64,000 nt of DNA from an uncultured archaeon (GCA_964486045.1 CAZALK010000005.1:32001-96000); one strand, 5' to 3'; positions 1 to 64,000 are shown, counted from the stretch's first letter. The notes: generated by a model not told the origin, from the letters alone. Numbers and translations are program-made.

Positions 1-846
1 GAAGTACTCAAATTTCCAGATGATCCTGATATGAAACCTTATTTCTATTATAACAATAATAAGGATTATGATCTTTATATGAGAAGTATTTTATTACAAT
101 TTGGTCTATTTAGTTCAAATCCATTTATTCTTTACGTAGAGGGTGAAACTGAGAGAACACTACTACTAGAATATTTAAAAAGAAGAAGATTTATTCGATT
201 TAAAATAAAAAACATAAAAGGAATAGGGAATGTTTCTCATTATATGAAAGTAACTGAAGAATTTGAAGATAAAGAGTTCTACTTCTTTATCGATTATGAT
301 AGTTATAATAAATATAAAAAAAATGCAAGAATGTATGGAGATAATTGTGCTTTCTTCTTTCAAGATTTCGTTACTGAGAACTTTTCCGCAATACAATTTT
401 ATGAAGCTTTTATATCCTGGATCAATACTCTTCATCTAAATATGACAGAATTCCAGAAGGAAGAAATTCAAAAAAGACTACGAAAATCTAAATTATATTC
501 TGAAAAAATTAAAAGTTTAATACAGAGAGGAGAAGAAATTAAAGAAAAACCACAATTAGGCTTTGAAAAAATAATAATTAATTTTTTACGGCAACATTAT
601 TCTTGTGAGATGCAACAAAATTATCCAAAAATTTTAAAACTTAATAAAAAAAACCAAATAGAAAATACTAAAGAATTTGAAGACCTTATAAAAACTCAAC
701 TTGCTTTAAGATTAAAAACTTTTATTGTAGAATCAATGGAGGAAGATCCTCAGCGAAAAGAAAAAATATTTTCCTTTGAAGAAAAATTAAATCCCTTCAT
801 AGAAAATATATTAAAAATTATTAATATTACCCCAATTTCCATTTAG
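1..846 (+). CDS. TOPRIM-domain protein (OLD-family nuclease-like C-terminal part), 5' end probably outside window
   Basis: ILYVEGETE (TOPRIM Glu motif) and FFIDYD (DxD); the frame is open from position 1, upstream of the ATG at 31. Confidence 0.6.
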   Translation, partial: EVLKFPDDPDMKPYFYYNNNKDYDLYMRSILLQFGLFSSNPFILYVEGETERTLLLEYLKRRRFIRFKIKNIKGIGNVSHYMKVTEEFEDKEFYFFIDYDSYNKYKKNARMYGDNCAFFFQDFVTENFSAIQFYEAFISWINTLHLNMTEFQKEEIQKRLRKSKLYSEKIKSLIQRGEEIKEKPQLGFEKIIINFLRQHYSCEMQQNYPKILKLNKKNQIENTKEFEDLIKTQLALRLKTFIVESMEEDPQRKEKIFSFEEKLNPFIENILKIINITPISI

Positions 847-866
847 TAATGAACCGAGGTTAACCA

Positions 867-1802
867 TTAAAATAAATTTTGGGAAATTAAAAGAGAATAC
901 AGAAGATAGAAATTTTTCAAAATTAAAAACAGAAGATAAAAAAATTTGGTATTATCGAAACCTAAATCATATTTCTCGCATATATTTAACAATTTAATGT
1001 GTAACTTTCGGACATATTCAACAGGAGGATGTATCTGACCCATATATAATTCTAAGATTGGTTTCACAGCTTTATTATATTTACCACTCCTTAACTTGTT
1101 TAGAAAATAGTCCGCTTGAGAATCACGTAGGGTCAATCCCGGTGAAAACAGGACAAAATCCGCTCCAGAGTCTTTGGATTGTTTAATTACATCTTCTAAA
1201 TTTTCATGATCATCCTCGAGAAAGGGAATAATTGGCATTAAATATGTTCCAACTTGAATGTTAGGAGCTTGCATTTTAATAGTCTTTATGGCTTCAAATC
1301 TTTCCGAGGGGGGTGAAGAATTAGGTTCTAAAAAACTTGCGAGTTCTTCATTTGTTGTGGTAATTGAGAAGCCTACTGTACTCCAAGTATCGATGGCAAT
1401 GTTTTTTAAAATATCAATATCTCTAACAACTAAATTTGATTTAGTAGCAATATTGAGAGGAAATTTATATTTCTCAATAATTTTTAAAACTTTTCTTGTA
1501 TGTTCAATCTCTTTTTCAATAGGCTGATAAGCGTCATTCACACCCCCTGGAGCAATTACATCAATTAAAAGTGTACGCGCCCTTTTAAATCTCTGGTCGA
1601 GTTTTTTGTCAAAATTAGTTTTTATGATGACCTCGTTTTCAAAGTCTTTTAAATAATATCGCTCACTTCGCGCATCGCAATAAATACAAGCGTGGGCACA
1701 TCCGGAGTATGTGTTTAAAGTATATCGTGACCAAAACCATGAATCAGGGTATTTTAATTTGTTTAAAACTGATTTGAATTCTTTATATTTATACTCGATC
1801 AT
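867..1802 (-). CDS. Radical SAM protein (SPL/Rv2578c-like), C-terminus possibly truncated
   Basis: LNTYSGCAHACIYCDARS CxxxCxxC motif; DAYQPIE and ATKS motifs. Confidence 0.8.
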   Translation of the reverse strand: MIEYKYKEFKSVLNKLKYPDSWFWSRYTLNTYSGCAHACIYCDARSERYYLKDFENEVIIKTNFDKKLDQRFKRARTLLIDVIAPGGVNDAYQPIEKEIEHTRKVLKIIEKYKFPLNIATKSNLVVRDIDILKNIAIDTWSTVGFSITTTNEELASFLEPNSSPPSERFEAIKTIKMQAPNIQVGTYLMPIIPFLEDDHENLEDVIKQSKDSGADFVLFSPGLTLRDSQADYFLNKLRSGKYNKAVKPILELYMGQIHPPVEYVRKLHIKLLNICEKYDLGFDNTKFFYLLFLILKNFYLLYSLLISQNLF

Positions 1803-2374
1803 GATTATGAATTATATTTTTGTATTCCTCAATAATAAACTTAAGGATTTAAGATTTTTGTAAGGAAAAATTAGCATCAATTTGTAAATTAGGAAAACTC
1901 GCCAGGTAAATAAAAAGTGATCTAAATATGGAAATGGAAAAGAAATTTAGCTGGCGTTTTTTCGAATATAAGATACAACTTTATAAATTTAATATTTTGC
2001 TTTCTCCCAAAAAAATTCAATCAATTTTAGTTCAAATAAAATAAGAAATAAATTAAAATTTATTTTCTAAGGTTAAGTAAAAAATACTACAAGTCGAAAA
2101 CATAATCTAAAAATCCATTTCTAATACCCCCTAGAACTAGTGCATTAAGTAGTGAACTCCCCCGATGCACTACTCGATCACAAGTGCATAATGCATTGAA
2201 CTTTAAAACAAAGATCGGTGTGATCAAGTTCATAGTCGAATGAACTCAAACCAATCAAAAATTAAAATTTTATAGGTTTTAATCAAAATCCATTTGAAAA
2301 GAGGTTAAAAAGCAGAAAAGTTAAAATAAATTGAGTACTTTTTTATTTACTGATTTTAATCAAAGGTGTATTAA

Positions 2375-2446
2375 GCGCCCGTTGTGTAGCGGCTATCATC
2401 CAGGACTTCCAATTCTGGGACCCGGGTTCGATTCCCGGCGAGCGCA
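2375..2446 (+). tRNA. tRNA-Gly (UCC), intronless, CCA not encoded
   Basis: GCGCCCG/CGAGCGC-A acceptor (one C.A mismatch); anticodon arm CAGGA-CTTCCAA-TTCTG; T arm CCGGG-TTCGATT-CCCGG. Confidence 0.93.
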
Positions 2447-2611
2447 TCTTAGGAGGGTATTTTAAGTGATTTTAAGTGACCTTCTTTATTCAATTGTAAT
2501 CTAAACAGAATAGGTGTTTTAATAAATCCAAATACGTTTAATGCTAGTGCATTTAAATATGGAAAGCACCGCCATTATAACAAGAAAGATTTTTAAATTC
2601 TCTAAAATAAA

Positions 2612-3901
2612 ATGTATGATTTCAAGGTTAATGATTATATCACGCTAAAGCTCGAAGGGAAGAACACTATCATCTACGTGGCTGGTGTGAGATTCTGGCA
2701 GTGCAAATATTTATTATTAGATATACCTGCTGATAAAGTTAGCTCATTTGATGGTGTTCAATCAATTGATGAGGTAGCTCAAAAGCTGGATAGAGCCTTA
2801 GAGTCGATGGTAAGCCCACAAGAAGATATATACACTATTGACATACCCCCAGAAGTAGGATATTGGGCGCATTGTTCTAATTTACAGGCGTGGAGTGAAA
2901 ATCGCTATAACACGAACCTTTTACACTCCAATTTAGCATTCCCATTATTAAAAAGGCTTGTAGAGGTTGGAGATGAAAGAGCGATGAAAGCATTTAAAGA
3001 GGAGATAGCAAAACGATTAGAGAGTGGATATCTTCCCACGATCAAATATTTGTGGAATCAAGGTTTTATAAAATACCTTACGCGTGAAGAGCTCTCAGCT
3101 ATCCCGAATTTTAAATATAAGGAGCTTAAGTATTTTCTCGATGTCGAGGCGCGCGTAAATGTGAAATTTATATGGTCAAATGACAGAGATGATGTAATAG
3201 AGAATATGGCTCGTTTCTCTGTTATAGAAGAGTGTATCTCTGAGGTGGAACTAAACTCTCAACCTAACTTGAATGTTTTTCCAGAGGTCATTACAAATTT
3301 AAGGCACCTTACTTATTTAAAACTTTATGGAAATTCCATAAAATCAATACCCGATTCGATCGGTAACTTGACATCACTTACATTTTTAGATCTATCGGGG
3401 AATAAATTAACCAAGATCCCAGAGACGATAGGCGGTTGTAAGAACCTTAAGGTTCTTAAATTGCGCGGAAATTTGATAACAGAACTCCCACAATCGATAG
3501 AAAATCTTACCTCTCTTAATCGATTAGAGCTATATAGTAATTCTCTATCTTTACTACCAGACTCTATTGGAAAATTAGTCGATCTTAAAAAATTACATAT
3601 TGGTCAAAACAAGGTAAAAACTCTCCCATCTTCAACACAAAACTTACAATCTTTAGAGAGTTTAGACTTACAAAATAATAAATTTGAATCAATCCCAAAA
3701 TCTGTCGGTAATTTGAAATCGTTAAAATCTCTCTTAATAAATGGGAATAAATTAGAAAACACAGAGGAATTCCGTAAAAACCTTTTAAGTATCAGTGGAT
3801 TAAATTCTTTACAAATTAACAAAAACCAGTTAGGATTATTCAATGAATTTATAAAAAAAATAGAAAGTAAAAATAAACTATTCAGTGTACATTTAGTTTA
3901 A
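2612..3901 (+). CDS. Leucine-rich repeat protein with conserved N-terminal FKVNxxITLKLE domain
   Basis: 23-aa LxxLxLxxNxLxxLPxSIG repeats in the C-terminal half; N-terminus paralogous to 30738..31898. Confidence 0.9.
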   Translation: MYDFKVNDYITLKLEGKNTIIYVAGVRFWQCKYLLLDIPADKVSSFDGVQSIDEVAQKLDRALESMVSPQEDIYTIDIPPEVGYWAHCSNLQAWSENRYNTNLLHSNLAFPLLKRLVEVGDERAMKAFKEEIAKRLESGYLPTIKYLWNQGFIKYLTREELSAIPNFKYKELKYFLDVEARVNVKFIWSNDRDDVIENMARFSVIEECISEVELNSQPNLNVFPEVITNLRHLTYLKLYGNSIKSIPDSIGNLTSLTFLDLSGNKLTKIPETIGGCKNLKVLKLRGNLITELPQSIENLTSLNRLELYSNSLSLLPDSIGKLVDLKKLHIGQNKVKTLPSSTQNLQSLESLDLQNNKFESIPKSVGNLKSLKSLLINGNKLENTEEFRKNLLSISGLNSLQINKNQLGLFNEFIKKIESKNKLFSVHLV

Positions 3902-3911
3902 CCTATATATA

Positions 3912-4073
3912 TTATATATCAAGTTCTAGAAGGTCATTTGGGTTGATAATCTTGGGAAATATGCTACCAACTCCTTCCATTCCATTCCTGTTATTGAAGA
4001 GTTGCGAAATCAATATATGAAATCTATCTGAATCGGCAAATTTGTGAATAGGAAACATGTTGGTTAGTGTAAA
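3912..4073 (-). pseudogene. Short orphan reading frame (53 aa) converging on the LRR gene
   Basis: Open frame FTLTNMFPIHKFADSDRFHILISQLFNNRNGMEGVGSIFPKIINPNDLLELDI*, whose stop lies 10 nt from the LRR stop. Confidence 0.35.
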
Positions 4074-4178
4074 TCATTTAGAACTAAAAGAGCTTTACAA
4101 AGACACAAACCAACTTCTCGACCTTTATTCCCAACTATTACAATTAATTTATAGAATGGAATTTGGGAGGAGATAGAA

Positions 4179-4574
4179 ATGGTTGAAATAAAAACAGCTG
4201 AATATCGAAATTCAAGATCTTCAAAATCTACCCTCAAGAACTATTCCTTATCTCAAGAAATCACAAATTCTCCAAAAATTGATTTTACAACCGAGAATTT
4301 AAATCAAAAAATAGCACAGATTAGGAAAAAATACAAACCAGAACTAAAGAGTATAAGAAAAGCATTTGGAGGTACTCGAAAAGGAAAAAAGCACATTTGC
4401 TACCGCTTTGAGTATAAAGATGAGGTTTATGATTTAGAAATTGATGAATTTGGAAAGTATTACCTACACCCCTTTAACAACTATAAAAAAAGAGATTATA
4501 AACGCTTTTCTTCAGTAAAAGAAATGATAACAGAATTAGAAGATTTTTTGAACACTAAGAAAACTAACCTCTAA
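4179..4574 (+). CDS. Hypothetical basic protein (probably mobile-element derived)
   Basis: 131-aa ORF with strong GGGAGGAG SD; flanked by gene fragments. Confidence 0.6.
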   Translation: MVEIKTAEYRNSRSSKSTLKNYSLSQEITNSPKIDFTTENLNQKIAQIRKKYKPELKSIRKAFGGTRKGKKHICYRFEYKDEVYDLEIDEFGKYYLHPFNNYKKRDYKRFSSVKEMITELEDFLNTKKTNL

Positions 4575-4671
4575 ACAAGTCAGATCTTATTATTTTTTTC
4601 TTTTTATGAATTTCGGAAAATAGCAAAACAAATTTTACTTGATAAGATTATGAATTTGTCCAGATTACTAG

Positions 4672-4902
4672 ACATTCGTTCTCACTCATTTTAAATATAT
4701 AATAAAAGACTATGCAAAAAACGAAGTACTAGCCGAGTTAACCAGCTACCTACTCTTAAAGAAATTTGATGAGACCATTAACTACAATTTTGCTTATAGT
4801 AATGTCTGGGCTAACAAAATAACAAAACATTTTGAACTAGACGAGTTTATCAAATGTTATCAAGCTATTTCTAAATATATTGAAGAGAAGTTAATCTTCT
4901 AA
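4672..4902 (+). pseudogene. ArdC-like/zincin metallopeptidase C-terminal remnant
   Basis: Start-less frame LTH...DYAKNEVLAELTSYLLLKKF...YSNVWANKI resembles the YAxEExxAE motif that follows HExxH in ArdC-type domains. Confidence 0.5.
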
Positions 4903-5109
4903 TTTTTTTATTTTAATTATTGTAAAAAATAACAAGAGGATGATAAAAAATGCTACACAGTAAAGAAAGAATTTTTAAACAAGGGAGTAGATGAGAATTA
5001 TATCAATGAAATCTACCAAAGATCTAGAACTTAAGTTAGAACATTTAAGGGATACTGAAATCATCATTAAAGTACTTAATTTCTTTTAACTTTTCTGCTT
5101 TGAGCAATG

Positions 5110-5784
5110 TTAGTTGATGTTATGGGAAAGTTCATACATATTAATAATCTTACTTATAACAATCCAAGCATCTAAAGAATACTTTGAAATAGAAATTAAA
5201 TTGTTAGACAAACGCATAATAGACTTAGAGTAGCTGTTTTTCTGAAATCCGCCAATAATAGCCACTAGTTCTTGAGATGAAGATTCAAAAAAAAATTTTT
5301 GATAATCTTGTATTAATTTACCCTCGCTTGAACACAAAAGAATTTTAGGAGTTTTAAATGTATCTATGAGATCCTGTAATTCACCATTATACTTGGAGAT
5401 TAATTGGAGCCCATTTACAGTTACATCTCCCTCAATCAAGAGTTTTGCTATTAATCCCTTAAATCTATTGTAATTTCTTGCAATTCTAATTTTTGGGTTA
5501 AATTTAAAAATTTTATTATTAATTGTATGTACATATAGGATTAGATTACTCGATTTATTTAAGGGAGAACCTAAAGCATTAAGCAAACATAGATGAGTAA
5601 TATCTGGTCTACCTCTTTTTTCGGGATGTTCTATATTCCTCATAGCAGTATGATGGAGAGCGGTATCTAAAAGTTGGGAGGAATAGATCTCTGGGGACAG
5701 ATTTTTTTTAACAGCAGAATGGTGTCTAATTTCCTTAGGTATTAATTCTATGCCACATTCTACTAATATAATGATAAGGGGCAT
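5110..5784 (-). CDS. nep1: 16S rRNA pseudouridine N1-methyltransferase Nep1/Emg1
   Basis: LLDTALHH, RGRPDITHLCLL..LGSPLNK, RIARNYNRFKGL, IIGGF. Confidence 0.93.
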   Translation of the reverse strand: MPLIIILVECGIELIPKEIRHHSAVKKNLSPEIYSSQLLDTALHHTAMRNIEHPEKRGRPDITHLCLLNALGSPLNKSSNLILYVHTINNKIFKFNPKIRIARNYNRFKGLIAKLLIEGDVTVNGLQLISKYNGELQDLIDTFKTPKILLCSSEGKLIQDYQKFFFESSSQELVAIIGGFQKNSYSKSIMRLSNNLISISKYSLDAWIVISKIINMYELSHNIN

Positions 5785-5800
5785 GATCTTCTTTAGATAG

Positions 5801-6163
5801 TTAATTCAAATTAGATTCTTCTTTATTCTTTCTGTTAATTTTAATAAAATATCGGGTTGTATTATTACATTCAAAACATGTTAAGGAAACATGAGATCCC
5901 TTTCCTTTATGTGAGTGCATTCTAGTTCTACAATTTAGCCCAGGATATAAGAATTTTTTACAATTATTACATATCCGCTTTTTCCACTTAAGGGGTATAT
6001 CAATTTTTGCTCTTTGAGCGTATCGTCTAGCTAAGTAGATATATCTATTTGATAGATCAGGATTCTCAGGAAATATCTCCTGAGCTTTTTGAAATAAGTA
6101 ATTCATACGAGTTTTCGCTATTCTTTTGATTATTACTCGATGATTTTTACTTTTTTTCCTCAT
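5801..6163 (-). CDS. rnp4: RNase P protein component 4 (Rpp21)
   Basis: IAKTRMNYLF, RYIYLARR, ICNNC...TCFEC zinc ribbon. Confidence 0.92.
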   Translation of the reverse strand: MRKKSKNHRVIIKRIAKTRMNYLFQKAQEIFPENPDLSNRYIYLARRYAQRAKIDIPLKWKKRICNNCKKFLYPGLNCRTRMHSHKGKGSHVSLTCFECNNTTRYFIKINRKNKEESNLN

Positions 6164-6195
6164 TTAAAACAACAACAATTATTAATAATATATTT

Positions 6196-6480
6196 TTATA
6201 TCGATTTGAGTGAAATAATAAAATTTCTACCTCTGACGTCTAACAATTTAGAATTGGTCAATTGCGAAATCGTGTCTGCTAAATCTTTAATGTTAGATTT
6301 TGAAGCTACTGTTTTTAATGCCTTTATTTTAATAACTCTATACCTTTTTAAAAATTTTGCTACATGGCTGATAAACTCATTTGTAATTCCACCTTTACCA
6401 AGAATACAGTGAGGCTGAGATAATAATACTTTCTTAAATTCTTTTTGATAATCCATTGTCTCAGAGCTTATAAAATACAA
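6196..6480 (-). CDS. YhbY/CRM-domain RNA-binding protein
   Basis: LGKGGIT, VIKIK and DVRGRNFII motifs; neighbour of rpp21/rps19e. Confidence 0.85.
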   Translation of the reverse strand: MYFISSETMDYQKEFKKVLLSQPHCILGKGGITNEFISHVAKFLKRYRVIKIKALKTVASKSNIKDLADTISQLTNSKLLDVRGRNFIISLKSI

Positions 6481-6550
6481 AAATTTTTAACTTATTTTAG
6501 CTTTAAAAATGTATTAAATTTAATAAAGAAATACTGAATTAAAGATTAAT

Positions 6551-6979
6551 ATGTCTGTCTTTGTCGTTCAACCTGAGAAATTAATTGAAACTCTAGCAAA
6601 AAAATTAAAGGATTATCCTGAAATATCACCACCGAAAGGTTCAGAATTCTGGAAAACTGCTTTTTTTAAGGAATTAGCACCAAGTGATTCAGAGAATTTC
6701 TGGTACATCCGATGTGCCTCAATCCTTAGAAAAGTGAAGAAATATGGACCAATTGGTGTAAATAAACTTCGAAAATTTTATGGAGGGAAAAATAGAAAAG
6801 GAAAAGGTTTGCATCACTCCGCTAAAGCTAGTGGAAAAATAATAAGGGTTGCTCTTCAGCAATTAGGAAAAGCGAGTTTACTGGTTATGAATGAAAGACA
6901 AGGACGAGTTCTTTCTCCAGAAGGAACAAGTTTAATAGAACGAATGGCATATGAGATTATAAGAAATAAAGAGCAATAA
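6551..6979 (+). CDS. rps19e: 30S ribosomal protein S19e
   Basis: KELAP..NFWYIRCASILRK, GVNKLRKFYGG, SGKIIRVALQQL. Confidence 0.97.
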   Translation: MSVFVVQPEKLIETLAKKLKDYPEISPPKGSEFWKTAFFKELAPSDSENFWYIRCASILRKVKKYGPIGVNKLRKFYGGKNRKGKGLHHSAKASGKIIRVALQQLGKASLLVMNERQGRVLSPEGTSLIERMAYEIIRNKEQ

Positions 6980-7010
6980 TAGGAAAAATGGTAATTATTG
7001 GGGTTTTAAT

Positions 7011-7352
7011 TTGAGTGACGATGACGAATTAGCTAACATTAGGAGGAGAAGGTTAGAAGAATTACAGCAACAAGCAGCGCAACAACATATTGCAGAAACT
7101 CAACAAAAAGATTTTGTAGAAAAAAAGTATCTGATAATGAGGAAGATTCTTAGTGTTGAAGGTAGACAAAGATTAGAAAATATTCGAATAGTTAAACCAC
7201 AGTTTGCAGAACAAATAGAAATGCAACTAATTCAACTATTTCAAAGTGGAAAGTTAAAAGGAGCAGTACCATTACCAGATAAAGCATTTAAAAAACTCTT
7301 AGAGCAATTAACTACATTAGGAAGAAAAAAGGATTATAAAATTAAAAAGTAA
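7011..7352 (+). CDS. PDCD5-family DNA-binding protein
   Basis: DELANIRRRRLEELQQ, RQRLENIRIVKPQFAEQIEMQLIQL. Confidence 0.93.
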   Translation: MSDDDELANIRRRRLEELQQQAAQQHIAETQQKDFVEKKYLIMRKILSVEGRQRLENIRIVKPQFAEQIEMQLIQLFQSGKLKGAVPLPDKAFKKLLEQLTTLGRKKDYKIKK

Positions 7353-7364
7353 GGAGAGAGAAAA

Positions 7365-7526
7365 ATGGCCCGTAATAAAAATCTTCCCTCCAAATTGCGC
7401 AGAGCAAAAAAATCAAACGAGAGTAAAAGTATTCCAAATTGGATTGTGATGCGAACCAAAGGGAAAGTAAGGAATAGCCCGCATTCTAACAGAACATGGA
7501 GGAATACGAGGTTAAAAAGAGATTAA
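7365..7526 (+). CDS. rpl39e: 50S ribosomal protein L39e (not in ORF track)
   Basis: MARNKNLPSKLRRAKKSNESKSIPNWIVMRTKGKVRNSPHSNRTWRNTRLKRD; AAGGAG SD; canonical position before L31e. Confidence 0.95.
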   Translation: MARNKNLPSKLRRAKKSNESKSIPNWIVMRTKGKVRNSPHSNRTWRNTRLKRD

Positions 7527-7565
7527 ATTTAATTTTAAAGAAAAAAATTTACCGTAGTAATCAAA

Positions 7566-8021
7566 ATGGCTAAAAAAAAAGCAAAAGAAATTAATTTAGA
7601 CAATTTAGAAGAAGAGTTGGGTACTCCAGAAGACAAAATACAAGAAGAAAAAATAGAGGAGATTGAGGAATTTAGCCTAGACGAAATTTCAGAAGAAGAA
7701 GAAATTAGTGAAATTTTTGAGGAAGAAGCCGAGATTATTGAAGAAGTTGAGGAACTAGCACCTGAAGAAGAAATCATTGATGAGAGAATATATATTATCC
7801 CTCTTGCAAAAGCTCGAAGAGGACCTAGATATAAATGGGCTAAAAAATCAATTCGATACCTAAGAGAATTTATGACCCGTCATTTCAAACCAGAGTCACT
7901 GATAATATCTCAAGAAGTAAATGAAAGAATATGGGAGCGTGGAATGCAGAAACCCCCTAGAAAATTAAAGGTAAGGGTTACAAAAAATATAGATGGACTA
8001 TGTGTTGTGTATTTAGCTTAA
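7566..8021 (+). CDS. rpl31e: 50S ribosomal protein L31e with acidic N-terminal extension
   Basis: ERIYIIPL...RYLREFMTRH...VNERIWERGMQKPPRKLKVRV. Confidence 0.96.
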   Translation: MAKKKAKEINLDNLEEELGTPEDKIQEEKIEEIEEFSLDEISEEEEISEIFEEEAEIIEEVEELAPEEEIIDERIYIIPLAKARRGPRYKWAKKSIRYLREFMTRHFKPESLIISQEVNERIWERGMQKPPRKLKVRVTKNIDGLCVVYLA

Positions 8022-8104
8022 ATTTTATACTAAATTAGTTTTAAAGGGAATATCCTATTTTTATTATAATTTATGAGAACCGGATAAATCTATCACCTTA
8101 AATA

Positions 8105-8785
8105 ATGGCAATTTTAAAATCTCAAGTTTTTGGCCGCAGTTTAATTGGAGTATACCTTTCTGCTAACAACGCCTACGTTCTTTATCCACCTACCTTATTA
8201 AAGCCATCACTTATTAAGTATAAAAATATTTTTAAAGAACCTTTTTATCCCACGACAATTCATGGTTCTAATCTCTTAGGAATATATACAGCATCAAATA
8301 AATTTGGGATAATTGTCCCTCACATCATTAAAGATGATGAATATGAGAAATTAAATGAAATTTTTAAGGAAGAAAATAACTCTCCTCGAATAGGTGTCCT
8401 GAAATCTATTGATAATGCATATGGTAATTTGATTCTTTGTAATGATAAAGGAGCTATAATTAGTTCACTATTAAAAGATTTTAAAAGGGAAATTGAGGAT
8501 ATATTAAGTGTTGAAACTGTTGTTTTTGAATTTGCTAATAGTTATCTTCCCGGTTCAATTTCACTAGCAAATAATAATGGTTGTTTAGTACACCCTTTAT
8601 CTACAGATGATGAAATAGAATTTATATCGTCTATATTAAAAGTGGATGAAGCTGATGTCTCCACTATTAATCGTGGAGTGCCTTATCTCAGTTCAGGGGC
8701 GATAGTAAGTGATGAAAGTGGGATTTTTGGTGTGAATTGCACAGGACCTGAATTGATGAGAATCACGAGCGTATTACAGTTATAA
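8105..8785 (+). CDS. eif6: Translation initiation factor 6 (aIF6)
   Basis: GNLILCNDKGA, ANNNGCLVHP, TINRGVPYLSSG, TGPELMRI. Confidence 0.96.
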   Translation: MAILKSQVFGRSLIGVYLSANNAYVLYPPTLLKPSLIKYKNIFKEPFYPTTIHGSNLLGIYTASNKFGIIVPHIIKDDEYEKLNEIFKEENNSPRIGVLKSIDNAYGNLILCNDKGAIISSLLKDFKREIEDILSVETVVFEFANSYLPGSISLANNNGCLVHPLSTDDEIEFISSILKVDEADVSTINRGVPYLSSGAIVSDESGIFGVNCTGPELMRITSVLQL

Positions 8786-8879
8786 TGCTTCGGAAAAAGT
8801 ATTTGTAAAAAGCAAAATTTAATATTTTTCAAAGTATTAGTCTTTTTTATAAACATAGAAATAATGGATCTAAGTAGCA

Positions 8880-9107
8880 TTGTCAGATATTAAAATTTAT
8901 AGAATCATTGGTAATTACCAAAAAAAATTCAAGAAATATTTATTTCGAAAAGAAGTTCGAGCTTTGAAAGAGGAAGATGCTCTTGAAAAAGTTCTATGCC
9001 GTATTACTTCTATTGGAATTTTACGTCGCCAAATTAATATTCAAGAGATCAAAGAAATAACTTTAGAAGAATCTCAAGATTATTTAATAAGGGAATTATC
9101 AAATTAA
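8880..9107 (+). CDS. rpl18a: 50S ribosomal protein LX/eL20 (L18Ae)
   Basis: KIYRIIG...FRKEVRALKEEDALEKV...RRQINIQEIKEI; operon position. Confidence 0.9.
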   Translation: MSDIKIYRIIGNYQKKFKKYLFRKEVRALKEEDALEKVLCRITSIGILRRQINIQEIKEITLEESQDYLIRELSN

Positions 9108-9134
9108 ATAAAAATTTAAGTTGAGTAGATAGAA

Positions 9135-9548
9135 ATGAAATCTCAAAATTATCAAGATCAATTACAAATGTTCAGCTACTTGAAACAGCAAAGAGACATA
9201 TATCAGGGGCAATTGGAATATGTTAATGCAATCATCGCAAACTATATTAATACCAAGAAAACACTTGAAAATTTAAAAGAAGGAGTTAACGTAGGTGACG
9301 AAATCTTAGTGCCTTTAGGCGGCATCGCAAATATCAAAGCAACTATTAAAGACACCGAAAAAATTTTAGTAGCAGTAACCCAAGATGTGATAATAGAGAA
9401 AGATCTTGATAGTGCAATCGAGTTTCTTGAGAAACGGATAGAGCAGCATAATAAAGAATTACAGTTCATTAGAACTCAATTACAGAATTTTGAAGTGAAT
9501 ATGCAGAAAACCTCTCAACAACTTCAACAAGGGTATCAACGACAGTAA
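9135..9548 (+). CDS. pfdA: Prefoldin alpha subunit
   Basis: Coiled coils flanking EILVPLGG...KILVAV..DVIIEKD. Confidence 0.93.
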   Translation: MKSQNYQDQLQMFSYLKQQRDIYQGQLEYVNAIIANYINTKKTLENLKEGVNVGDEILVPLGGIANIKATIKDTEKILVAVTQDVIIEKDLDSAIEFLEKRIEQHNKELQFIRTQLQNFEVNMQKTSQQLQQGYQRQ

Positions 9549-9601
9549 ATTAACTTAACTATTGTAATTTTAATAAACTTGTTTGTTTAATTCTAATTTT
9601 T

Positions 9602-10513
9602 GTGGAGAACCGCATGCTTGAAAAACTAAAAAATGTGTTTTCAACTTTTGTCAATAAAACATTAACTGAGAAAAAGATAGATGAGGCTATAAGCGATTTA
9701 AGAATTCTACTCATTAGTAATGACGTTGCAGTTGATACTGTTGATGAAATTTGCAAAAAAATTATAGATTCCTATAAAGACCACCAGATAAATCGATTAA
9801 CTTCAACAAAAAAAATGATGATGGATATATTAAATGAGATAATCGTAGAAATCTTAACCCCTAAAGAAAATATTGATATAATTAAGGAAATCAAAAAGAA
9901 AAATTCCCAGAATTTACCCTTCGTAATGGTCTTTCTCGGTATTAATGGGACAGGTAAAACTACAACTATTGCTAAAGTGGCTAATTTTCTTAAGAATCAG
10001 AATATAACTTCAGTTGCAGCTGCTTCAGATACTTTTCGAGCTGGTGCTATTGAACAATTAACCAAACACATGGAAAATATCGGAATAAAAGTCATAAAAC
10101 ATGGGTACCAATCCGATCCTGCTTCAGTAGCCTACGATGCAATTGAACATGCAAAAGCAAAGAACATAGATGTAGTCTTGGTAGATACAGCTGGAAGGCA
10201 AGTAGTGAATAAAAACTTAATGATTGAAATGCAAAAAATCTGTAGGGTGGCACAACCCGACTTAATTATATTCGTTGGTGATAGTCTTGCTGGTAACGAT
10301 GTTCTTAATCAAGCGAGAGAGTTTAAGAGGAGTGTGGGGATTGACGCGAATATCTTAACTAAATTTGATGCCGATGCTAAAGGAGGTGCTGCTTTATCAA
10401 TTTCTTATGAAACCGGAAAGCCAATCATTTTCTTGGGAGTTGGTCAAGGATATGATGATTTGAAATCATTTGATAAAGATATATTTATTTCTAATATTCT
10501 TAATTTCAATTAG
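9602..10513 (+). CDS. ftsY: SRP receptor FtsY
   Basis: GINGTGKTTT, DTFRAGAIEQL, DTAGR, TKFDADAKGG; likely start ATG 9614. Confidence 0.97.
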   Translation: MENRMLEKLKNVFSTFVNKTLTEKKIDEAISDLRILLISNDVAVDTVDEICKKIIDSYKDHQINRLTSTKKMMMDILNEIIVEILTPKENIDIIKEIKKKNSQNLPFVMVFLGINGTGKTTTIAKVANFLKNQNITSVAAASDTFRAGAIEQLTKHMENIGIKVIKHGYQSDPASVAYDAIEHAKAKNIDVVLVDTAGRQVVNKNLMIEMQKICRVAQPDLIIFVGDSLAGNDVLNQAREFKRSVGIDANILTKFDADAKGGAALSISYETGKPIIFLGVGQGYDDLKSFDKDIFISNILNFN

Positions 10514-10574
10514 AATATTAATTCATAGTTTTCTTGAGGGATAACTTAAAATATCTTCCTTAATTAAATTTAAT

Positions 10575-10820
10575 GTGTCTGAAATACGTTATCCGAAGTA
10601 TGAAAAGTATTCTAAACATGATCGACAAAAAAAACCGGGTATTTTCGCTAGAATCGGTTTTTTCTTCAGAAATGCAAAAAGGATTTTAAAATTAGCTAAT
10701 AAGCCAAATCGGAAAGATTATTTTACTGTTTTTAAAATATGTGCAATTGGCATTGTTATTTTAGGAGCACTATCATATGTTATCCAATTAATATTTGCTG
10801 TAATTCCACTTGGCTCGTAA
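10575..10820 (+). CDS. secE: Protein translocase SecE/Sec61-gamma
   Basis: RILKLANKPNRKDY followed by one C-terminal TM helix. Confidence 0.92.
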   Translation: MSEIRYPKYEKYSKHDRQKKPGIFARIGFFFRNAKRILKLANKPNRKDYFTVFKICAIGIVILGALSYVIQLIFAVIPLGS

Positions 10821-10964
10821 CCCGTACTTTTTTAAGAGAAAGGTAATTTTTTTTCTAGGTGTAAAACACATTTATATGTTCTGGAATATTCAGTTCTTCT
10901 TTATTATCCAATTGATCTTTTCTGTAGCATTACCTATAGGTTAACAATACATTATTATTTTTCT

Positions 10965-12149
10965 TTAAATATAAAACACGACTATACTGTCTGGAACTAC
11001 TAGTTCCTCTTCCTTATTTTTACAGGCAATGAACTTTATTTTCATTTTTATAGAGAGAGAGAGTAACCGTTTTGTTAAAATGCCATCAATAATTAAATAA
11101 TGAGTATCTTTAAACGTCTTAATCTTTCCAAAAATTTCACCAACAGGTAAATCGAATAGCTTATCAAAATTTTTATTTAAGCCGATACTATGACCTCTTT
11201 CGATACCATTTATAATCTCCGTAATTTTAGAATCATCTTTTACTTTCATTTTTTTTAAGAATTTCTGAAGAGTACTTCCCTTACTGTTGTATCCTCGTTC
11301 TTCTCCTTCTCCATTTTTGAAATTTTTCATTTGTTTTGGAGGTCTTTTATTTTGTAAAGCTTTCACCATTTGTTTTCTTGTCAATTCCTCAACTTCAAAA
11401 CCATCAGGAGCTCTAGCAACATAATCTATTTTTATTAATTGCATTAATTCATTTAATATAATGGTTCCACCTCGATCCCCATCTAAAAAACAGGTCACGA
11501 TCTTTTTCTTTTTTGCTAAATTAGTTACTGATTTTGGTATCTGAGTTCCTTGTACAGCAATACTATTTTTAATACCGATACGTAGTAAATTAAGGACATC
11601 CGCTCGTCCTTCCACAATAATGAGATCTTGATTACTATCCACTTCAGGACCGGCTGGGATTTTGTCGCGACCCCAAGATATGATTTCTCCAAGTTTAATG
11701 TCAGTGTCTAGCTGTTCTTCAATTTCACTTTGCTCCAATGATTTCTGATCCCATTCTTTTAAAAGTTCAGCAGCTCTCTCTATAATTTTCTGACGTTTTG
11801 TTTCTCGAACATCACGAATTTCAATGAGAGAGATTTCAGCCTCGCAAGGACCGACTCTCGATACAGTTTCCACTGTAGCTGCTAATAGTGCCGTCTCCTT
11901 TCTAGTTAAAGAAGATGGAATCTTAATGAAACCTTCTGACACCCCCTCTTTAGATTCAGTTTCAACTTCTATTCTCCCTATTCTTCCTGATTTTTGAAGA
12001 TCTCTTAAATCTAAATCTAAAAGAAGGCCCTCAGTTTGTCCAAAAATAGCCCCCACAATATCACTCTTCTCCACCACGCCCTTTATAGTAAATTTTACTT
12101 CAATTATATATTTAGTTGTAAAATCTGATTGAGAATTAATCCTTATCAC
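10965..12149 (-). CDS. dnaG: Archaeal DnaG primase
   Basis: GVVEKSDIVGAIFGQTEGLL, LQKSGRIGRI, IIVEGRADV, FLDGDRGG. Confidence 0.96.
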   Translation of the reverse strand: MIRINSQSDFTTKYIIEVKFTIKGVVEKSDIVGAIFGQTEGLLLDLDLRDLQKSGRIGRIEVETESKEGVSEGFIKIPSSLTRKETALLAATVETVSRVGPCEAEISLIEIRDVRETKRQKIIERAAELLKEWDQKSLEQSEIEEQLDTDIKLGEIISWGRDKIPAGPEVDSNQDLIIVEGRADVLNLLRIGIKNSIAVQGTQIPKSVTNLAKKKKIVTCFLDGDRGGTIILNELMQLIKIDYVARAPDGFEVEELTRKQMVKALQNKRPPKQMKNFKNGEGEERGYNSKGSTLQKFLKKMKVKDDSKITEIINGIERGHSIGLNKNFDKLFDLPVGEIFGKIKTFKDTHYLIIDGILTKRLLSLSIKMKIKFIACKNKEEELVVPDSIVVFYI

Positions 12150-12720
12150 TTCCTGTTTTATTTATTTTTTCGTTTGTCTATTTGATTTTTTATTTTCAAT
12201 AAATCAAAATTTTTAGTAAACTTATAAAACAGAAGTACTATCGGACTCTATGAGAAATAATTAGCGCTGATTAGAAAATTCTAGCAGAGTTTTGAACCTA
12301 ATGTCTATTATAGAAACCTAATGATATTATTAAGCTTGATTTATGAACCTACTTCTTAAGTCTTATTATAAGTCTGACTAATTATATTTTTTAATTTACT
12401 GAACTGATTATAATTCTAATTATTTACTGGTTTGATTTGCTATTTTGATAATTTAATTTATTCTTTTATAAAATTTGATAAATATTCTAATTTGATTAAT
12501 AAATGTAAAGTGTTAATCTAATTATTTAATCTGTTTAATTTATAATAAATGATATTTATAATTTGAAATATTATATATACTCATAAAATCGTACAGTGTA
12601 TTTATTTTTTGTTAAATAAAAGAGTTTTAAAACCAATATTTAAAATATTTGGTTAGTTTTTTATGTCATATTTGTTTTTGTAATATAAAACTAAGCAAAT
12701 AGTTAAGGAGAATTAACGAA

Positions 12721-13749
12721 TTGGAGAAAATAATTGTTCTAGGAGGAAAAGGGGGTGTTGGAAAAAGCACCATTAGTTCAGCTACAGCTTTAGTTTTAGC
12801 AGATCTTCTTCCTGAGAAGAAAATCCTTCTAATATCCTTTGATATGGCTCATAATATAAGTGATTTATTTAAGGAAAAAATTGGGAATAAATTGACCCCA
12901 ATAACTAATAATCTTTGGTGTATCGAACCAGATCCAAATATCTATGCTGAAGAATACACAAAAAATTTAGTGGAAAAAATAAAGACTCTGATGAACCAAA
13001 TGCCTGTTGTAGGGATGATACCTCAAATCAGACAATTTATAGATACAACTTTCACATCTGATTCAATCCCTCTTGCTCTTAAAAATGCAATGTTTTTCCA
13101 AAAGATTTTAGATGCTGAAGATGAAAATGTGGATTCTATTAAATTTGATATAATCATTGCTGATTTTCCTCCAACAGCAAATATGATAGCATTGTTTGAG
13201 ATCCCAGAAGATCAAGTAAAGGTTGTTTTAAAATATTCACTTAATTTTTATAACTCAATTAGAGGTGCTATTAGAAAATTCTCAAAAGTTTTAAGAAATA
13301 TTATAAAACCCTTTGATGATCATGAAAAACGAAGAGAATTGGGAAAGGAAATTTTCAATATGATTGTAGATCTAGAAAAACGAGGTGAAAGAATCACGGA
13401 ATTAATTCACGAAATTGGATCACTTCGACTTGTTACAATTGCTGAAAAACCAAGTTTTGAAGAAATTAAAAGAGCGCGGGACTTAACAGAAAAGTATATT
13501 ACCCTCGAAGCTGTTCATATAAACTTGTTAATTCCTGGAGAACATGTCAAAACATGTGATTTTTGCGGTAAAATCCATGCTCTCCAACAAATTTATCGTG
13601 ATCAAATTGTTAACGAATTTAAGAATCTTAAGCTTTGGGAATCACGAAAGCTTAAGGAAGAACCTATTGGCCTTGATGGATTAAGGAAACTTGCTTATGA
13701 AATTTATGGAAAAGTAAATGTTGAAAAAATACTAAATCCAAAATTTTAA
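12721..13749 (+). CDS. ArsA/Get3-family ATPase
   Basis: GGKGGVGKST P-loop; variant switch motifs DMAHN and DFPPT; CDFC CxxC motif. Confidence 0.88.
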   Translation: MEKIIVLGGKGGVGKSTISSATALVLADLLPEKKILLISFDMAHNISDLFKEKIGNKLTPITNNLWCIEPDPNIYAEEYTKNLVEKIKTLMNQMPVVGMIPQIRQFIDTTFTSDSIPLALKNAMFFQKILDAEDENVDSIKFDIIIADFPPTANMIALFEIPEDQVKVVLKYSLNFYNSIRGAIRKFSKVLRNIIKPFDDHEKRRELGKEIFNMIVDLEKRGERITELIHEIGSLRLVTIAEKPSFEEIKRARDLTEKYITLEAVHINLLIPGEHVKTCDFCGKIHALQQIYRDQIVNEFKNLKLWESRKLKEEPIGLDGLRKLAYEIYGKVNVEKILNPKF

Positions 13750-13761
13750 AAATCCTAGGTT

Positions 13762-14715
13762 TCATTTACTAAGTTCTAAAGACAATTCATATATCTTTGA
13801 AGAAACCTTACTATAAATTGCTCTTAATACAATCTCAAAAGCTTTATTCTCAATGATGTGGGGAATTCCTAAATTCTCTAAAGTCTCTATTATTTTTCCG
13901 GGTTTTTTAAAGTTAAAACCAATATTATCCTGATTTATTCCTAATTTTTTTTTTTCCTCTGATAATTCTTGAACAGATATTTTTGGAACATTAAATACAA
14001 ACTCATCAATATTCTCTTTAGTAGAAACTTCTTCTGAAGCATTTTTGCCATTTGCTGATCGAATTAAGCTTAAATCGTTAAGAATCTCATGCTTAGTTTT
14101 ACCTCGTAATTCTAATAATAAAAAAGGGTTATAATCTATTACCCGAGCTAGATATAAAATTACTGCAGCTATATGTTTGCATGGAATTGCTGTATCAGGG
14201 CAAGAACAAGTGGCATTTAAACCTTTTAATGCATCCGGAAACAATGAATATTCACTCTCATCAAATATTGTTATTACATTTTCCGGTAAAATACCATCTA
14301 ATAATTCAACAAGATTGATTATTTTATTTGTGATGCGTTTTAGAATCAGTTCCCAGCCCTCTTCTAGAATAGTTTCGAATTTAATTTTCACTCGATATGG
14401 AGTGGGAGCAGTTCCTTGTACTGTTGCAAAGATTTGACCCGTAGTAATTGAAAAATTATCTATTCGTCTTTCATCTTTAACATAGTCAATACCTCTTTGC
14501 ATTCTGAAAGGACGCCCAATTTTTAAATTTGATTTAATCCATTTTTTTCCCCATGAGGTTTTAGCAAAATTTGTAAGTTCTCTTTTGATTTGGTCAACTT
14601 CTTCACTAGTACGTTTTTTTTCAAGTTCGGTTTTTTTTTGGGGAATGCCTAACTTTTTCCGTTTATGTTTTCGACTATCCATAAATATCTTTTTTCGATT
14701 ATTCATTTTTGTCAA
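13762..14715 (-). CDS. SWIM zinc-finger protein
   Basis: WGKKW, CSCPD..PCKHIAAV, NPFLLLELRG; directly downstream of SNF2. Confidence 0.9.
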   Translation of the reverse strand: MTKMNNRKKIFMDSRKHKRKKLGIPQKKTELEKKRTSEEVDQIKRELTNFAKTSWGKKWIKSNLKIGRPFRMQRGIDYVKDERRIDNFSITTGQIFATVQGTAPTPYRVKIKFETILEEGWELILKRITNKIINLVELLDGILPENVITIFDESEYSLFPDALKGLNATCSCPDTAIPCKHIAAVILYLARVIDYNPFLLLELRGKTKHEILNDLSLIRSANGKNASEEVSTKENIDEFVFNVPKISVQELSEEKKKLGINQDNIGFNFKKPGKIIETLENLGIPHIIENKAFEIVLRAIYSKVSSKIYELSLELSK

Positions 14716-14724
14716 AGTAATTAA

Positions 14725-17700
14725 TTAATTAGTTAATTGTAATAATTCTCTTAATTTTTTATCATTTAAATCAGAAATCCAAGATTCTCCAGTAGATTGG
14801 ATAATTTTATCAGTTAATTCTAGCTTTTCCAACAACAAAAAGTCGATTTTCTCTTCAATGGTTCCATTAGTAATGAATTTATATACATTTACTGCGGATT
14901 TTTGACCTATTCTATAGGCTCTATCAGTGGCTTGGTTTTCAACTGCTGGATTCCACCATCTATCAAAGTGAATAACCGTTGTTCCTTGGGTTAGATTTAA
15001 ACCAGTTCCCCCAGCTTTTAAGGATAAAATTAATATTGGGGGACTCTCTAAATCGTCTAATTGAAACTCATCAACAATTTCTCTTCTCTTTTTTTCCGGT
15101 ATACCCCCGTGAAAATATAATATCTTGAAATCATACTTAAATTCCAAAATTTTTAACAAAATATTTCCCATTTGAGTAAATTGGGTAAAAATCAAGGCTT
15201 TTTCTCCATTTGAGATAACTTCTTCAGTCATTTCGAGCAATCTCTCCAATTTGTGTGATTGTGAAATAATTTCTTTCATTTTTAACCCATCTTTTATAGA
15301 TGTCATTTCAATTTTAAGATATTGATAAGGATGATTACAAATTTGCTTTAATTTGACTATTAATCCTAAAATCAACCCCCGCTTCTTCCTTTTATCAGAA
15401 GATTCATCTTCAATCTCTTTCAAGGTTTTTTCTACAAGTTCTTGATATAATTTTACTTGGGTTTTGCTTAATTCGATGAGGATTTTCATTTCATTTTTTT
15501 CAGGCAAATCTTTTATTATAGTCTTGTCTGATTTGAGGCGACGCATGATAAAAGGAGCAGTAATTACCTTTAATTTATCAATAACTTCTTGATTTTGAAA
15601 TCGTTCAATTGGTAAGATATACTCATTTTGAAACTCCACTTTGCTTCCTAAAAGACCCGGATTTAAAAAGTTAAAAAGTGACCATAGCTCTAGTAATCGA
15701 TTTTCTATTGGAGTACCACTTAAACAGATTTTATATTGACTTTTTAATTTGTCTATTGCTTGTGTTTGTTTAGAAGCGTAATTTTTCATATTTTGACTCT
15801 CATCGATGATAATTCCACTAAAATCAATTGTTTCTAGAAAGTCAATATCATTTCTTATTGTTCCATAAGATGTTAGAAAAATTCGATGTGGTTTTAAAAA
15901 TTCTGGAATTTTAAAGACTTCTTTTATGCGTTTAGTTCCATGATGAATTATTATTTCTAAATCAGGGGCGAATTTTTTAAACTCTCGGTGCCAATTAAAT
16001 AGTATTGAAGTAGGACAGACAATTAAAACACCTCCGGGATTATTTGGGTATGTTTCTTTGAGATAGAGCAAAAAGGCTATAATTTGAATTGTTTTCCCAA
16101 GTCCCATATCATCAGCCAAACATAATCCAAAATTGAATTTTGTCATGTTTACCATCCACGTAAGTGCCGTTTGTTGATAAGGACGTAATTTGCCGTTAAA
16201 TGATGATGGGCAAGGAATTTGTTCAAAAACATCTATTGATTGAATTCTCTCAATAATTCCTTTTAATTCTCCCTCAACTAGTACATCATATTCATTTCCA
16301 TTTTCTCGAAGTTGAATTTTTCCAGTCAATCCAAGTTTTAGAGCATCCATGTAACTTTTCGTTTCAGATTCTTTAATATTTTTTAAATCTTCTACATCTT
16401 GTTGATCAACTAAAATCCATTTTCCTCTTACATTAATCAAAGATTCCTTAGAGTTAATCAAATTATTAAGTTCTTCTTCCATAAGTTTCTTTCCTTCAAG
16501 TCCAATCTCCCATTTATATTCTAGCATCGAATTAAAGTTAAATATTGATGGTAAAACCGAAGATTTCCCTCTTTTTATCTCTTTATGATCTTTTGAACGA
16601 ATGATTAATCTGGCAGATAAACGTTGTCTTCCACCTCTTATAAATACTTCAGGAAGAACGATGTTATACCCACTTTGAATTAATAAATCTTTTGGGTATT
16701 TTAAAAAATCTAACACCTCGCTTGTTGTGAGATTAATTTTGTGTTGAATTTTTTCTAAAAAAACTCTTTTAATAGGTGGAAATATTTTTGATGCTGCACT
16801 CAATGCTCTTAGAATTATTTCTATAAAATGTTCGTCGTCGTCAAAAAGTTTTAGAAATTCTTTTTGTTTTATTTCGTTTCCTTTCCAGAGGTCATTTAAA
16901 GGGATCGTTATAGCACCATCTTGTAATGACAGATAAAATAATAAAATCCAATCATCTTCCGGCTTTTTTGGATATTGTAATTCTATGTTAAAGGCAAATT
17001 CGTGTTTAAGTGTAAATCCTTGAGCAGATTGAGTCCAATTTTTAATTAAGGTAGGTAAAATTGTTTCAGAAAATTCTTCTACATTAAACTTAGGATCTTC
17101 TCTGATAAGAGCTTTAAGAAATTTATAATCCCATCCCAATTTAAAATCTAAATCTTGCTCCTTTTTAATTTCAGAACTATAAAATTCTTTAAAAGTTTGA
17201 AATTTACTTTTGCTTAGAGTAGAACGGATTAAAGAATCTCCAACATTATTTAAGAAGATTGAAAAAATATAGGATGGGTGCCAAAGACCATTTGATTTAA
17301 TCTTTCCATTTTCACGTAAAAAATTTATAGGAAGACAAAAAGAAGGCCAAGAACTAGTACTTAATATTGTTTTAAAACGATATCGATCATTCTGGGATTT
17401 TAGTAATAAGTGCCATTGACCAATATACCTGTTAGCTGTTATTGATTCTAATGCAGGAACGAATTGACCTTTATTTAATAATTCAAATATTAATTTCGTA
17501 AGAAAAGCCCATGTTATAATAGAATTACTAAAATGTGTCAGACTTCGATCTAAGCTTTCCATTATTTCCAATTGGTATAATAATTTCACTGCAGGTGTTA
17601 TAGGTATAATTTTTCCTATGTGAATCAATATTTTAAAAAATTTTCCGGAAGATACTTTGTTTGTTGTAGATTCTGATAAGTGAAAAGGAACAGCAAGGTT

Positions 17701-17922
17701 AATATTGCAAGTTAAAAGTTTTTTTGCTGGAATTGTTGGAAACTTCTGTTTAATATATTCAATTAGTTTTTCTTCTGATTTATTTGATGGAATCCACAAA
17801 ATGAAAAAATTAGAGTTTTTTGGAAGCTGCTTTCCCTCTGAGGTTAATTTAAATCTACTTAATGGTTCATTCCAATATTTTGACGGAATGTAGGTTAACT
17901 CTAGTTTACTAAGTTGTTTCAT
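14725..17922 (-). CDS. SNF2-family helicase
   Basis: LRPYQ, LADDMGLGKT, IIDESQNMKN, SGTPIEN, LKAGGTGLNL, WWNPAVENQATDRAYRIGQ. Confidence 0.95.
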   Translation of the reverse strand: MKQLSKLELTYIPSKYWNEPLSRFKLTSEGKQLPKNSNFFILWIPSNKSEEKLIEYIKQKFPTIPAKKLLTCNINLAVPFHLSESTTNKVSSGKFFKILIHIGKIIPITPAVKLLYQLEIMESLDRSLTHFSNSIITWAFLTKLIFELLNKGQFVPALESITANRYIGQWHLLLKSQNDRYRFKTILSTSSWPSFCLPINFLRENGKIKSNGLWHPSYIFSIFLNNVGDSLIRSTLSKSKFQTFKEFYSSEIKKEQDLDFKLGWDYKFLKALIREDPKFNVEEFSETILPTLIKNWTQSAQGFTLKHEFAFNIELQYPKKPEDDWILLFYLSLQDGAITIPLNDLWKGNEIKQKEFLKLFDDDEHFIEIILRALSAASKIFPPIKRVFLEKIQHKINLTTSEVLDFLKYPKDLLIQSGYNIVLPEVFIRGGRQRLSARLIIRSKDHKEIKRGKSSVLPSIFNFNSMLEYKWEIGLEGKKLMEEELNNLINSKESLINVRGKWILVDQQDVEDLKNIKESETKSYMDALKLGLTGKIQLRENGNEYDVLVEGELKGIIERIQSIDVFEQIPCPSSFNGKLRPYQQTALTWMVNMTKFNFGLCLADDMGLGKTIQIIAFLLYLKETYPNNPGGVLIVCPTSILFNWHREFKKFAPDLEIIIHHGTKRIKEVFKIPEFLKPHRIFLTSYGTIRNDIDFLETIDFSGIIIDESQNMKNYASKQTQAIDKLKSQYKICLSGTPIENRLLELWSLFNFLNPGLLGSKVEFQNEYILPIERFQNQEVIDKLKVITAPFIMRRLKSDKTIIKDLPEKNEMKILIELSKTQVKLYQELVEKTLKEIEDESSDKRKKRGLILGLIVKLKQICNHPYQYLKIEMTSIKDGLKMKEIISQSHKLERLLEMTEEVISNGEKALIFTQFTQMGNILLKILEFKYDFKILYFHGGIPEKKRREIVDEFQLDDLESPPILILSLKAGGTGLNLTQGTTVIHFDRWWNPAVENQATDRAYRIGQKSAVNVYKFITNGTIEEKIDFLLLEKLELTDKIIQSTGESWISDLNDKKLRELLQLTN

Positions 17923-18138
17923 ATATCAACAAAACTCCAAATTGAGGAGATGTTAGCTATTAATTTTACATAAAAGAATTCTATACGGTAAAATAATCAA
18001 AAAATCTGTACACTTATATTTATAGTTCGATGTAGTTAATGTAAAATCAGTTTAAAATATATATAATTTACCTTCAAAATAAGATAATACTCCCTAATAC
18101 CCCAAAAAAAGATTTATAAATTATTTTGATAAAATCTG

Positions 18139-18627
18139 TTAATGTAATCTTATTGATTTGATCATTCGTTTTATAACAGATGTGAAATTCTTTTCATATT
18201 TTTGAAGGCAAGTTCAGGATAACATAATTACGGTCAGATCTATTATCGTCCAACGGTTGTATGTCAATAATTCTTGATTTTCTTCATTATATTCATAACA
18301 ATATTCCCTTGCTGGAATGTCAAATAAAATCGCATTTGAGAGCGGAATATTTACTTCCGTAGGAGATTTTTCACCCTTTAAATTACTCAATACTCTCATG
18401 GAATAAGATTGTAACAATTCTGGGGAGGGCTCTAAGTCTTTAATTATAATTACATATAACAATTCTCTAAGTGAAAAATCCTCATTTTTTGGTGGAGAGA
18501 GAAAAGTTATAAGAGTCTCCTCGCCTTGTTTTTCTGTAACGCTCCATTTGCTAGGATAATCGATTTGAAAAGAGAAATTACGGTTTTTCGATGTATTAAT
18601 GGAAATGATAGCTTTTTGATACTTCAT
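18139..18627 (-). pseudogene. PsbP/DcrB-like protein interrupted by in-frame TGA (18214-18216)
   Basis: FSFQIDYPSKW N-terminal motif; frame continues past TGA as TCLQKYEKNFTSVIKRMIKSIRLH*, resembling a PsbP-type terminal helix. Confidence 0.6.
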
Positions 18628-18720
18628 GATATAAAATCGTATGTTTAGTCAATATTTGAAAAGATCCTTAATCATATCTGTCTTTTCATGAAAAGATGAA
18701 AAAAAAAAATTATAAAACTA

Positions 18721-19989
18721 TTATGTTCCGTCTTCATAGCCATGGATGTAGTTATATTGCTCCTCTGTTAGCTTGTCGATCTTTACACCCATTGCTTGTA
18801 ATTTTAGAAAGCCAACCCTATCATCGATTTCAATAGGTACATTAACCATCCCAGGCTTTAGACTGTCCTTATTTTTCACAATATACTCTGACATAAGAGA
18901 TTGCAAACCAAATGACATGTCCATTACTTCTGCTGGATGCCCTTCTGATAACACCAAATTCGCTAAACGACCCTTAGCCAGAATATAAATCTTTTTACCA
19001 CCGGGAAAGATGAGTTCTTCTACGTTACTTCTAATTGGGTTAATTTCTTTAGCATACTCATATAATTCTTTAGTTGGGATTTCAATATCAAAATGACCTA
19101 AATTTCCCAAAATAACTCCGTCTTTTAGAGCATCAAAATTTTCTTTTGTAGGCAGTATTACGTGCTTACAACCAGTAGCAGTTAGGATAATTTCTGCTGT
19201 TGGTAAGGTCTCTGCTATAGGTTTCACATTAAATCCCGCAAACTTAGCTTGAAGGGCTTTTATTGGATCTATTTCTGTTACAGTAACATTAGCACCTAAA
19301 CCTCTGGCTCTAAGTGCCATTCCTCCAGAACAATGTCCATAGCCCGCAATTACAACATTTTTTCCTGCGAAGAGTACATGCATTCCATAGATTGCAGCTA
19401 CAATACCTTGTCCTGTACCTAATTCATTATCAAATTGGTTTTTGCATCGTGCATCATTTACAGGGAAAAGTGGTACTTTTAAATCTCCAGCCTTATCCAT
19501 TGCTTTAAATCGCTTTACGCCAGTTGTTGTTTCTTCTTGACACCCTATAATTACACCGTCAGTAATTAATTCGGGAAACTCTTTATGAGCTGTAACGATC
19601 ATATCAGCCCCGTCATCAATGAGGATATTAGGTTTAGCTTTTAAACACTCACGAATACACCAATAAAATTCTCCATCTGTATTGCCGTGCCATGCAAAAG
19701 TATTGATATCTTCCTTTACTAAGGCGGCAGCTACATCGTCTTGAGTGGATAACGGATTGCTACCACATAACCAAACATCAGCACCACCTGCTTTTAAGGT
19801 TCGCGCTAAATTTGCAGTTTCTTTAGTAATATGTAAGCATCCTGCAATAGTTATACCTTCTAAAGGCTTTTCCTTTGCGAAACGCTTCCGAATAACCTTA
19901 GCAGTCACCGGCATCTTGATTTCCGCAACATATATCGATTCTAATCCTTTTTCTGCTAAACTTTCATCAGCAACTTTAAAATTTACCAT
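18721..19989 (-). CDS. ahcY: Adenosylhomocysteinase
   Basis: GCLHITKETA, SNPLSTQDDVAAAL, QEETTTG, GHFDIEI, EGHPAEVMDMSF. Confidence 0.98.
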   Translation of the reverse strand: MVNFKVADESLAEKGLESIYVAEIKMPVTAKVIRKRFAKEKPLEGITIAGCLHITKETANLARTLKAGGADVWLCGSNPLSTQDDVAAALVKEDINTFAWHGNTDGEFYWCIRECLKAKPNILIDDGADMIVTAHKEFPELITDGVIIGCQEETTTGVKRFKAMDKAGDLKVPLFPVNDARCKNQFDNELGTGQGIVAAIYGMHVLFAGKNVVIAGYGHCSGGMALRARGLGANVTVTEIDPIKALQAKFAGFNVKPIAETLPTAEIILTATGCKHVILPTKENFDALKDGVILGNLGHFDIEIPTKELYEYAKEINPIRSNVEELIFPGGKKIYILAKGRLANLVLSEGHPAEVMDMSFGLQSLMSEYIVKNKDSLKPGMVNVPIEIDDRVGFLKLQAMGVKIDKLTEEQYNYIHGYEDGT

Positions 19990-20126
19990 TAGAATTCACT
20001 TTTTGATTTTTAAGAATATTAATTTTAATTAATTAATAAAACTTTTTTTGGTAAAAAGCAAATATTCATATATTAAATTTAACATTTGATTAATAGTAAA
20101 TCAAAAATCTGAAAAATTGTAATAAG

Positions 20127-21425
20127 ATGAGATATATTAGAGATCAGTTAGAAGCTCAACGTTTTATAAAGAATTTAAGTGGTAAAACCAAATTTATTAT
20201 TTCAAGAAATTCACGAGCTATAGGGCTTTCTAGACAAACATATCAAAACAAACTTGACCGTTTGAGAGATCAACAAATAATTACCAATTTTACCATTAAT
20301 ATTAATCCAAGTCTTCATCCAAATAATCTGAAATATGTAATGCTTGAAATCAAAACCAACCCTCAAGAACCGGAATTGGTGAAAAATCTATTAGAAATAC
20401 CTCATTTAAGAATGTTGGATGGGATTATTGGAGATTTTTCTTTATTCGCCTTATTTATCTTTAATTCCCCTGAAGAATATTACCAGATATTAAATACGAT
20501 TGATAAAATAATGTCTAAATCATATTTTAAAAAATATCAAATAATTGACACCATTAAGGTTTTTAAAACAAATGGGATTAGTCTTAAGAACTCAAAAATG
20601 TCTATTGAAGAAGCTCTTCTTCAAAAACTTTTAGATCAATTAATTGATAAAATAAAAGAAAAACAAGTCTATGAAAGCGAAAATATAATAATAGAAATTT
20701 CAGAAAGAATTGATTTAAATCAAATTGCTCAAAACAATGCAGATATTGAGTATAATCCCGAGAGATTCCCAGGGATTGTAATTAGAATTGAAAATCACCC
20801 CACAACAATTTTAATCTTCTCAAATGGCAAAATGGTTGTGAATGGTTTAAAGAATGCAACAGAAGCAGAGCTCGTTACAGATAAAATAATTGAAATTAGA
20901 AATAAAATTGGATTAAAATTAGATAAAAGAAACAAAGGCTTAAATTTTGAATTAGACAGTATTGATTTTAATATTTTAAAAATATTACGAGATGGTCAAG
21001 GGCTAAAACCAATATCTACTTATGAAATACGCAAAATATTTGAGGAAAAACTTAAAATAGAAATTTCTCAATCAACTATTCATAACAGAATTAAAAAACT
21101 TGAAAGAGAAAGCATTATCTTAAATTATAATGTAAATTTTAATCCAAAAAAAATTGGTTTTAAAGGAAAATATCTCCTTCGAATTAAACCAAAAGATCCT
21201 TCAAAGTACAATGAGCTTGCGTTAAGGTTGGATATGAATAAAAATATAACTGATTTATTTCGAATAGGTGAACAATATGGACTTTTCGCTATAGTAAGAG
21301 TAAAAAAAATTGAAGATTATGCGATTTTTATCAAGGATTTATATAACTCGGATGAAATCGAGGATACTTATACAAATTTTGTATTGGATGAGTTAATTTC
21401 TTACACTAATTTTATAATATCATAG
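20127..21425 (+). CDS. Tandem Lrp/AsnC regulator with inserted single TBP-like repeat
   Basis: Two wHTH+RAM units (GLSRQTYQNKLDRL; LDSIDFNILKIL..SQSTIHNRIKKLE) flank IDLNQIA..EYNPERFPGIVIR..ILIFSNGKMVVNG. Confidence 0.85.
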   Translation: MRYIRDQLEAQRFIKNLSGKTKFIISRNSRAIGLSRQTYQNKLDRLRDQQIITNFTININPSLHPNNLKYVMLEIKTNPQEPELVKNLLEIPHLRMLDGIIGDFSLFALFIFNSPEEYYQILNTIDKIMSKSYFKKYQIIDTIKVFKTNGISLKNSKMSIEEALLQKLLDQLIDKIKEKQVYESENIIIEISERIDLNQIAQNNADIEYNPERFPGIVIRIENHPTTILIFSNGKMVVNGLKNATEAELVTDKIIEIRNKIGLKLDKRNKGLNFELDSIDFNILKILRDGQGLKPISTYEIRKIFEEKLKIEISQSTIHNRIKKLERESIILNYNVNFNPKKIGFKGKYLLRIKPKDPSKYNELALRLDMNKNITDLFRIGEQYGLFAIVRVKKIEDYAIFIKDLYNSDEIEDTYTNFVLDELISYTNFIIS

Positions 21426-21583
21426 AGAATAAGAGATAGTAAAAGGATTCTTTTTTAATTGTTTAATGCATTCTTCAATTATCGAAAAATTTCTTTTTCC
21501 TAAATTCTTAATAATTTTGGCTGATTAGAGAACTTAAGCTGAACAAATTTAATTCGATAAATTAATCCTTCTTATTAAAAAGA

Positions 21584-23665
21584 ATGAGCAATTTTTTTGA
21601 ACTCTTGGAAAATAGAATTGGTTTTTCAAGAATTGGTAGGATAAATTTATCTAAAGAGAGGAAACTCTATATAAGGACACCAAATGTCACTATTCCAATT
21701 AAGAATGTCTTGATGAAACAGTTTAGCTTCATACAAGAATTTGAAAATCACGACTTATTCATTATATCAAAAGAAATTTTCTTGAAGATAGGTTTTCTTA
21801 GAGAAAAATTCAAAAATACTGGTTTTATTTTTTCCAATCCAGGTACATTTGAAAAATACGAGAAGATTTTAAGAAAAAATGAAGAAATTTTTACCAAAGA
21901 TAATGTTTTATCGATTATCCCTTTCAATTTTCCCTCAACAGCAATAGGAATAGATTTTGCAAGAAGAGAAGTCAGGTTTTATCTTTCTAATGCTACCAAA
22001 ATATTAAAAACTTATTCTAAAATTAATTTTGGTTTATCAATTAGGCTTTATGGTTATTCAGAGTTAATTCACCTTTATATTCCAACAATTAAGGAGTACG
22101 AAAATATAAAAATCCTAAATTTAGTTGATCTATTTGATAATTTCAACAATTTCAGGAATATTATTAACATTCTTGTTGAAATCAAAACACAATTGGATAA
22201 TAATATAGTTATCATGGCTTCTGGGAAAATAATTCCTAAATATTATCCTATATTAGTATATTTGGGGATAGATTTAATTGATTCCTCCTTTTTATTATAC
22301 AAGTCGGCTGAAAATTTGTATGATACCATCGAGTATTTTCTTCCAAGATATAAAGTTAAATATTTGCCTTGTTCTTGCGTTGCATGCAAAGGAAATTTGA
22401 AAAACCTTGTTAGTTCTAGATATTCAAGCGAAATGTTAGATTTACTTTGCTTACATAACCTAATTGTAGCCCTTAATTACATGATGAAAATCAAACAATA
22501 CTTACGTTATGAAGATTATAGGGGATTCGTTGAAAAGTCATCTCTTGATGATATTGCCTTAATTTCAATGTTAAAAATCTTGGATAAAGATTACTTTAAT
22601 CTTATTCGGTTTGAAACACCTATCTCCCAAAAAAATAAAAAGATTAATTGCCTAGGACCTTCTTCATATAATCGACCAGATTTTAGAGAATTTAGGCAAA
22701 GATCGGTTAAAAGTTTTGAACCAGAACCATGGACCACTATGATTATTGTATTACCTTGTTCTGCTAAAAAACCTTATTCATTATCAAAATCACATAAATT
22801 TTTTCATAGTGTACTTAGAAAGTTTCGCGAATTTGCAAATTTTCAAGAAATTATTCTAACATCCCCACTTGGAGCTATTCCGAGACAATTAGAGAACGTA
22901 TATCCAGTTAACTCATATGATATATCTGTAACTGGTGATTGGGATGACGCTGAAAAAGAAATAACGTCAGAAATGTTACACCAAATTGTAACAAAATATA
23001 ATGAAAATATTCCAATAATTTGCCATCTTGAGGGTGATTACCTTGATATCGCTGATATAGTTAATTCTAAATTACCGCATAATTTTTATTTTACAAAAGT
23101 TAATGGGAAAGTGACCTCTAAAGAATCTCTTAAATCACTTGAATCATTAGTAAAGCAGCATATAAGTGATTTTAGATCTTTAAAACCATTACCTGAAGGT
23201 AATTATTTATCTAATACTTGGATTAGAAAATTAATAAAAATATTAGATTATCAATTTGGTGAGGGATCAGGATTGAATATTATTAGAAACGAATTAGCTC
23301 CCCTCAAATTTAATTCTAATTCACAAATTAATTTGATTGATTTAATATCTAAAGAAAAAATAGGAGTCTTCAAAACTCTATCAGGTCAAATATGTTTGAC
23401 AATACAAGGTTTGAAAAGAATGGTTCAATCACCGTTTTCTATTGATTCAAATATTATCGTTTTTGATGGGCAAGAAATTCAGGGTAACAATCTATTTCGG
23501 CAAGGTATTTTAGATTTCAGCTCAGATTTGATCTCTAATAATTATGCTATCATTATTGATAAAGAAAAAAAGGAGATAATTGGAACCGGGAAACTAATTG
23601 TAGGCTCAAATTTTATAAAAAATTCTAAAACAGGAAGGATTGCTGAAATTAATGAAAAAAAATAG
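21584..23665 (+). CDS. arcS: Archaeosine synthase subunit ArcS (TGT-like + DUF5591 + PUA)
   Basis: CSCVAC..HNL, LPCSAKKPYSLSKSH, LTSPLGAIPRQLE..YP...YDISVTGDW, DYQFG; adjacent to RaSEA. Confidence 0.9.
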   Translation: MSNFFELLENRIGFSRIGRINLSKERKLYIRTPNVTIPIKNVLMKQFSFIQEFENHDLFIISKEIFLKIGFLREKFKNTGFIFSNPGTFEKYEKILRKNEEIFTKDNVLSIIPFNFPSTAIGIDFARREVRFYLSNATKILKTYSKINFGLSIRLYGYSELIHLYIPTIKEYENIKILNLVDLFDNFNNFRNIINILVEIKTQLDNNIVIMASGKIIPKYYPILVYLGIDLIDSSFLLYKSAENLYDTIEYFLPRYKVKYLPCSCVACKGNLKNLVSSRYSSEMLDLLCLHNLIVALNYMMKIKQYLRYEDYRGFVEKSSLDDIALISMLKILDKDYFNLIRFETPISQKNKKINCLGPSSYNRPDFREFRQRSVKSFEPEPWTTMIIVLPCSAKKPYSLSKSHKFFHSVLRKFREFANFQEIILTSPLGAIPRQLENVYPVNSYDISVTGDWDDAEKEITSEMLHQIVTKYNENIPIICHLEGDYLDIADIVNSKLPHNFYFTKVNGKVTSKESLKSLESLVKQHISDFRSLKPLPEGNYLSNTWIRKLIKILDYQFGEGSGLNIIRNELAPLKFNSNSQINLIDLISKEKIGVFKTLSGQICLTIQGLKRMVQSPFSIDSNIIVFDGQEIQGNNLFRQGILDFSSDLISNNYAIIIDKEKKEIIGTGKLIVGSNFIKNSKTGRIAEINEKK

Positions 23666-24752
23666 CATTACTGACGATTACAAAACAAAAATCTCTGAGA
23701 AAATAAAGTCTATAAGACTAAGGTCTTTGAACAAAAGGAAAAGAATTAGCAGAAAAGATCTTGATCGTCCTGTAAGTTTTTGGATTAAAAAAGACAGACT
23801 TGTCAATGAAGTTGGGAAAGAATTAACTATTATTCTAAGAACAAAAGGATGTAGTTGGGCTTTAGGTGAAACTGGAGGATGTTCTATGTGTGGTTATGTT
23901 CAAGATGCGAATATTGAAGAAGTTAATCAAAATCATATTCGAAATCAAATTGATTTTGTTTTAAACAACAAAATTAAGGAAATTTCAGAAGCTAATGAAA
24001 ATTTTGTAATAAAAATATTCAATTCAGGGAGTTTTTTTGATGAGAACGAGATTTCTGAAGAAACTAAACAATACATTTATGAAAAGGTAGCAAACATTGA
24101 TAATTTAAAAGAATTCATTATAGAGAGTCGACCAGAATTCATAAAATCTGAAAATCTTAAGGAATTAAAAGATTATCTAAAAGGAAAGTACGTAGAAATT
24201 GCAATAGGACTTGAGACTGTTAATGATTATATCAGAAATTATTACATAAACAAGGGAATGACATATGAAGATTTTATAAATGTATTTAAAATTTGTAAAG
24301 ATAATAGAATGGGTGTAAAAGCTTATTTATTGCTTAAACCTCCATTTCTTAATGAGGCAGGAGCAATAGATGATTGTGTAAATTCTATTAAAAATTTAGT
24401 TAAGTTAAAAGTCAATACAATATCTATTAACCCTCTAAATATCCAGAGAGGAACTCTAGCAGAGTACTTATGGTACAATAATAAATATCGCCCTCCTTGG
24501 TTTCATTCACTTTTTAAAGTTATAAAAAAATCAATATCTCAAAATGACCTTTTAAATGTAAGACTATTATCTGATCCTTCTGGAGCTGGAACAAAAAGAG
24601 GTATTCATAATTGTTTAAAAAGGGAATGTGAAAAAGCCGCTAAAAGAAGTCTACAAAAATTTGTATTCTCTCAAGAATTAGGTACATTAGACAATAATAA
24701 CTTTGAATGCGAGTGTAAAAGAAAATATCAGCTTCAAAAACATTTATATTAA
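23652..24752 (+). CDS. Archaeosine biosynthesis radical SAM enzyme RaSEA
   Basis: ILRTKGCSWA..GGCSMCGY, KIFNSGSFFD, ESRPEF, KAYLLLKPPFL, YRPPW, GIHNC; overlaps the arcS stop. Confidence 0.92.
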   Translation: MKKNSITDDYKTKISEKIKSIRLRSLNKRKRISRKDLDRPVSFWIKKDRLVNEVGKELTIILRTKGCSWALGETGGCSMCGYVQDANIEEVNQNHIRNQIDFVLNNKIKEISEANENFVIKIFNSGSFFDENEISEETKQYIYEKVANIDNLKEFIIESRPEFIKSENLKELKDYLKGKYVEIAIGLETVNDYIRNYYINKGMTYEDFINVFKICKDNRMGVKAYLLLKPPFLNEAGAIDDCVNSIKNLVKLKVNTISINPLNIQRGTLAEYLWYNNKYRPPWFHSLFKVIKKSISQNDLLNVRLLSDPSGAGTKRGIHNCLKRECEKAAKRSLQKFVFSQELGTLDNNNFECECKRKYQLQKHLY

Positions 24753-24966
24753 AAATTACTCCATACAAAATTTTGATTTAATAAACATTTTGATACTAAG
24801 TGAATATTATTTCTATCTTCATCCTTGAGCTTATTATTGATGCCAATAACCTCTTTTATGTATTACCCATTTTTGCAACAATATATAGTGAAAAACATTA
24901 TATTTAAATATGAGCTACCATCTTTAATTTTAAATTAAATTTTCATCTGCTTAGCAAGAGGATCTC

Positions 24967-25221
24967 TTGAAAAAAAAATGGGTTAAATTAAACCTATTCT
25001 ATATTGGACAATCAGCAAAAAGGCATCAAATCTTCAGAGTAAAACAATGGAATAGCAGTCTTGAAAGAATTTTAAAACAACTTTTATACGATGAGAACTA
25101 TAAAGTTATAGGTTTTATACAAGATATTTTTGGTCCAATTAACCTGCCATTTATTTCAATTAAAACTCTTCCAAATTCACAATTTGATCCCAATTTAAAG
25201 TTTTACACAAAATTAACTTAA
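24967..25221 (+). CDS. Gar1/Naf1-family H/ACA RNP protein
   Basis: [19 protein letters not shown]; usual gar1-tfb adjacency. Confidence 0.8.
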
Positions 25222-25256
25222 ATTTTAAACAGTCTTTAAAGCAAGATATAAATTTT

Positions 25257-26246
25257 TTGATTAAAAAGGTGGTATCGATTTCAAGTTGGAGAGAAATAAA
25301 CTCGGTTTCAATTGAATTTTTTAGTGTAGAGAGTAATAAGTGCATAGAATGCGGGAAGAATATATTTTTTGATGAAAACAGAGGTTTGCTAGTTTGTGAA
25401 GACTGCGGTTTAGTTCACTCTGAAAAACATATTGATCGGGGTCCAGAATGGAGAGCATTTGATGCAGATCAGAAGAAGAAGAGAACTAGAACAGGCGCAC
25501 CTATGACATATATGATTCACGATAAGGGACTTAGCACTATGATAGACTGGAAAAATAGAGATATCTTTGGAAAGGAAATCCCCGCGAAATTAAGGGGTCA
25601 AATATATCGCCTTCGAAAGTGGCAGAGCCGAATTAGAGTATCAGATGCAACTGAAAGAAATCTTACGTTCGCTCTTAGTGAACTTGATAGAATGGCATCA
25701 AATCTTGATCTTCAACAAAATCTAAGAGAGGGTGCTGCAAAAATTTATCGGGATGCTGTCAACGCCCATTTAATTCGTGGTAGGAGTATTGAGGGTGTTG
25801 CGGCAGCAAGTTTATATGCAGCATGCAGAATGTATAAAGTACCACGAACTCTAAACGAAATTGCTGAAGTCGCTCGTGTCGAGAAGAAGGAAATCAGTCG
25901 TTCGTTTCGATTTATTTCAACGGAGTTAGAGCTGAGTCTAAATCCAACTAAACCAATGGATTTTCTTACAAGGTTCATTTCAGAATTAGATTTATCTGCA
26001 GAATGCCAAAAAATTGCAAAACAAGTTATTAGAATGGCAGAAGACAGAGGATTAACGTCAGGTAGAGGCCCCACAGGTGTTTGTGCCGCTGCAATTTATG
26101 TTTCAAGCATTATCACTAATGAACGGAGAACTCAGAGAAGTATAGCTCGTGTCAGTTGTGTAACAGAGGTAACTGTCCGAAATCGTTTTAGTGAGCTTGT
26201 TGAAAACCTAAATCTAGGTATTTCATTAAAGAGAACCAATAAATGA
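25257..26246 (+). CDS. tfb: Transcription initiation factor IIB
   Basis: CIECG..VCEDCG ribbon, [39 protein letters not shown]. Confidence 0.98.
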
Positions 26247-26440
26247 TTACTTTCTTCTTAATTAGATTTGGATGTCACAAAAATAATATTTTAACAAAAT
26301 GGTTTTTTGTTAAGTTAATTAAAAATCATTTCAAATCTCAAGCTCTAAGCGTATTATCTCCATCATATACCATTTAATGACCTAATTTTTTTATTTTTTA
26401 ATTATTAACTTGAAAAATTGATAGATTAGGTGTTATAAAA

Positions 26441-26776
26441 TTGGGTAATATACTAAATCAAGATGAGGTTAATTATTTCTTACAAAGGATAGAAAAAAAC
26501 TTCCCAAATTTTGTAGCAGGAATTATAACTGATAAACATGGTTTTCCTTTAGCGAGTAAAATATCTAAGAAACTATGGGTGCTTGAAAACACATTAGCGT
26601 TATCAGCAATTACAAAAAATCGCGATTTTATAGAGGACTCTAAATTGGTACAAATCAAGCGAGATTTGGATAAGAATAAAAACTACAGATTAATGATTTT
26701 ATTAGAAAAGTCTAAATATCACAAAAATCGTTTAAAACCTCTAAAAACCTTAATTAAAAGCCAGGATCTTTTCTAA
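26441..26776 (+). CDS. Roadblock/LC7-like protein
   Basis: FVAGIITDKHGFPLASKI...LALSAI. Confidence 0.6.
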   Translation: MGNILNQDEVNYFLQRIEKNFPNFVAGIITDKHGFPLASKISKKLWVLENTLALSAITKNRDFIEDSKLVQIKRDLDKNKNYRLMILLEKSKYHKNRLKPLKTLIKSQDLF

Positions 26777-26983
26777 GATTGTGATCAGCAAGAACACAAG
26801 AAATAGAGTTTTTTATTGCGAGCCGTAGAAAAACAATTAGTTTGCTAAAATTTTTATATATAAAATTTCATCATTAACTAAATAAGGTTTGAGAAAAAAT
26901 ATATCGTTAGGTTTTAATAAATAGTGTTAAAATCTAAGAAAACCATTTTATAGAGATACCACACTTATTAGGTTGACAAATTT

Positions 26984-27451
26984 TTGAGTTTTTCAGAAGA
27001 TGAGTTAAAATTAAAGAAAGTATTAAATAATATTATTAATAGCACTCCTGGATTGAAATATGCAGTAATTGTTGACGATACAGGAATTACTATTCTGAGT
27101 CAATCTAAATTTACTTTTTCTGATAATAATGCTATATCTATTGAAAAAATTGGTGCAATTGGAGGAGCTGTCTTTGTTGCCGGTGAAGAACAAGGTCACA
27201 TTTTAGGATATGGAAATATTTCCCTACAAATTACAGAATATTTTGAAGGAATGATCTTTTCGATGAAAGTGGGTAAAGGAGTTTTATGTATAGCTACTGA
27301 TAAAAAAGTTCAAATTGGATTCATTATCGCTACAATGAAAAAACATGCATCCCGTATTGCTGCAATCCTAAATCAGTATTTACAAGTAGACCAGGGTGAA
27401 ATGAGTGAAGAAATCAAAGAATTGTTTAGATCTGATTTTATTGGATTATAG
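26984..27451 (+). CDS. Roadblock/LC7 (MglB/LAMTOR-like) protein
   Basis: GLKYAVIVDDTGITILS..KIGAIGGAVF..GE...LG. Confidence 0.85.
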   Translation: MSFSEDELKLKKVLNNIINSTPGLKYAVIVDDTGITILSQSKFTFSDNNAISIEKIGAIGGAVFVAGEEQGHILGYGNISLQITEYFEGMIFSMKVGKGVLCIATDKKVQIGFIIATMKKHASRIAAILNQYLQVDQGEMSEEIKELFRSDFIGL

Positions 27452-27570
27452 TAAAAGAAAAAAATAACCTTGATGGCACCGAGGAGAACCAAAGATAATT
27501 CACAAAAAGTAAAGTTTTCTGAATTAAAATAATTTTAAATTTTGATAATTCATATTTTAATAAACTTCTG

Positions 27571-28080
27571 GTGAGTTTTTATTTGCATTTAGTTTTATCT
27601 TACTTTGATGGAATTCTGGGTCCAAGTGTGTTACTTTCCTACCCAGATGTAGTTTTAGAAGAAGATCTCATAAATAAGCTCAAGAAGTTTTTTGACTTAG
27701 AAATCGATGAAACATTTTTCGAAATCATTCTAATTACAAAAAAAAAAAAAATTATCAATTTTCATTTTGAAATACCGTCTGAGTGGGCTCGTGGTAAGAA
27801 AGAATTTGCTATGCTCTCTCTAATAATGAAATTAGATTATAAAAGTGAAGATCTTTATGCCTTTTTAGTTGATTCTTCATATAAAATTCTTAAAACCAAA
27901 AATGTGTATAAAGCATTTTATAAGTTTGATGAATTTCGCGACAACGATATAGAAATCGACTTAAACTATGAGATAATAAGAAAAATTCTCTTTAATTGCC
28001 TAAAAAGCTTAATTCTAAGAATAGAAGATAAGATTAAGGGTGTAAATAAAAAAGAACCCTTCCCTTTTTCCAAATTATGA
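27571..28080 (+). CDS. Longin/uDENN-like domain protein
   Basis: LVLSYFDGILGPSVLLSYP resembles the uDENN/longin first strands; FEIPSEWARG.KE. Confidence 0.55.
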   Translation: MSFYLHLVLSYFDGILGPSVLLSYPDVVLEEDLINKLKKFFDLEIDETFFEIILITKKKKIINFHFEIPSEWARGKKEFAMLSLIMKLDYKSEDLYAFLVDSSYKILKTKNVYKAFYKFDEFRDNDIEIDLNYEIIRKILFNCLKSLILRIEDKIKGVNKKEPFPFSKL

Positions 28081-28269
28081 AAAATTTTATAATCTAATTT
28101 TTCTACTATAATATTGGGAGTACAATGATGGAAAATATGCGCTTTCGAGGACTCATATGACCAAAAAATGATTATGCAGTGCAAAACAGCGCGAAAATCC
28201 AGAGTCTAATAATCAATATATGCAAGAACAATATGGGCTCTTATCTTAGCAAAGGTATACACCAAAGCA

Positions 28270-28335
28270 ATGAGGATTGAGTCAGAAATCCCTATATTGC
28301 AGACATGATTATGTCCCAAATGTGCAAATGCCTGA
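28270..28335 (+). ncRNA. Candidate box C/D sRNA
   Basis: ATGAGGA (C) ... CAGA (D') c ATGATTA (C') ... CTGA (D) in an ORF-free interval. Confidence 0.4.
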
Positions 28336-28513
28336 CACGAGAGAACATCTTTGATTTAAATGGATATACCTTAAGATGAAAAAGATTGTGTTAGTGTTTC
28401 AGGCAACAATTTTTCATATAGTCTTAAATTTTTTTTGTATTTACACTAGGCATTCTTAGCAAATCTGATAATGCAAACCTATCTTTACCATGAGAAAAAA
28501 TTAATTTAGTATT

Positions 28514-29113
28514 ATGAATATAATATTTTTCATTAAATCAGCTACAGTCTCCCTTGAAAACTATAATATTAAGGATATTCCTGGATCTTCTGGTCGATTG
28601 GACGTAATTTCAAGATGTATTCTTTCAGCAATACTAAGTAATAATGAATTTGAACGAAATATTCAGATATGGGTATTTTTAGATCGTTATGGTACATTTA
28701 TTTTTGATCCAGAGTTCTTCAATTATGAAACTTTCCCTAAAAATGAGTTACTCTTTACAGATTATTTTGTTGATCTCTTGAAAAAATATCCTACCCACAA
28801 AAATCCTCATCTTAATCCATTGAACTCAGTAAAAAGATCAAAAATGGGCATTTTAGAAGGGATAACACACTTTAAAAAGTTAAAATATGAAATATTTGTA
28901 CTAAAGGAAGGTTGTAAAGATTTCTTTAAATTAAGAAATGACATTCTACGGATGAATAGTATTATATTTATCCTTGGTAGCCAAGTGGATGAATTTCTTG
29001 ATTCAAAAGAATTATTAGAATTAAAAATTCCAACTATAAGCATTGGTTTTCAATCTTACTTAGCATCTTCTGTAATCCGATTATTGAAATTACATATATT
29101 AGCTTTACCATAA
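28514..29113 (+). CDS. trmY: tRNA (pseudouridine54-N1)-methyltransferase
   Basis: DIPGSSGRLDVISRCI, LKEG, FILG, ISIG..SYLASSVI SPOUT motifs. Confidence 0.85.
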   Translation: MNIIFFIKSATVSLENYNIKDIPGSSGRLDVISRCILSAILSNNEFERNIQIWVFLDRYGTFIFDPEFFNYETFPKNELLFTDYFVDLLKKYPTHKNPHLNPLNSVKRSKMGILEGITHFKKLKYEIFVLKEGCKDFFKLRNDILRMNSIIFILGSQVDEFLDSKELLELKIPTISIGFQSYLASSVIRLLKLHILALP

Positions 29114-29181
29114 ATTTTTATTATAAAGAAATTTTAAAGATAATAATCCTAGAGTTAAGAATTTAAGGATTTAGAAAGAAA

Positions 29182-29901
29182 GTGAATGACGAAGAAGAAT
29201 CAACAAAAAGAACTCGACAGAGAGAATTTTCAAATAGATTCATAAAAATTCCCGTAGATTTTCTAATTAAGCACAATTTTACTCCTAATAAGATCTCATT
29301 AATAGGATTCATATTATCCTCAATTGGGTCATTTTTAATAGCTATTGGTTGGATGTATGCTTCAATTTGGTTTTCTTGGATAGTACCTGTTTTTATTGGG
29401 TTAGCGGGTACTTTTGACCTCCTTGATGGAGAAGTGGCAAGAAGAACTGGTCATGAAACTCCGGCTGGAGCATATCTAGATTCAAATTTAGATAGACTTT
29501 CTGATGCTGTACTTATTTTAGGTTTTATTTATGGAGGTTTGATTGATTATTTATTAGGTTACATAATTTTGTTCTTAGTTATAATGATTTCTTATACACG
29601 TTCAAGAGCTGAGAATGAAGGAGTTGATATGAAAGGAATCGGATTTATGGAACGAGCTGAACGAGTATTATTTTTAATATTTACAATAATAATAGAATTG
29701 ATCTTTTATTTTTCAACCTTGCTCATATTTGGTAAACCGATAACAATTTCTATCCCATTTATATCAGGAGGGCCAGTCACACCAATTTTTCTTATAGGCA
29801 TTATTATTTTTGTAGTTTCATTAATCTACACAATCATACAGAGATTAAGTTTTGCCTCTAGGAATTTAAAGAACAGAAGCCTAAACGAAGAGGAAATTTA
29901 A
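29182..29901 (+). CDS. CDP-alcohol phosphatidyltransferase (archaetidylinositol-phosphate synthase-like)
   Basis: TPNKIS, DLLDGEVAR...GAYLDSNLDRLSD, SYTRSRAE, GFMERAER. Confidence 0.92.
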   Translation: MNDEEESTKRTRQREFSNRFIKIPVDFLIKHNFTPNKISLIGFILSSIGSFLIAIGWMYASIWFSWIVPVFIGLAGTFDLLDGEVARRTGHETPAGAYLDSNLDRLSDAVLILGFIYGGLIDYLLGYIILFLVIMISYTRSRAENEGVDMKGIGFMERAERVLFLIFTIIIELIFYFSTLLIFGKPITISIPFISGGPVTPIFLIGIIIFVVSLIYTIIQRLSFASRNLKNRSLNEEEI

Positions 29902-30041
29902 TTTAAGTGCAATAAAACGTCCAATTAACTCAAGTGAAGGTTAATTTCGTAATTTTTCGAGACCAAAGAAAAAATTTTTAAGTTTTAAACAATTGACAAA
30001 TGTAAAGATTATTCATAAAAAATTAAAGCAAGCTGATATTT

Positions 30042-30314
30042 ATTCCTAAAAAAAGAAAAAGTGGCGGAAAAACAGGTTCTAGAAAAGGACAATATAGTAA
30101 AGTTCAATGTACAAAGTGCGGTCGGACTGTTGCTCGTAGTAAAGCTAAAGCTGTTACAAGAAGAGTCTCTTTAGTTGATTCTCGGATGTATGCTGAATTA
30201 AAAAAAACAGGAACGATCATACAAACTCCCACTAAGACGAAGTATTATTGTATTTCATGTGCAGTGCACAGTCATCAAATTTCGCAGAGAGATAAGAGGA
30301 CAAGGAAAGGTTAA
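30042..30314 (+). CDS. rps26e: 30S ribosomal protein S26e (ATT start; not in ORF track)
   Basis: (I/M)PKKRKSGG..VQCTKCGRTVARSKAK..YYCISCAVHSH; in-frame TAA at 30024 with no ATG/GTG/TTG after it. Confidence 0.95.
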   Translation: MPKKRKSGGKTGSRKGQYSKVQCTKCGRTVARSKAKAVTRRVSLVDSRMYAELKKTGTIIQTPTKTKYYCISCAVHSHQISQRDKRTRKG

Positions 30315-30737
30315 CGTATTTTCTTACATTTCGAGCAGTTTCCTAACATATTTGCATAAATTTGGAACTAAATTAATTGATGATGAGTAATTAAATTGGT
30401 TTAGTTTTAGTGTATGAACCTAATGACTAAACAGATAAAATAGCAATATAAATTATATTTCCGATTAATTCCTTAACACTTAATATTATTGTGGGTTATA
30501 TTTGTTCCAATCCCATTTTTTTTCGACTAATTCTAAGATGTCATCAGGAACTTCTTCAGAAATTCTATCTCTGGTGGGAATCGTGATCGATAAGATAATC
30601 TTAATCTATCTAAAAAGATTTTTCTAATTTAACCTTAAAATATAGGTTTTGATTATATTAGTATAAGCCTTTAAACTTAAATTCATAGAACCTTTATCAT
30701 TTAATATAATTCTTAATTCTGTCGCAGTTATAAAAAA

Positions 30738-31898
30738 ATGAAAGAATTTAAAGTAAATAAAAGTATAACTCTTAAGTTGGAAAACAATAAGACGAACATC
30801 TACATTAATGATGAATTATTCCTCCAATGTAAATTTTTATTGCTAAATATCCCAACTGGTGGTGTTAATTCACCCAAAATTATTAACTCGATTGATGAGG
30901 CTGCAGAAGAATTGGATAGTTACTTAGAGGTCGGAGTTGATTATAAACTAAAGATGTCTGCAGAAGATGAATACTGGGCACATTCTTCAAATCTACAAGC
31001 ATGGTCTGAAAATGAATATGATACTCGAATCCTTCATAGCAATTTATCATTTTCGCTGCTAAAAAAACTATCTGAAAGCGGAGATTTGCTGGCTAAAAGG
31101 AAATACAAAGAAGAGATAGCAAAAAGGTTTATATATGGTAATAATAAGATTCAAGATTTCCTTTTAGAAGAAAATTACTTAAATGACCTATCTAAAGAGG
31201 AATTATTAAGTGTAGTTAATGAAAGTGATATTATTTTTGAGCTAGAACGCATTTTAAGACAAAATCTGGAAATAAATACATCGTATTATCCATACCCCCA
31301 GGGAATTGTAATAGAAAGCGCTGAGATCAAATGGTTGAGTCTACAAAATTGTAGCCTTAAAAAAATACCTGAACTGGTTAAGGAATTAAAAAAATTAAAA
31401 GGTTTGATTCTCAGAGGAAACTCTTTAGCAACCCTTCCAAATTGGATCGGAGAATTTAAATGGCTGGAGTGGCTAGACGTTTCCAATAATAAATTAAAAG
31501 ATCTTCCAGACTCAATTGGTAATCTACGAACATTAAAAAGATTTGAATTGCAAAATAATAAATTAAAAGATCTTCCAGACTCAATTGGTGACCTAATTCA
31601 GCTTGAAGTCCTTTCAGCTAATGGAAACTTGATAGAAAAACTACCAGACTCAATTGGAAATCTTGCATTGATGAAAAATTTAAGTCTTGGAGATAATGTT
31701 ATAAGTACGATCCCTAAATCAATGGGAAATATGATATCACTTAAAATTCTGGATTTAAGCAAAAATCCGCTTCAAAAACTACCTAATTCAATTTCAAGAC
31801 TCGAAAATTTAGAAAGTCTTTATCTAAGGGGAATTACCCAAAGCTTCTCAAATCTGAAAAATGATCTACGACGAAAAAAAATCATAATAATAAAATAA
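30738..31898 (+). CDS. Leucine-rich repeat protein (paralog of 2612..3901)
   Basis: FKVNKSITLKLE..WAHSSNLQAWSENEYDTRILHSNL N-domain plus 23-aa LRRs. Confidence 0.9.
   Translation: MKEFKVNKSITLKLENNKTNIYINDELFLQCKFLLLNIPTGGVNSPKIINSIDEAAEELDSYLEVGVDYKLKMSAEDEYWAHSSNLQAWSENEYDTRILHSNLSFSLLKKLSESGDLLAKRKYKEEIAKRFIYGNNKIQDFLLEENYLNDLSKEELLSVVNESDIIFELERILRQNLEINTSYYPYPQGIVIESAEIKWLSLQNCSLKKIPELVKELKKLKGLILRGNSLATLPNWIGEFKWLEWLDVSNNKLKDLPDSIGNLRTLKRFELQNNKLKDLPDSIGDLIQLEVLSANGNLIEKLPDSIGNLALMKNLSLGDNVISTIPKSMGNMISLKILDLSKNPLQKLPNSISRLENLESLYLRGITQSFSNLKNDLRRKKIIIIK
31485..31589 (+). repeat. Exact 36-bp intragenic direct repeat, 69-bp period
   Basis: AATAATAAATTAAAAGATCTTCCAGACTCAATTGGT at 31485-31520 and 31554-31589. 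Confidence 0.9.
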
Positions 31899-31922
31899 TA
31901 AAAATAGGAAAAAATTCTAAAA

Positions 31923-32666
31923 TTATGTGTTGGGTTGCTTTTCTCTTTTTACTGTTAAGTCATCTATTTTTATTTCAGTACCCTCTATTCTCGTAAACAA
32001 ACGATTAAATGTAGCTAGTATATCTTGGAAGGAAGTATCGAAACCTAAGAAATGATGAGTATCTTTGTGGTCGAAAATTTTATTATTAATATCATTTGCA
32101 TAAGCTTCATATTTTGCTCTGGTTAGTCCAGCTCTACCCAGATCATTCCTCCCATCCCACATGAAAGTTCCGCCTAGATTAACGTATTCAGGCATATGAA
32201 TTTTAAAGAGATCCGCATATAGGAAGACGAGTTTTGACTTACTTATCTTGACATTAATAAATGTATCGGGAAGAAGATATTTGTATGCGATTAAACTTGC
32301 AATGGCATTTTTGAGCTGAGTTGGATCACTAGGAGTGAATAAGATGTGAGATTCCTTAACTTCAGGATACCTTTGAGCAATGGTGTTAGTGCTAACAACT
32401 CCCGCGCCGCTATCCTGAATAAAATCGATCCTAAAAGTCCTCGTATGAAATTTTCCAAGATTATCTTTGGAAAACATTTCTTTGTATTTTTCATATATGG
32501 TTTCAATCTTCTTACCAATCTCTCCTCCTTTTTGTCCCCAAAAAGTATTGAAGTCTAGATTCGAATATCCAGTCTGTATTACAAATAGAGCGTCGTCAGA
32601 AAATCCTTCTATTTCGTTAGGCTTAATAAGATCTATAATATCACTGAATTCTATCGGAACCTTAAT
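31923..32666 (-). pseudogene. Probable 5'-truncated C-terminal fragment of an unknown larger protein
   Basis: Frame stays open 63 codons upstream of ATG 32477, up to the junction with the LRR remnant. Confidence 0.55.
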
Positions 32667-32859
32667 TTATACTATCCCTGAATCGATAGGGAATATGACA
32701 TCACTCAAGAGCTTGGATGTGGGAGGGAATCCAATAAGGAAACTACCTAATTCGATAGCGAGACTTGAAAATTTAAAAAGCTTGTATCTGAAAGGAGTAA
32801 ACCAAGAATTTCCCAATTTAAGAAATGATCTTAAACGATTAATTATTCGAAGATTTTAG
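32665..32859 (+). pseudogene. LRR gene 3' remnant
   Basis: TIPESIGNMTSLKSLDVGGNPIRKLPNSIARLENLKSLYLKG..NLRNDL aligns with the C-terminus of 30738..31898. Confidence 0.8.
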
Positions 32860-33003
32860 GGATCAATATTACATAACTTTTCCTTACATTCTTCAAGAAT
32901 TTGATATAAAAGATAAAAGCTTCATAGGGATTCGGAAATATTTGATACAGAAGAAAAGCTCAGAAAATTAGTATAATTTAAGTTTTAATCATTAGATTAA
33001 TTA

Positions 33004-33201
33004 TTATAAATTTACTGCAACAACAATAACTATAGCTATTATCAAAAACAAAAGGAACCCTAAACACATCCTGACGTTTTTTTTTTTATCGACAGGTCCA
33101 CTCCTCCCAGATCCCCCATTACGTATGGTTTTTTGATATTTTACCTCAGCATCAGCAGCTCTCTCTCTCTCTTTATCTAGGTTTCTCAAATATTCACTCA
33201 T
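33004..33201 (-). CDS. Small tail-anchored membrane protein
   Basis: Charged helical N-terminus, KKK, single C-terminal TM. Confidence 0.6.
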   Translation of the reverse strand: MSEYLRNLDKERERAADAEVKYQKTIRNGGSGRSGPVDKKKNVRMCLGFLLFLIIAIVIVVAVNL

Positions 33202-33365
33202 TTTTTCTTTCTCGGTTTTTTGTTATTTTTATAATTTATTTTTCTTTCTTATCCCATATAAAGTTTGCTAACAATATCCTCATGTCTAGATCTCTTACCT
33301 TGTTAAAATATACTTTAAGAATTGCTAGTTCGTTTGCGGATTGAAATGAAAAACTCCGAATCTAT

Positions 33366-34010
33366 TTATTTTTTTTTCCCAATACAAAAGAAGTACGACT
33401 TAAGAAGGAAATCTCTTTTTATTACATCGGTCAATTCCTTTTTCATCATAGAGTATAGTTCTAGACTATTTTGATGACCTTCATAGGTTCCACCATATTT
33501 TTTTGCAAGAGAGATGGTTAGTTTAGTCTTTAAACCAGCAAGCCTACCAGATGCTATTTGCATATCTCCAATAATAATTTCTCCTTGTTTCTTAACATTA
33601 GAGAGTAAATTATAATATGCTGATTTAAACTCTGGAATTATTGACATTCCTAGAGTACAGACCCCTACGTCGGCCTTCTCTTCAAGTCTATCCTTAAATT
33701 TGGTAATATCAGCTTCTATTAACTCGACATTTTCCCATTTTTCCTTTCTAATTATTTCTTCAGCTTTTTTCAACATTTCAGAGGAAAAATCAACACCAAT
33801 TATTTTTCCTTCTTTTCCAATCTTCTTTAAAATATGAGAAAAATCTAAACCTGTTCCACAGCAAAACACTAAAACAGTATCCCCAATTTTTAAAGAGGAT
33901 TCATTCAATGCTTTTTCTTTATATTTTTCAAAGCGCGCCATTGATGAACCGTTTTCTTTAGCTACTTCGCCACTATAAATCTCTTCGATCCTTTTTTTAT
34001 CTAACGTCAT
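33366..34010 (-). CDS. Class I SAM-dependent methyltransferase
   Basis: VLVFCCGTG, IIGVDFSSEML, LIEADI. Confidence 0.88.
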   Translation of the reverse strand: MTLDKKRIEEIYSGEVAKENGSSMARFEKYKEKALNESSLKIGDTVLVFCCGTGLDFSHILKKIGKEGKIIGVDFSSEMLKKAEEIIRKEKWENVELIEADITKFKDRLEEKADVGVCTLGMSIIPEFKSAYYNLLSNVKKQGEIIIGDMQIASGRLAGLKTKLTISLAKKYGGTYEGHQNSLELYSMMKKELTDVIKRDFLLKSYFFCIGKKK

Positions 34011-34114
34011 TTTAACCTCACTAAATATAAATTAATGTTTTAAATTTATTAATTTTTCTTTTATTGTCTTAAGAAAGAAGCAAATGATTACCTAAAATGC
34101 TTTAATTTTTAACA

Positions 34115-36106
34115 TTACAAATTTAATTGCTTAAAGAAAGATGGAAGTGAAAAATTAATTTTGACCTTGTCCTTCTGCGTTATTTCAATAATGGCACGGA
34201 TCAAAAAATTATTTTTTAAATCCTTATCAGGAGCATAGATTTTTACTTTTGCAGAAGGTTTTATTTTTAGGGAGTAATTTTCCGCAATTCCAGTGACGGT
34301 TTCACTAGTTTTAACTTTAATCCCTAGGAGACCTAACTCGTAATGAGATACTATGAACAGTATTTGATCTTGATTTTCTGAGGTTTTTTCAAAATAGACA
34401 ACTTCAAGGTAATCTTCTTTTAACTCTTTAGGTAGTTGTGAAAATGGTATAACCTTCTTTTTACCAGTAATATAGGGGAATGGAGTGTAGAATAATTTAT
34501 TAAAACTAGAGATTTTTTTAATTTGTTCATTATATTTTTCAACATCCTTGATAGTATATGCTTTATCTAACAAAAGATCTATTTTATCGACCATGTCTTC
34601 TGCTGAATACCCGTCTAATACAGTAGATATATAGGATCTTTTGAGTTTTTCTAAAAGTATTTCACTTTTTAGAGTTAGTTTATAGTCAATAGAAACTTCT
34701 AATGCTTGGTTATATAAATTTACGGCAATTTGGGAATGTCCTAATGCTAAAAAATAATCACCTAGTTCACTAAATACAGTAATGGCATCAAGGAAGTTTT
34801 CATCTAAATTTAAAGTTGAAATTTCTTCCATAATATTCATCGCAGTTTCTCTCTCTTCTCCTTCAATAAAAAGAGAAATTGCTTTTCCAATTAGACATTT
34901 GAGTTTTAATCTTTCATCTCCATAGATTTCTGCCAATTCTTCAGTAAAGTTGTATTGTAAAATAGCACTCTTGTACAATCCATGGAATAAATAAATTAAA
35001 GCCTTAATGTAGTTAAGAGTTAAACAGATCTTATAATTATGAATAATAGTAGAAAATAGAGCGGCTCTTTCAATCGAACCAATTGCGGAATTGATCCTCC
35101 CAAGCGATACTAATAAATATGCTCGTAAAAATTCCATTTTACTGATTTCTGAACAGATAATTTGCTCAATAATTTCATAATCCTTTATTTTCGTTAATTC
35201 TCCTGAAGCAACTTGGAGTAATGATGTTAAAAACTGATTTCCCTTTTTCAAATATTTTACAGCTTCTTTAGATTTACTTTTTATAATAGCTTCTCTTGCT
35301 CTAATCACGTATTCTCTTGAAATCCTCAAGTTTTCTAAAAATTTTATAAGACCAAATACTTGTTCCTCTTCACTTTGGGGAAGATCTTGATTGGCAATAT
35401 ATTTTTCAGCAATATTGATTTCTTCTGAATATCGAGAGGCACCCACTTCAAACTTCATACCAATATCACGATTCTCTAATTCAAAATCTTGGGTCAAAAT
35501 AGAGTCTTCTGTAACCGTAATTGCTTTTTCAATTAACCATGTAATTTTTTGTTCGGCAGGATATGTTTTAGAGCGTTCTATCATATAAGATAACGTATAA
35601 TTTAGGCTTCTCTTCCATATATCTTTAAAATACTTTCTCATTTGAGAAATAGAAGTAGTCCTCTGAATTTTTAATAGAAAACTTGAGAGAGACAAAATAT
35701 TAATTTTTCCTTTATAAAGCAGACTAGTGTTTTTTACCAGCTTAAAATCATCTGTTATGAGGTGAACATGTGAAGTATCAGATTTATCTAGTAAATTTTT
35801 TGCTATATAAACAAGAGAGAGGTCAGGATCTTGTGCGGGGAACCGAATGTTAAATTGAGTTAGATCATTCTTTACATCTTCAATTTCAATTGGTAAGATT
35901 TTTTCCACGTTCACTATCTGTCTTAATTTCTCTTTGTAAGTATGGGGAGCTTTTATCTCATCAAACACAACTTCTGAGATATAATATTCATAGCCCAATT
36001 CGTTAGCAGCTTTAGATAAATTCCCTAATATATTACGAGCTCGAATTTGGAGCATGCAAATAAAAAAATTTGCATCGAACACTAATTTGTGTTTTTTATC
36101 AGGCAT
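34115..36106 (-). CDS. PIN-domain + TPR protein
   Basis: LVFDANFFI, SEVVFDEI, QDPDLSL, LITDDFKL (PIN acidic set), then TPR-like helices. Confidence 0.75.
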   Translation of the reverse strand: MPDKKHKLVFDANFFICMLQIRARNILGNLSKAANELGYEYYISEVVFDEIKAPHTYKEKLRQIVNVEKILPIEIEDVKNDLTQFNIRFPAQDPDLSLVYIAKNLLDKSDTSHVHLITDDFKLVKNTSLLYKGKINILSLSSFLLKIQRTTSISQMRKYFKDIWKRSLNYTLSYMIERSKTYPAEQKITWLIEKAITVTEDSILTQDFELENRDIGMKFEVGASRYSEEINIAEKYIANQDLPQSEEEQVFGLIKFLENLRISREYVIRAREAIIKSKSKEAVKYLKKGNQFLTSLLQVASGELTKIKDYEIIEQIICSEISKMEFLRAYLLVSLGRINSAIGSIERAALFSTIIHNYKICLTLNYIKALIYLFHGLYKSAILQYNFTEELAEIYGDERLKLKCLIGKAISLFIEGEERETAMNIMEEISTLNLDENFLDAITVFSELGDYFLALGHSQIAVNLYNQALEVSIDYKLTLKSEILLEKLKRSYISTVLDGYSAEDMVDKIDLLLDKAYTIKDVEKYNEQIKKISSFNKLFYTPFPYITGKKKVIPFSQLPKELKEDYLEVVYFEKTSENQDQILFIVSHYELGLLGIKVKTSETVTGIAENYSLKIKPSAKVKIYAPDKDLKNNFLIRAIIEITQKDKVKINFSLPSFFKQLNL

Positions 36107-36248
36107 TTGGATATAAATCTATTTTGAATTATACAGAAAATCTTATTTAAATAAATATTAAATATTAAAATATTATAATCTTTTTTATTGAAAATTATAG
36201 GAATAAAAAAGATTAAGTCAACAAGAATTAAAGAAGTAAGAAAAATTA

Positions 36249-36770
36249 GTGTGTGTGATTGTAATTAAAATTATTGATGTCATAGGGTATTCTGGTTCAG
36301 GAAAGACATATTTAATAACAAACGCTATAAAATTACTTAAAACACAGCTGAATTATAATATTGTTGTTATTAAAAATGTTAAACATCACCAAATTGATGA
36401 AGAAGGAAAAGATTCGCATAAATTCACAGAATCTGGAGCATCTTATTCAATAATCAAAAACAACGTAAATGATTTGGGTATTTTCTTAAATGTAAAAGAA
36501 GAAAAATTAGAAGAAATTTTTAATTGGCTTCAGAAAGGTCCATATAAGGTAGATTTATTATTAACAGAAGGATTTAGACATTTAAAGCATCCTACTATAT
36601 TATGTGTGAGTAAATTAGATGAGATAGCATCTCAATTAAACGAAAATGTTAAAATAATCTCTGGAATAATCTGCTCTAATATCAAGATGACTAATAGTTT
36701 TACAAGACTGCCGATAGTAGATCTTGAAAAAAAATTTCAAAGATTTTTAGAAATATTCAAAATCGAATAA
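36249..36770 (+). CDS. mobB: Molybdopterin-guanine dinucleotide biosynthesis protein B
   Basis: GYSGSGKT, IDEEGKDSHKF..SGA, LLLTEGF. Confidence 0.9.
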   Translation: MCVIVIKIIDVIGYSGSGKTYLITNAIKLLKTQLNYNIVVIKNVKHHQIDEEGKDSHKFTESGASYSIIKNNVNDLGIFLNVKEEKLEEIFNWLQKGPYKVDLLLTEGFRHLKHPTILCVSKLDEIASQLNENVKIISGIICSNIKMTNSFTRLPIVDLEKKFQRFLEIFKIE

Positions 36771-36791
36771 AAATTGGAAAGGTCATTTGAT

Positions 36792-38720
36792 TTAATCAAT
36801 GCCTTTCCAAAATAAAGCAAGTTCCTCACAAACAAATTTAAGATCATTTAAAATTTCTTTATTTTCAATATCGGAGAGGAAGACTTCGCATAATTGTTCG
36901 AATACTTCAACTTTATTTGAAGGATCCTTCACAGAATTTCGAATACTCAGAATTAAATCGTTCAAAGGAATAATAATTTCATGAATCAACCACTCCTCAA
37001 AATAAGGTTGATCTGAGAAAGACTGTATATTATACGTTAGCATTATCTGTGTTAGTTCTTCATCCGAATAGAAATTTGTTTCTGGAATAACAATATTAAA
37101 TTTATTTTTAACTTTTTGCCTTAAATATTCTTTATTTAAACTGATTACAAAATCAGGCCAAATATCGTCACTGTAGTTGATATCTTGAAAAACAAATAAT
37201 TCTAATACTCGTAATGCGATGTTTTTACCGATATAACGACTCCGTGGATCAATAAAATTTTTTGAGGCATCGTCAGGATTAATCCTTAGAAAGATTTTGT
37301 CAATAATTACATAAAGAATTCTACATATATGATCGACAATTTTATCAAAAGTAAATGGGAAATTCTCCGGATTTTCCGAGAGGAGCTTGTTTTCCTGATT
37401 TATCTTTAAAGTAAAATTTGAATTGAAACTTTTTAAAAATGTCTTAAAAAAACCATAATTTAAGTGAGATATGTTTTTCTTAAAGATCTTTTTGAAAAAA
37501 AGGTCAATGTGATCAGTGTTAGAAAGAGTGTAAAGAAAATTCAAAAAACTTTTTATATTATTTATAGAGTTAGTCCCTATTACATCATCTACATTTCTAT
37601 TATATTTATCTAATGTATTCTTAAAAATTGTTGGTAAAAATAGTAGATCTCCTACCTCCAAGGCTTCAAGACCGCTTCCAACATAATATTTCATATACAG
37701 GAGGAATAAATTTAGCTGAGATTTTTGAGAGGGAAGGTTATTTGCTTGAAATGTTGAGTACAGCGTTGATTTTTTATCCAGAAAGTCAAAAAATTTCATG
37801 AGTGAATTTTTTTTCTCAGCACTATAATCATCAAGGTTAGCTAGAAATTCCTTTCTGACAATTTCTACTTTCGAAAATACAGAGTCTTCTACTCTTGCTC
37901 CCACAAAATTAAAGAAGTCTAACAATGGAGAAAAACTCTGTAATAAATTACACTTTTTATAAAAATAATATAACAAATCAACCAATTTTTCTTTAACTAA
38001 GGGATAATTATCCATTGCCATCTGGTATAACTTTTCTCTTCCTTTTAAAAGTTTGTTATAAAATTCTTCGGTAATGCCTTTAATGGGTCTAAGGAAATAG
38101 TATAGAACCATATCGTAATAACTATGAAATATTTCATCCTTACTATCCTTTATTATAATCATAAAATTCAAAGATGAATTATTTTTGCCTGTGTTAACGA
38201 TTATGGCATCTAGCAAGATGAATATTTCTTCTTGAATTGTTTTCCTAATTAACATACCTAAGACTCGAATAAGAAAATACAAGTATCCCATAGGAAAAGA
38301 AAAACCAAAAAAAACTTCAGAATCAAATTTTCTTGAAATTTTTAGAAAATGTTCCTCCTCTTTAGGAGTTAAGAAGTAATTATATTCTAAGAATAAAAAT
38401 TCCTCAGAGATCTTTTCTTTGTTTATCATTTCTAAAGAATTTTCATTAAAACCAAAAAAGTTCTGCAAAAAATATTTAAAAAACTGATGAAAATTATCAT
38501 AGAAAAACGTTGTAAACGTCTTTTTTATTATTCTTTTCTGGTTTTTTTGAATAAATTTATCCCATTTTAAAGTGATTTCATTTTGAAACTCTTTAAAATT
38601 CTCATTTTTTCTTTCTAAAATTTCAAAAAGTACACTTGTTTCTAACTTAAAGTCGAATCCTAATCCTTTAACTTTTTCCGCTAAGAATTCTAACGTAGAA
38701 ACTAATTCTTTGCTATCCAA
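36792..38720 (-). CDS. Hypothetical Phe-rich helical protein
   Basis: 642-aa uninterrupted ORF; no recognised motif. Confidence 0.7.
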   Translation of the reverse strand: MDSKELVSTLEFLAEKVKGLGFDFKLETSVLFEILERKNENFKEFQNEITLKWDKFIQKNQKRIIKKTFTTFFYDNFHQFFKYFLQNFFGFNENSLEMINKEKISEEFLFLEYNYFLTPKEEEHFLKISRKFDSEVFFGFSFPMGYLYFLIRVLGMLIRKTIQEEIFILLDAIIVNTGKNNSSLNFMIIIKDSKDEIFHSYYDMVLYYFLRPIKGITEEFYNKLLKGREKLYQMAMDNYPLVKEKLVDLLYYFYKKCNLLQSFSPLLDFFNFVGARVEDSVFSKVEIVRKEFLANLDDYSAEKKNSLMKFFDFLDKKSTLYSTFQANNLPSQKSQLNLFLLYMKYYVGSGLEALEVGDLLFLPTIFKNTLDKYNRNVDDVIGTNSINNIKSFLNFLYTLSNTDHIDLFFKKIFKKNISHLNYGFFKTFLKSFNSNFTLKINQENKLLSENPENFPFTFDKIVDHICRILYVIIDKIFLRINPDDASKNFIDPRSRYIGKNIALRVLELFVFQDINYSDDIWPDFVISLNKEYLRQKVKNKFNIVIPETNFYSDEELTQIMLTYNIQSFSDQPYFEEWLIHEIIIPLNDLILSIRNSVKDPSNKVEVFEQLCEVFLSDIENKEILNDLKFVCEELALFWKGID

Positions 38721-38857
38721 ATTTTATCATTTATTTATTTAATAACAATATATTATTGATACCTTACAACCCAAATTAAAGCTATTTATTAATAAAATAA
38801 AATTTTGAAAATAAAAATATTAGTATAATCTTTAAAATCAGTCAACTTCATTATAAA

Positions 38858-39898
38858 TTAAAAAATTTTTGTTATCTCATCCGTTTCAGAGTACTCAAGC
38901 GGATAGGTATTCCCATCTTTTTTTTTAACTCTCAAACCCTTTTCTTTGGATACAAATTTACCTATTTGTTCTGCTATTATATTATTTGTTCTTAGTAATT
39001 CAATTAGGTCAGATGAATTTTCTTGGTTAACAGCAATTAATAAAGATCCAGATGAAATAGTATTATATGGGTTAAGATTAAACATTTCACTAAAAATTTT
39101 GGACTCTGGAAATATATTTATTTTTTCCTCTTCAATTACTACCCCCGTCATTGAAGAAATTGTCATTTCGGCTATAGCCGTGTAAATACCTCCTTCAGTG
39201 GGATCGTGACACGATTTAATTTTAAAATTATTATGTGCTAACAGAGCTTCCTTATAAACACTTATACCTGGATGAAATAAGTATGCTTTACTCTTTTGTA
39301 TAAAATCATAAGTGAACCCTTGATCTACCAAGGTCTTTTCTTTTTCGCGTCCTATGATCGAAGTCCCTTCAATGAATATTCCTTTAGTTAAAATGAGTGC
39401 ATCCCCCGCTTCTGCGCCTGAAGTAAGAACAAGTTTTTTCTTTTCGACTTCTCCTAATAGCGAGCCAATAATCACTGGTCTATCGAGGTGTGCCGTAATT
39501 TCTATATGTCCCCCGATTACTGTTATCCCCATAGGTTTGCATGTATTATTAATATCCTCAAATATTTTTTTAATTAGTTTAGCTGTTGTTTCTTTTTCTG
39601 GTAATAAAATTGTAGATTGGAACCATTGTGGTTTTGCCCCAGTACATACAAGATCATTTACGTTAATATTTACCACATAATACCCTATCTGATCAGTAGC
39701 AAAAGTAATAGGATCAGTTTTAGCAACCAAATAATTATCACCTGGTATATCAATTACAGCGGCATCTTCACCAATCTTTGAACCTGAGATAACTCTCTCA
39801 TCATAAATTTCTATACCTGAAATCAACTCAGCTAAATATTTATGCTTGAGTTTTCCAAGAGCAAATTTATTGCCATTTCTTCTCATAAAATTTATCAC
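38858..39898 (-). CDS. AIR synthase-related (HypE/ThiL-like) protein
   Basis: GEDAAVI, KTDPIT, NVNDL..GA.P, GGH, HDPTEGG, ISSGSLL. Confidence 0.88.
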   Translation of the reverse strand: MINFMRRNGNKFALGKLKHKYLAELISGIEIYDERVISGSKIGEDAAVIDIPGDNYLVAKTDPITFATDQIGYYVVNINVNDLVCTGAKPQWFQSTILLPEKETTAKLIKKIFEDINNTCKPMGITVIGGHIEITAHLDRPVIIGSLLGEVEKKKLVLTSGAEAGDALILTKGIFIEGTSIIGREKEKTLVDQGFTYDFIQKSKAYLFHPGISVYKEALLAHNNFKIKSCHDPTEGGIYTAIAEMTISSMTGVVIEEEKINIFPESKIFSEMFNLNPYNTISSGSLLIAVNQENSSDLIELLRTNNIIAEQIGKFVSKEKGLRVKKKDGNTYPLEYSETDEITKIF

Positions 39899-40212
39899 TA
39901 TAATAAGAGAATATAAATATTTAAATTTTGGAGATGTAATTTGCTGACGAGTATTGAATTTTTTTTAATGTATAACCTACAATTTGGATAACTAAAGTAG
40001 ATTATTTATTGAAAATGGATTTTATAAAAGATTAAATTTGTGTAAATCTCTTTTTCAAGTCAAAAATCAAGGATGTTATTAAGAAAAAACTGTTGAATCT
40101 AAAAAATGTCTTCACTAAAATTTAAAAAATGAATTACATTTATATCGTTATATATTTATTCTTATTCAAAAACATTAATTAGAATTCTTTTAGAAAGAAG
40201 AGACTGAGAAAA

Positions 40213-40746
40213 ATGGGATTTGGCAAATCATTTTTATTAAGTTTAGTGGCTTTTATTGGATTAAATTTTGTTTTTACAATTTTGTATTATTTGCTGGGTG
40301 CTGGATTTAACGCTTTGATTAATGAAATTCAGACCGCTCCTCTAATGATTATTTATTATTTATTCGGCTCTATAGCTAGTGTTCCCTCAAATATTTTAAA
40401 TTGGGTTATTGTTGACCCTCTTTTTAATCCCCCACTTATTATGTCTAATCTATTAATGGGGATAGGATTTCTCATTGCACCACTCATCGCAGCAATTCTG
40501 GCGGGTAAATTTGCAGAAAGTAAGCTTCAAGGATTCGCAGGGTGGTTATTAACTGTTGTCATTAGTACTGGAGCAATAATTATTGGTGCGATTTTAAGTC
40601 CTACGTTTCAAACAATTCTAACAACTTTATACCCTACATGGTCTAGTTTCAATTTGATCTTAATATACCTTGTAGTCAGCTGTATAGTAAATATTGTTTT
40701 CTATGGATTCTTCGCATTGCTAGTGTCGAAATCAGAATATTATTGA
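40213..40746 (+). CDS. Multi-pass membrane protein
   Basis: 4-5 hydrophobic helices. Confidence 0.75.
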   Translation: MGFGKSFLLSLVAFIGLNFVFTILYYLLGAGFNALINEIQTAPLMIIYYLFGSIASVPSNILNWVIVDPLFNPPLIMSNLLMGIGFLIAPLIAAILAGKFAESKLQGFAGWLLTVVISTGAIIIGAILSPTFQTILTTLYPTWSSFNLILIYLVVSCIVNIVFYGFFALLVSKSEYY

Positions 40747-41245
40747 TTCTATCTGAAATTAAAAAGAGTATTTACATCTTTTTCCTATTTTTAAATTTTA
40801 ATGAATAATCCAGAATATTAAAAGAGTAAATAATTATTAGATAATTAAAAAAAATAGATCCCCCAACAATAAATGCTGGAGGATGCATTTATCCTGCCTA
40901 ACTCTGGATTCTAATTTTTTTGTCTAAGAGATATTGGGTAGGAGTATGACTTATAAATATTATCATGAAAGAGTAGATCGGCAAGTAGAAGTCTTCTAAT
41001 CTACAGATTCGATTTAACGAAAATGTCGAATACTTATAAATTTCAATTATAGTTGTCATTAACATAATTGTCAATTAAGGAAAATTGTCTTATGTTCTGA
41101 AAAAAATGAATAGAATAGCCAGAGTAGTTATGGAAGAAAATTTGTTAGAAAGATCTATAAGTATTATCGAAGAAAATTATGAGGATATTTATTGTCAGCG
41201 TGCTAAACATAGAATCAAATCAAAATTATTTATCAAAGTTGATTT

Positions 41246-44200
41246 CTATCTATTTTCAGAATCTCTATCATTAATTTTAGTATTATTTGTTTTAGAACCA
41301 AAAAACAAATCTGGATAAATTGGTTCAAATTTTTCAGTGAAAATTTTATGATTCATCCAAATTTTATCTTTGCCATTCCATCTGAGGTTAATTAATGGGT
41401 TATATTGTTTCAAGAATTTTAAACTACCGAATGCATTTTTAATTAGAGTTTCTCCTTGGACTAAGTCAGTTAGTATTAGATAATGTTTAATTTCTAAGTA
41501 CTCAAATAGTAAATCAAAAACATCAAAAAATTTATCCAATTCACATTTAGGAAACCAAATCTCAATCATGAATCCTGTTTCAAATGATTTTATGTCTTTA
41601 AAGCCATAAAAGTAAAAATTTCCTTCAATTTCATATATTCGACATACATTAAAGAAATTGAAAACTTTTAATATTTCATTATTTAAGCTTTTTTTAACAT
41701 TTGGGAGAATTATTGAGATTTTTTCTTGAAATCCTAGATTTTTCAAATTAAGATATGGAAATATTAACTTTCTCTTTAATAATGAAGTAATTGATTTAAT
41801 GAAATTATATTTATTCGTTCCTAAATATGATTTTAAATTCACTGGTCCTCGCTTATAAAGTTGAATTAACTCAGAAAACTCTGGTGTATCTACACCATAG
41901 GTTTCACTTTTTGAATGTTGGTCAATATTGAATTTTCTTACACTTATTGGCTGAAGTGCATAATTTGGATTAAAAAGGACATTTTGTATATGAATTTTAA
42001 AACGGTTTGATGAATAATGCCATCCTGTTATGCTTAAATTAATATCAAAATGAGTTATGTCATAAAATCTCTTAATAAAGAAGAAACAGCACTCACTTAT
42101 TGCTTTTTTTGATTTTATTAACCAGTTTAGGTATGAGTCATTAGGAGTTCTATAAGGGAAAAGAGCTTTTATAAGAACAGGTTGATTCTGGTCAATCTGA
42201 GCCGGATGTTTAATTTTCTGAAATGTGTTTATGAATAATAATTTCAAGTCGATATCATTCCAATCATGAGGACAAAGATATAAATAATATTGAGCAAGAC
42301 CATATTTTCTAAACGCTGGTATAAATTTAATAGACTTAACAAAAGTATTTAAAAAAACAGTAGATTTTACATTTTTAAATATCTCTTGGTCAAGGAGAAA
42401 TTGTTCTAGCTTATCATTAAATTCAAAAAGTTTATTTAAATAATTCGAATTAAAGTTTTTTTTTTGGTGAGAGACTCTTTTTTTTACATTAATTATTAAA
42501 TCTTCCAACTTATAATTAGGAGACCAGAACAACTTTGAATTTGGTTCTATTTTTATTTTATCAAATTTTTCCAACCTGTTCTTCCCTAAAATTTTTTGAG
42601 TATATAAATAAAATTGTTCGAAAAAATCTTTAGTATAAAAAAACTGCTTGTTCTCAAAATCGTAAAAATTTTTAGCTTTAACAAGGGATGTTCTAGCAAG
42701 ACCTCTCCAAAAAACCCTGATAATTGTTATTAAATCATCTTTAAAGATCTGAAATACGCTTGAAATAAATTCCCCCTTCTCTTTGATATTTACAGAATAA
42801 GATAATATTTGTATCAACCTCTCTTTAGTGTTTCCATCTTCCACTTCTGAAATTAAAACTCTGGGAAAATAGGATTTAAATTTTTCAAGCTTCTTATGGG
42901 TTTCGAAGGTATTTTTAAGGAGTATTACTGGATAATATTTAGCAAATTGGCTTGTTATTATCGTGTTTAGAAGCATTGGAACGATAATAGGAGGAGTATT
43001 ACCTAAGAATTTGTCGATGGTTACCTCAATTTTTTGATTTGTTATTGTGTATGATTTGGCTTGTTTAAATGCTTTTATGAGTCTTTTCTCTTTCGTTCTG
43101 TTAACTTCTGTAATCAATTTTGGATTTTTTAGAATGGAGGTTATTGAATTTAAGTTAAAGAGTTTAAGATTATAGCAAGAATTTAATAAATCGTAAAATA
43201 GTTGTATTTTTTCAAATTCTTTCTTAAATGATTTAATAGATTGGAAATATTTTGGGAGAATAGTATTAAAAATAATTTTTTTTACAGTAATATCTTGGAA
43301 AAGTATCCCATCTTCAAGAACATCAGAGATATTATTTTTTTGTAAAAATTTACTAAGTCTATCAGCATTAGGGATCTTCGGATTATCAATTAAAATTTGT
43401 TCTATCAATGTTAAATTCTTCAGCAAAAAACTCAAGGTTTCATACAGAAAGAAAAAACCTTGGTTAAGGTTTTGGGTAAGAAAAATTATGAATTCTTCCT
43501 TTAATTGTTCAAACTGTAATAATTTATTAAAATTTTCCTTGAATTCTGTTAAATTAGTTAATTGGTTCCGATACTCATTTTTTATATCCTCCTTTATAGC
43601 ATTTAAAGTCTCAACTCTTTTATCAAAGGTTAAACCCGTAACCGAAAGAAACTTTACTCTATTAAGAATAGCGCTCTCGAATACTGAGAGTGGATATATA
43701 GGAGGATTGAAAGGAAATACAACTGAGTGTTCGTTCTCATAATCTTTCTTGTAGCTTTTTAACAATGGATCAATTATCTTAGAGGAGTTGGAGATAACTG
43801 AATAATAATTTAGATTTAAAAAATTCTTTGCTGTTTTAAAATAATAAAGTTGGTGGTCAATGATATAACCCTGTGCTTTACAGTTATTAAAATAGTTATG
43901 TAAATCCTTTAAATACACTTTTGGTAAATTAATTATCATAGCAAATTTACTAGCAAAGCTGTTTTCCATTGTTTTTGGTGAATCCACAAATGGTAGGTTA
44001 TCAAATAATCTTTTTACTTTATTCCTTTCTAAAAGAGGATTGAATGTTAGTTCACAAATAAGAGGAAAACGACCAATTGCATTAGAAACAATATTATAAC
44101 TAGGAGCGATTGATGTACATTTATTAACCCATTGCAAGTTATTATAAAATCTTTTTAAACTTAGATTTGATTTTACTTTCTTCTCTTCTAATAGATTTTT

Positions 44201-44920
44201 GTAATGATTTTGATAATCTATAAGATTCATATATTTTTTGTTTTTAAAAAATATGGTTAGTAATAATTGTAGAGTCTCAATAACGTCTTTATTATAAAGA
44301 GATTTTGAGGTTTTGTATGTGTACTTTTCAAATAACTCATCATAATAACTGACAATGTTACGATTTCCAATAAGTAAAGCGTTTTCATGAATTTCACTAA
44401 AAAAAAATTGAACTGGGTTTTCTTGTTCTTCAGATGCTTCAATCTTAAAAAACTTCCGTAGTTTATCTGATTGTGCAATTAAAAAATCTCTATCGACTAA
44501 TATGTCTCGAATAAGGATATGCCAATTATTGAATCCAACAGTTTTCTCAAGATCATTTTCAATAATCTGATTAATATAAACTTTAATCATTTCATTGTCT
44601 TTCACTTCTTTTGGCACGAAACAGTAATATGCCTCCCGAAGTAAAATTAAAGGTAAGAAATCTCTTTTCTTTTCATAGATCTCAATTATAAGAGAATTAT
44701 TTTTATATTTTCTATTAACACCTAGATCAAGGATTTTTGCATTCTCTCCAACTTCAATATCTTCTGAAAGTAACTTAATTTCAACATTTTTATTAATTGG
44801 CTGTAAACCTAAATAATCAACTAATTCTGATATTAGAAGTTCAAAGATATTTTGAAGCTGAATATTTTCTGGGTTGTTTAATAATTTACTCAATATATCT
44901 AAATTTTTTCTAGTTGACAT
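41246..44920 (-). CDS. Large hypothetical protein, possibly with repeated wHTH/AsnC-like modules
   Basis: 1224-aa ORF; ILLREAYYCF zincin-like helix; several F.P.F.K.GL..Y-type segments. Confidence 0.65.
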   Translation of the reverse strand: MSTRKNLDILSKLLNNPENIQLQNIFELLISELVDYLGLQPINKNVEIKLLSEDIEVGENAKILDLGVNRKYKNNSLIIEIYEKKRDFLPLILLREAYYCFVPKEVKDNEMIKVYINQIIENDLEKTVGFNNWHILIRDILVDRDFLIAQSDKLRKFFKIEASEEQENPVQFFFSEIHENALLIGNRNIVSYYDELFEKYTYKTSKSLYNKDVIETLQLLLTIFFKNKKYMNLIDYQNHYKNLLEEKKVKSNLSLKRFYNNLQWVNKCTSIAPSYNIVSNAIGRFPLICELTFNPLLERNKVKRLFDNLPFVDSPKTMENSFASKFAMIINLPKVYLKDLHNYFNNCKAQGYIIDHQLYYFKTAKNFLNLNYYSVISNSSKIIDPLLKSYKKDYENEHSVVFPFNPPIYPLSVFESAILNRVKFLSVTGLTFDKRVETLNAIKEDIKNEYRNQLTNLTEFKENFNKLLQFEQLKEEFIIFLTQNLNQGFFFLYETLSFLLKNLTLIEQILIDNPKIPNADRLSKFLQKNNISDVLEDGILFQDITVKKIIFNTILPKYFQSIKSFKKEFEKIQLFYDLLNSCYNLKLFNLNSITSILKNPKLITEVNRTKEKRLIKAFKQAKSYTITNQKIEVTIDKFLGNTPPIIVPMLLNTIITSQFAKYYPVILLKNTFETHKKLEKFKSYFPRVLISEVEDGNTKERLIQILSYSVNIKEKGEFISSVFQIFKDDLITIIRVFWRGLARTSLVKAKNFYDFENKQFFYTKDFFEQFYLYTQKILGKNRLEKFDKIKIEPNSKLFWSPNYKLEDLIINVKKRVSHQKKNFNSNYLNKLFEFNDKLEQFLLDQEIFKNVKSTVFLNTFVKSIKFIPAFRKYGLAQYYLYLCPHDWNDIDLKLLFINTFQKIKHPAQIDQNQPVLIKALFPYRTPNDSYLNWLIKSKKAISECCFFFIKRFYDITHFDINLSITGWHYSSNRFKIHIQNVLFNPNYALQPISVRKFNIDQHSKSETYGVDTPEFSELIQLYKRGPVNLKSYLGTNKYNFIKSITSLLKRKLIFPYLNLKNLGFQEKISIILPNVKKSLNNEILKVFNFFNVCRIYEIEGNFYFYGFKDIKSFETGFMIEIWFPKCELDKFFDVFDLLFEYLEIKHYLILTDLVQGETLIKNAFGSLKFLKQYNPLINLRWNGKDKIWMNHKIFTEKFEPIYPDLFFGSKTNNTKINDRDSENR

Positions 44921-45496
44921 GAATATTTAAATTTTTAACCCGTTGTTGAAACTCTTCTATTTTTTGAATAATCTTGTTGTATATATATAATTTTACTTCG
45001 ATAAATTTACTTTTATAAGATTTTTGTCAGACTAAGATCTTTCCATTTTTTCTTGTACTTTATATAAATAAAATATGAAATGTTACCACCTTACCATGTA
45101 TAGTTGGAAAAGAGGTTTACTAAAATGCCATATCAAGGGGAAGGACAACCATAAAGGACTAGTTTGATCCAATTTGGATTCAAACTCTATATTTCTTTTA
45201 TTATAGTAATGTTTTCGGGCATTTTTTTAATTTTATCTCAAAAAGAATTAAAATTTCGTATGTGTTAAAGAAGGAATCCGGAAAATAACAGGAATTAACG
45301 GGGTTAATTCTTTTTACTTTTTGCAAAAATATTTCATATAATCGCTGACCATAAATTAATAATTTTATTGTATGATTATAAATATTTAGTGGGATCAAAA
45401 TACTCTTTAATAAGATTTTAATTGAATTTATAATTAGTCTAATCATAAAACATCCTAAAGAGAAATAGTAAGAATTAAATATTTGGGGAAAATAAA

Positions 45497-46954
45497 ATGC
45501 CAAGGCCAAGTCCACTTGAAGTGTACGCTGTCTTAGACAAAAGTAATTGTAGGGAATGCGGATATGATACTTGCATGGCTTTTGCAACAGATATCTTAGA
45601 AAGGAAGGTCAGAGTTCAGGATTGTACTCACTTGACGCAAGATCTAAAACAATCAAAAAATAAAGATAAACTTATTAAGCTAATCACTCCACCTCAAAAA
45701 CCTGTTATTATAGGAGTAGGAGATCGTGCGGTAACTATCGGTGGTGAGGAAGTATTAATGAGACATCAATTGACTTTTTATAACCAAACAGCTATCTTTA
45801 TAGAAATCGCGGATGATGATGCTGATTTAGAAGAAATTATCAATTATCTTACTAACCTAAAGTTAGAGAGGATTGGTGAGGTGCTTACTTTAGATGGAGT
45901 TGCTTTAAGAAATGTGTCTGGAGATAAAGAGCAATTTAAGTTGGCAGCAAATAAAATAACAAAACTTTCAAATCTTCCTATTATGTTATGCACTTTCAAT
46001 GTAGATAATTTGTTGTATGCCGCAGAAGCAATTAAGGTTAACAGACCACTATTATATGCTGTTACAAAAGATTCGTGGGAAGAAATTGGAAAGTTTGCAT
46101 TACAAAATAGTTTACCAGTTGCTGTGTTTTCAAACAATTTAGATGAATTAATGTCTTTAAGTGCAACATTACAGAAATTAGGAGTAAAAGAAATTGTATT
46201 AGATTCTGGCACATTTTTTGGTTCAGGCAATCTTTCAGCAACTTATGATAAAATTATGCAGTTAAGAACATCTGCTATAAATAAGGAAGATGTTAATGCG
46301 GGATGGCCGATTATGGGTGTTCCTGCAGGGTATTGGAATCAAGTGAAAGTTGGAGATGAGAAAGAACAATGGGAACACAAATTTCAAGAAATTATCATGG
46401 GAGCAATAATGGAATCAATCGATACAAACTTAATTGTATTACACACTGGTCAGAAAAAGGAAGATATTTGGGCACTTTTAGCAATAATGACACTACGTCA
46501 AAGTGTGTTCTCAGATCCAAGAATTTACCCTGCAGTCGATGCAGGAATTTACAAAGTTGGGGAACCAGATGACATGGCACCTATTTTTGTTACAAGTAAT
46601 TATAGAATGACTAAAATCCCTGTGGAACAAGATTTACTAGGAGCTAACATTAATTGCTGGCTACTAGTAGTAGACACTGAGGGAATCGGGATAGAAAGTG
46701 CTGTAGCAGGAGGCCAGTTTAACGCGGGTGGAATCGGAGAAGCTGTGAAAGAATTTAACGCATTTGACAATGTTAATCATCGGATTCTTGTTATCCCAGG
46801 AATGGCTGCTCGATTAAGTGGAGCCTTGGAAGATGAAGCTGATACATATGTTGTAGTTGGACCAAGAGATAGTAGTGGAATCCCAAAATTTATGGACACT
46901 CAATGGAAACCCAAAGATTTCATGAAAGAGTATGCATCTTGGGAAAAAGAATGA
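45497..46954 (+). CDS. cdhE: Acetyl-CoA decarbonylase/synthase gamma subunit (corrinoid FeS protein large subunit)
   Basis: NCRECGYDTCMAFA, IGGEEVLMRH, DTEGIGIESAVAGG, IPGMAARLSG, VGPRDSSGI. Confidence 0.95.
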   Translation: MPRPSPLEVYAVLDKSNCRECGYDTCMAFATDILERKVRVQDCTHLTQDLKQSKNKDKLIKLITPPQKPVIIGVGDRAVTIGGEEVLMRHQLTFYNQTAIFIEIADDDADLEEIINYLTNLKLERIGEVLTLDGVALRNVSGDKEQFKLAANKITKLSNLPIMLCTFNVDNLLYAAEAIKVNRPLLYAVTKDSWEEIGKFALQNSLPVAVFSNNLDELMSLSATLQKLGVKEIVLDSGTFFGSGNLSATYDKIMQLRTSAINKEDVNAGWPIMGVPAGYWNQVKVGDEKEQWEHKFQEIIMGAIMESIDTNLIVLHTGQKKEDIWALLAIMTLRQSVFSDPRIYPAVDAGIYKVGEPDDMAPIFVTSNYRMTKIPVEQDLLGANINCWLLVVDTEGIGIESAVAGGQFNAGGIGEAVKEFNAFDNVNHRILVIPGMAARLSGALEDEADTYVVVGPRDSSGIPKFMDTQWKPKDFMKEYASWEKE

Positions 46955-47003
46955 TTTTTTTTTCTTAGATATTTTAAACTTCAGTAATTTCGTTCTAAAA
47001 GCA

Positions 47004-47654
47004 TTAGATGAGAGAATATATCATATTTTCCGATAGATCTTTAACACTATTTATTATAATGGATCTATTTTTTCTGACTTCTTCTAAAGTTTTAGACGAA
47101 TGAAAACCGGTTAAAACCCCTATGAATGGACATTTTAACAATATCGAAAGCTCAGCATCATTCGGATGGTCACCTATAACAATGAATTGAAAATTAGGAT
47201 ATTCTTTATCCAAATAATTCTTAATTTTAATATCTGTTTTACTTTTTATTTCTTCTGTTTCTCCTAGAATATAGTCAAAATAGCAAGAAATTTGTAAATA
47301 TTTAACAATTCTTTCAGCCATTTCTTGCTTTTTTGAAGTTATTAAACCAAGTGTAAATTTCTTAATTCTCAACTCATCTAACTTTTCCTTGATTCCAGGT
47401 AATAAATATGATTGGAAAATACCCTTCTCTCCGTAATATTAGCGAAATATTACGGCTAATTTCGTTGGATTTACACCTGAAACTCTCCTGAACATATCTA
47501 CTAAAGGAATTCCAATCATTTCTTCAATTTCAACCTCGGGTAACTCAGGAATTTTAAACTTCATTAGTGCGAAGTTAAATGAATTGATGATTCCCTGTTT
47601 ATTATTTATTAAAGTAAAATCAAGATCAAAACTCAAAACAATTTTTTGATTCAT
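47004..47654 (-). pseudogene. HAD-family hydrolase (phosphoglycolate phosphatase-like) with in-frame TAA at 47439-47441
   Basis: FDLDFTL (motif I), then FR*YYGEKG..LLPG in the same frame to ITSK and IGDHPND. Confidence 0.8.
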
Positions 47655-47753
47655 TTCTAACTGCCAATTAAGATAAAATTTAAGTTGGTTATTTTTAAGA
47701 GGTAATAACACAAGGTTAAAACAAAAAAAAAATTTAGAAATTTATTAATTTAT

Positions 47754-49439
47754 TCATGGTTTGATTATCTTTCGCTTCTTTGTCAAGTATTTCGCCACTA
47801 TTACAACCGCAATTGAAGAAACAACTCCAATTAGCAGAACACCAGGACCTGGGATAAATGGACTTTCATCTGGAGTGGGATCATCTGGAGGGGGTGTAGA
47901 TTGTTTGAATACGGCATCTGGATCAACAGCAATTTCAGTATCATGAGTAGCGTCAGCATAACCTTGCTTACTCGCCGTTAAGTTGAGCCATTTTCCAGGT
48001 TGGAGTGGACTCACCAATATAGCCGTTAAAGTAAAATCATAAGTACCATCTCCATTATCGGTCACAGTTCCAATTGAAAGGCCATTCCAAGTTCCAGTGA
48101 CCGTAGCCCCGGATACAGGATTATCCCAGGGATCCTTTACTAGAATAGTAATATCAAATGTAGTATTAGTAAATAAAGTTTTGATGATGTCGATTTGTAA
48201 AACATTCGGTAATACCGGTGTTGGAACGTAGAAAATGTAAATCCAATGCCAATAGAGATAGTAATATTCAATCCATATAATGAAATCAATAAAAATCCAG
48301 GTAAAGTCTATAATTATAAACCACCACTGTATTTTTATAATCCACCACTCCCACCAAAAAATTACAACCCAGTGAATGTAGTAGTGAAAGTACCATATTG
48401 TGATTTGTAGATATATCCATACAATTACGATGTAAGTATAGTAGTATTCAATCTTATAGTCATAATCAGGGTAGGTGATGATAAACAATAGTTCATATAA
48501 AATCCATAAATAGAATATATAAGTCCAGTAGCCCCAGAATATTGAAATACTTACCCACAATGTCGGCCAAAAAATTATAAATGGTTCGGTCAAGTGATAA
48601 ATAGCAACATCAAATCCTAAAGAGGTCAAAACCAAAATAATTTCAAAACCTCCATACGTTATAATGACTGTATCGTTGAAAGTTACTAATGATAAACCGG
48701 GTACAATATCGTGAATAAACCCTGATCCTACTCCAAATCCAGTAGGGGCTCCATTATATGAAATTTGGCCAGTAAATGTCGAAATATTATAAACATCAGT
48801 CCCAAATACAACAGCTATCCAATCAAATGCCTGATAAATAAAGAATGGTGCTCCGAAATTTACAGTTAAGCAGGAAACATCTGTAGCGTAGTCCCAATCA
48901 TAGATAACAGCCCAAGGTATTGTTCCATGTTCCCAAACCTCAAAATGTTGCATAAATCCTTCGGTCATATTAGCTGTTGCTGATGCACTTACATTACTAT
49001 TGCCTACTTCTGATGAATCCGCCTCAATACTATCTACACTGTGAGGATTAAATCCATTATCTACTGTAACATTAAAACCTGTGTCTTTATCTTTTAAAAT
49101 TGTTTTGTTGCCAGTGGTTGTAGAAATTTCAACTGAATTGTTGATTACCGCTTTACTGTTTCCAGAGGGTCCTTCTGTGAATGTAGAATCAATTGGTAAC
49201 GAATCCGTCCCGTTATTTAGTGTTGTAATTGTGTTATCAGCGGTATCATCTGAAAGGATATTCATCGTATTTCCTCCGGCTAAATCATATGTTTCGTTAT
49301 AATTTGATAAGACAGGGGACTCTTCGTTTTCTTCAGCAGCTGCAAGGCTAGATGCTAAATTATTAGTTTGAGCAAAAATTCCAAGAATTAAGAAAACACT
49401 AATAAAAACTACTGTTATTGTTTTTGTTTTGTTATTCAA
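47754..49439 (-). CDS. Secreted/membrane-anchored protein with extremely aromatic central segment and Ig-like domain
   Basis: Signal peptide; W/Y/I/F-rich block; PVSGATVT..DNGDGTY Ig-like domain; Pro linker; IPG-TM-KKRK tail. Confidence 0.75.
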   Translation of the reverse strand: MNNKTKTITVVFISVFLILGIFAQTNNLASSLAAAEENEESPVLSNYNETYDLAGGNTMNILSDDTADNTITTLNNGTDSLPIDSTFTEGPSGNSKAVINNSVEISTTTGNKTILKDKDTGFNVTVDNGFNPHSVDSIEADSSEVGNSNVSASATANMTEGFMQHFEVWEHGTIPWAVIYDWDYATDVSCLTVNFGAPFFIYQAFDWIAVVFGTDVYNISTFTGQISYNGAPTGFGVGSGFIHDIVPGLSLVTFNDTVIITYGGFEIILVLTSLGFDVAIYHLTEPFIIFWPTLWVSISIFWGYWTYIFYLWILYELLFIITYPDYDYKIEYYYTYIVIVWIYLQITIWYFHYYIHWVVIFWWEWWIIKIQWWFIIIDFTWIFIDFIIWIEYYYLYWHWIYIFYVPTPVLPNVLQIDIIKTLFTNTTFDITILVKDPWDNPVSGATVTGTWNGLSIGTVTDNGDGTYDFTLTAILVSPLQPGKWLNLTASKQGYADATHDTEIAVDPDAVFKQSTPPPDDPTPDESPFIPGPGVLLIGVVSSIAVVIVAKYLTKKRKIIKP

Positions 49440-49576
49440 TATTAGTCACAATTTTTAGTAGATTTATTTTTATTTGTTATAAGGTAATTAATAGGTTGGT
49501 TATTTATACATTGCTAAATTTCTTATCTGATTCAAAAACGTTTTTTTACAAAAAAGTACAATAAGTATAAATAAAT

Positions 49577-51229
49577 TTACCCTAGTTTGAAGCCTTTAAA
49601 TAATTTTAAAAAGAACAAAATTTCTCCAGAACTTTCAATTAATCTTCTTAAATTATAAGGAAAATCATTTAGTACAACTTCTTTTCCTTTGGATATACGG
49701 TCAATCATTATTTTTATTATTTCTTTATATTTTCTAACAGTTTTGCCATCTGAATCAATTTCCGATATGATTTTCCAAGCTTTTTCAAACTTACCATTTA
49801 ACATGCATGACATTGAAGCTAACACATAGCTTAGTATGATGTGAGCGGAACTTATCTTCTTTAAATTTGCTGCACGATAATAATAGCGATAAACATTATT
49901 GACCATCTCTCTTAAGAGAAAGTCTTTTGCTGTATCAAGTTGTTCATAAAATTTGATACTCTCCAAAATGAGAGTCGCTGCGGTAAAAAATTGTTTGTTT
50001 TTTAAATCTTCTTCTGCTATCTTATTTAATCCCCTAATTATTTGATTGAAGATACCGTATCTGTCATATTCCAAGCGTCCTTCAATAGCAATGTCATAAG
50101 CATTCAAATAGCTTTCTGTAGATTCATTGATACTCCCTAATTTCCAAAAGTTATCCCCTGCCTTTATAAAATGTTTGTAAGCTAAGTCCATATTATTCAA
50201 TTCCTTGAATATATTAGCACCATCGAAAAAGTTAATAGCTGCTTGGCTATAATCCTTAATTTTCTTAGAAAAATTCCCAGCTAACAAAAAACAAGAGGCA
50301 CATTCAATTAAATTATTTTTTATTTCTTGATAACATAATCCTGCGCCTCGATAATATCTTGCGATCTTATTATAATTTTCAGGATTTTTTTCTAAATTTT
50401 CAGCTAGATCTATATAGGCTCCGGCCTCTTTTTTAGAAAAATTAATATAGTTTTCTTCTTCAGCTAAAATCTTATATAAGTTTTTCAGTATCTGATATAT
50501 TTGGGCTAATGTTAAATTCTCGTTCTTTTCTTCTAATTCTGTTGCTAAGTTTGAGAATAATTCTACAGCTTCTAAAATAACATCTTGAGATTTGCTATAA
50601 TCATCTATTTCTTCATAGCACGTGCTAATTTGTTGATATGAGTAAGAGAGCATATCATAATAATGATGGTTTTCTGAAATTTTGATAACTCTTTGGTAAT
50701 ATTTTATAGAATTTGGAAAATCAGATAATTTTAAAAATAATTCTGCGATATTTTGGTAATTTTGGGCAAGCTTCCTTGTTTCGTTAAATTCTTTTAAGAG
50801 GGTACTTTCTTGTTTTAAGAATTTTATACTATTCAAGAGATTCTTCTTTTCCGTAATTGTGTCTTGGAATTTTTCCATAGAAATTTCGGCAATTCTAAGA
50901 TACAATTCCGCGATCTCATGCAACTTTGCTTGTAATTTATAGTCAACAATTTGTTTCTTATAAAGCTCAATAATTTGTTTATATAATTTTGACGCTTCTA
51001 AGGAATCAAGATCCTCAATGATTACCGCAGCAGAATATAAAAATTCTCCAGCTTCGAAGAATTCCCCCGATTGAGCAATTTCGTTTGAAAAGTTAATTGA
51101 AGATGAAATAATCTCTTGTATTGATTTATTTCGCATCACAGGATCATCGAGACTCCTAATTCTTAACCCATTATCTCTAATTTTCTCTAAAAACTCTGCG
51201 TAATCTATGAATTCTTCCTCTTCGATAAT
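49577..51229 (-). CDS. TPR/alpha-SNAP-like solenoid protein
   Basis: Repeats such as ARYYRGAGLCY, AAINFFDGANIF, KHFIKAGDNF; frame extends to ATT 51229 behind GAGGAG. Confidence 0.7.
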   Translation of the reverse strand: MIEEEEFIDYAEFLEKIRDNGLRIRSLDDPVMRNKSIQEIISSSINFSNEIAQSGEFFEAGEFLYSAAVIIEDLDSLEASKLYKQIIELYKKQIVDYKLQAKLHEIAELYLRIAEISMEKFQDTITEKKNLLNSIKFLKQESTLLKEFNETRKLAQNYQNIAELFLKLSDFPNSIKYYQRVIKISENHHYYDMLSYSYQQISTCYEEIDDYSKSQDVILEAVELFSNLATELEEKNENLTLAQIYQILKNLYKILAEEENYINFSKKEAGAYIDLAENLEKNPENYNKIARYYRGAGLCYQEIKNNLIECASCFLLAGNFSKKIKDYSQAAINFFDGANIFKELNNMDLAYKHFIKAGDNFWKLGSINESTESYLNAYDIAIEGRLEYDRYGIFNQIIRGLNKIAEEDLKNKQFFTAATLILESIKFYEQLDTAKDFLLREMVNNVYRYYYRAANLKKISSAHIILSYVLASMSCMLNGKFEKAWKIISEIDSDGKTVRKYKEIIKIMIDRISKGKEVVLNDFPYNLRRLIESSGEILFFLKLFKGFKLG

Positions 51230-51351
51230 CTATGATCTCCTCAGATTAAAAATGACAACTATGTATTGAAATTTATTAGCTAATAAAAAATTTAGTTTTC
51301 CTCTTTTTCAATTTAGAATAATGCCTACAAGCTGTAACGTTGGGATCCACT

Positions 51352-51970
51352 GTGATGTACTTAACTTGAAAAAATTATTGTTTTATTCATTTTTAATGAT
51401 AAATATTTCTGTTATGAGCGATTCAAGAGAAGGATTATCCTTTTATTCCATAAAAAATATGTTAAAAATGAAATTTTAAGGAAGGAAATCTGTTAAATAT
51501 TAATATTTCATATTATTAACTAAAAACTTAAATCATTGATTATAAGGGTAAAAAATGAAGAGAAAAATTGATTTAACTTTTTTTGTGGGTATTACGTTAT
51601 TTTTGTTTGGATCAATTTCAGCCTCATATGGAATTATAACCGTAATTATAAAGCTGTTCTTTGGCAATGCAGGCTTTATTGTTTACGTTAAGGATGAACT
51701 TTATGATCTAGTTTTCCTACTTCTTGGATTACTATTAATTAGGAGGAATAAGAATATTTATTTTCGATCAAATCAAATTAAAAGATAATTGCTAAAATAG
51801 CCATTATTTTGGGATCAGTTCAATCACCCCCTGTTTTACATTTCCCCGTGGTGCCTCTCATAAATAAATGCTAATAAATTATAACTTCTAGATTAGCAGT
51901 GATGTATTTATCTTGAATAAATAGTTGTTTTATTAAATTTTATTGATAAATATTTCTGTAATGAGCAATC
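51352..51970 (+). repeat. 72-bp imperfect direct repeat (51352-51423, 51899-51970)
   Basis: 61/72 identical by manual alignment; both copies have GATAAATATTTCTGTnATGAGC near the 3' end. Confidence 0.85.
51555..51788 (+). CDS. Small 2-TM membrane protein
   Basis: 77-aa ORF with two hydrophobic segments. Confidence 0.55.
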   Translation: MKRKIDLTFFVGITLFLFGSISASYGIITVIIKLFFGNAGFIVYVKDELYDLVFLLLGLLLIRRNKNIYFRSNQIKR

Positions 51971-52192
51971 TACCTAGCTGGATATGCCTGACCTTTAAAC
52001 AAGAAACAAATCGATGAAGGGCCAACTAACTGCATTAAAATGAAATCATCACCAAATTTAGCACGATCAAGCCCTTTAGTGAAACTAAAAGAATTTGAAG
52101 AGTTAATTAGTGATTAAAGTTTCAATAAATAATATTTAAAAATTTAATCATTATCTTTATAATAATATCAATCAATAAATAGGAAAATTAAA

Positions 52193-52582
52193 ATGAAAGA
52201 TTTAACAGTTCTTTTGGAAAACGTTCCAGGTAAGCTTGCAGACCTGGGGGAAACTCTTGGGAAAAATAACATAAATATGGAAGGATTATGTGGATTTCCG
52301 TTAAAAGAGGAAGGCTTTTTGATGCATATTTTAGTAGAAGATGAGACCGAAACTCGTCAAGTACTCGAAAAAGCTGGTTTTCAAATTCATTCTGCACATG
52401 AAGTAATAGTTCTGACAGGACAACCAGGGAGAAATCCCATATTAGAATCAGGAACAGCTGGGAGAGTCGCTCGCAAAATAGGTGATGTTGGCGTTAATAT
52501 TGATCTAATGTATTTTGCAGGGCTTAACAGACTTATAATTGGCGTAGACGATTATGAAAAAGCTAAGTCTGTTTTGGAGTGA
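52193..52582 (+). CDS. ACT-domain protein
   Basis: LENVPGKLADLGETLGKNNINM; second repeat KIGDVGVNIDLMY. Confidence 0.88.
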   Translation: MKDLTVLLENVPGKLADLGETLGKNNINMEGLCGFPLKEEGFLMHILVEDETETRQVLEKAGFQIHSAHEVIVLTGQPGRNPILESGTAGRVARKIGDVGVNIDLMYFAGLNRLIIGVDDYEKAKSVLE

Positions 52583-52591
52583 AAATTTAAA

Positions 52592-52840
52592 CTAGTTTTT
52601 AATTTCTTTTTTTTTTAGAGACACAAAGATATGGTAGGCATCCCAAATTTCAAAAATATTAAGGTAGTGCATAAACCTAAATTTTTTTCTGTTATCAAGA
52701 ATTTGGCATCTAAGTCTCTCTTCTGTCGTGAGGTCGTCTCTTTTTTCGAATTCAATCATTAAGCGTAGTGCTTCTTCTTCTTTCCCTTCATTTAGGAGTC
52801 GATATCCTCGCTGGATCTCTTCTGGTATTGAACCATTCAT
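52592..52840 (-). pseudogene. N-terminal remnant of a TPR-family protein
   Basis: PEEIQRGYRLLNEGKEEEAL..FEKRDDLTTEERLRCQIL, then an abrupt run-out. Confidence 0.5.
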
Positions 52841-52935
52841 GTTGTTGAAAGTCTATTTAATTACTTTTTATAAAAATTCTATGTTTAAATGTTCTTTTTT
52901 TAATCCAGGATATATATGAGGAACTTTAATTGGAA

Positions 52936-53400
52936 TTAATCTAATTGAGGTGATATAATAGTTTTTTTCCTGAAAATATAGCTCTTAATAACTTGGCTCC
53001 CAACAGCACCACCTATTGCTCCACCTAAAATAGTCGGAAGTGACTGACTTACGAAGAAAATTATTGGAATGAAGATAATTGGATATCTTAAAGTCATAGC
53101 TAATACCATTCCTATTACACCACTTAACACTCCTCGTTTCATATTTTCATTAAGTAAACCAGCAGTAGTTCCACCTATAAATCCAAATAAAAAATAGGAA
53201 AAAAAAGATATAAGATCAAAGGAAAAAGTGAAACCAATGTAAAAATTAACAGAAATCATTTCATATAAAATTGCAGAGCCAAAAATACCAAGTATAAGAT
53301 TTTTATCATAAGATCTTCGATAAACACCATAAAGAAGTAAGACAATAAAAACTATGCAAACTGGAATAATGAGAAGAAAATCCAAGGACATTGTTGTCAT
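52936..53400 (-). CDS. Membrane protein with GxxxG-rich helices
   Basis: GFIGGTTAG, ILGGAIGGAVG; about 5 TM. Confidence 0.7.
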   Translation of the reverse strand: MTTMSLDFLLIIPVCIVFIVLLLYGVYRRSYDKNLILGIFGSAILYEMISVNFYIGFTFSFDLISFFSYFLFGFIGGTTAGLLNENMKRGVLSGVIGMVLAMTLRYPIIFIPIIFFVSQSLPTILGGAIGGAVGSQVIKSYIFRKKTIISPQLD

Positions 53401-53692
53401 TTTTGAGATTAAAGATTACCGTGAGATTTCTTTAATTAAAAGCTGGAATTAATCATTATTATTTAAAGGTTATTAATGCATATTGTATAACTCGTCTTTT
53501 GAAATCAAATAGCAAATCGATATATTTGAACTCTTTAAACCGATTTAAGTTAACCGCCAAAATTTTGAAAAAAGTACTCTTATTAAAGAGTTCAGACAAA
53601 ATCATAATTAAATTTGACAATTTTATCTATATTAAGCTTTTTTATTACTAGAATCAAATTTTTCTAAATCTTGTATAGCATTATCCAACCGC

Positions 53693-53801
53693 CAAATAAC
53701 CAATGGAAACAAATTTCGCACTCTAAATTCCTACAAAATATTCATTTACTTTAATGTGAAGATACCCCCAGACATATATATCTTAAAAAATAATTATAAA
53801 T
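53693..53801 (+). repeat. Left copy of 109-bp direct repeat
   Basis: 53719-53801 identical to 59408-59490 (83 bp); 4 mismatches in the first 26 bp. Confidence 0.95.
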
Positions 53802-54155
53802 TTGATTTTGGGTTGGAAACGTAAATTCAGAGTCTGATTTCAATGGAAGTTCATTTGAAATATTAATAGAATCAAATTTTTCTTTTACTTAAACTGCATG
53901 GAGTTGAGTGTTCAAATTTATATGAGATTCGCAATTTACCACATTACAGTAATTTCACACTTAGTATATATCATATTATTGCGAAATTAGAAATTGATAG
54001 AATAATTTATTACCGGATTTGTTGGTTTCAAAATTTTCTAAAGCAGGACTCACAAAAGTATTGATTTAGCTTAATAGCATTTTTGATAAACTCACTACTT
54101 TATTAACCTATTTAAACTATTTATGATAATAAATTAAGAGTATTAAAGACATAAA

Positions 54156-54767
54156 ATGCAAATTGAGAAATCGATATTAAAGGATCTAAAGAAAAAAATA
54201 CAAATTTTCTTCCAAAAATTAAGAGGATTGAAAAAAAATCAAAAAATCGGGATTTCAATAATGATTATGGGTGTTTTTGTCATAATCGGGGGATCTATTT
54301 TTGTTTCTTTAATAGACTCAGCAAGAATTTGGGGTGCTAAATTTTCTTATGAAGATGGACAAATTAAGTTAGAAAATGAATATTTGACAATCCTACGAAA
54401 TGATTTAATTCAAAATAAATATGATGTTATCATTACCGCATCTTTTGTTTTTTGGGGTAGCTATGTCCAAGGGGAAATAATATTTACACACTTAGCAACG
54501 AATATTAGTTACATTTTTAATTACTATTTAACCCCGGGTTTATATATTGGAGAAGTGAGTACAAGTAAAACCTTCATAATGATTCCTGGACGTTATCAAG
54601 TTATGGGAGCAGATCAAGGAGATGAGTTATGGGAGCATGGATTTATCCCTCGGAGCCTTGAATGGCTTATCTATATTGGAATTATTATACCCTCTATACT
54701 TATTGGAATATTAGGTTACAAAAGAACCCAATACACACCTTCATTTTTAAGAATTGTAAGTGGATAA
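54156..54767 (+). CDS. Two-TM membrane protein
   Basis: TM, beta-rich loop, TM. Confidence 0.7.
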   Translation: MQIEKSILKDLKKKIQIFFQKLRGLKKNQKIGISIMIMGVFVIIGGSIFVSLIDSARIWGAKFSYEDGQIKLENEYLTILRNDLIQNKYDVIITASFVFWGSYVQGEIIFTHLATNISYIFNYYLTPGLYIGEVSTSKTFIMIPGRYQVMGADQGDELWEHGFIPRSLEWLIYIGIIIPSILIGILGYKRTQYTPSFLRIVSG

Positions 54768-54788
54768 ATAAAACGTTCGAGATTTAAG

Positions 54789-55655
54789 TTAACTATATCT
54801 AAGCAACCTTTCTTTTCTATTTAAAGCAATAAAATTTGTAGGATCAATTTCTAATGCTGTTTCATAACATTCAATTGCTTCTTTTATTTTTCCCATTTTT
54901 TTCAGAATATCTCCCATACAATTCAACATTCTTAGATTATTAGGTTCTATTTCTAAAGCGCTGATAATAAAATTCAATGCCATTATATTGTCCCCTCTAA
55001 TGCGTTCATTTATTGCCCCTACGTAAAATTCTTTAGCATTGTTTGGCATATCGTTTGGCGTTTGTTCTATTGGAGGATTTTGAGATTGGTTTGAGTTAAT
55101 TATTTCATCCACATTCGATATAACGTTGTTTGTTTGTTCTATTGGATGATTTTGAGGTTGGTGTAAGTTAATTACTTCATCCATATTCATCCATTCTTGC
55201 TGGAGAATCCATTTTGAAGCATTTTGAGGTTTAACATAAAAAGATCTGTTTCTTTTTCTGAATTTCATATAGGAGTTTGGATTAATTTTCCGGCCAGATA
55301 TCCTACCATATATTAACAAACCAAATGCAATGATTAAAACTGTTATGAAAGCAATGCTACCTCCTAAATTAAAAGAAGGGAAAATCGAAGAAATTAAACC
55401 AAAAACACCAATTACAAACAATATTAAAGAAATGCAAATGTAAGCTGCCATTTTTGAGTTATATTTGCGAAATCCCTTTTGACATCTAAAACATACAGGA
55501 AAAGTTGTAGAAAAAGTAGTAATTTGTTTCCATCCTCTCGATGATATTTTACTGCCTCCAGTTTGAATGTTTTTGGAGAAATTATAAGGAGAAATATATT
55601 CTGAGGAGCCACATTTTACACATCTCAATTTATCAAACACCTTTAATATTTTCAA
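54789..55655 (-). CDS. Zn-finger, 2-TM and TPR protein
   Basis: CVKC/CFRC pairs, two TMs, ALEIEP and EAIECYETALEIDP TPRs. Confidence 0.75.
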   Translation of the reverse strand: MKILKVFDKLRCVKCGSSEYISPYNFSKNIQTGGSKISSRGWKQITTFSTTFPVCFRCQKGFRKYNSKMAAYICISLILFVIGVFGLISSIFPSFNLGGSIAFITVLIIAFGLLIYGRISGRKINPNSYMKFRKRNRSFYVKPQNASKWILQQEWMNMDEVINLHQPQNHPIEQTNNVISNVDEIINSNQSQNPPIEQTPNDMPNNAKEFYVGAINERIRGDNIMALNFIISALEIEPNNLRMLNCMGDILKKMGKIKEAIECYETALEIDPTNFIALNRKERLLRYS

Positions 55656-55700
55656 ATTTAATAATATATTTATTTTTAGATAAGGTTGAAAAATTAATAT

Positions 55701-56621
55701 TTAATGATTTTTATTTTGTTTTAATAGCCTTTTATTTAATTTTTTTTCTTGCTTTTCTACGGTCTTTTTTATAGTTCTTAATCTACCTACTAGATTATTT
55801 TCATAACTTTGGAAAAACAGAGAACTATGCTTTTGGTTAGGGGGATTTGGTAAATTTCTTAATTTCAGCAAAGAAATAACTTTCCCTTCATTATTTATTC
55901 TGCTTTTAAGATATCCTATGTTACCCAATTTAAATATATGTAATTCTAATACCTCATTCAATAATTTTAAATATTCTTTTTTGTAAATGTTCTTTACTCT
56001 TTTCGTTTGTTCGTTATTCATATCAAGCTCAACCTCTTGAATATCTTGAGCAGAGTGGGTTAATTTAGACATGGGCTGATCATAGCTTGACTTTAAAATT
56101 GATTTATTAACACGCCAGAGTGGTGAATTTTCCTTAAGTTGCTTATTTTTATTTTCTTGAATGAATGTTATCATAACTTCTAAATTATTAATAATAAGTG
56201 GATATATTATTTTGTAGAACTCTTTCTGACGTTTATTAAATTCATTTTCGATTTCAATTTTTGGATCTGAAATAATTTTGATTCTGTAGATAACTGGAGA
56301 TTGAGTCCAAATATCTATGTGTAATATATCGAAACTTGCAGTAGATATAGATTTAATATTAAGTGGGGTATTATAAGTTGGAAGTTGTTCCGTAGGCTCT
56401 TCCTTATCCAATAAATTTCCATATGGACGGCAAAAATAAGCTAAGCCATTTTCTGTTAATAAAAGATGGGAAATATATGTAACCGGATATTTATCCCCTG
56501 GGGACTTTTTATAGGTTATATTACACAACGTACTATATAGTATTTCTTCATTTGGGGGGATGAATTTTATCAAATTTGAAGAATCTGTAGGGACATATAT
56601 GTTGTTCATTGAAATTTGCAT
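55701..56621 (-). CDS. Hypothetical protein
   Basis: 306-aa ORF; SHLLLTENGLAY suggests a PH-like fold (weak). Confidence 0.65.
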   Translation of the reverse strand: MQISMNNIYVPTDSSNLIKFIPPNEEILYSTLCNITYKKSPGDKYPVTYISHLLLTENGLAYFCRPYGNLLDKEEPTEQLPTYNTPLNIKSISTASFDILHIDIWTQSPVIYRIKIISDPKIEIENEFNKRQKEFYKIIYPLIINNLEVMITFIQENKNKQLKENSPLWRVNKSILKSSYDQPMSKLTHSAQDIQEVELDMNNEQTKRVKNIYKKEYLKLLNEVLELHIFKLGNIGYLKSRINNEGKVISLLKLRNLPNPPNQKHSSLFFQSYENNLVGRLRTIKKTVEKQEKKLNKRLLKQNKNH

Positions 56622-57134
56622 TCTGTTATTTTTTTTTATTAAAAGTAAAATAATATAGAAATAATAATCTGAGAATAATTTTAATCTTTAAATTATCTTA
56701 AATCAGACTAACATATATTAATTTTATTATTAGGGTTTTTTTGCAGACTTTTTCTTATCGCAAAATTACCCATGAAATTCTTTTACTTTCTATTTTTTAT
56801 TCCTAAATTTACGAAATATTTTTATTATTATACCTCCCTCCCCCGTGGTGCCTCCTCCTAAAAAAGTAGGTGTAGAATGACATTAAAATATTCTAACAAT
56901 TAATTATTCCAGATTATCTTTTTAAAAAGGTATTAAGAGACAATTAACAAACTTTTTATGAGCGCTTGGTTAAGGTTGATTTATTAGATGGTGAAACTTA
57001 TGGTAGAAAAGGAAAATCACTCCAACAAATTAATAAGACTAGAATTTGCATTAAGTTAATAGGGGAGATTTAACATAAATCCCACAATTCTAATCAACTG
57101 ATTTATAATAGTATAAAAAAAGAATAGAATCTAT

Positions 57135-58325
57135 ATGCAGAATATAGTCGACAAATTTATTTCTGAAAAGAATGAAAAAGGTATCATTTTAGAACTTTAT
57201 GAAAAAGGTCTCAAGCAGAAAGAAATCGAACAGTTCATTATAGACAAGTTTAAACCCTTCTTAAAAAATAAATCTATTTTGAGAGTGCAGATGCTTGCTT
57301 ATTTACCTCAATATATTGATTCACTTCTCTATGTCTTATCTGACAATGTAAATAAACAGTTATTTGAGAGTTGTCTTGAAGTTTTTTGGAAAGCAAAAAT
57401 GGAAGATTCAATTAATTGTTATAATTCATATCAATATTGGCAAGATGATGTTATAGCAGCAACCTCAAAGATAATCTCCTTAATAACTCTAGACCAAGAT
57501 CGGAGTCAAATGAACTTACATGAATTTTCGGAAGATGTATTCACAAAAATCGGAAAAATTATAGAAGCATGCATTCAACCTTATTTAAGAATTCTAGTAT
57601 ATTTAGAAGAGATAATAAATAAAAGAAAACCTTCAAAATTGGACATCAACAAGTTAGATTTAGGAGAACTAGTTAACAAACTAATTAAGTATAAGGTTAT
57701 AAATAAAATTCTTATTCCTCATCCTTGGAATTTAAAATTAAATGATTGGAGAAATATTCCCAAGCATGATAAGTATTCAGTTAAAGATAATAAGATCCTT
57801 TGCAGGTATAAAAAACCCCCAAAAGAGAAAAAGATAAGTTTGCTTAAACCTGAATTATGGTATTTATTTTTAAGCATAAATGATATTTTCTGTATTCTAA
57901 GATTGGCTCATTCGCTTTTCTTCTTAGATAATGTTGATGAAATTCAACCGTATTGGAAAAATAAACAATTAAGAGAAGAATCTGCTATATTAGAGCAAAT
58001 TTCCTTATTTAATATGTTTGGATTCTCCATAGAAAAATATTCAATCGAAAATGATAAGGCAAAATTCAATTTGAAAGATGAAACAGTATTGAAACCTAAA
58101 ATGAGATTGAAACATTTATTATTCCTCATTAGACCAACTTGGTATAAAATTCGTAAAAAATTCATAATTTTAGAGTATAGTGATTCTCAGGATTGTCCAA
58201 TTTTTCGGATTGAGGTTGACACTTCAAAAAGAGAAGATATTTTTTCATTGAATGTCGATGAGGAACTCCTTACTATTGAAAATATTGAAGAATGTATTAA
58301 TTTGACTTATTTAAAAGATATATAG
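57135..58325 (+). CDS. Hypothetical protein with RxxxxH (HEPN-like) motif
   Basis: DLGELV...LNDWRNIPKHDKY. Confidence 0.55.
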   Translation: MQNIVDKFISEKNEKGIILELYEKGLKQKEIEQFIIDKFKPFLKNKSILRVQMLAYLPQYIDSLLYVLSDNVNKQLFESCLEVFWKAKMEDSINCYNSYQYWQDDVIAATSKIISLITLDQDRSQMNLHEFSEDVFTKIGKIIEACIQPYLRILVYLEEIINKRKPSKLDINKLDLGELVNKLIKYKVINKILIPHPWNLKLNDWRNIPKHDKYSVKDNKILCRYKKPPKEKKISLLKPELWYLFLSINDIFCILRLAHSLFFLDNVDEIQPYWKNKQLREESAILEQISLFNMFGFSIEKYSIENDKAKFNLKDETVLKPKMRLKHLLFLIRPTWYKIRKKFIILEYSDSQDCPIFRIEVDTSKREDIFSLNVDEELLTIENIEECINLTYLKDI

Positions 58326-58513
58326 AAGAAGAATATATTGAGTGAGTATTATATGAAAGTTATTAATTCATTTCTTCTGGCTTTAGGTGGTAAAAGATAG
58401 ATAAAAGGAAAACAACAAAAACTTAGAAAAGTAAAAAATAATTACAAATCCTAATAATGAAATAGCAAATCGATATATAAAATATATTAGAAACTGGATA
58501 TATAATACAGTAT

Positions 58514-59287
58514 ATGAGCATAGAATCTAAATTAGCAGGTATTAAAATATATTATTCAACACATATCACTTTTATTTTAGAAACTGTAATATCCACTATG
58601 CAATTTTGGGGTTATAATACTACTTTTATGGGAGATGGTTCAATAAAAGCTATAAAAGATAGATTTAAACACTTTAATTTCCATTCTCAAGAACCTAAGC
58701 AAGAAATATTCCCTAAAAATAAATTAGAAAAAATTGATTATCAGATAAATCAAAAACCAGAAACTATAAGGGCTCATATACTAAAGATGGGATTAATTTA
58801 TTTTTTTTCTCTATTTGAAGCATTTAATAAAGATTATTTTCAAGAAATATATCTTTTCAAACCAGATCTAATGAAAAGTAAGAAAAAGAAAGTAGATTTA
58901 GAATATTTACTACAATTCAAAAATTTTAAAGATTTACACAGATCTCTATCTCAAAATCTAATTGAGAGATTTGGCCATCTAGATATTGATAAACTTGCAA
59001 GATTATTCCTCAAGAAATTTAATATAGATCTAAAAAATAATTTAGAATGTTGGTCAAATCTGCGAGAAAGCTATTATAGAAGAAATATCATAGTTCACAA
59101 TGATGGGAAAATATCTGAAACATACTTAAAGAAATTGTCGTTAGGAGAAGATCAACTTAACGTAGAAATTAACTGTGATATTGAATATTTTTGGAAAGCC
59201 CACTACGATATTCACTCATACATGGATTTTATTGATGATTCAATAAGAAAAAAATTTAATCTGAAGAGTCTCATTGAATCTTTATAA
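58514..59287 (+). CDS. HEPN-domain protein (MAE_28990/RiboL-PSP-like)
   Basis: LIYFFSLFEAF...YYRRNIIVHNDG. Confidence 0.7.
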   Translation: MSIESKLAGIKIYYSTHITFILETVISTMQFWGYNTTFMGDGSIKAIKDRFKHFNFHSQEPKQEIFPKNKLEKIDYQINQKPETIRAHILKMGLIYFFSLFEAFNKDYFQEIYLFKPDLMKSKKKKVDLEYLLQFKNFKDLHRSLSQNLIERFGHLDIDKLARLFLKKFNIDLKNNLECWSNLRESYYRRNIIVHNDGKISETYLKKLSLGEDQLNVEINCDIEYFWKAHYDIHSYMDFIDDSIRKKFNLKSLIESL

Positions 59288-59381
59288 AGATTTTTGCTAA
59301 GTTTGAATTAATGATCCACTTATTCTTTTCTTATCCTACAAACTTCAATTTCTAAAACTTTTAAATTGTTTACATATCCTT

Positions 59382-59490
59382 CAAATAATCAATAGAACCA
59401 AATTTCACACTCTAAATTCCTACAAAATATTCATTTACTTTAATGTGAAGATACCCCCAGACATATATATCTTAAAAAATAATTATAAAT
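59382..59490 (+). repeat. Right copy of 109-bp direct repeat (probable promoter region of the ThiS/Ubl gene)
   Basis: Matches 53693-53801; ends 40 nt before ORF 59531. Confidence 0.95.
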
Positions 59491-59530
59491 AGGATCAAGA
59501 TAATAATATTATTAATTAAAAATTTGATAG

Positions 59531-59749
59531 GTGGTTATCATAAAACAAATATCAGAATTGTTAGACACCGGGCTATATGAAACTTTTACGCCCGAGAGAG
59601 AAATGTTGGTCGCTGATCTGCTAAAGGAGTTGAATCTGGAAGATAAGTACTTCGGTATCCTTGTCGACGGAAAGAAAGCAGAGCCAAGCACACGCATTAA
59701 CCCCGAGAGCGAGATAGTTATACTTCCACACATCGCGGGCGGGCTTTAG
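59531..59749 (+). CDS. MoaD/ThiS/SAMP-like ubiquitin-like protein
   Basis: VADLLKELNL..GILVDG..EIVILPHIAGG-L. Confidence 0.85.
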   Translation: MVIIKQISELLDTGLYETFTPEREMLVADLLKELNLEDKYFGILVDGKKAEPSTRINPESEIVILPHIAGGL

Positions 59750-60065
59750 ATCTAAATTTTTTTTATTCTCTTTATTTTTATTATACTTAAGCTTAATAGA
59801 TTAGCAAAAGATTATCTGATTCAATTCGTAGGTAATTCTCCTCGATTATAACGACGTGAATAGATATTTTAAGGACTTACTTAGAATTCTAAATTAATCA
59901 TTAAATTAGCCTAATTAACGGCAATTATAAAAATATTTTTACTTCCAGAAATAAAAAAAAGATAAGATTCGATAACAATCGCAAAACTAGGTCTTACTAA
60001 TTACTACCTACTACTTATTAAATAATATTATTTTTTATTGATTTGTAACAAATAGAAGCTTAAGC

Positions 60066-60320
60066 CTAATATCGAGAATCTCGTGCTTGGTAAGGAGCGG
60101 CTTCAGTTACTACTACTTTACTCGCAGCAGAACCTTTATCACCCTGAGTGATCTCAAATTCTACTTTATCGTTTTCATTTAGCGTAGCAAATTCATCACC
60201 TTTCTTAACAATGGCAGAGTGATGAACGAATATATCTCCTTCTTCTTCAGTTGCTATAAATCCATAACCTTTACGGTTATTAAACCATTTAACTGTACCT
60301 TCGGTCAATTTTAAAACCAA
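60066..60320 (-). CDS. Cold-shock protein
   Basis: GTVKWFNNRKGYGFI, DIFVHHSAI, VEFEI. Confidence 0.95.
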   Translation of the reverse strand: MVLKLTEGTVKWFNNRKGYGFIATEEEGDIFVHHSAIVKKGDEFATLNENDKVEFEITQGDKGSAASKVVVTEAAPYQARDSRY

Positions 60321-60552
60321 TTTTCAAATAAATTAAATTTTTTTATCAGTTCATGTTGAACTGTTTAAGAAAATGAATGATAGTGTAAATACATTATGTA
60401 TTTCCAATGATTTATTGGAAAATTCATTATTTATTCTATATAAATAGCTTTATATGAGCTACCATTAAAATTCTTTAATTTTTAATAATATTTTGACAAC
60501 GTTTTGAAAAAATTCTCAAGGCAAACAACTGGACATGTATGAGGTCTTTTGA

Positions 60553-61482
60553 TTATTTTGAATCTACTTTAAATTTAGATTTTAGACCCAATGCGTTTAT
60601 AAAACCGATCGATATTCCACCTAATGTCCTGAAAATTAGGGAGTCGGGTCGATTATCCTTAATTTCATTTGGAGAACGACCAAATTTATCTAGAAGAGCA
60701 GTTATTATTGAATTGAGATCGCCATTATTCTTCTGATAACTTTCAACTACTGTATCTTTGTAAGCTTTGAATACAGCTTCTGAAATTTTAAATACTTCTT
60801 GAACTTCAGGACCGGTAGCCACACCAAAATGAGCTAAACTTACAGATTTTATATTATCAATTTGGGATAACTTCTTAACAGTTTTAGAATAAGATATGTG
60901 ATTAAAATAAGGAGGATATGCAGTCGGTCGAGAAAATCCTGAACCTAGATGATGCCCCCCAATTGAATCCCCCGGGAATAAATTCATGTTTTTCCTATCC
61001 AAAATTGCAATATGCTCAGGAGTATGACCTGGAGCAGTATAAATTTCTAATTTTAAATCATCCAAACTAATAATATCCCCCTCGTCTACATATATCACCC
61101 TATTTTTTAGGTTTTGTACCAAATATTCGTGATATTCTGCTAAATCTGATTTCTCTTTTGCAAATTTTGTTTCGGGAAGTTTCTGATAAAATTCTGAAAC
61201 CACGATTTTGGCTTCAGGAAATTGAGTGGATAATCTTTTTACACCTCCAATGTGATCTAAGTGAACATGGGTCGAAAAAATATAATCAAGGTGATCGATC
61301 CCGATATTTTGAAGATAGTTTAATAAACTATCGACCTCACTACTTGTTCCTGTGTCAATTAAAACAGTTTTTCCATTATTTTCAATTACAAAGAGAGCCA
61401 TTTGTTCTTTCATATTGTAAATTAAACAATCAAACATCCATGTATTTTCATTTATTTTACAGGTTTTTCGAATAAATGGAAT
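60553..61482 (-). CDS. Metallo-beta-lactamase fold hydrolase
   Basis: LIDTG, THVHLDHIGG, PGHT, FPGD, AHFG; probable ATT start at 61482. Confidence 0.9.
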   Translation of the reverse strand: MPFIRKTCKINENTWMFDCLIYNMKEQMALFVIENNGKTVLIDTGTSSEVDSLLNYLQNIGIDHLDYIFSTHVHLDHIGGVKRLSTQFPEAKIVVSEFYQKLPETKFAKEKSDLAEYHEYLVQNLKNRVIYVDEGDIISLDDLKLEIYTAPGHTPEHIAILDRKNMNLFPGDSIGGHHLGSGFSRPTAYPPYFNHISYSKTVKKLSQIDNIKSVSLAHFGVATGPEVQEVFKISEAVFKAYKDTVVESYQKNNGDLNSIITALLDKFGRSPNEIKDNRPDSLIFRTLGGISIGFINALGLKSKFKVDSK

Positions 61483-61821
61483 TATAATTCACCTTGATTT
61501 TTATTTTATAAGTCTTATTTTATTGATTCAGGAATTAATCCTAATTCTTGGTTCATCGAAAATGCACGTTCCCCAATTTCTATTACCTTTTTCGATTGAA
61601 TAATTAAACGGTAATTCATTAAAAAATATTCCTATCAAGTGATTTATAATTTTGAATATATTATATCATTATAATTTACATTGCCTGAATAATTCATCCT
61701 TAGCATAGATATTAGTCTTTCTCCCTTCCAGTTTTACAGAGAGATAAGTTTTAAAGATAATCCTGGTTTCCCTTTGATGATGATTGATCTCTTGATAAAT
61801 AAAGGAATTTGTCTTAGATAA

Positions 61822-62919
61822 TTACTCCATCGCTTGCGTCTTATTTAAAGCAAACTTGATACTAATGATTGTTCCACCGATAAGACATGCCATAATTTGT
61901 AATAGAATCCCTCCAGTTTCGGCAGTATATGGACCAATTGATACTTGATTAGCTACATTTGAGATGAAAAGAGAAGAAATGCGAATAAAAAGTACAAATA
62001 GAAGGATCAATGAGCCAGAAACCTCACTTATATTGAACAGAATGGTCGTTTTCTCTTCTCCCTCGTTTTTCTGTTTTTCGATTTTAACACCAAATCGATA
62101 ACCGATATTCCCGAATGAATAAATAAGAAGAAATAGACTGGAAAGGAAGTCAAACCAGAGTGCGATAGGTACAAGTCCTAATCCAATTCCTGAGGTTTTA
62201 TTCATAAATAAGACTGAATAAAAGGCTGTATAGACTATTACGAACAAACTATTTAATACAGCTAGTTTAACATCCCTTTCGCGAAAGAAGCGAACTATTC
62301 CTATAATGGGAATTACAATAAGGAAAATTGGACCTACAAGACCGAACATCTGAAGCTCAAAAGGAATGTTAGGTTTAAGAATATAATTAAGATAAAATGT
62401 GAAGAATAAGCCAGCAGAAATACCCCAAAGTATGAGAAAGGTAATGAAGCGCAAATTTAACTTGGATTTTCCCAAAGAAGTTGAGATTTTATTTTGAATC
62501 TTTTTAGATAGTTCGTGAAAGACAAGCAAGGCTAAAATCGCTGATAGTCCTGCCCAGGTTGTAAAGGGTATAAAATAAATAACAACAAAAATATCAGTTG
62601 GAAACCAAATTGCAGCTACGAAGCTGACAATATGGAGTAAAATCAATTTAAAATATGTGTTTCCGCGTTGAAGCCAATGACGGGCGGGTTTAATTAGGTA
62701 TACAACAAGAAGCACAATTAAGAAAATTGCATATGTCACTAAGAGATAAAATGAAATTAAATACACATCAAAACTATTAGTAATATCTGGAATTTTGGCC
62801 TGATATCCGCCGATTAATATGAGAAGGCTATAAAGAATTAAAAATGGAACTGAGGTTAAAAATGAATATTTCAACACCGGTTTTTTTAATACATATTTAA
62901 GCCCTTCTATGAATTCCAA
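61822..62919 (-). CDS. Polytopic membrane protein
   Basis: About 10 hydrophobic helices. Confidence 0.75.
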   Translation of the reverse strand: MEFIEGLKYVLKKPVLKYSFLTSVPFLILYSLLILIGGYQAKIPDITNSFDVYLISFYLLVTYAIFLIVLLVVYLIKPARHWLQRGNTYFKLILLHIVSFVAAIWFPTDIFVVIYFIPFTTWAGLSAILALLVFHELSKKIQNKISTSLGKSKLNLRFITFLILWGISAGLFFTFYLNYILKPNIPFELQMFGLVGPIFLIVIPIIGIVRFFRERDVKLAVLNSLFVIVYTAFYSVLFMNKTSGIGLGLVPIALWFDFLSSLFLLIYSFGNIGYRFGVKIEKQKNEGEEKTTILFNISEVSGSLILLFVLFIRISSLFISNVANQVSIGPYTAETGGILLQIMACLIGGTIISIKFALNKTQAME

Positions 62920-63013
62920 TAACCTATTTCTCCTTAAATCTAATTATTATACTAATCAATTTCAGATTAATAATATTTTTGTAAAAAATTAGCAAGCAAA
63001 TTAAAATTTAAAA

Positions 63014-64000
63014 CTATTGGAGGGTTATTTTCAAAAGATCTTTAGCTAAAATAGTGTTGGGAAAGATTTCTTTTGCCTCTTCAAGGAGTCCCAGGGCATC
63101 CTCTTGATATCTTGTTGAAATGTGAGTAAGAATTAACTGCTTTGCCTTCATCTCCTTGGCATCCATAGCAGCATCAACAGACGTTGAGTGTTTTTTTTCT
63201 TTCGCAATTTCAGCCAATTTTTCGGCGAATGTTGCTTCATGAATCAAAATATCTGAGTTATTACCTAAATCGATCAAGGATTTAGTTGGGCTTAAATCAC
63301 CAGAAAATGTTATTTTTCTCCCAGGCTTTTTTGGCCCGACAATTCCTTCTTTATTTGGATCAATTTTTTTTCCATTAAATTCAATAATTTCCCCTTCATG
63401 CAATTTTCTCCAAAGATTACTCTCGGGGATGCCTAACTCTCTTACTTTCTCAGGATTAAATTTTCCCAGACGAGGTTTTTCGATAAACGCATAAGCAAAA
63501 GTAATTATTGAATGATCAACTAAGGTAAATTTCACTGAAAAGTATTTCGAATCAAAAATCATATTATCCTTAATTTTAAGTTTTCTTTTAGGTATTTCAG
63601 ACTCTAGTCCTTCAAATTCCGTTATTTCATTCAATGAAGAGTTTATTTCAACAATAACAATGGGATAATTGGCTTTTAAACCAAGAATTTTTTTATGGGT
63701 ATAAAGATAGAGGAAGAGGTTTTGCGGTCCAAAAACCGTAAGAGGGGCAGTTCTATCGTTTAAACTTAAACGGAATAGAAATCCGGGAAGTCCAAGGATG
63801 TGATCTCCATGAAAATGGCTTATAAAAATCAATAAAGGTTTGTTAAATTTTAAGCCAGCTTCAGCAAATCTACGTTGGAAGTCTTCTCCACAATCAAACA
63901 ATATAATATGACTTCGATACCTAATAGCAATTGAAGATAGATTCCGTTCTCTTGTAGGAGTTGCTGCGGAGCTCCCTAAAATAATAAGGTCTAGACTCAT
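63014..64000 (-). CDS. rnz: Ribonuclease Z
   Basis: LGSSAATPTRERN, FDCGE, SHFHGDHILG, exosite GIP, SGD, HEATF, HST, LTHISTRY. Confidence 0.96.
   Translation of the reverse strand: MSLDLIILGSSAATPTRERNLSSIAIRYRSHIILFDCGEDFQRRFAEAGLKFNKPLLIFISHFHGDHILGLPGFLFRLSLNDRTAPLTVFGPQNLFLYLYTHKKILGLKANYPIVIVEINSSLNEITEFEGLESEIPKRKLKIKDNMIFDSKYFSVKFTLVDHSIITFAYAFIEKPRLGKFNPEKVRELGIPESNLWRKLHEGEIIEFNGKKIDPNKEGIVGPKKPGRKITFSGDLSPTKSLIDLGNNSDILIHEATFAEKLAEIAKEKKHSTSVDAAMDAKEMKAKQLILTHISTRYQEDALGLLEEAKEIFPNTILAKDLLKITLQ

What the first reader, a model, noticed from the sequence alone, without database searches (positions are those of the whole stretch)
20127..21425. Lrp/AsnC-TBP fusion: a gene-specific regulator carrying half a TATA-binding protein
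Seen: the architecture is [wHTH-RAM]-[TBP repeat]-[wHTH-RAM]. The insert (~20690-20915) reads IDLNQIAQ..EYNPERFPGIVIRIENHPTTILIFSNGKMVVNGLKNATEAE. This matches the TBP repeat consensus (YEPEQFPGLVYR..P...LIFxSGKxVxTG) and keeps both DNA-intercalating Phe positions. Known: TBP needs two such repeats to form its saddle; Lrp proteins oligomerise; the archaeal Lrp-type activator Ptr2 works by recruiting TBP. Inference: oligomerisation could assemble a ligand-controlled, sequence-targeted TBP saddle, or the half-TBP could block or mimic TBP, making a regulator and basal factor in one chain. The gene is divergent from ahcY across a 137-bp gap, so a SAH/Met-responsive switch is plausible; tfb lies ~4 kb downstream.
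Basis: partly seen in the sequence, partly recalled or inferred. Interest (0 to 1): 0.9.

Follow-up and report, generated by a model that had tools for sequence, protein, structure and literature searches.

The report
Asgard ahcY regulator carrying half a TBP
In one family of Asgard archaea, the gene-specific regulator next to the SAH-hydrolase gene has captured the first half of the cell's own TATA-binding protein; selection keeps the half, but it has been cleanly deleted several times, so it is most likely an optional add-on that touches promoter DNA, not a private basal transcription factor.

Summary
ORF 20127-21425 (432 aa) is a single-chain tandem Lrp/AsnC regulator (two wHTH-RAM modules) with one TBP repeat (PF00352, 67 bits against a cut-off of 22.9) in the connector between the modules. 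It is not a chimera: more than 80 protein clusters from independent assemblies carry the same insert.

The insert is 58% identical to the N-terminal lobe of this genome's TBP1. It arose once inside one GTDB family and was cleanly lost at least twice. It is under purifying selection (dN/dS 0.15-0.36; flanks 0.08-0.14).

The host regulator lies divergent to ahcY in 22/22 loci of the family and in 6/6 distant Asgard relatives, so it is probably the dedicated ahcY regulator and autoregulator.

The insert keeps both intercalating Phe positions and the outer half-saddle. It has lost the central part of strand S1 and the stirrup tip, and it lacks the C-lobe glutamate pair that docks TFB. That argues against a self-assembled, TFB-recruiting "private TBP". 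It fits a tethered, dispensable DNA- or promoter-contact module.

The same lobe is also optional on a longin-domain protein family.

This scan met orthologs in other genomes before, and earlier follow-ups reached similar conclusions. No published description was found. Mechanism remains inferred.

The parts
18721..19989 (-). ahcY (S-adenosyl-L-homocysteine hydrolase), divergently transcribed; probable regulatory target
   Evidence: Pfam AdoHcyase 201 bits plus AdoHcyase_NAD 144 bits. Divergent neighbour of the regulator in 22/22 loci of the family and in 6/6 distant relatives.
19990..20126 (.). 137-bp divergent control region, strongly conserved among orthologous loci
   Evidence: Alignment of 12 loci shows long invariant blocks. 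The insert-less L014 keeps the same region.
20029..20051 (-). Inferred ahcY core promoter: TATA-like element (reverse complement TTTTATTAATTAA) preceded by a BRE-like A-run (reverse complement CCAAAAAAAG)
   Evidence: Read from the sequence; the block is conserved. The assignment as BRE/TATA is an inference from the archaeal promoter consensus and has not been mapped.
20048..20056 (+). Conserved element 1 (TTGGTAAAA; family consensus TTGGTTAAA), candidate operator half
   Evidence: Paired with element 2 at a fixed 31-bp offset in 16/23 loci, against about 1 in shuffles. The composite site is essentially unique in the genome.
20062..20077 (+). Inferred TATA-like element of the regulator's own promoter (ATATTCATATATTAAA), bracketed by elements 1 and 2
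   Evidence: Conserved GCAAATATT(T/C)ATATA block. The promoter assignment is inferred.
20079..20089 (+). Conserved element 2 (TTAACATTTGA; family consensus TTAACATTTAA), candidate operator half
20110..20123 (+). Conserved block TGAAAAATTGTAAT just upstream of the ATG (consensus TTG[C/T]AAAATTGTAAT)
   Evidence: Its function is unknown; it could be a further operator or a leader element.
20127..21425 (+). Tandem Lrp/AsnC regulator with an inserted TBP N-type lobe (432 aa plus stop)
20127..20576 (+). Lrp module 1 (aa 1-150): diverged wHTH plus RAM domain
   Evidence: No Pfam hit. Internal duplication with E 7e-6. AF2 pLDDT is about 77-94, with HTH helices 2-17, 25-31 and 36-48 and a beta-alpha-beta-beta-alpha-beta fold at 69-148. 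The recognition-helix residues S35, R36, Q37 and T38 are nearly invariant.
20595..20936 (+). The insert (aa 157-270), absent from the insert-less orthologs
   Evidence: Alignments A1 and A2. Flanked by low-confidence hinges at aa 155-158 and 262-273.
20604..20660 (+). Spacer helix (aa 160-178) ahead of the TBP lobe; missing in the short (87-92 aa) insert variants
   Evidence: AF2 helix H160-178. Gapped in the short-insert members.
20682..20909 (+). TBP N-type lobe (aa 186-261): truncated S1, then H1, S2, stirrup, S3, S4 and H2
   Evidence: PF00352 at 67-69 bits. 58% identity to the TBP1 N-lobe. Aligns to the N-lobes of 1MP9, 1PCZ and 1AIS. dN/dS 0.15-0.36.
20946..21422 (+). Lrp module 2 (aa 274-432): wHTH plus RAM domain

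Best explanation
The gene encodes a single-chain pseudo-dimer of two Lrp/AsnC modules. It is the dedicated, probably metabolite-sensing regulator of the divergent ahcY gene and of its own promoter. That role is ancient in Asgard archaea.

In one GTDB family, a copy of the N-terminal lobe of the cell's own TBP1 was inserted once into the short connector between RAM domain 1 and wHTH 2. There it sits on flexible hinges close to the DNA-binding face.

The lobe is kept by selection but is dispensable. Most likely it acts as a tethered half-saddle that contacts AT-rich or TATA DNA next to the operator. This would add affinity or a kink, or partly occlude one of the two back-to-back TATA boxes, and so tune regulation. 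It is unlikely to rebuild a TFB-recruiting TBP.

Shown: the architecture, the origin of the lobe, the selection on it, its gain and losses, the synteny, and which residues are retained or lost.

Inferred: ahcY as the target, the promoter and operator assignments, DNA contact by the lobe, and the effect on transcription.
For: Architecture.

Origin: 58% identity over 88 aa to the TBP1 N-lobe (E 8e-36), against 34% to the C-lobe. In the repeat-level tree the nearest neighbour is the TBP1 N-lobe.

One copy per genome, always at the same syntenic locus, with or without the insert.

Single gain and later losses: the insert clade has support 0.88. Nested losses have support 0.99 and 0.96.

Purifying selection on the lobe: dN/dS 0.15-0.36, against 0.08-0.14 for the flanks.

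Outer half-saddle retained: F214 in 87/87, P215 in 86, G216 in 83, K/R213 in 84/87, K/R220 in 73/87, F231 in 77/87, G234 in 87/87, K/R235 in 82/87. The convex helix H2 is the most variable part.

No TFB-docking signature: position 210 is Asn/Asp and position 212 is only 57% Glu, where the C-lobe has a conserved Glu pair (PMC7221094).

Local regulator: ahcY is divergent in 22/22 and 6/6 loci. The control region is conserved, and its composite site is essentially unique in the genome.

Precedent: archaeal Lrp activators bind next to BRE/TATA and act through TBP (PMC2995911).
Against: No experiment and no expression data were available.

The central half of S1, which carries the Asn/Val minor-groove contacts, is lost. 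Acidic residues (E188 in 46/87, E190 in 49/87) sit in alternating positions of the remaining strand, inferred to be its concave side. This weakens a DNA-binding reading.

The same lobe is also attached, optionally, to a longin-domain protein family, and once to a Ras-like GTPase. These are not DNA-binding hosts. That could point to a protein-protein or dimerisation role instead.

Insert-less orthologs keep the same control region, so no DNA element specific to the lobe has been identified.

The lobe's pLDDT is only 66-83.
Confidence: 0.5

Rival explanations
1. Split-TBP saddle. Two regulator chains bound at the two conserved elements that bracket the regulator's own TATA box bring their lobes together. 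The lobes form an N-N pseudo-TBP on that TATA box. The result would be a promoter-specific, ligand-gated TBP surrogate, or a TATA-blocking anti-TBP.
For: Two conserved elements lie 31 bp apart (about three helical turns) on either side of a TATA-like block. Lrp dimers are known to bind at a spacing of two to three turns (PMC2995911). All hosts of the lobe (Lrp, longin, small GTPase) belong to protein classes that work as dimers (plus general knowledge). Both intercalating Phe positions are kept.
Against: The first half of the central strand S1 is lost in the inserts. In canonical TBP that part adjoins the other lobe and contacts the central base pairs (established TBP structure, from knowledge). 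The host is already a covalent pseudo-dimer carrying a single lobe. An N-N saddle would lack the C-lobe glutamate pair used to dock TFB. The insert is dispensable.
Confidence: 0.17
2. Protein-interaction module. The lobe is a portable handle that binds a protein partner and does not contact DNA. The partner could be full-length TBP, another half-TBP protein, or an unknown factor. The handle would link different host proteins (the Lrp regulator, the longin protein, a GTPase) to the same partner, or act as a TBP decoy.
Against: The convex helix H2 and the stirrup tip, the usual protein-contact surfaces of TBP, are the least conserved parts of the insert. The best-kept residues are the DNA-contact set of the outer half-saddle, including the invariant F214. 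This genome has no other half-TBP protein to pair with: 5 repeats in all, as 2+2+1. The Ras fusion is a singleton at a contig end.
Confidence: 0.2
3. A passenger domain with no function of its own: a tolerated insertion in a permissive linker that is slowly being lost.
For: It has been deleted cleanly at least twice with no visible change in the flanks or the control region. It evolves 2-3 times faster than the flanks.
Against: dN/dS is 0.15-0.36 in all ten pairs tested. The reading frame and fold-core residues are kept in 87 clusters at 60-88% overall identity. Exposed outer-saddle residues, not only the fold core, are conserved.
Confidence: 0.06
4. Assembly chimera or frameshift artefact joining an Lrp gene to a TBP fragment.
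For: None found.
Against: The same architecture is found in more than 80 protein clusters from NCBI, JGI, ENA and Logan assemblies, and in 9 other species genomes of the family at the same syntenic locus.
Confidence: 0.01

Closest known systems
Archaeal Lrp/AsnC (feast/famine) regulators: FL11/PH1519 (2CYY, 2E1C), P. furiosus LrpA (1I1G), and the TBP-recruiting activators Ptr2, LysM and Ss-LrpB
   Different: Two modules are fused in one chain, and the first has diverged beyond Pfam detection. A TBP lobe is covalently built into the connector, which is not described for any Lrp protein in the literature searched.
Canonical archaeal TATA-binding protein (this genome's TBP1 on contig C1; 1MP9, 1PCZ, 1AIS)
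   Same: The insert is a true TBP repeat: 58% identical to the TBP1 N-lobe, with both intercalating Phe positions and the outer half-saddle basic and hydrophobic residues.
   Different: There is one lobe, not two. The first half of S1, the stirrup tip, the H2 surface and the N-P link to lobe 2 are not conserved. The C-lobe Glu pair for TFB is missing. The lobe is variable, whereas the TBP1 N-lobe is almost invariant across 18 genomes.
NirDL / AhbAB siroheme decarboxylase (4CH7)
   Different: It is an enzyme with only 12% identity. The NCBIfam AhbA score is 20.5 bits against a cut-off of 140. It has no TBP lobe and its gene context differs.
Monopartite TBP-domain proteins of Euryarchaea, halobacterial TbpA, and the RNase HIII N-domain (Brindefalk et al. 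2013, PMC3597702)
   Same: They are precedents that a single TBP-fold domain can be functional on its own or as a fusion partner that binds double-stranded nucleic acid.
   Different: Those are free-standing proteins of about 90-96 aa that are only distantly related to TBP, or ancient fusions to nucleases or glycosylases. Here the lobe is a recent copy of the lineage's own TBP1 N-lobe, embedded inside a transcription regulator.

Membership tests
Lrp/AsnC (FFRP) transcription regulators | N-terminal winged helix-turn-helix DNA-binding domain (PF13404 / PF13412) | tested here: met
   C-module: HTH_24 scores 23.5 bits (cut-off 21.9) at aa 311-331. N-module: no Pfam hit, but AF2 gives a three-helix wHTH, and the recognition-helix residues are nearly invariant.
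Lrp/AsnC (FFRP) transcription regulators | C-terminal RAM (beta-alpha-beta-beta-alpha-beta) effector/oligomerisation domain (PF01037) | tested here: met
   [not shown]
Lrp/AsnC (FFRP) transcription regulators | Sequence-specific DNA binding, and a response to a small-molecule effector | not testable with these tools
   Only indirect evidence: a conserved control region and a strict ahcY linkage.
TATA-binding protein (TBP) | Two tandem TBP repeats forming a pseudo-symmetric saddle in one chain | tested here: not met
   The protein has one PF00352 repeat only. The genome's true TBPs have two each.
TATA-binding protein (TBP) | TBP-repeat fold and sequence signature with the intercalating Phe pair | tested here: met
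   PF00352 scores 67-69 bits. F214 is kept in 87/87 and F231 in 77/87 orthologs. AF2 gives the element order S1-H1-S2-S3-S4-H2.
TATA-binding protein (TBP) | C-lobe acidic pair (Y-E-P-E) that docks TFB/TFIIB (PMC7221094) | tested here: not met
   The lobe is of the N type. Position 210 is Asn in 67 and Asp in 14 of 87 sequences. Position 212 is Glu in 50 and Lys in 15 of 87.
TATA-binding protein (TBP) | Full-length central strand S1 with the conserved Asn/Val minor-groove contacts | tested here: not met
   KIENVVA is invariant in 18 TBP1 N-lobes, but in the inserts it is replaced by variable or gapped sequence.
TATA-binding protein (TBP) | TATA-box binding and bending; support of transcription initiation | not testable with these tools
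   Needs EMSA, footprinting and in vitro transcription.
Monopartite TBP-domain proteins (Brindefalk 2013) | A free-standing protein of about 90-96 aa consisting of one TBP domain, only distantly related to the host's TBP | tested here: not met
   The lobe is embedded in a 432-aa regulator and is 58% identical to the host TBP1 N-lobe. A solo 88-aa lobe does exist in a relative, G132.
Siroheme decarboxylase NirDL/AhbAB | Sequence membership (NCBIfam AhbA/AhbB equivalogs) | tested here: not met
   AhbA scores 20.5 bits against a cut-off of 140, and AhbB 16.2 against 125. Only the fused-tandem fold is shared.

The most novel reading that the evidence does not exclude
The TBP1 N-lobe has become a portable module in this Lokiarchaeial family. 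It is attached optionally to dimer-forming signalling proteins: the metabolite-sensing Lrp regulator, a longin-domain (GTPase-regulator-type) protein, and possibly a Ras-like GTPase. When two host molecules come together, two lobes pair into a TBP-like saddle on a TATA box. Host dimerisation, driven by ligand or GTPase state, would then directly create or block a basal-factor site. At this locus the pairing would occur over the TATA box that lies between the two conserved operator elements.
Probability: 0.12. Interest if true: 0.9.

Novelty: new variant of a known kind. Interest (0 to 1): 0.62.

Why it matters
Archaeal gene regulation joins bacterial-type regulators to a eukaryote-type basal machinery, and how the two communicate is known for only a few cases, such as Ptr2 recruiting TBP. 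Here evolution has welded a piece of the basal factor onto a gene-specific regulator, in the archaeal group closest to eukaryotes.

Nature has also supplied controls. Orthologs with and without the lobe sit on the same promoter in sister lineages, so the lobe's contribution can be tested directly with recombinant proteins.

The locus is also a living example of a functional single TBP lobe that is recently derived from a two-lobed TBP. That bears on how TBP itself arose by duplication.

The strict and ancient pairing of the tandem Lrp with ahcY also nominates a regulator of the methyl cycle (SAH recycling) in Asgard archaea.

Tried and rejected
- Complex prediction on two copies of the insert (aa 156-272, with alignment): score 0.22 against a mark of 0.42. 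This gives no verdict and is evidence neither for nor against pairing.
The chimera question was settled by independent assemblies instead.
- Pfam on aa 1-160 alone gave nothing. The module was established by internal alignment and by the fold.
- Two treekit (IQ-TREE) runs on the enlarged flank alignment returned no answer. FastTree LG+gamma was used instead, so the supports are SH-like only.
- Literature searches for an Lrp-TBP fusion or a half-TBP in Asgard archaea found nothing relevant.
- P0184, P0200 and P0257, which looked like single-lobe TBPs, are truncated or frameshifted canonical TBP1 fragments.
- I considered that the insert-less form is a paralog in the same genome. This was rejected: there is one copy per genome, always at the same locus.
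- I considered that insert-less genomes carry the lobe as a separate gene. This was not found in general.
- My first tree suggested that the insert was ancestral. That was an artefact of sampling only close relatives, and searches corrected it.

Full report
**1. The observation**

Window 20127-21425 (+) is an open frame of 432 aa.
- Pfam finds one TBP repeat (PF00352, aa 190-257, E 1.3e-18, 67.1 bits against a cut-off of 22.9).
- It also finds a C-terminal Lrp module: HTH_24 at aa 311-331 and the AsnC RAM domain at aa 356-421, 37.7 bits.
- NCBIfam gives the same picture. There are partial matches to TBP models over one lobe only, and matches to LysM, AsnC and Lrp over the C-terminal module.
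- The N-terminal 160 aa give no Pfam hit on their own. They do align to the C-module (27% identity over 91 aa, E 7e-6).
- AlphaFold2 was run with a 101-sequence alignment (mean pLDDT 84, pTM 0.71). It folds the N-terminal part confidently as a wHTH plus a beta-alpha-beta-beta-alpha-beta RAM domain.

Between the two modules the model shows three things:
- a low-confidence hinge (aa 155-158), followed by a helix (aa 160-178);
- a TBP-type S1-H1-S2-S3-S4-H2 unit (aa 186-261, pLDDT 66-83);
- a second hinge (aa 262-273).

Structure comparison agrees.

**2. Not an artefact, and a defined family**

A search of 5.8 billion proteins found 475 relatives. Among the best 120, 87 carry the insert at 60-88% identity and 33 lack it. 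They come from NCBI, JGI, ENA and Logan assemblies labelled Lokiarchaeia or Promethearchaeota.

In a sample of 151 genomes of the phylum, close relatives (at least about 50% identity in the flanks) occur only in the window's own GTDB family, in 25 of 25 genomes. Each genome has exactly one copy, with an open frame of either about 420-435 aa or about 312-335 aa. This genome has one copy and two ordinary two-lobed TBP genes.

**3. Context**

- In 22 of 22 loci of the family, the gene lies divergent to ahcY across 130-165 bp, whether or not the insert is present.
- A TGT/DUF5591 (ArcS-like) gene and a radical-SAM gene usually follow, then Gar1 and TFB in some loci.
- Six distant tandem-Lrp relatives (30-39% identity, three other families of the phylum) are also divergent neighbours of ahcY.

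The pairing is therefore much older than the insert. It marks the tandem Lrp as the probable dedicated regulator of ahcY and of itself. This is an inference from conserved divergent gene order and from the usual behaviour of Lrp regulators (PMC2995911).

The 137-bp control region is strongly conserved. By comparison with the archaeal promoter consensus, I read it as two back-to-back core promoters. Two short elements (consensus TTGGTTAAA and TTAACATTTAA) lie at a fixed 31-bp offset and bracket the regulator's own TATA-like block. They are present in 16 of 23 loci, against about 1 in shuffles. The loci are related, so this shows conservation, not independent recurrence. The composite pattern is essentially unique in the 5.2-Mb genome (4 hits against 2 for the reversed control, and only this hit has an AT-rich centre). 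That fits a local regulator.

**4. Origin and history of the insert**

- The insert is 58% identical over 88 aa to the N-terminal lobe of this genome's TBP1 (E 8e-36). It is 34-42% identical to the other three lobes.
- In a repeat-level tree its nearest neighbour is the TBP1 N-lobe, and the inserts group together. Support is weak because there are only 87 columns.
- A tree of the flanks, with the insert columns removed, was rooted on tandem Lrps from other families. The basal lineages of the family are all insert-less.
- The insert-bearing proteins form one derived clade (SH-like support 0.88). Its sister is an insert-less pair (0.98).
- Insert-less forms are nested inside the insert clade at three places, with supports 0.99, 0.96 and 0.57.

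This means one gain and at least two clean secondary losses. One of those losses is in the closest relatives of this window's protein.

Genera g1 and g4 each have members both in the basal grade and in the insert clade. Every genome has one copy at the same locus. This suggests that the allele, together with its control region, replaced the resident one between genera. I did not test that against a species tree.

**5. What was kept and what was lost**

- The TBP1 N-lobe is almost invariant across 18 genomes of the family, whereas the insert has diverged.
- dN/dS for the lobe is 0.15-0.36 in ten pairs, against 0.08-0.14 for the flanks. That is purifying selection, but 2-3 times more relaxed.
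- Kept: the fold core and the outer half of the saddle. F214 is in 87/87 sequences, P215 in 86, G216 in 83, K/R213 in 84, K/R220 in 73, F231 in 77, G234 in 87 and K/R235 in 82.
- Lost or unconstrained:
  - the first half of the central strand S1 (KIENVVA), which in canonical TBP carries the Asn/Val that contact the central base pairs and adjoins the other lobe (established structural knowledge);
  - the stirrup tip;
  - R54 of helix H1;
  - the surface of helix H2;
  - the N-P link to lobe 2.
- The two glutamates of the C-lobe motif Y-E-P-E dock TFB/TFIIB and are conserved across archaea and eukaryotes (PMC7221094). The insert has Asn/Asp at the first position (210) and Glu in only 57% at the second (212).

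**6. Mechanism**

The connector in the insert-less orthologs is only about six residues long. The insertion point therefore lies right at the N-terminus of wHTH 2, near the DNA-binding face. With two hinges and a 19-residue helix, the lobe can plausibly reach DNA flanking the operator (inference).

Taken together, the evidence best fits an accessory, tethered half-saddle. It would add a minor-groove grip or kink, or partly occlude one of the adjacent TATA boxes, and so tune a regulator that also works without it (confidence about 0.5 for the composite statement).

Four points count against it: the N-lobe type, the missing TFB signature, the truncated S1 and the dispensability.

The spacing of the two operator elements around a TATA block is the one feature that would suit a paired-lobe model (about 0.17).

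A protein-interaction role (about 0.2) gains weight from the other hosts of the lobe, described next.

**7. The lobe is reused elsewhere**

In the same family of archaea, a lobe nearest to the TBP1 N-lobe also occurs in three other contexts.
- It forms the C-terminal domain of a protein of about 320 aa (P0230 family; G071 in locus L035). About 57 clusters carry it, and many relatives of about 220 aa at 52-77% identity lack it.
- It occurs as a solo 88-aa protein in G132.
- It occurs once fused to a Ras-family GTPase (Ras 100 bits). That case is a singleton at a contig end and needs confirmation.

So the lobe is an optional module on at least two unrelated host families.

**8. Comparison with what is known, and novelty**

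- The protein is a member of the Lrp/AsnC family by domain content. It is not a TBP: it has one lobe, no TFB signature and a truncated S1.
- It resembles NirDL only in being a fused tandem.
- Single-lobe TBP-fold proteins are known (PMC3597702), but those are free-standing and distant from TBP, or are ancient nuclease or glycosylase fusions.
- I found no paper describing an Lrp-TBP fusion. Public annotations call the protein an 'Lrp/AsnC ligand binding domain-containing protein'.
- This scan has met orthologs in other genomes several times. Earlier follow-ups also concluded that the fusion is real and conserved, and that the lobe is optional. My tests agree.
- My tests add four points:
  - the deep ahcY linkage outside the family;
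  - the ancestral insert-less state, with one gain and later losses;
  - the lobe-by-lobe account of kept and lost residues, including the TFB signature;
  - the longin identity of the second host.
- I rate the finding a new variant of a known kind, with interest about 0.6.

**Limits**

There are no expression or read-level data and no biochemical evidence. The homodimer prediction gave no verdict. The tree supports are SH-like only. The promoter and operator assignments are inferred from conservation and consensus.

Noticed in passing
[not shown]
   Followed up: yes
L037:3-725 (-) (G132 contig C29, at the contig end): One TBP N-type lobe (73 bits) fused to a Ras-family small GTPase (100 bits). 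It is partial and was found in a single MAG only, so it needs confirmation before any weight is put on it.
   Followed up: partly
L036:1086-1352 (-) (G132 contig C1): A free-standing 88-aa protein consisting of a single TBP repeat (PF00352, 75 bits) with an intact S1 strand. It lies next to a small zinc-ribbon-like ORF.
   Followed up: partly
L038-L043 (G038, G044, G094, G028, G053, G070): Distant tandem Lrp/AsnC proteins (30-39% identity, three other GTDB families of the phylum) are all divergent neighbours of ahcY. This suggests an ancient, undescribed regulator-ahcY pair across Asgard archaea.
   Followed up: partly
window 21584-24752: A TGT/DUF5591 protein (693 aa, ArcS-like) is followed by a radical-SAM protein (370 aa) whose start overlaps the first gene's end by 26 nt. 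From my own knowledge this looks like an ArcS-RaSEA-type archaeosine pair. Both follow the regulator in most orthologous loci, so the neighbourhood groups SAM/SAH-related genes.
   Followed up: partly
family f1 genomes, genera g1 and g4 (L015-L034): The gene tree of the regulator disagrees with genus labels. Genera g1 and g4 have members both in the basal insert-less grade and in the insert clade, always as one copy at the same locus and each with its own type of control region. This suggests replacement of the regulator-plus-operator cassette between genera.
   Followed up: partly
window 14725-17922 (-): A 1065-aa SNF2-family helicase with DUF3670 lies upstream of ahcY. It is not conserved in the orthologous neighbourhoods examined.
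   Followed up: no
G000 contig C20 (L010:1150-1767): The genome's second TBP (205 aa) is much more divergent than TBP1. Its Pfam scores are 63-68 bits per lobe against 97-100 for TBP1, and it has Y-D-K-N-S-F-P-G in the N-lobe.
   Followed up: no
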